A stretch of 16,284 nt of DNA from an archaeon. GTDB lineage: Archaea; Iainarchaeota; Iainarchaeia; Iainarchaeales; Iainarchaeaceae. Under the pieces are notes generated by a model, which was not told the DNA's origin, did no database searches, and worked only from the letters and a program-made list of their open reading frames with translations. Shown one piece after another: positions 1 to 16,284 of this stretch; the first letter of the stretch is position 1; each line of letters opens with the position of its first letter. Both the position numbers and the translations under genes were made by a program. The stretch is taken from contig JBBSVV010000048.1 in the NCBI GenBank assembly GCA_038046625.1, positions 1 to 16,284 of the forward strand, given 5' to 3'.

Positions 1-31
1 TAACTAATAGATTAAATGCAAAACCCCACAG

Positions 32-658
32 TTATTCCTTTTCCAGGAAAATGTTTACGCCCGCGGTTTGCTTTTTCCCGCTTTCATCATTTACATTCAC
101 TTCAAAGCCTTTGATTTTAATGTTCTTGAAGTTGCTTTTGCGGACCATCTGCTGCAGGGCCTTGATTTCTTTTTCACCGAGCTCGGCAAGGCCTTTTCCG
201 CCGATGTAAAGGTCCATTGTCCTGAAAGAAAGGAATGCCTTTCCGCCGCTTGTAAGCGAGCTGTAGATTTTTTCAACCATTTTTTCGGGCGCCCCTATTT
301 CATGCAAAGAGCGGAACGAAAAAACGAAATCGACCTCAAACGGAAACTCTGCTTCAAGCGCATCGCCGATAACCATTTTGTCGGGCATTTTCTCCGCGGC
401 AAGCAAATCCACGCCCATAGTGTGCACCTCTTCATCGAACCTCTTTTTCAGGTCAGCAAGGAAGCCGCCGTTTCCGCAGCCGATGTCCATTACGGTTACA
501 AATACCCTGTCCTCTAGGCGTTTTTCAACCATTTCCTCGATTGTTTCCTTGAAGCCCATGTTGCGGAAAAAGGAATTGTACCGCTCTAGCGAGTTCTCAA
601 CCTCGACAATCCCCAAGGAGTACTTTTTCACGTACTTTTTCACGGCCTCGTTGCGCAT
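32..658 (-). CDS. Class I SAM-dependent methyltransferase
   Basis: Motif I VMDIGCGNGGFL, acidic GVD after beta2, GDAL and SLHEI post-motif. Start moved from 703 to ATG 658 (MRNEAVKK) because a TTTAAA box at 686-681 lies about 23-28 nt upstream of it. Confidence 0.85.
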   Translation of the reverse strand: MRNEAVKKYVKKYSLGIVEVENSLERYNSFFRNMGFKETIEEMVEKRLEDRVFVTVMDIGCGNGGFLADLKKRFDEEVHTMGVDLLAAEKMPDKMVIGDALEAEFPFEVDFVFSFRSLHEIGAPEKMVEKIYSSLTSGGKAFLSFRTMDLYIGGKGLAELGEKEIKALQQMVRKSNFKNIKIKGFEVNVNDESGKKQTAGVNIFLEKE

Positions 659-768
659 GCAAAAAAGTGGTTTGGCAAGGTTTAAATAGGTTGGGCGCAG
701 CATTATTTAGACCCGCAAATGGGGCCTTTTCTTCGATTCCTCATTTCAATTTTTTCCGGAATTTTATC

Positions 769-821
769 TTCTCTTTCTTTTTCGCCAACGTTTTTCTTTC
801 TCTTTCGAAGAGAAAGAAAAA
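769..821. repeat. Perfect mirror repeat plus inverted repeat (potential intrastrand triplex / H-DNA motif)
   Basis: 769-782 TTCTCTTTCTTTTT is the exact mirror of 791-804 TTTTTCTTTCTCTT, and 808-821 AAGAGAAAGAAAAA is the exact reverse complement of 791-804. Confidence 0.85.
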
Positions 822-824
822 GGC

Positions 825-845
825 TGAAAGTTAAGTTTTTATTAA
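825..845 (+). promoter_or_regulatory. Putative BRE/TATA promoter of the pyr operon
   Basis: GAAAGTTAAG followed by TTTTTATTAA, about 16-35 nt upstream of the in-frame TTG starts at 861 and 873. Confidence 0.55.
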
Positions 846-2275
<1,430 letters not shown>

Positions 2276-2281
2276 TTCTGC

Positions 2282-3199
2282 TTGCTTGAAACAAAATTCT
2301 GCGGTCTCGAAATGAAGAACCCCACGAGGCTTGCCTCCGGAATACTCGGCGTAAACGCCGGCCAGCTCATAAGGGTTGCGAAGGAAGGTGCGGGCGCGGT
2401 AACGATGAAGAGCATTGGTCCGCGCGAGCACGAAGGGCACAAGAACCCGACAGTAATAGAGTGGGAGCATGGATTGATCAACGCGGTGGGATTGCCGACT
2501 CCCGGATACAAGAATTGTGATGATGAGTTCGAGGAACTGAAAGAGCTCAAAAAAATCAAAGTGCCTTTGATTGCGAGCATTTACGGAACGAAGTGGGAGG
2601 AATTCATAGAGGTTGCGCAGTACGTTGCCTCGAAGAAGCCGGATGCGATTGAGCTTGACATTTCCTGCCCCAACACAGAGTGGGGAGGAACGCAGTTCGC
2701 GTGCGACCCGAAACTTTCAGGCAAAATAGTTTCCGAAGTGAAGAATGCGTGCGGAAAAATCCCATTGATTGCGAAACTTACTCCCGCAGCCAATTCCCCT
2801 GTTGAAGTGGGTGTTGCCTGCGAGGAGGCAGGCGCGGACGCGATTTGCGCGGGAAACACGATGCCGGGCATGATAATCAATGCTGATGCTATGAGGCCTG
2901 TGCTCGCTTTCAAAAAGGGCGGTATCAGCGGCCCCGCACTCAAGCCTATCAACCTGAAAATCACTTACGAGCTTTACGAAAAAATAAAAATTCCGATTAT
3001 AGGCGAGGGTGGAATCGGAAGCGGCAATGACGCCTTGGAGTACATAATGGCCGGCGCAACCCTGTGTGGGATAGGAAGCGCTGTGTGGCAGTCAGGCACA
3101 GGAGTTTTCAAAAAAACCTGCAATGAAATGGATGCATGGATGAAGGAAAACGGGTTTTCAAATCTGGAAAAATTGCGGGGAATCGCGCATGAAAAGTGA
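2282..3199 (+). CDS. pyrD: Dihydroorotate dehydrogenase family 1B catalytic subunit
   Basis: KNP..LASG, TMKS, NAVGL, ISCPN, AKLTP, GGISGPALKP, IPIIGEGGI and IMAGA motifs. Followed by pyrK. Confidence 0.96.
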   Translation: MLETKFCGLEMKNPTRLASGILGVNAGQLIRVAKEGAGAVTMKSIGPREHEGHKNPTVIEWEHGLINAVGLPTPGYKNCDDEFEELKELKKIKVPLIASIYGTKWEEFIEVAQYVASKKPDAIELDISCPNTEWGGTQFACDPKLSGKIVSEVKNACGKIPLIAKLTPAANSPVEVGVACEEAGADAICAGNTMPGMIINADAMRPVLAFKKGGISGPALKPINLKITYELYEKIKIPIIGEGGIGSGNDALEYIMAGATLCGIGSAVWQSGTGVFKKTCNEMDAWMKENGFSNLEKLRGIAHEK

Positions 3200-4076
3200 A
3201 GAAAAGGAAAATGAGAATGGTGATTGCGGCCGTTGCGGTTGTAAATGCGAAAGCGAAAAGTGGCCTTCGCACACAAAAATGCGCATGGTTGAAATCGAGA
3301 AAGTGCGGGAAGAATTTTCCGGCAACATGACGTTTTACATGGATGAGGAACTTTGCTTCGAGCCGGGGCAGTTTGCAATGGTCTGGCTTCCCGGCATTGA
3401 AGAGAAGCCGATTGCGTTGATTCCGAGCGGGAAAAAATACGCCTTGAACATCGAGGGCAAGGGCGAAGCCACAAAAAAAATGCTTTCCCTGAAAAAGGGC
3501 GGCAAGTTAGGCGTCAGGGGGCCTTATGGAAGGGGCTTCAGCACACATGGGGTGAAGAAAGCCGCAATTGTTGCGGGTGGAGTGGGAATTGATTCGATTG
3601 TTTTGCTATCACAGAAACTCAAGGAAAACGGGTGCAAGGCAAAAATAATCCTCGGCGGCAGAAACAAAGAAAGGATTGTGTTCGAGAAGGAGCTGAAACA
3701 ACACGGGGAAATATACATAACAACTGATGACGGTTCTTACGGGGAAAAAGGTTACAATGTGCAGGTGCTCGAGAGGCTGCTTGCAAAGGAAAAGTTCGAC
3801 ATTATTTACGCGTGCGGCCCGGAAATAATGACCTTAAAGGCTTTTGAAATAGCACAGAAATTCAAGACGCGCTTCGAGGGCTCGCTGGAAAGGTACATGA
3901 AGTGCGGCATAGGAATCTGCGGCGAGTGCGTAATCAATGACAAGCTGGTTTGCTCGGACGGCCCGGTTTTCAACGAAAAGGAACTTTCAAAGCTCACTGA
4001 ATTCGGGAAAACGGCTTATTTGAAAAGCGGGCGCAGGGTTTCGCTGAAGGAATACTACGAGTGGCGGTCGCATTGA
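3189..4076 (+). CDS. pyrK: Dihydroorotate dehydrogenase electron transfer subunit (FAD, 2Fe-2S)
   Basis: FEPGQFAMVW, VRGPYGRGF, VAGGVG, TDDGSYG, YACGPE and MKCGIGICGEC..VCSDGPVF. An alternative start at ATG 3279 is possible. Confidence 0.95.
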   Translation: MKSEEKENENGDCGRCGCKCESEKWPSHTKMRMVEIEKVREEFSGNMTFYMDEELCFEPGQFAMVWLPGIEEKPIALIPSGKKYALNIEGKGEATKKMLSLKKGGKLGVRGPYGRGFSTHGVKKAAIVAGGVGIDSIVLLSQKLKENGCKAKIILGGRNKERIVFEKELKQHGEIYITTDDGSYGEKGYNVQVLERLLAKEKFDIIYACGPEIMTLKAFEIAQKFKTRFEGSLERYMKCGIGICGECVINDKLVCSDGPVFNEKELSKLTEFGKTAYLKSGRRVSLKEYYEWRSH

Positions 4077-5338
4077 GTCTCGCACTGAACAATGGCAAGG
4101 CTTTTGTCAACGGAAAACTCTCAATGCTGAACATCCTCATTGAAGGAAAAAAAATTTCGGGGATTTCAAAAAAGAGGTTCGGCACCGAAAAGGAAATAGA
4201 TTGCAACGGCAAAATCATTCTGCCCGGCGCAATTGATGCGCACGTGCATTTCAGGTGCCCGGGCTTTGAACACAAGGAAGACTGGTTTTCTGGCTCGCTC
4301 GCGGCACTGCACGGCGGCATTACCACTGTGATGGACATGCCGAACACAAAGCCCGCGACAGATTCAAGGAATGCGCTCGAGGAGAAAAGGGCGATTGCGA
4401 AAGATGCAATGGTGAACAAGGATTTTTTTGTCGCGGCAACAAACGAGAATCTGCAGGAGATTGCCTCTATCCCGGATTTGCGCGGAGTGAAGGTTTACTA
4501 TGGCCCGACAACAGGAAACATACTCTTCAATGACTCCGCAAAGCTCGCGGAATTGTTCAGGCTCTCAAAGAAAAACGGTTTTGTGGTTGTTGTGCATGCC
4601 GAAGATGAGGAAACAATTTCTCGGAACGCAAAAAAGTTTGCCGGAATAGAGGATGCTTCTGTGCACGAAAAAATCGGGAGCGAGGAAGCCGAGGCAAAGG
4701 CCATCGCGGGGCTGATTGAACTGCACAAAAAAAACGGCGGCAAGCTGCACATTGCGCACGTGTCCTCGCGCAAAGGAATTCAGCTGATTGCAAGGGCAAA
4801 GAAAACCAAATCAGGAAAAAACCTCACGTGCGAGGCCACACCGAACCACCTTTTTTTGGATTCAAGCGCATACAAAAAACTCGGAAATTTAGTGAAATGC
4901 AATCCTTCCATAAAAAGCGCAGTACACAGGAAAGCGCTGTGGAAAGCGTTCGTCAAAGGAACCATTGATATTGTCGCGACGGACCACGCGCCGCACACGC
5001 AGGAAGAAAAAGCGAAGAAATATTCCGAGGCGCCTTCAGGAATCCCGGGGGTTGAAACAATGCTCCCGCTGCTTTTGGATGCGGTGAGCAGGAAGAAAAT
5101 TCCATTGAAAAGGGTTGTCGAAGCGGTTTCCGAAAAGCCGGCGCAAATTTTCAATTGGAAAACCAAGGGGCTCATAAAAAAGGGTTTTGATGCCGATTTG
5201 GTGATTATAGATATGAAAAAGGCTTTTACCGTGAAAAACGAGGAGCTTTTCACCAAGGCAAAGTATTCCCCTTTCAACGGACAAAGGTTAAAATGCTTTA
5301 TCGCGCAGGCTATTGTCGGGGGACAGCCTTATGGATGA
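4073..5338 (+). CDS. pyrC: Dihydroorotase (amidohydrolase superfamily)
   Basis: LPGAIDAHVHFR, GGITTVMDMPNT, HAED, HIAHVSS, CEATPNHL, IVATDHAPH and GFDADL motifs. TTG at 4073 gives a TTGA overlap with the pyrK stop. Confidence 0.95.
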   Translation: MSLALNNGKAFVNGKLSMLNILIEGKKISGISKKRFGTEKEIDCNGKIILPGAIDAHVHFRCPGFEHKEDWFSGSLAALHGGITTVMDMPNTKPATDSRNALEEKRAIAKDAMVNKDFFVAATNENLQEIASIPDLRGVKVYYGPTTGNILFNDSAKLAELFRLSKKNGFVVVVHAEDEETISRNAKKFAGIEDASVHEKIGSEEAEAKAIAGLIELHKKNGGKLHIAHVSSRKGIQLIARAKKTKSGKNLTCEATPNHLFLDSSAYKKLGNLVKCNPSIKSAVHRKALWKAFVKGTIDIVATDHAPHTQEEKAKKYSEAPSGIPGVETMLPLLLDAVSRKKIPLKRVVEAVSEKPAQIFNWKTKGLIKKGFDADLVIIDMKKAFTVKNEELFTKAKYSPFNGQRLKCFIAQAIVGGQPYG

Positions 5339-5954
5339 ACGCACTGAACTGGCTTTGAAGCTGCAGGAAATAGGCGCGATAAAATTCGGCCTGTTCACGC
5401 TGAAATCAGGGCTGAAAAGCCCCGTGTATGTTGACCTGAGGCTTCTTATCTCATATCCCGATGCCTTGAAGCTCGTGGCAAAATTGCTCGCAAAAAAAGC
5501 CGAGTCGGAAAAGCTCGAGTTTGATGCGATTGCGGGAATTCCTTTTGCGGCTATTTCGATTGCCACAGCGGTTTCGCTGGAGAAAAACTGGCGCATGGTT
5601 TTTCCGAGGAAAGAACAGAAGGAGTACGGCACCAAAGTGAGTGTCGAGGGCAAGTATTCAAAGGGGGAAACGATTCTCGTGATTGACGATTTGATTACCA
5701 CAGGCGGAAGCAAGTTCGAGGCAATCGCGCCCCTGGAAAAAGAGGGTTTGCGCGTGAAGGACATTTTGGTTTTGGTTGACCGCGAGCAGGGCGGCAAAAA
5801 GGAACTATTGAAGGAAAACTACCGTTTGCATTCGGTGTTCAAAATTACGGAGTTGCTTGAACTGCTGAATGAAAATGGAAAGATTGACTCGCTGCTTTAC
5901 GACAGCGCAAAGGAATACTTCGCAAACCCGGAGAAATGGGGCGAGGGCAAATGA
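5331..5954 (+). CDS. pyrE: Orotate phosphoribosyltransferase
   Basis: FTLKSGLKSPVYVDLR, RKEQKEYG, PRPP motif VIDDLITTGGS and LVDREQGG. ATG 5331 overlaps the end of pyrC. Confidence 0.97.
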   Translation: MDERTELALKLQEIGAIKFGLFTLKSGLKSPVYVDLRLLISYPDALKLVAKLLAKKAESEKLEFDAIAGIPFAAISIATAVSLEKNWRMVFPRKEQKEYGTKVSVEGKYSKGETILVIDDLITTGGSKFEAIAPLEKEGLRVKDILVLVDREQGGKKELLKENYRLHSVFKITELLELLNENGKIDSLLYDSAKEYFANPEKWGEGK

Positions 5955-6259
5955 CAGAGCAATTTTTCAGCAACGAAGAAATGGATCGAATTTTCCGAAT
6001 AATCAAGAGTGATAGTGCTGTGGTCCACAAAGCCAAGGAACTGCAGGCACTGGTGGATGCGATTAGCAGAGAAAGGCGAATCGAAAAAGCTAAAGTGAGA
6101 AGACAGATTGCAGAGTCTTTGGGCTTTAAAGGGCACCTTCGCAAGCTGATTTTATTGCCAAAAAGAGTAGGGCAAAGAAGGGACAAGGGGGAAACTGAAA
6201 AATGGCTTATTAAAGATATTGGCCGGCGCCCTAAAAGCCTGAGGAGGCCAAGAGCGTGA
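5951..6259 (+). CDS. Small basic hypothetical protein inside the pyr operon
   Basis: ATGA overlap with the pyrE stop and GTGA overlap with the pyrF start, filling the gap exactly. K/R-rich, no recognisable motif. Confidence 0.7.
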   Translation: MTEQFFSNEEMDRIFRIIKSDSAVVHKAKELQALVDAISRERRIEKAKVRRQIAESLGFKGHLRKLILLPKRVGQRRDKGETEKWLIKDIGRRPKSLRRPRA

Positions 6260-6969
6260 AGCAAATCATAAAACTACCGAGGAGCATTGTGCCTGCATGT
6301 GACTTCAGCTCATTGAAGGAACTCGAGTCACTCGTGAAGGAAATAGATTCCGTTGAAGGAATCGGCGCTTACAAAGTGGGTTTTGAATTGGGTTTGGTGC
6401 ACGGCCTGCCGAAGGTTGTCGAGACAGCGAGGAAGCACAGCAGCAAGCCGATTATTTACGATCACCAAAAAGCCGGAACCGATGTCCCTTTCATGGGAGA
6501 AAATTTTGCAAAGGTCTGCAAAGGCGCAGGCATTGACGCCGTGATTCTTTTTCCCCAGGCCGGCCCGGAAACGGAGAAAGCCTGGATAAAGGCATGCTTG
6601 AAGGAAGGCCTCGGTGTGATTGTGGGCGGCGAGATGACGCATCCGGGCTATCTTGAGGCGGAGAACGGTTTTCTGATGAACTCGGCTCCGCGGAGAATGT
6701 ATGAAACCGCGATTGCGGAAGGAATCACTGAATTCGTTGTTCCGGGCAACAAGCCGGAAAAAATAATTGAATACCGCAAATTGTTCGAATCAAAAAAGGT
6801 CGATGCTACCCTTTATTCCCCAGGTTTGGTTTCGCAGGGCGGAAGCATTTCCGATTCCGGAAAAGCCGCCGGAGAAAAGTGGCACGCGATTGTAGGAAGG
6901 GCGCTTTACAAGGCGAAGGATAAAAGGAAAGCCGCGCTCGAACTTTGCAGGGAACTCGGCCCAAAATAA
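6256..6969 (+). CDS. pyrF: Orotidine-5'-phosphate decarboxylase (divergent OMPDC/HUMPS-fold)
   Basis: IVPACD, YKVG, D..K...D motif (DHQKAGTD), SPGLVSQGG and IVGRALY. Last gene of the pyr operon. Confidence 0.88.
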   Translation: MKQIIKLPRSIVPACDFSSLKELESLVKEIDSVEGIGAYKVGFELGLVHGLPKVVETARKHSSKPIIYDHQKAGTDVPFMGENFAKVCKGAGIDAVILFPQAGPETEKAWIKACLKEGLGVIVGGEMTHPGYLEAENGFLMNSAPRRMYETAIAEGITEFVVPGNKPEKIIEYRKLFESKKVDATLYSPGLVSQGGSISDSGKAAGEKWHAIVGRALYKAKDKRKAALELCRELGPK

Positions 6970-7062
6970 TATCAAAAGACATTATTTTCAATAAAATTCC
7001 ATGATGCCTTTTGATACCTATCAAAGGACAAATTTTACAAGTATTTTTGTCCTTTTATATAA
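6970..7062. promoter_or_regulatory. Tandem inverted repeats (four related half-sites) overlapping the AMP phosphorylase TATA box
   Basis: 6970-6984 pairs with 7002-7016 (13/15) and 7019-7032 pairs with 7046-7059 (13/14). TTTTATATAA at 7053-7062. Confidence 0.6.
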
Positions 7063-7093
7063 CCTTTAAAAATCGGGACTGCTTATTCTTAAC

Positions 7094-8635
7094 ATGGAAA
7101 AAAATGCAGGCAATGGCTCTAGCTACTCGCAGATGCTCAAGGTAAAGACCATAGACATACTCTCCGGAAAACTTATTGTCATCCTGAACAAAATAGACGC
7201 AAAGGAACTCGGTTTGCTGCCTCTGGACAGGGTTGAAATAACGAATCCGCGCAACAAGAAGGCCACGAACGCGGTTGTCGACGTGACTGATTCGCTTACA
7301 GGAGAAGACGAAATAGGGATTTTCAAGGACGTGCAGGAGCTTTTGGGGGTGAAGGACGGCGCCGAGGTTGAGGTGAGGCCAAGCGGAAAGCCGAGAAGCA
7401 TTGAGTTCATCAAGGCGAAGCTCGACGGAAAACCCCTGAACCAGGAGCAGTTGAAGTGCATTATTGATGACATTGCCTCGAACAGGCTGAGTGAAGTGGA
7501 GACAACGGCGTTTGTTTCCGCAATCTATATGCACGGCCTCGACCTCGAGGAAACCGTCTCCATGACAAAGGCGCTCATTGAAAATGGCAAAAAACTCGAG
7601 ATAGCCGACACGCTTTGCGTTGACAAGCATTCCATCGGCGGCACAAACGGGCGCGCGACAATGATAATTGTCCCGATAATTGCGGCCGCGGGCTACTGCA
7701 TACCAAAAACATCATCGAGGTCGATTACCTCGGCATCCGGAACCGCAGATGCAATGGAAGTGCTGGCAAACGTGTCACTTACTTTAGATGAGATAAGGAA
7801 TGTCGTGAAAAAAACCAGCGGGTGCATCGTGTGGGGCGGCGCGGTTGAACTGGCGCCAGCGGACGACAAAATAATAAAAATCGAATATCCTCTTTCCCTT
7901 GACCCTGAAGGGCAGGTGATTGCTTCTGTAATGGCGAAAAAAGCGAGCGTCGGCGCAAAATACGTCGTAATAGATTTGCCGATCGGCCCTTACGTGAAAA
8001 TAAAGTCCCGCGAAAAGGCAGAGTTAATGGCCCTGAAGTTCATTGAGGTAGGGAAAAAGCTCGGCATAAGGGTCGAGGTTGTGCTTACAAACGGCTCGGA
8101 ACCGAGCGGGCGCGCATTCGGGCCCGCATTGGAGGCGAAGTACGCGCTTGAAATACTTGAGGGAAAGTTCTTCGACAACCTCGCGCAGAAGTCAGTTGAA
8201 TTGTCGGGTGCGCTCCTTGAGCTTGTTGGGGATGTCCCAAAAGGCAGCGGCTTTGAAAAGGCGCTCAGCATCCTGCAGTCCGGAAAGGCGCTTGAAAAAA
8301 TGAAGGAAATAATAAGGGCGCAGGGAGAAAAAATAAATTCTTCCAAAGAAATCGAATTTGCGCAATTCAAGACGCAGATTATTTCGCAGGACTCCGGGGA
8401 AATAAGCTCGATTAACGTCGGCTTGCTTAACAGGATAGCGAGAATGGCGGGAGCGCCCGCAAACAAGAAGGCCGGCGTAATGCTTTTGGTGAAGAACGGC
8501 GAAAAAGTTTCGAATGGCCAGCCGCTTTTCGAGATTTACGCGGAGAACGAGAGGAAACTTTATTCGGCGCATAATTTTGCGAAGAACAGCCCAGTGATTG
8601 AGCTGCAAAGAATCATTCTGGAAAAATTTTCCTGA
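7094..8635 (+). CDS. deoA: AMP phosphorylase (archaeal thymidine phosphorylase family, N-terminal double-psi barrel)
   Basis: N-terminal DAKELGLLPLDRVEI domain, DKHSIGG, PKTSSRSITSASGTAD, WGGAVELAPADD..I.IEYPLSLD, ASVMAKK and IARMAGAP. Confidence 0.95.
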   Translation: MEKNAGNGSSYSQMLKVKTIDILSGKLIVILNKIDAKELGLLPLDRVEITNPRNKKATNAVVDVTDSLTGEDEIGIFKDVQELLGVKDGAEVEVRPSGKPRSIEFIKAKLDGKPLNQEQLKCIIDDIASNRLSEVETTAFVSAIYMHGLDLEETVSMTKALIENGKKLEIADTLCVDKHSIGGTNGRATMIIVPIIAAAGYCIPKTSSRSITSASGTADAMEVLANVSLTLDEIRNVVKKTSGCIVWGGAVELAPADDKIIKIEYPLSLDPEGQVIASVMAKKASVGAKYVVIDLPIGPYVKIKSREKAELMALKFIEVGKKLGIRVEVVLTNGSEPSGRAFGPALEAKYALEILEGKFFDNLAQKSVELSGALLELVGDVPKGSGFEKALSILQSGKALEKMKEIIRAQGEKINSSKEIEFAQFKTQIISQDSGEISSINVGLLNRIARMAGAPANKKAGVMLLVKNGEKVSNGQPLFEIYAENERKLYSAHNFAKNSPVIELQRIILEKFS

Positions 8636-9443
8636 AAACATTCGCGAGTTCCGCGCTTTCAAGCACATTGGTTTTCGCTTCAAGCAGCTTTGCACCGACT
8701 TTTGCCATTGCTTTTTTATAGTCCTTTACCCCGAGGCTCGCGCCCGACTCCTTCAGCGCGTTCTGCAGCGCATTCGAGAGGTTCTTGTTCTTGAACCTGA
8801 AGAGGCTCTTGAGGAAAGCCGCGAGCCTTTCGGTTTGTTTCCTTGAAAAGCCGTGCTTTTTGCCGCGGAGCACCATCATTGCGGAGTAAGTAACCGGTTT
8901 TGGAAAAAAGGCTTTCGGGTAGATGCTGTGCATGACCACTTCCTTGCCGAACAGCAAATCCGTCAGCACGGAAAGATGGCCGCGCGAATGAAAGCCCGGT
9001 TCGGAAACTATTTTTTCCACGAACTCGCGCTGGAAAACAACCACGGCCATTTTGAATTCCAGGAAGCAGATTTTCGTCATTATTTCCGAGGAAATGTTGA
9101 ATGGGGGAAGCGAAACTATCTTCGTTATTTTCGGCAATTCGGCATCCAGAAAATCGCCCTCAATCAGCGTGAAGTTTTTGTTTCCCGAAAACCTTTCCCT
9201 GAGGGCTTCGCATAGCAATTGGTCCTTTTCAACGCAAACCACTTTGCAGTACTGCAGAAGCTTTTCCGTGAGAAAGCCCGTGCCTCCCCCTATTTCAAGC
9301 ACGACATCCTTTTGGGTTAGCTCGGCCTCCTCAACCATCCTGAGAATGACGGCTTCGTCTATGATGAAGTTCTGCCCGAGCCTGTGGTTCGGCCTGAACC
9401 TGTGCCGGATCATCTGGTTCTGGAGGTCTGAAAGAAGGCTCAT
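8613..9443 (-). CDS. rsmA: 16S rRNA adenine dimethyltransferase RsmA/KsgA/Dim1
   Basis: LGQNFIID, VLEIGGGTGFLT, VEKD, GDFL, FQREF and FFPKP motifs. Conserved archaeal synteny with DUF655, rpoF and rpl21e. Overlaps the convergent AMP phosphorylase 3' end by 23 bp. Confidence 0.93.
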   Translation of the reverse strand: MSLLSDLQNQMIRHRFRPNHRLGQNFIIDEAVILRMVEEAELTQKDVVLEIGGGTGFLTEKLLQYCKVVCVEKDQLLCEALRERFSGNKNFTLIEGDFLDAELPKITKIVSLPPFNISSEIMTKICFLEFKMAVVVFQREFVEKIVSEPGFHSRGHLSVLTDLLFGKEVVMHSIYPKAFFPKPVTYSAMMVLRGKKHGFSRKQTERLAAFLKSLFRFKNKNLSNALQNALKESGASLGVKDYKKAMAKVGAKLLEAKTNVLESAELANVFRKIFPE

Positions 9444-9463
9444 AAGGATTTAAAGCATTTGCA

Positions 9464-9479
9464 ATTTTTTAAACTTACT
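9464..9479 (-). promoter_or_regulatory. Putative TATA box of a leaderless rsmA transcript
   Basis: Minus strand reads AGTAAG-TTTAAAAAAT, with the TTTAAAAA box about 23-30 nt upstream of ATG 9443. Confidence 0.5.
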
Positions 9480-9800
9480 ATCGAGCCCTAAAGGACAAAG
9501 ATAGTACTCGTACAACGCAAGCCCGCGTTGGGGGGCACACACCTCTGGCAATGCTGTTCTTACTATCGAACGCCCAAAGGCGACCTTGCAGAATCAAAGA
9601 TTCTGCGAGGCCTCGTACCCTTACGGGTACAAGGAGATAGTACTCGCACGCCGCCTGCCCGCGGCGGTGGAGCGCACGCCTCCCTCGTCCCGTCGGGACG
9701 GGGCCTCGTACCCATTGGGTACAAGGTCGGCAGTGCAGTTCTTGCTATCGAGTCCCGAAGGGACGAAGATAGCAGTCGCACCCAACCGCCGAAACGGTTG
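9474..9800. repeat. Tandem mosaic array of three structured units plus nested hairpin cassettes
   Basis: Units CTTRCTATCGA-[hairpins]-AGATAGYASTCGYAC at 9474-9513, 9559-9649 and 9741-9781, joined by homologous hairpin linkers. CCTCGTACCC..GGGTACAAGG is duplicated at 9611-9634 and 9704-9726. Confidence 0.9.
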
Positions 9801-9802
9801 TG

Positions 9803-10384
9803 TCAGAACCTGTGCCGCGGCCTGAACTCGTGCTCCTTTGCGGGGGGCCTCGCGAAGAGATAATACTTTACGTCGTTGCCCTCGAGCTCCTCGACCACGC
9901 GGCCAACAATCGCCCTGATCGGGTTCGGCATCAAATGAACGCGCTTCTCCAGGTCCTCGAAGGATTCGAATGCGCCCTTTTCGCGCTCCGACACAATCTG
10001 GAGCATGTGCTTTTTCCCCAAGCCAGGCAAGAGCTCGAGCTGGTGCCTCTTTATTGTTATGCTCTGCGCGGCATTGTAAAAGTCAAGGTATTTTTGCTTG
10101 TTGTCGGCAACGATTTTTTCAACCGCCTTTTCGAGCTCGGCAAGCGAATTGCTCGTGAGGTCCTTGAACGCAATCCTTCTCTTTATGAAGTCTATTTTCG
10201 GCCTGTTTTCCTTGCCCACGTAAACCTCTTCCAGCGCCTTCAGGTCGGAATCCTTTTTTGGAATCACTTCAAGAAGAGTGAAGTACTCTGTGCCGATGAG
10301 CTGTGCCAGTGGCTCTGTCTTGTAACCCGAGCTCCTGCCTCGCGGCAGATAATCAAGTACCAGTGCTTTTTCTTCCGCTTTCAT
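9803..10384 (-). CDS. DUF655 putative RNA-binding (OB-fold/HhH) protein
   Basis: LVLDYLPRG, AQLIGTEYFTLLE, HQLELLPGLGKK, FESFEDL..RV and KYYLF. GGTGA SD before ATG 10384. Typical position after rpoF. Confidence 0.92.
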   Translation of the reverse strand: MKAEEKALVLDYLPRGRSSGYKTEPLAQLIGTEYFTLLEVIPKKDSDLKALEEVYVGKENRPKIDFIKRRIAFKDLTSNSLAELEKAVEKIVADNKQKYLDFYNAAQSITIKRHQLELLPGLGKKHMLQIVSEREKGAFESFEDLEKRVHLMPNPIRAIVGRVVEELEGNDVKYYLFARPPAKEHEFRPRHRF

Positions 10385-10425
10385 GTGGGTTTTCACCTTG
10401 AAAAAAATTAGTGGCAAGGGGGAAT

Positions 10426-10761
10426 TTACTTTGCGTACTTCGAAGTGGCTGCAACCACTTGCTCGAGCTTTGCGTTGTCGATGCCCATGTCCTTGCCCGA
10501 GATGAGCCTGGCGGCGTTCACGTCTAGCGGCAGGATATCCACCGCCTTGGTTATGAAATCTTCGCTTAAGCCTTCAATTTCCCTGAGTTCCTTGAGGAGC
10601 TTCTCGCCCTTTGCAGGGGTTATTTTCGAAAACTTTTTCGAGTACTCGAATGCCTGCTGCTGCTCGTAATTGAGTTCGCCGTCCTTGCTCCTTTCGGCAA
10701 GAACCTCATTTACCGCGTAAAGCGGGATGTTTTCCCTTGAAATAACCTGTTTTCCGATCAT
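10426..10761 (-). CDS. rpoF: DNA-directed RNA polymerase subunit Rpo4 (F)
   Basis: MIGKQVIS, ELNYEQQQAFEYSKKFSK and KAVDILP motifs. ATGA overlap with rpl21e. Confidence 0.93.
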   Translation of the reverse strand: MIGKQVISRENIPLYAVNEVLAERSKDGELNYEQQQAFEYSKKFSKITPAKGEKLLKELREIEGLSEDFITKAVDILPLDVNAARLISGKDMGIDNAKLEQVVAATSKYAK

Positions 10762-11096
10762 GCTGCCACCTTTGCCCTTTCGTTTTCTTTTTTTTGCTGC
10801 TGCCCCGTGCCCCTTGAAATGGTGAGGTGCGCAGGATGCACAATAAGTTCAACGGGCTTGTTGCCCTTTGAAACAGCCACCATGAAAGCAACTCCCCTTT
10901 TCCCCGTAACTGTTCCTGTAAACCCTTGATAGCGGGTAGGCGGCATTGCCGAGTGCACTGAACTGTCTATCCTTATGTCCACCTTGCTGCCGATAGGGAT
11001 TTCCTGAAGCATCTTATTTACGGTAACATCGGGGCCCTTTTTCTTCAAAAGGTCCCTGGACTTTTTCCTCGGCCCCTTGGCCTTTTTGCTCGGCAT
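10758..11096 (-). CDS. rpl21e: 50S ribosomal protein eL21
   Basis: KGPRKKSRDLLKK, GSKVDIRIDSSVHSAMP..RYQGFTGTV.GKRG and IVHPAHL. Likely start ATG 11096 (MPSKK). Confidence 0.95.
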   Translation of the reverse strand: MPSKKAKGPRKKSRDLLKKKGPDVTVNKMLQEIPIGSKVDIRIDSSVHSAMPPTRYQGFTGTVTGKRGVAFMVAVSKGNKPVELIVHPAHLTISRGTGQQQKKENERAKVAA

Positions 11097-11159
11097 GAAA
11101 ACAGCTACCCAAATCAATTGAGAATTATACTATTCCCCCCTGAAAACATTTAAATACCT

Positions 11160-11340
11160 GACCACAACGGGCTTTAGCCCACTGGGTCTCTTGATATGCC
11201 GTCAACGGGCAAAGTGTTGACAGAGAGAAAAACGGCCGACAATATTCATTTGTCAACACTTTGAAAGAACACCGAGCAAAAACCTCGCCATAAATGGCGA
11301 GGGGTTCTTTTTGGGTTGCTAAGCAGGAAGCGGGGGCAAC
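11160..11340. repeat. Hairpin cluster, possible non-autonomous IS200/IS605-like remnant
   Basis: GGGC-TTTA-GCCC at 11169-11180, a 13-bp inverted repeat at 11210-11222/11251-11263, CCTCGCCA-TAAA-TGGCGAGG at 11283-11302 and GTTGC..GCAAC at 11315-11340. Confidence 0.6.
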
Positions 11341-11375
11341 AGCCTTAAAAAAGGGGAAAGCGTAAAAGAATTGTA

Positions 11376-11813
11376 ATGGAACCCCGGAACAGAAAAAGGC
11401 TCGGCATAGGAATTGCGGCCCTAATAATTATTGTGACAGCGATTTTCATATTGGGAAACAACCCTCTCGGCACGCCAGGCCAGAACACGAACATCGACTG
11501 CGCCGAGGGTAACTGTACAGGCGCAAATCCGCAGGGCGGCATCCAGGAAACCGGGGCAGATGCCAATGCCGGAAACGGAGCCGGGGAAATAATTGAAAAC
11601 CCCCGAGATTCAATAACAGGGGCAAATGACGGCAGCAGCCCTGGAAATGGAAGCAATTCCGGCGCAAATTCAGGCACACATATTGATCCCGCACAAGCCT
11701 CTGATGAATGCCCGTTCGAGTGCTGCGGCGATGAAGGCGGTTACGCGGAGAAGATTTGCCCCCTAGACAAGGTTTGCAAGAGCAACAAATGCGTTGACCA
11801 GGAAGCCAGTTGA
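11376..11813 (+). CDS. Hypothetical membrane-anchored or secreted protein with G/N-rich linker and Cys-rich C-terminal domain
   Basis: Basic N-terminus followed by a hydrophobic helix (LGIGIAALIIIVTAIFILG), a low-complexity linker, then CPFECC..KICP..KVCKSNKC. Confidence 0.8.
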   Translation: MEPRNRKRLGIGIAALIIIVTAIFILGNNPLGTPGQNTNIDCAEGNCTGANPQGGIQETGADANAGNGAGEIIENPRDSITGANDGSSPGNGSNSGANSGTHIDPAQASDECPFECCGDEGGYAEKICPLDKVCKSNKCVDQEAS

Positions 11814-11870
11814 GCCGCGTTTTTCAGGAATCGGAAAAAAGCTTATATTCCCGCGCGGAGAATTCTTTCC

Positions 11871-12371
11871 ATGGAGAAAAAAAATTCAGGAGGAAAGCCC
11901 GGAACCGCAACCTTTGCGGCGGGGTGCTTCTGGGGAGTTGAATCAGTGTTCATGCAAATCCCGGGAGTAAAGGAAACAAGCGCAGGCTACACCGGCGGCC
12001 ACATGGACAAGCCAACCTATGAAGATGTGTGCACTGACGAAACAGGGCATGCGGAAGCCGTACAAATAAAGTTCAATCCGAAAGAGGTTTATTACGAAAA
12101 ATTGCTGGAGGTTTTTTTCAACAATCACAACCCGACGACAATGAACAGGCAGGGCCCTGATGTCGGCACACGGTACAGGAGCGCGATTTTTTACCACGAT
12201 GAGGGGCAGAAAAAGGCGGCAAAGAAATTCATTCAAAAACTTGAAAAGAAAAAAAAGTTTTCAAAGCCGATAGTGACGCAGGTTGTTCCGGCGCAGGAAT
12301 TCTTCAAGGCCGAGGAGTACCACCAGAAGCACTACCGGAAAAAGGGCATCGAACCAACCTGCCACATCTGA
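11871..12371 (+). CDS. msrA: Peptide-methionine (S)-S-oxide reductase
   Basis: FAAGCFWGVE, PTYEDVC...TGHAE, NRQGPDVG..YRSAIF and AEEYHQ motifs. TATA-like CTTATAT at 11842-11848. Confidence 0.98.
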   Translation: MEKKNSGGKPGTATFAAGCFWGVESVFMQIPGVKETSAGYTGGHMDKPTYEDVCTDETGHAEAVQIKFNPKEVYYEKLLEVFFNNHNPTTMNRQGPDVGTRYRSAIFYHDEGQKKAAKKFIQKLEKKKKFSKPIVTQVVPAQEFFKAEEYHQKHYRKKGIEPTCHI

Positions 12372-12458
12372 CTTCAGGCTTTGTAAACAAGACAAAGGGT
12401 TTATATACCTTTTTAAAGCCTTTAAATATAGTCCTTTTTAAATCGGGGGTAATTTGAG

Positions 12459-13037
12459 ATGAAGTACACCATTGTAAACATTGTGGCTTCCGCCAACTTG
12501 AACGCCACAATTGACTTATACAATTTAGCCATAACAATTCCTAACGTAGAGTATGAGCCGGAACAATTCCCCGGCGCAATCCTGAAGCTCAAGGAACCGA
12601 AGGTCTCGATGCTCCTGTTCAAGAACGGGAAAGTAATCTGCTCGGGCGCGAACTCGGAGGCCCAAATACCATTGGCAATTTACAAGGCCTCGAAAATGAT
12701 TCACGAAATCCAGAAGAATGTAAAGGTTCAGAAGAATGCCGAGTACACTGTTGTGAATCTTGTTACTACCGCAAATCTGAATATGACCCTTGACTTGTTC
12801 AAGACCGCAATGGAATCAGACAACGTTGAATACGAGCCTGAACAGTTCCCGGGCGCGATTTTAAGGATACACGACCCGAAGCTTACATTGCTTTTGTTCA
12901 AGAACGGAAAGCTTATTTGCGCCGGGGCAAAGAACGAGACATTGCTCAAGAAGGGCCTGAAGAAGGCGGCGGAAATGATTCGCGCAATAAACAGCCCGGA
13001 AAAAAGCGCGAAGAAAGCAACTGCAAAGGCAAAGTGA
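12459..13037 (+). CDS. tbp: TATA-box-binding protein
   Basis: Two internal repeats, each of the form VN.V..ANL...NVEYEPEQFPGAIL....PK...LLFKNGK.IC.GA. Confidence 0.97.
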   Translation: MKYTIVNIVASANLNATIDLYNLAITIPNVEYEPEQFPGAILKLKEPKVSMLLFKNGKVICSGANSEAQIPLAIYKASKMIHEIQKNVKVQKNAEYTVVNLVTTANLNMTLDLFKTAMESDNVEYEPEQFPGAILRIHDPKLTLLLFKNGKLICAGAKNETLLKKGLKKAAEMIRAINSPEKSAKKATAKAK

Positions 13038-13057
13038 AGCACGCAGATTAAGCAGAC

Positions 13058-13183
13058 GCAGTTCTTGCTATCGAGTCACGAAGGGACGAAGATAGCAGCC
13101 CTCAACGGTTTGACGAAAGAATATTGCCTTTTTTTCTTGCTGTCAAACCGTTGCCGCCGCGGGCTTGCGGCGCGAAACTGTTG
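13058..13183. repeat. Dispersed copy of the hairpin-module family
   Basis: 13058-13098 matches 9735-9775 at 40/41 nt. 12-bp inverted repeat at 13103-13114/13142-13153. CGCCGC-GGGCTT-GCGGCG at 13155-13172 is an inverted copy of the 9513/9649 module. CGAAACTGTTG at 13173-13183. Confidence 0.9.
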
Positions 13184-13200
13184 AAGGAAGGTTTTTAAAC
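13183..13200 (+). promoter_or_regulatory. BRE/TATA promoter of 5S rRNA
   Basis: GAAGGAAGG-TTTTTAAAC ending about 22 nt upstream of the 5S 5' end. Confidence 0.7.
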
Positions 13201-13221
13201 CATGCAATAAGCAATTAGTAT

Positions 13222-13341
13222 TGATTAGCGGTCATAGCGGCGGGGAAACACCTGGTCTCATTCCGAACCCAGAAGTTAAGCCCGTTAGCGATTTGGTCCA
13301 GCCCTGTTCAACGAATGGAGCTTCCAAGACGCTGCTAATCA
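13222..13341 (+). rRNA. rrf: 5S rRNA (stand-alone)
   Basis: Helix I TGATTAGCGG/CTGCTAATCA and the conserved stretch GGTCATAGCGGCGGGGAAACACCTGGTCTCATTCCGAACCCAGAAGTTAAGCCC. About 120 nt. Confidence 0.95.
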
Positions 13342-13342
13342 C

Positions 13343-13364
13343 TTTTTCTATTTTTTTATTTTCT
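13343..13364 (+). terminator. Oligo-T archaeal terminator of 5S rRNA
   Basis: TTTTTCTATTTTTTTATTTTCT immediately after helix I. Confidence 0.7.
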
Positions 13365-13375
13365 ACCATCGATGT

Positions 13376-14617
13376 TCATGCATATTTCATTTTCTGATTC
13401 GTGCTCTTTAATGAATGCAGAACCAGCTGTTTCATGAAAATCGTGAAATGCACGTCATTCCTGCTTTTGGATAGTTTTGTTAGTTCCATATACTGCTGTA
13501 CAAAACCCGCTGGAAATGTCATGAGCGGGAAGCCGTTCAGCATCAGTGTATGGGCAAATAGGGCGCGGGATGTCCTTGAGTTACCATCTATGAACGGATG
13601 TATTCTCTGGAATTCACTATGAAGATATGCCGCAAAATCTACAATTTCGTGCGGCTTCATTTTTTTCTGTATATTTTGTTTATAGTATTCGAATAAATCT
13701 TCGAGTCTTCGTGGCAAATCTTTCCAGTCAGCAATCCGAAATTCTGGATTTCCTTTTATCGCAACATTCTGTATCCTCAGTTCTCCTGCCCCGGCTTCGA
13801 TCCAATTCATTGCCTTTGCATGAAACGCCAGGATTTTCTGAAAGTTGATGGGGGTTTTGCCCTTGATGAGCATATCTAGGGCCTTCTTGTAATCTGTTGT
13901 TTCCTGCATTTCTTGGAAAGTCCTGTTTTTTGGGGGAATATTTTGTTTTATGAGCCTCGCGGTTTCAGACAAGGTCATTGTATTACCTTCTAGCGACAAG
14001 CTGCGGTGGATAAACCTTACTTCATCATCAATGCTCGTCTGTTTTGGGGATTTTTTGAATTTTCCAAATTCGGAATCCAGTTTGAGGTTCAGGTTTTCCT
14101 CATCCGCGCCTTCAAATATATTTTTGTGGTTTATTCGGGCTTCTCCTTTAAGCAATTCGACGACATTCTTTAGGAAATCTGAGTATACAAGTGTTCCGGA
14201 AAATGGTTTCCGGGACTCTATTAGAAGAAAGCCGTGTTTTGAGAGAAAGCTTGAAATTCTTGCGATTGTTTTGCTGTTAAAATGTTCCCCTGTGGCATGT
14301 TTTTTTTCTAGCCCAATCTTTATGAATTCCAAGGTTTTGTCCAAAAACAACTCATTGTAATCAATCGCATTTCTCACGCAGAAATCAAGTATTCGTATAA
14401 GCTTGATTGATTTTTCAGTTTTTTGTAAAAAGTATTTTTTTTCTTCAACCTTAAGAAAGCCCTCTTCTGCAAGCTGTTTGAGCCGCTTATAAAATGCATC
14501 ATATTCATATGGCGTTTTGCCAAGCTTTTTGAGCAATTCCGAGGCGGCCAAGCCTTCATTTAGAAAAACCGAATAAAGCAGATCGTACTTTGAAACCACG
14601 TTGAAATTTATCACCAA
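13376..14617 (-). CDS. Fic-domain protein with N-terminal winged-helix-like region
   Basis: Fic motif HPFIDGNSRTSR, inhibitory-type motif SLSLEGN and AGELRIQNVAI. The N-terminal ASELLKKLG...AFYKRLKQLAEEGFLKVEEKKY resembles a wHTH. Start TTG 14617 or GTG 14614. Confidence 0.9.
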   Translation of the reverse strand: MVINFNVVSKYDLLYSVFLNEGLAASELLKKLGKTPYEYDAFYKRLKQLAEEGFLKVEEKKYFLQKTEKSIKLIRILDFCVRNAIDYNELFLDKTLEFIKIGLEKKHATGEHFNSKTIARISSFLSKHGFLLIESRKPFSGTLVYSDFLKNVVELLKGEARINHKNIFEGADEENLNLKLDSEFGKFKKSPKQTSIDDEVRFIHRSLSLEGNTMTLSETARLIKQNIPPKNRTFQEMQETTDYKKALDMLIKGKTPINFQKILAFHAKAMNWIEAGAGELRIQNVAIKGNPEFRIADWKDLPRRLEDLFEYYKQNIQKKMKPHEIVDFAAYLHSEFQRIHPFIDGNSRTSRALFAHTLMLNGFPLMTFPAGFVQQYMELTKLSKSRNDVHFTIFMKQLVLHSLKSTNQKMKYA

Positions 14618-14626
14618 AACCTATAA

Positions 14627-14683
14627 AAATAGTACTATTTAGTATCAAAATTCACCAAAAAATAGAAATTTACTACTAAATAG
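14627..14683. promoter_or_regulatory. Palindromic operator-like sites upstream of the Fic gene
   Basis: Perfect 14-bp palindrome AAATAGTACTATTT at 14627-14640 and 10-bp inverted repeat CTATTTAGTA (14635-14644) / TACTAAATAG (14674-14683). Confidence 0.55.
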
Positions 14684-14705
14684 CCCTAAAAATGGGTGTT
14701 TGTAA

Positions 14706-14827
14706 ATGCGAGCGAAGCGGGCCATGGCCCTGCGAAGCAGGGGCAATCGCACCCAACCGACGAATCGAACAGCAAGACAAAAGCAGCGATATTTCTTTTG
14801 CTCGATTCGTTGCAGCCGAAACGGTTG
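14706..14827. repeat. Dispersed copy of the hairpin-module family with nested insert
   Basis: TCGCACCCAACCG (14747-14759) and CCGAAACGGTTG (14816-14827) are identical to 9776-9800 but split by a 56-bp hairpin. GCGAAGC mini-hairpins at 14712 and 14732. Confidence 0.85.
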
Positions 14828-15676
14828 CTAAACCACCGGCGCGAGAAGGAGCAGCGCTATAAAGAGCCCTATTGCCTCAAGCCCGAGGATGAGCCTCAGG
14901 AGGAACTTTTGCAGTGATGATTCGCGCTCGTCAAGGCCGAGTATTACGGGCGCAATTGAAAGATTGGCCTGCACGAAGAAGAAGAAAAGCAGAATCACGT
15001 TCACTATCGCGGGAACAAGGATGCCGAGGAAAAAGAATATTATGAAAACCGCGACCAGGAAAACGAACTTGAGGAGCATGAACACCCTCAAATGCATATT
15101 CTCTGCCCTAAACAGGAACAGCAGCGGAAAAACAACGAGCAGCGAAAAAACAAAGAATATTATGTTGCCGGCCTCGAATCCTCCTGGCACCTTCGAAACG
15201 GATTTTGTGAGCACCACAGCGCACGCAAGATTCTCGTTCTCAGCAGTAAGTTGCGGGCAGCGCGAAATGAATTTTTCGTCAATCTTGCTTTTCGGGAAAA
15301 ACTGCGCAGCTTGTTTGAGCTTGTTTGCCTTTTCGCACAGCACAAAGAACCCGACCTCCTGGTCCGAGTCCCCTGTGTAGGTCATTTTTGTTCCGTCAAG
15401 GTCGGTGTGCCAATTCGGGTTGCTGCTGAATTCTCCGAGCGAAAGGCAAACGTTCCGCGCCTCAACCTGCTCGGCGATGCGCGAAGCGTTTATGGAGTCC
15501 GCAAGTTCCTGCGCGGTTATTGTCTGCTGGTAAGAGGAACTTGATGCGGAAAATCTCTTTACGAGGTCGAGGGATTGCTGCGAAATTTCTTTCGAAAGCG
15601 TGCTGTCTGTTTCGGCGGCATGGGCAAATAATGAAAGCAGCAGGAGCAGCAGAACGGCAAAAAGCGCCTTTTTCAT
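14828..15676 (-). CDS. Hypothetical membrane protein (signal peptide, extracytoplasmic domain, about 4 C-terminal TM helices)
   Basis: MKKALFAVLLLLLLSLFAHA signal peptide, four Cys in the soluble domain, hydrophobic C-terminal third. Confidence 0.8.
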   Translation of the reverse strand: MKKALFAVLLLLLLSLFAHAAETDSTLSKEISQQSLDLVKRFSASSSSYQQTITAQELADSINASRIAEQVEARNVCLSLGEFSSNPNWHTDLDGTKMTYTGDSDQEVGFFVLCEKANKLKQAAQFFPKSKIDEKFISRCPQLTAENENLACAVVLTKSVSKVPGGFEAGNIIFFVFSLLVVFPLLFLFRAENMHLRVFMLLKFVFLVAVFIIFFFLGILVPAIVNVILLFFFFVQANLSIAPVILGLDERESSLQKFLLRLILGLEAIGLFIALLLLAPVV

Positions 15677-15720
15677 GCCAATATAGTCTTTTTTGCATTA
15701 TTTAAATTTTGGTTTGTGGC

Positions 15721-16284
15721 CTAAAACAGCCTGAAGTAGAAAAGCATGAGGACAACTGCCGAAATCAGGAGCTGTGCCGAGAGCAGAAAAACCACCAATT
15801 GCTTTTCCGTGAAGGTTCTCATGGACATTACGAAGTGCATCAATGACCCGCCGCGCGGGTCCGGCTTCAATGTGCCGTCCTTTTGCGGGGTGCCGAAGTT
15901 TTCGCTCTGGAATTTATGGCGTGCCTTGAAAACAAGCTCGACCCAGTGCAAGGCAATGAGGCTGATTCCTATTTTTTCCATGTTGCCTATTATGGAGATT
16001 GCCGCGATGCTCGCGCCTATCATTAAAGTGAGCGAGTCGCCGCCGAAGACTTTTGCCGGAAACCAGTTGTACCTGAGGAAAGCGAGGAGTGCCCCGATTA
16101 TCGCCACGCCGAGAATTAGCGCCTCGGTTTTTCCGGTCATGAATGCAATCAGCGAGAGCGTCGAAACAATTATCATTCCGAGGCCGGCCTCAAGGCCGTT
16201 GAAGCCGGCCAGCAGGTTGAACGCATTGCTTGCGCCCGTGACCACTATTCGAACCAGAATCAGAGAATACCAGATGCCTATAGC
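15721..16284 (-). CDS. MraY/GPT family (glycosyltransferase family 4) UDP-GlcNAc:lipid-phosphate GlcNAc-1-P transferase, 5'-truncated by the window edge
   Basis: ASNAFNLLAGFNGLEAG and LRYNWFPAKVFGGDS motifs with multiple TM helices. Frame stays open to the window end. Confidence 0.9.
   Translation of the reverse strand, partial: AIGIWYSLILVRIVVTGASNAFNLLAGFNGLEAGLGMIIVSTLSLIAFMTGKTEALILGVAIIGALLAFLRYNWFPAKVFGGDSLTLMIGASIAAISIIGNMEKIGISLIALHWVELVFKARHKFQSENFGTPQKDGTLKPDPRGGSLMHFVMSMRTFTEKQLVVFLLSAQLLISAVVLMLFYFRLF

Follow-up and report, generated by a model that had tools for sequence, protein, structure and literature searches.

The intergenic repeats in the 16,284-nucleotide stretch of archaeal DNA analysed here (the window) are, on a reading to which we give about an even chance jointly with a mechanism that joins single-stranded DNA (ssDNA) to the target, stacks in which at least four independent mobile elements, all of them non-coding, are nested in each other. 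Three of the four loci (I, III, and IV) consist of an oriented core element that carries no open reading frame (ORF), has no terminal inverted repeats, and ends on its 3' side in either a hairpin (module E) or a pseudoknot (module B). Doublets of C hairpins and single D hairpins are separate inserts that come without long duplication, and the modularity of the loci stems from independent elements nesting in one another and from swapping of interiors. Locus II represents a different family, an IS200/IS605-like (PATE-like) element, and has only a D insert in common with the other loci; the four loci thus do not form the single family of the original prediction.

The predicted modules were all recovered by a pattern scan of the window. 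Module A starts at 9477, 9562, 9744, and 13067, module B at 9513 and 9649 with an inverted copy at 13155, the D hairpins at 11210, 13103, and ~14758, and module E at 9783/9790 and 14754/14817, with only its 3' part at 13173. The five C-type hairpins (9584, 9611, 9683, 9704, and 11283) are also present, but the loose C pattern matches three further places in the window (10396, 10590, and 13955), and the hairpin at 11283 is an internal segment of a different family. The modules extend beyond the window, with genome counts of 23 (A), 11 (B), and 18 (full E) compared with 0–2, 0, and 0 in three triplet shuffles, and DNA folding of the loci surpassed that of shuffled sequences (z of −5.6, −5.4, −4.8, and −3.0), which agrees with the proposal of modular archaeal elements that fold as single strands. 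Across the order, 21 of 151 genomes are carriers. The expected intergenic placement of the modules was seen in 29 of 34 E ends, which lie outside conserved coding sequence (coding sequence covers 61% of the genome). As anticipated, the window encodes no mobilising enzyme, and the modules belong to no Rfam family: an Rfam search of the window returned only the 5S rRNA (13224–13340) and one sub-threshold match. Hammerhead ribozymes have the core CUGAUGA; module A lacks it and has no Rfam match, and was rejected as a hammerhead. An assembly artefact was excluded by assembly-level comparison because orthologous elements occur in genome G001 and copies occur in many independent assemblies.

The core element is asymmetric and about 40–200 nt long. 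Target duplications scoring at least 10 were found at 28 of 99 E-ended copies (0.4 by chance); foreign E ends contributed 23 of 72 and own E ends 5 of 27, compared with 0.2 each when flanks were swapped. The 3' junction is fixed, with the duplication starting 0–2 nt past the element end in 27 of 30 cases. The 35 distinct duplications, some of which are tandem elements or one site in two data sets, measure 11–40 nt (median 22). Comparison of G000 with G001 gave four clean empty sites at which the target is present once (40, 34, ≥21, and 13 nt), which establishes the proposed mobility, and the core element has been active since the split of two genomes that are 93% identical. Two new insertions in G001 start within other modules, one of them matching window 9723–9752 at 97%, and the 3' end of 5S was hit independently in G002, G003, and G006 (duplications of 23–25 nt). 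Among B-ended copies (n = 21), five are free-standing with 23–37-nt duplications, and in four that are nested module A is repeated. A clear outer duplication is missing at about 70% of E ends, those of all three window loci (I, III, and IV) among them. Target-primed reverse transcription leaves the same combination of a fixed 3' end, a variable 5' end, and a duplication. With regard to targets, tRNA genes showed no clear enrichment in G000 (4/34 E ends vs. 6% of non-coding positions). None of the copies examined encloses a gene, and the 85 ends from genomes and 80 from metagenomes included no autonomous copy; the sole long-range end pair proved to be a gene duplication. Integron attC sites have a similar CAAC/GTTG stem, but B ends can do without GTT and TTG is found in only 3 of 35 targets.

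Locus I (9477–9800, + strand), in the gap between DUF655 and ksgA, is a host element running from A to E that has been enlarged by nested insertions; its outer boundaries are identical in G001, and its interior is different. Two antisense B-ended copies lie within it, each having duplicated module A. The first A copy (9477–9505, + strand), a stem with a GA/GAA internal loop identified by module scan and flank comparison, is read as the target duplicate from the antisense element that follows (9513–9561, − strand, 3' end at 9513). That element comprises a 5' hairpin and a 3'-terminal pseudoknot B whose loop GGGC has a GCCC partner, and the flank past its 3' end repeats module A. The second A copy from the module scan (9562–9641, + strand) is split by a C doublet (9584–9634), two back-to-back hairpins with a perfect terminal inverted repeat, which is inserted at CGA^AG without duplication. 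A second antisense element (9649–9743, − strand, 3' end at 9649), also recognised by its flank repeat, has one mismatch in the pseudoknot pairing and carries another C doublet (9683–9726) in the loop of its 5' hairpin. The third A copy (9744–9773, + strand) was assigned by identity with locus III (9735–9775 and 13058–13098 are 98% identical), and the 3'-terminal module E (9776–9800, + strand) has a TCG-N4-CAAC stem, a loop with CGAAA, and a GTTG end. None of these modules occurs in 17 genomes of other genera with the same DUF655/ksgA gene pair. A 33-nt likeness between ksgA (9373–9405) and DUF655 (9801–9833) was dismissed as a locus I duplication, being present in empty-site genomes too.

Locus III (13058–13183, + strand), between TBP and 5S rRNA, is a 5'-shortened composite of a linker remnant, module A, a B pseudoknot in natural orientation (module B at 13155–13172, + strand) with a D hairpin in its linker (13103–13153), and an E 3' end; in G001 the 3' junction is shared and the interior is different. 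Locus IV (14708–14827, + strand) joins a GCGAAGC mini-hairpin, a C(GAA)G hairpin, and an E whose stem holds a D hairpin (14758–14813), an arrangement also found at several G001 sites. The matching gene end in G001 has no element, and synteny breaks there too. Thirty of the 34 pattern matches for C doublets are located at A^A. Both C and D (boundaries of D uncertain by 1–2 nt) have the attributes of SMRs: inverted ends, no duplication, and targets that are palindromes of other elements.

Locus II (11160–11318, − strand) was delimited from its empty site in G001 and from genome copies. It has the left end CAACCCAA, a right-end hairpin followed by GTCA, and CT flanks on both sides; a D hairpin lies inside it (11210–11263; comparison and folding). 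Like an IS200/IS605 PATE, it has near-terminal palindromes and lacks inverted repeats, and it would likely be mobilised by a Y1 transposase. Its left-end units number 35 in G000 and 25 in G001, and the preceding 4-mers are mostly TNAN, yet empty sites show a 2-nt repeat at the junctions. In G001, a TnpA element has an end that matches the right-end hairpin of this family, although no TnpA element with the left end was seen. This match, together with ssDNA folding, doublets, mosaics, and Y1 TnpA genes in 9 of 23 genomes of the same family, could suggest that all loci form one REP/BIME-like family mobilised by an HUH (RAYT or Y1) transposase. We regard this as improbable, considering that no RAYT passed the cut-off in the 23 genomes, that no Y1 gene is flanked by A, B, or E among the matches listed, and that IS605-type elements make no target duplication according to PMC3119063, which the E/B elements contradict. 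The proposed REP/BIME and IS200/IS605 analogues therefore hold for locus II, and perhaps for C and D, but fail for the core element because it makes long target duplications.

The hairpin loops are of DNA type and argue for a DNA rather than an RNA intermediate. In 111 regions 5' of E, which are related and non-independent copies, C(GNA)G loops occur 33 times compared with 8 on the reverse strand, with all four N used, GCGNAGC occurs 40 times (2 on the reverse strand, 2.5 in shuffles), RNA-type tetraloops are scarce (GNRA 2, UUCG 0), and G.T pairs number 25 vs. 13 A.C. PMC13037366 describes GCGNAGC as a DNA hairpin of exceptional stability that resists nucleases, and a related hairpin, GCGAAAGC, as far weaker in RNA form. 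Pairing itself is conserved to different degrees: E stem pair 12-21 shows two-sided change in 8 of 14 picked variants, a putative E pseudoknot has three invariant pairs and a fourth that fails in 11 of 14, and pseudoknot B has three compensated copies, with 14 of 21 copies paired, two mismatched, and five without a nearby partner (three of these because of a D insert). It is possible, though unlikely, that the elements are archaeal SINE-like retroelements, in which read-through transcripts ending at E/B undergo target-primed reverse transcription by an enzyme from a virus or a missing contig. The lack of inverted repeats would suit this, as would a 3' end that is fixed, a 5' side that is shortened, and a duplication that varies. 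In 17 of the 35 cases a G precedes the duplicate that comes first, which would fit 1-nt priming, and the elements show a slight tendency to share the orientation of the genes beside them (18 ++, 9 −−, 17 mixed). Besides the loops, it is opposed by the lack of the element pattern in viral contigs (0 matches) and of RVT_1 in all 23 family genomes, at 63–95% completeness.

Searches of G000 for Y1, TnpB, reverse transcriptase, Cas1, and IS110 found none, an HUH motif scan gave nothing convincing, and the one XerA-type integrase adjoins no modules. Subtracting the proteins of repeat-free G005 from those of G000 and G001 left 93 candidates, by eye mostly biosynthetic or membrane proteins; 22 of them were scanned against Pfam and gave no nuclease, polymerase, or recombinase (16 without a match). 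IS1634-like genes occur in five of the 23 family genomes (three above the cut-off), and IS1634 and IS1549 produce 8–514 bp direct repeats by a route left unexplained in PMC2266710. Nonetheless, that the elements are non-autonomous passengers of such a DDE transposase seems the least probable explanation, as the genes bear ordinary inverted ends unrelated to E/B, the E/B elements have no inverted repeats, and neither G000 nor G001 has such a gene despite recent insertions there. Alternatively, there may be no dedicated enzyme, with host replication or repair capturing nuclease-resistant ssDNA fragments or gaps by template switching and duplicating the overlap. No transposase accompanies the elements, several unrelated structured families lie side by side in G000, and its numerous LAGLIDADG nucleases could make breaks; however, the 3' junction is exact to 0–2 nt, and G005, of the same family and with presumably similar replication machinery, is free of all these repeat families, which leaves host capture rather improbable.

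Our preferred reading, evenly balanced in our estimation, is that the loci are element stacks and that the core element moves as folded ssDNA with a fixed 3' end and an enzyme supplied in trans. At a nick in the target the enzyme would join or prime this end, leaving behind a duplication of 11–40 bp and a 5' end that varies. A new copy landing in an older one would duplicate the hairpin A found there and so give the tandem mosaic of locus I. C and D are short palindromic inserts that enter such hairpins without long duplication, in the manner of Haloquadratum SMRs. We infer that the intermediate is ssDNA, that it is joined in this way, and that gene conversion lies behind the swapped interiors. 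Target duplication probably explains why insertions survive where genes overlap and at the ends of tRNA and 5S genes. More tentatively, and with confidence somewhat short of even, E/B may be a new transposition class, the DNA counterpart of SINEs, with nuclease-proof ssDNA, a structured 3' end, a putative DPANN enzyme making long duplications, hit gene ends rebuilt, and whole mosaics travelling and overwriting earlier copies. We did not find this combination (nested ORF-less elements, a fixed end, an 11–40 base target duplication, and likely ssDNA travel) in the literature searched.

Among known systems, the MGE conglomerates of Haloquadratum (PATEs targeted by SMR-A) are likewise transposase-free archaeal elements nested in each other (PMC3119063). 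There, SMRs resemble C and D as short palindromic inserts without duplication aimed at hairpins of other elements, but are longer (80–110 vs. 45–55 nt), and PATEs resemble locus II in their near-terminal palindromes without inverted repeats, whereas locus II junctions carry a 2-nt repeat; none of the classes described there makes the 11–40 bp duplications of the core element. REP/BIME/REPIN sequences with RAYT (PMC2817692) share intergenic, lineage-restricted modular palindromes, doublets, and ssDNA folding, but here there is no RAYT and no cognate gene flanked by repeats, and the elements are oriented with long duplications. IS1634 and IS1549 share long direct repeats of variable length, but are described in PMC2266710 as DDE elements that encode a transposase and have inverted ends; E/B elements have neither. 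No mechanistic model has so far accounted for long variable duplications, even those of IS1634; nesting with duplication offers a testable route to BIME-like mosaics, and duplication a testable route for dense genomes to tolerate insertions where genes overlap and where tRNA and 5S genes end. SINEs and non-LTR retroposons are non-autonomous and nest in one another, have a fixed 3' end, a truncated 5' end, and duplications of variable length, and are eukaryotic and RNA-borne. E/B elements are similar in being non-autonomous, in their fixed 3' and variable 5' ends, and in their variable duplication and nesting, but differ in their DNA-type loops and in the lack of reverse transcriptase in 23 genomes. 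MITEs are also short and non-coding with strain-specific insertions, but their ends are inverted and match a transposon, and their duplication is short and of fixed length, compared with the asymmetry and 11–40 nt duplications of E/B. Each prokaryotic class of small mobile repeat that was checked has a defining test which the core element fails; together with its recent activity, this points to a novel integration activity.

The window is contig C48 of our source genome G000 (986 kb in 57 contigs, 85% complete archaeal genome). Three of its four loci lie between ksgA and DUF655 (locus I, 9477..9800), upstream of L21e (II, 11160..11318), and between TBP and the 5S rRNA (III, 13058..13183); the fourth (IV, 14708..14827) has a Fic-domain gene on one side and an unknown membrane protein on the other. 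The modules originally noted there, A (RCTATCGA..AGATAGY), B (a terminal hairpin/pseudoknot), C (CCTYG..CRRGG hairpins), D (long-stem hairpins), and E (a 3'-terminal CAAC..GTTG hairpin), were each recovered in place by motif search of the window, and all four loci fold far better than shuffled sequence. The accompanying interpretation, one modular family of mobile hairpins, was supported in part: the loci are a nest of several kinds of element.

Module A occurs 23 times in G000, B 11 times, and full E 18 times (0-2, 0, and 0 in three shuffles). Self-comparison gave 172 repeated regions in several families, a few of them tRNAs or paralogues. Leaving out one further candidate judged to be chance, G000 holds 34 E ends; 29 are not in conserved coding sequence, which takes up 61% of the genome, 25 are in no ORF of at least 150 codons (such ORFs cover 82%), and 8 are near a contig end or gap. 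Locus I DNA was matched in 17/22 other family genomes and in 0/38 other genomes, and a looser E pattern was present in 21/151 genomes of the order (reversed control, 0). The exact E pattern was found in 92 stretches of a species-genome collection, and the 80 listed are all titled archaea, mostly Iainarchaeum/Diapherotrites with one Woesearchaeota; viral contigs gave no match to it. A distant family (L359 1330-1590, L360 1500-1590) carries E and A modules within repeated antisense tRNA-like units, with A near the anticodon region.

The core element is oriented and ORF-less, ends 3' in E or B, and often has a long target duplication. In the E orientation, copies run from target copy 1 through a short segment of variable sequence and at least one hairpin to a TCG-N4-CAAC stem, a CGAAA loop, GTTG, and target copy 2. 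The flank following the end was repeated within 300 nt upstream in 23/72 foreign and 5/27 own (G000) copies. Substituting the flank of a different copy gave 0.2 in each set, and shifting the flank by 35 nt gave 4 and 0. The duplication started 0-2 nt from the element end in 27 of 30 strong cases. Metagenome loci showed it in 22/66 cases, partly at the same sites as the genome set and three being tandem copies. With tandem and identical cases removed, 35 duplications spanned 11-40 nt (median 22). Most copies, including loci I, III, and IV, have no clear outer duplication.

Module B is a second 3' end type of this element. In its natural orientation, it forms a terminal hairpin whose loop is complementary to the four bases just upstream. 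This pairing is found in 14/21 copies (3 compensated, GAGC/GCTC), while 2 are mismatched and 5 lack a near partner, 3 of these through a D insert at that point. Five of the 21 are free-standing with duplications of 23-37 nt, and four are nested in antisense within an A-E host, with module A repeated. Locus I thus consists of one host that has taken up two B-ended elements in antisense, and this accounts for its three copies of A. Support for the E stem comes from 14 hand-picked variants, 8 of which have both bases of one particular pair replaced; the pairs of a predicted E pseudoknot are invariant across the variants compared.

When G000 was compared with 1.01 Mb of its close relative G001 (93.4% identity), 21 ends were flagged as empty in the opposite genome. 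Four were clean, with a single target copy and duplicated stretches measuring 40, 34, at least 21, and 13 nt; the others either had diverged or contained a variant element. The 5S 3' end received independent insertions in three other genomes (duplications of 23-25 nt), and in 17 genomes from other genera the DUF655-ksgA interval is free of modules. An in-frame FRP motif common to the DUF655 C-terminus and KsgA N-terminus (9373-9405, 9801-9833) was considered as an element-made duplication and rejected, being ancestral in the family. In G001, loci I and III keep the 3' junction with different modules, and several further shared sites also differ in their interior; interiors are swapped in place, perhaps through conversion between copies. 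Two new G001 insertions start within other modules, one a 97% match to 9723-9752, which suggests that mosaics are mobilised as units with a shortened 5' end.

With regard to the mobile form, the 111 regions 5' of E contained 33 C(GNA)G loops vs. 8 on the opposite strand and 40 GCGNAGC vs. 2 (2.5 in shuffles), with the RNA-type loops GNRA (2) and UUCG (0) rare. As DNA, GCGNAGC forms a hairpin of great stability that resists nucleases, while the related hairpin GCGAAAGC is described as much weaker when made of RNA (PMC13037366). These counts are strong evidence for DNA, to be read with the copies being related and hence not independent. The junction geometry of the core element fits target-primed reverse transcription equally well. 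That process yields junctions of this kind.

No Y1, TnpB, RT, Cas1, or IS110 match was obtained in the 85% complete G000, and neither RT nor RAYT over the cut-off in 23 family genomes, all incomplete. RAYT genes are described as flanked by REPs (PMC2817692). Y1 occurs in 9 of the 23 and IS1634-like genes in 5, and those inspected bear other ends (for Y1, among the flanks listed); the 8-514 bp repeats of IS1634/IS1549 are described without a model (PMC2266710). A divergent Y1 group in four family genomes (L025, L026, L027, L033) has GC-rich multi-hairpin flanks, with no E, A, or B match among those listed. None of the genome and metagenome copies inspected encloses a gene. A useful negative control is G005 (same family, 95% complete, 34% GC, L379-L433), which has none of these repeat families; subtraction against it left 93 proteins, and the 22 scanned included no enzyme candidate. 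The E/B element matches none of the element classes tested here, and the open-access literature covered gave no description of its kind in Iainarchaeota or DPANN, PMC3733652 offering nothing of relevance.

Elsewhere in the window, positions 6961-7068 hold a member of a family of hairpin doublets arranged back to back; G001 has at that site a nested unit of a sister family, which shows TA duplication at empty sites. TA duplication is a trait of IS630-type MITEs. The Fic-domain gene (13376-14617; N-terminal winged helix) is absent from this place in G001 and is preceded by a 24-bp inverted repeat (14630-14688) that may be its operator. A 120-160-nt structured repeat has four G000 copies (C3:27148, C7:31949, C10:7732, C49:1490); two precede Pfam-matched LAGLIDADG genes, a third precedes a paralogue, and all three run into tRNA genes. 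A purine/pyrimidine-tract repeat (768-828), of a family abundant in G000 and often directly after tRNA genes, resembles intrastrand-triplex repeats (cf. PMC4666352).

Modules C and D and locus II are elements distinct from the core element. The inverted ends of C doublets are perfect, and the doublets lie within A, within GCGAAGC loops, and within two unrelated repeat families; 30 of 34 C pattern hits are at A^A (among the hits, 3 are not doublets and 1 is a variant at 9683). D has a long stem that varies in sequence yet stays paired around a conserved asymmetric centre, and was found inside E, B, and the locus II element. Locus II is empty in G001, its insert being bordered by CT on both sides, and its family has 35 left-end units in G000 and 25 in G001. 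This family is PATE-like, often preceded by TNAN and often ending in a hairpin whose match in G001 terminates an IS200-type TnpA element. C and D act like the SMRs that are described as targeting PATEs in Haloquadratum (PMC3119063).

Follow-up and report, generated by a model that had tools for sequence, protein, structure and literature searches.

In the very small, tightly packed genomes of DPANN archaea, one would not expect selfish or structural repeats to last. The locus studied here raises the question of what fills the 359 nt (positions 9444 to 9802) between the DUF655 gene and rsmA, a gap occupied by a GC-rich chain of hairpins. An earlier note on the window (the whole stretch of DNA analyzed, 16,284 nt) had described a tandem array of three structured units and had proposed either a repeated noncoding RNA or processing array or an expanding DNA element. 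We conclude, with moderate confidence, that the array is a copy of a lineage-specific, low-copy, nonautonomous family of palindromic DNA repeats of Diapherotrites (Iainarchaeum-like, DPANN), the hairpins of which are under structural constraint.

Organization of the DUF655-rsmA spacer

The genes for L21e, a Rpb4/RpoF-like ORF, DUF655, and RsmA form a conserved archaeal string that runs entirely on the minus strand (Table 1). The true start of DUF655 is probably M12, which would give a protein of 193 amino acids like its homologs. The best DUF655 match was 99% identical; the next ones, at 72 to 73%, were named Candidatus Diapherotrites, as were most other named matches. The 99%-identical gene sits on a contig of 1,454 nt.

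Table 1. Features of the window at and around the hairpin array, with the further copies of its modules
Feature	Position	Strand	Details
rsmA (RrnaAD)	8613-9443	-	E 7.6e-47; downstream of the array
Unit 1, short form	9474-9512	+	Outer stem TACTATC 9476-9482/GATAGTA 9500-9506; covariance model, 61.3 bits
Linker hairpin 1	9513-9530	+	CAACGC-AAGCCC-GCGTTG
Linker tail 1	9531-9559	+	GCACACACCT..GGCAATGCTGTT; homologous to tail 2 and to the L001 tail
Unit 2, long form	9560-9648	+	Outer stem TACTATC 9561-9567/GATAGTA 9636-9642
Linker hairpin 2	9649-9666	+	CGCCGC-CTGCCC-GCGGCG
Linker tail 2	9667-9741	+	Aligns with tail 1
Unit 3, short form	9742-9776	+	Outer stem TGCTATC 9743-9749/GATAGCA 9768-9774; 71.4 bits
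Terminal module	9777-9800	+	CGCACCCAAC box and hairpin CAACCG-CCGAAA-CGGTTG
DUF655 gene	9803-10417	-	E 6.6e-60; upstream of the array; stop codon 9803-9805
Rpb4/RpoF-like ORF, weak	10426-10761	-	
L21e	10758-11117	-	
Fourth unit	13058-13098	+	In the TBP-5S rRNA gap; TGCTATC 13066-13072/GATAGCA 13091-13097; 64.3 bits
51-nt hairpin	13103-13153	+	12-bp arms, T7 run in the loop; inserted relative to L003 3565-3636
Inverted linker-type GC hairpin (13155-13172) and CGAAACTGTTG tail	13155-13183	+	
5S rRNA	13224-13340		Sole match in the window at the Rfam gathering threshold
Related composite	14722-14829	+	CCTGCGAAGCAGG hairpin, CGCACCCAAC box, variable insert, CGAAACGGTTG end; flanked by two minus-strand genes

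The G+C content of the spacer was 0.55 to 0.63, compared with 0.46 to 0.53 for most of its surroundings; the adjoining 3' end of DUF655 reached 0.59. Both strands were folded, as had been recommended, and both gave very stable structures: -156.7 kcal/mol (z = -6.90) for the plus strand and -166.5 kcal/mol (z = -7.10) for the minus strand, with none of 100 shuffled sequences as good in either case. A TATA-like run upstream of rsmA (9464 to 9473) abuts unit 1.

Short units measure 31 to 32 nt from stem to stem and consist of a 7-bp outer helix and a 4- to 5-bp inner helix, with conserved flanks (GTTCTT on the 5' side, CTCGCAC on the 3' side). The inner hairpin of unit 1 (9485 to 9496) pairs GCCC with GGAC through a mismatch that reads C.A on the plus strand and G.U on the minus strand, and that of unit 3 (9752 to 9764) is GTCCC-GAA-GGGAC. 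Unit 2 is 82 nt long and has two hairpins more than the short form, its outer stem enclosing three (9571 to 9582, 9584 to 9610, and 9611 to 9634) in the shape of a four-way junction. The two linker hairpins differ at two stem positions, each changed on both sides. In tail 2, a 47-nt insert made of two hairpins (9686 to 9700 and 9704 to 9726) is absent from tail 1 and from the tail at a related locus, L001. Two nucleotides separate the end of the terminal module from the stop codon of DUF655.

Every element listed in the earlier note was confirmed at its place. This holds for the outer stems, TACTATC/GATAGTA in units 1 and 2 and TGCTATC/GATAGCA in unit 3 and at 13066 to 13097; for the change from CAACGC/GCGTTG to CGCCGC/GCGGCG between the linker hairpins at 9513 to 9530 and 9649 to 9666; and for the homology of the linker tails, which align with each other. 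All three units of the proposed tandem are present, but the tandem is uneven: unit starts are spaced by 85 and 182 nt, unit 2 is of the long form, linker 2 carries its insert, and Tandem Repeats Finder reported no array at the spacer. Identity among units was 78 to 98%. The pattern CTATCGA-N(8-38)-GATAG matched three times in the window, where 0.00 matches were expected, and none of 200 shuffles reached three; the unit pattern exceeds chance.

Relatives of the array and dispersal of its modules

We scanned 185,579 species genomes for the exact canonical short-unit pattern, in which the covarying R..Y position and the inner hairpin were left unconstrained; an exact pattern of this kind misses diverged copies. 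Eight loci were returned. The two canonical units of the window were not among them, which means that its genome is either missing from the collection or masked there. The true relatives were L001 and L003 only, located on separate contigs of Candidatus Iainarchaeum andersonii SCGC AAA011-E11 and carrying the same flanking modules. Tetranucleotide correlations of the window with these two loci were 0.95 to 0.96, and that between L001 and L003 was 0.94, versus 0.41 to 0.67 between the window and the six other loci. L002, from Methanothrix, was a chance match, as it had no flanking modules and only inexact 10- to 13-mer motif matches. Likewise, L007 was dismissed as a relative, having only inexact short-motif matches. 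L004, L005, L006, and L008 were taken as chance matches on the basis of organism names and the tetranucleotide correlations (0.41 to 0.67) alone. The exact-pattern scan added no more than two canonical units to those of the window, and as both belong to one related genome, the family is low-copy. Given the tetranucleotide correlations and the DUF655 matches, the window comes from Ca. Iainarchaeum andersonii or a close relative. The copies compared below may all be paralogs of one genome.

The modules were then inventoried by short-word BLAST, a covariance model of the short unit, and motif scans over 44.7 kb, comprising the window and the retrieved loci; L001 and L003 entered this set because they hold the element. 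We found eight units, starting at 9474, 9560, 9742, and 13058 in the window and located at 3374-3325 and 3293-3194 in L001 and at 8848-8896 and 3636-3592 in L003. The last of these was detected by the covariance model alone (24.3 bits, E 4e-06) and is degenerate, without an inner hairpin. All eight lie between predicted genes, with the outer stem of the degenerate unit containing the stop codon of the upstream ORF. The linker GC hairpin occurs in six copies (four direct and two inverted), the CCTCGTACCC/GGGTACAAGG hairpin in three copies plus variants, and the CGCACCCAAC box in six copies, half of them with a minimal hairpin and the other three with a longer variable sequence.

The copies recur as composites. 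Window positions 9468 to 9648, covering a short unit, linker, tail, and long unit, are colinear with 3376-3165 on the minus strand of L001 (mean column identity 85% across the full pairwise alignment), where the composite is flanked by two lipid genes, one geranylgeranyl reductase-like and the other for UPP synthase. The interior of unit 2 is 92.5% identical to L001 3196-3262 over 67 nt, and all 18 nt of linker hairpin 1 are identical to L003 8893-8910. Taken together, unit 1 and linker 1 match L003 8872-8912 at 92.7% over 41 nt, compared with 78% for their neighbor within the array. Because of this closer match to the L003 copy, we consider the array an instance of the dispersed composite with one extra [linker-tail-unit] period. 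Units 1 and 2 both have closer counterparts at other loci than among their neighbors in the array.

The further copies in the window behave in the same way. The fourth unit differs little from unit 3 (98% identity across 41 nt) and has one A.G mismatch in its inner stem. The region from 13058 to 13183 equals L003 3636-3565 (minus strand), which lies upstream of rpiA, barring the 51-nt hairpin inserted in the window; within it, the inverted linker-type stretch is 96.8% identical to L003 3565-3595 over 31 nt. An A/T-rich TATA-like box follows at 13192 to 13199, ending 25 nt upstream of the 5S rRNA gene. In the related composite, positions 14729 to 14777 are 93.9% identical to L003 4097-4145. The 359-nt spacer had no match in the plasmid and phage collections searched.

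Thus, the modules are dispersed, shuffled, inverted, and nested in each other, and one composite occurs at unrelated loci. Of the two options raised earlier, a DNA element is favored, because the composite of about 180 nt recurs at an unrelated locus of Ca. Iainarchaeum andersonii and because its modules recombine, nest, take both orientations, and have no Rfam match. Local tandem expansion is only part of the story.

Stem pairing is maintained by double substitutions

In the alignment of the eight unit copies, all 56 cells of the outer stem were paired. Double changes were found in three of its seven pairs (UA to AU once, AU to GC three times, and UA to CG once, five cells in total), and none was one-sided. 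The compensatory changes described earlier for the window are therefore real and extend to eight copies. The covariation score of the outer stem was 0.296 compared to 0.123 for shuffled alignments, and none of 500 shuffles reached it, a count that is not a probability with eight related copies; slid controls scored 0.204 or less. The search pattern itself fixed most of the outer stem for two copies, and the UA-to-CG and UA-to-AU variants (I1b and I3b) come from copies outside pattern selection. Independent events are few, units 3 and 4 being near-identical. In the linker stem, CAACGC/GCGTTG was seen in two copies, CGCCGC/GCGGCG in three, and an intermediate with an A.C mismatch, CACCGC/GCGGCG, in one. 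Together, these alignments show that stem pairing is maintained via double substitutions.

The inner stem behaves differently. Its alignment in the short units (A1) contained no double changes, and 82.6% of its cells were paired, a figure partly depressed by MAFFT gaps in two rows; mismatches occur in two copies and the stem is lost in one. The statement that the inner hairpins vary but still pair stands as far as their presence at the places described is concerned, but not for unit 1, with its C.A mismatch, or the copy at 13066, with its A.G mismatch. That structure rather than sequence is conserved was an overstatement, as 26 of 50 columns are invariant among the five short units.

These substitutions also bear on whether the units are double-stranded DNA sites, such as palindromic operators or cruciform architectural sites for a dimeric protein beside promoters. 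Five matched double-change cells and no one-sided change are what base pairing predicts, not two half-sites, and the matching favors a base-paired form (single-stranded DNA, cruciform, or RNA) over a double-stranded protein operator. Moreover, the inner region itself forms a hairpin, and the distance to the promoter is not constant, ranging from 3 nt (unit 1) to about 94 nt (the copy at 13058). Against these observations stand the outer arms, which are a perfect inverted repeat, the position of unit 1 directly beside the rsmA TATA-like box, and the binding of IHF, gyrase, and Pol I by REP/BIMEs in bacteria, as stated in excerpts from the REP literature (PMC2817692). On balance, we find protein-binding sites of this type very improbable.

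Searches for coding sequences, known RNAs, and mobile elements

Using Rfam 15, we found no match to the spacer at the gathering threshold. Within 9300 to 9950, just two matches appeared at E values up to 10, scoring 14.8 bits (cut-off 33.6) and 14.3 bits (cut-off 37). None of the three ORFs overlapping the array contained a Pfam family, and the longest of them (111 amino acids) had no homolog among the proteins searched. Translation of the array, meant to reveal further copies recorded as spurious proteins, yielded five candidates that had words in common with it, none of them scoring. ARAGORN detected no tRNA genes in the window, which disposes of a tRNA-like reading; the long unit resembles a four-way junction in shape only.

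Could the units nevertheless be independently transcribed sRNA genes, a multicopy family in a tandem array? They are compact double stems with conserved flanks (GTTCTT..., ...CTCGCAC), and the modeled four-way junction of the long form, with its 7-bp closing stem, might suit such genes. However, no TATA-like box lies upstream of unit 2, unit 3, or the copy at 13058, while the A/T box beside unit 1 is positioned for rsmA. In addition, the modules fill the whole spacer with no terminator T runs between units, no Rfam match to the units was obtained, and ARAGORN found no tRNA-like gene in the window. We therefore hold sRNA genes to be extremely improbable.

A kink-turn consists of a C-stem, a 3-nt bulge, tandem G.A/A.G pairs, and an NC-stem. 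The plus strand reads GGGAC-GAA-GA-UAG opposite CUAUC-GA-GUCCC. However, the covarying pairs (A3 columns 16-97, 17-96, and 19-94) match the plain 7-bp Watson-Crick register, where the GA is paired, and an L7Ae-binding kink-turn was rejected. A BHB motif and an integron attC site were judged by eye and set aside, as the bulge and the core-site layout, respectively, did not fit.

We also searched for a gene that could move the element. Neither Y1/HUH nor TnpB proteins, nor any other likely mover, were found among 54 ORFs (21 in the window and 33 in the retrieved loci, 44.7 kb in all), and Cas families were absent among the window ORFs. The L001 locus encodes an IS5-like DDE transposase (11757 to 12755), which was discounted as the mover because its 27-nt terminal repeats are unrelated to the element. 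The end of L001 also carries the start of an IS66-like gene. No target duplication was visible at module insertion points. A CRISPR array was rejected owing to the irregular unit starts (85 and 182 nt), the 78 to 98% identity, the recurrence of the "spacers" elsewhere, and the absence of Cas families from the window ORFs.

The array is bordered by a 37-nt direct repeat (9369 to 9405 and 9797 to 9833, 76% identical), each copy of which is read in frame with its gene, encoding ..HRFRPNHRL.. of RsmA and ..HEFRPRHRF* of DUF655. The DUF655 tail is native, because FRPRxRF is conserved in the homologs (13 of 14 aligned Diapherotrites sequences, loosely judged), and gene fission or a long target duplication was rejected. 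DUF655 fusions of 358 to 2,000 amino acids were not found, which is weak evidence.

Orientation and transcription context

Every element fills the gap from the 3' end of a gene to the A/T-rich, TATA-like box that comes next. Such boxes are presumably promoters, given how archaeal promoters are usually laid out. At the seven loci where flanking genes run in the same direction, the element is in the sense orientation at four and in the antisense orientation at three. At five of the seven, the more stable fold belongs to the strand that should be transcribed, a difference that is not significant (P about 0.23). Three modules have transition-type mismatches that would be G.U pairs on the complement of the unit strand; in one other module the G.U falls on the unit strand itself. 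In all three antisense-oriented composites, the terminal hairpin follows the stop codon of the upstream gene, or the 3' end of the tRNA, by 0 to 2 nt. Translation-related neighbors were present at three loci (rsmA, 5S rRNA, and tRNA-His/hisS).

This placement suggested that the elements could be cis-acting RNA working in either orientation, as exonuclease barriers, processing sites, or insulators that uncouple neighbors in compact operons (tRNA-His from hisS and DUF655 from rsmA being the proposed examples), with selection on the RNA hairpin keeping the pairing. The exact position between 3' gene ends and TATA-like boxes, the antisense terminal hairpins, the three loci with translation-related genes, the very stable folds of both strands, and the 3-to-1 split of G.U-type mismatches by strand all agree with it, and the steadier transcribed strand at five loci weakly favors a constraint at the RNA level. 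On the other hand, that strand trend is not significant, orientation is mixed, and therefore no single RNA sequence is conserved. Nor is there an Rfam family, and the shuffled, nested modules together with the degenerate L003 unit resemble repeat decay, not a maintained RNA. As the main alternative to a DNA repeat, cis-acting RNA upon cotranscription is possible but, in our estimate, unlikely as the primary explanation. The compensatory changes do not by themselves indicate RNA, because bacterial REP DNA repeats show them too, according to excerpts on these repeats (PMC2817692).

Comparison with known repeat systems

The closest anatomy is that of REP/BIME mosaics and of the PATE and small mobile repeat (SMR) elements of haloarchaea. 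As excerpted (PMC2817692), REP/BIMEs are short imperfect palindromes in extragenic spacers, with specific linkers and mosaic, partly tandem composites; REP palindromes stay paired via complementary mutations, which preserve palindromy, and build the mosaic BIMEs. Their frequent cotranscription within operons is a further likeness. The short units also fall within the REP/BIME size range for an imperfect palindrome (20 to 40 nt). However, the unit flanks of the array carry neither a GTAG nor a CGTC head, and the units of the array and of L001 stand head to tail and do not alternate, only the linker hairpin being inverted (two of six copies). REPs exceed 100 copies per genome, compared to two canonical units in the related genome and two in the window by the exact pattern. 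No RAYT was found among the 54 ORFs; in the available part of a 2018 survey of 172 archaeal genomes, Y1 transposases were of the IS200 type only, with no REP-associated subclass (PMC6006769).

The likeness to the Haloquadratum walsbyi elements is one of anatomy. As excerpted (PMC3119063), PATEs have no transposase of their own, and small mobile repeats use the palindromes of other elements as insertion sites and leave no target duplication. PATE and SMR-A elements share with our family an archaeal host, a length too short for a transposase, a palindrome-based and heterogeneous makeup with palindromes near the ends, nested conglomerates, and no evident target duplication. They differ, on the same descriptions, in size (about 110 bp for SMR-A versus 33 to 82 nt for array units) and in host (IS rich, as opposed to a small DPANN genome). 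PATE/SMR ends are related to IS605-type transposons; the 44.7 kb examined here contain no IS605-type element. Excerpts on the hairpin repeats of organelles (sponge mitochondria and Volvox; PMC2800124, PMC2670323) likewise describe GC-rich modules invading the intergenic spacers of compact genomes, in another domain of life and with no homology implied. Similar to MITEs, the composites are small, noncoding, and dispersed, with inverted arms, but their ends are not mutual inverted repeats, and neither a target-site duplication nor a related autonomous IS was found. A literature search, with the organism's genome paper outside its reach, retrieved no paper reporting repeats of this kind in Iainarchaeum or Diapherotrites.

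Model and implications

According to our model, the family would comprise a double-stem unit of 33 to 35 nt, a GC linker hairpin, a conserved tail, the CCTCGTACCC/GGGTACAAGG hairpin, and a CGCACCCAAC...CGAAACNGTTG terminal module. These would be ordered as [unit-linker-tail]n-unit-terminal and set in short spacers that run from the 3' end of a gene to the next promoter. With no gene of its own, the family may spread as DNA, either through a transposase supplied in trans or through replication or recombination at hairpins. Pairing would be kept because the form that propagates, or is tolerated, is a hairpin, be it single-stranded DNA, a cruciform, or RNA if transcribed. Between DUF655 and rsmA, transcription of the minus strand probably runs through the element; about 330 nt of stable stem-loops would then separate DUF655 from the rsmA promoter, much like REPs within bacterial operons. 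The DNA-repeat reading is weakened by the absence from the evidence of a mover gene, a target-site duplication, and an empty site, and its REP-like form is weakened by the small number of copies and the uniformly direct units.

A bolder proposal is a self-propagating system of hairpin modules native to Diapherotrites, small stem-loops that would enter intergenic spacers and one another with no classical transposase nearby, and that the host may use as orientation-independent RNA insulators or processing signals. We consider this proposal quite improbable at present.

A practical caution follows for similar loci, in that compensatory changes in repeated palindromes alone do not signal functional RNA. 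The hairpin family is a potential strain-typing marker for uncultured Diapherotrites, and its repeats may explain assembly breaks such as that next to the 99%-identical DUF655 gene on its short contig. REP-type systems are regarded as bacterial, and only Y1 transposases of the IS200 type have been found in Archaea, as far as the excerpted survey goes (PMC6006769); a mosaic hairpin family constrained by structure would extend the REP-type class to a new domain and lineage. If the self-propagating system were true, Archaea would have their first REP/BIME-like system, and it would provide a way for a streamlined genome to uncouple tightly packed genes, such as tRNA-His from hisS, DUF655 from rsmA, and TBP from 5S rRNA.

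Sequences bordering the hairpin array

A 37-nt direct repeat (76% identical) lies on both sides of the array of hairpin units between rsmA and the DUF655 gene, at window positions 9369-9405 and 9797-9833. The two copies encode similar peptides, HRFRPNHRL at the RsmA N-terminus and HEFRPRHRF at the DUF655 C-terminus. We considered whether this repeat could be an insertion scar and rejected that reading, since the FRPRxRF tail of DUF655 is kept in Diapherotrites homologs. The repeat reflects a basic motif common to the two neighbor proteins. P0001, a DUF655 protein 99% identical to that of the window, comes from a contig just 1,454 nt long; the hairpin array adjoining the gene may be an assembly break point.

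Repeats next to and within genes

The coordinates of the features are listed in the table. In L003, a locus of Candidatus Iainarchaeum andersonii SCGC AAA011-E11, the histidyl-tRNA synthetase gene lies directly downstream of tRNA-His, the pair spanning 7562-9062. A hairpin composite is the sole content between them, and its terminal hairpin begins exactly at the tRNA 3' end. In the window, a composite (14722-14829) is located upstream of the start of the winged-helix/Fic/DOC protein.

Two reading frames of L003 also meet repeats. At 3627-3643, a degenerate unit has the TAA stop codon of the upstream 113-aa ORF in its outer stem, so the repeat provides the end of that frame. Further on, a 215-aa ORF of no confident family (5295-5942) crosses a copy of the terminal module (5357-5427) as well as the next gene's promoter region. 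This ORF either is over-called or has had its 3' end lengthened by the repeat.

We also observed a second repeat family, unrelated to the hairpins. Its members are polypyrimidine/polypurine palindromes, rich in A/T, with a stem that pairs perfectly over 14 bp. The window copy, flanked by divergent genes, shows 88 to 90% likeness to those of L003, where one 595-nt spacer is packed with three copies.

Features of the window and of L001 and L003, loci on separate contigs of the same Ca. I. andersonii genome
Feature	Locus	Positions	Strand	Remark
A/T-rich palindrome	window	769-823		14-bp perfect stem, e.g., 791-821
A/T-rich palindromes	L003	4284-4338, 4385-4436, 11930-11954		
pyrB, pyrI, pyrD, pyrK-like, dihydroorotase-like, phosphoribosyltransferase, 107-aa unknown, pyrF	window	861-6969		operon
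5S rRNA gene	window	13224-13340		stand-alone; 74.2 bits
413-aa protein	window	13376-14617	minus	N-terminal F-93-like winged helix, Fic/DOC domain
LAGLIDADG-domain ORFs	L003	1874-2755, 6375-7436		two, free-standing
Histidyl-tRNA synthetase gene	L003	7562-8824	minus	
tRNA-His	L003	8987-9062	minus	
[FeFe]-hydrogenase large-subunit-like gene	L001	8124-9215		

Other genes of the window

Immediately downstream of TBP, the 5S rRNA gene has a TATA-like box of its own; 16S and 23S genes are absent from its surroundings. The pyrimidine biosynthesis operon looks complete, which is notable in a DPANN-type genome.
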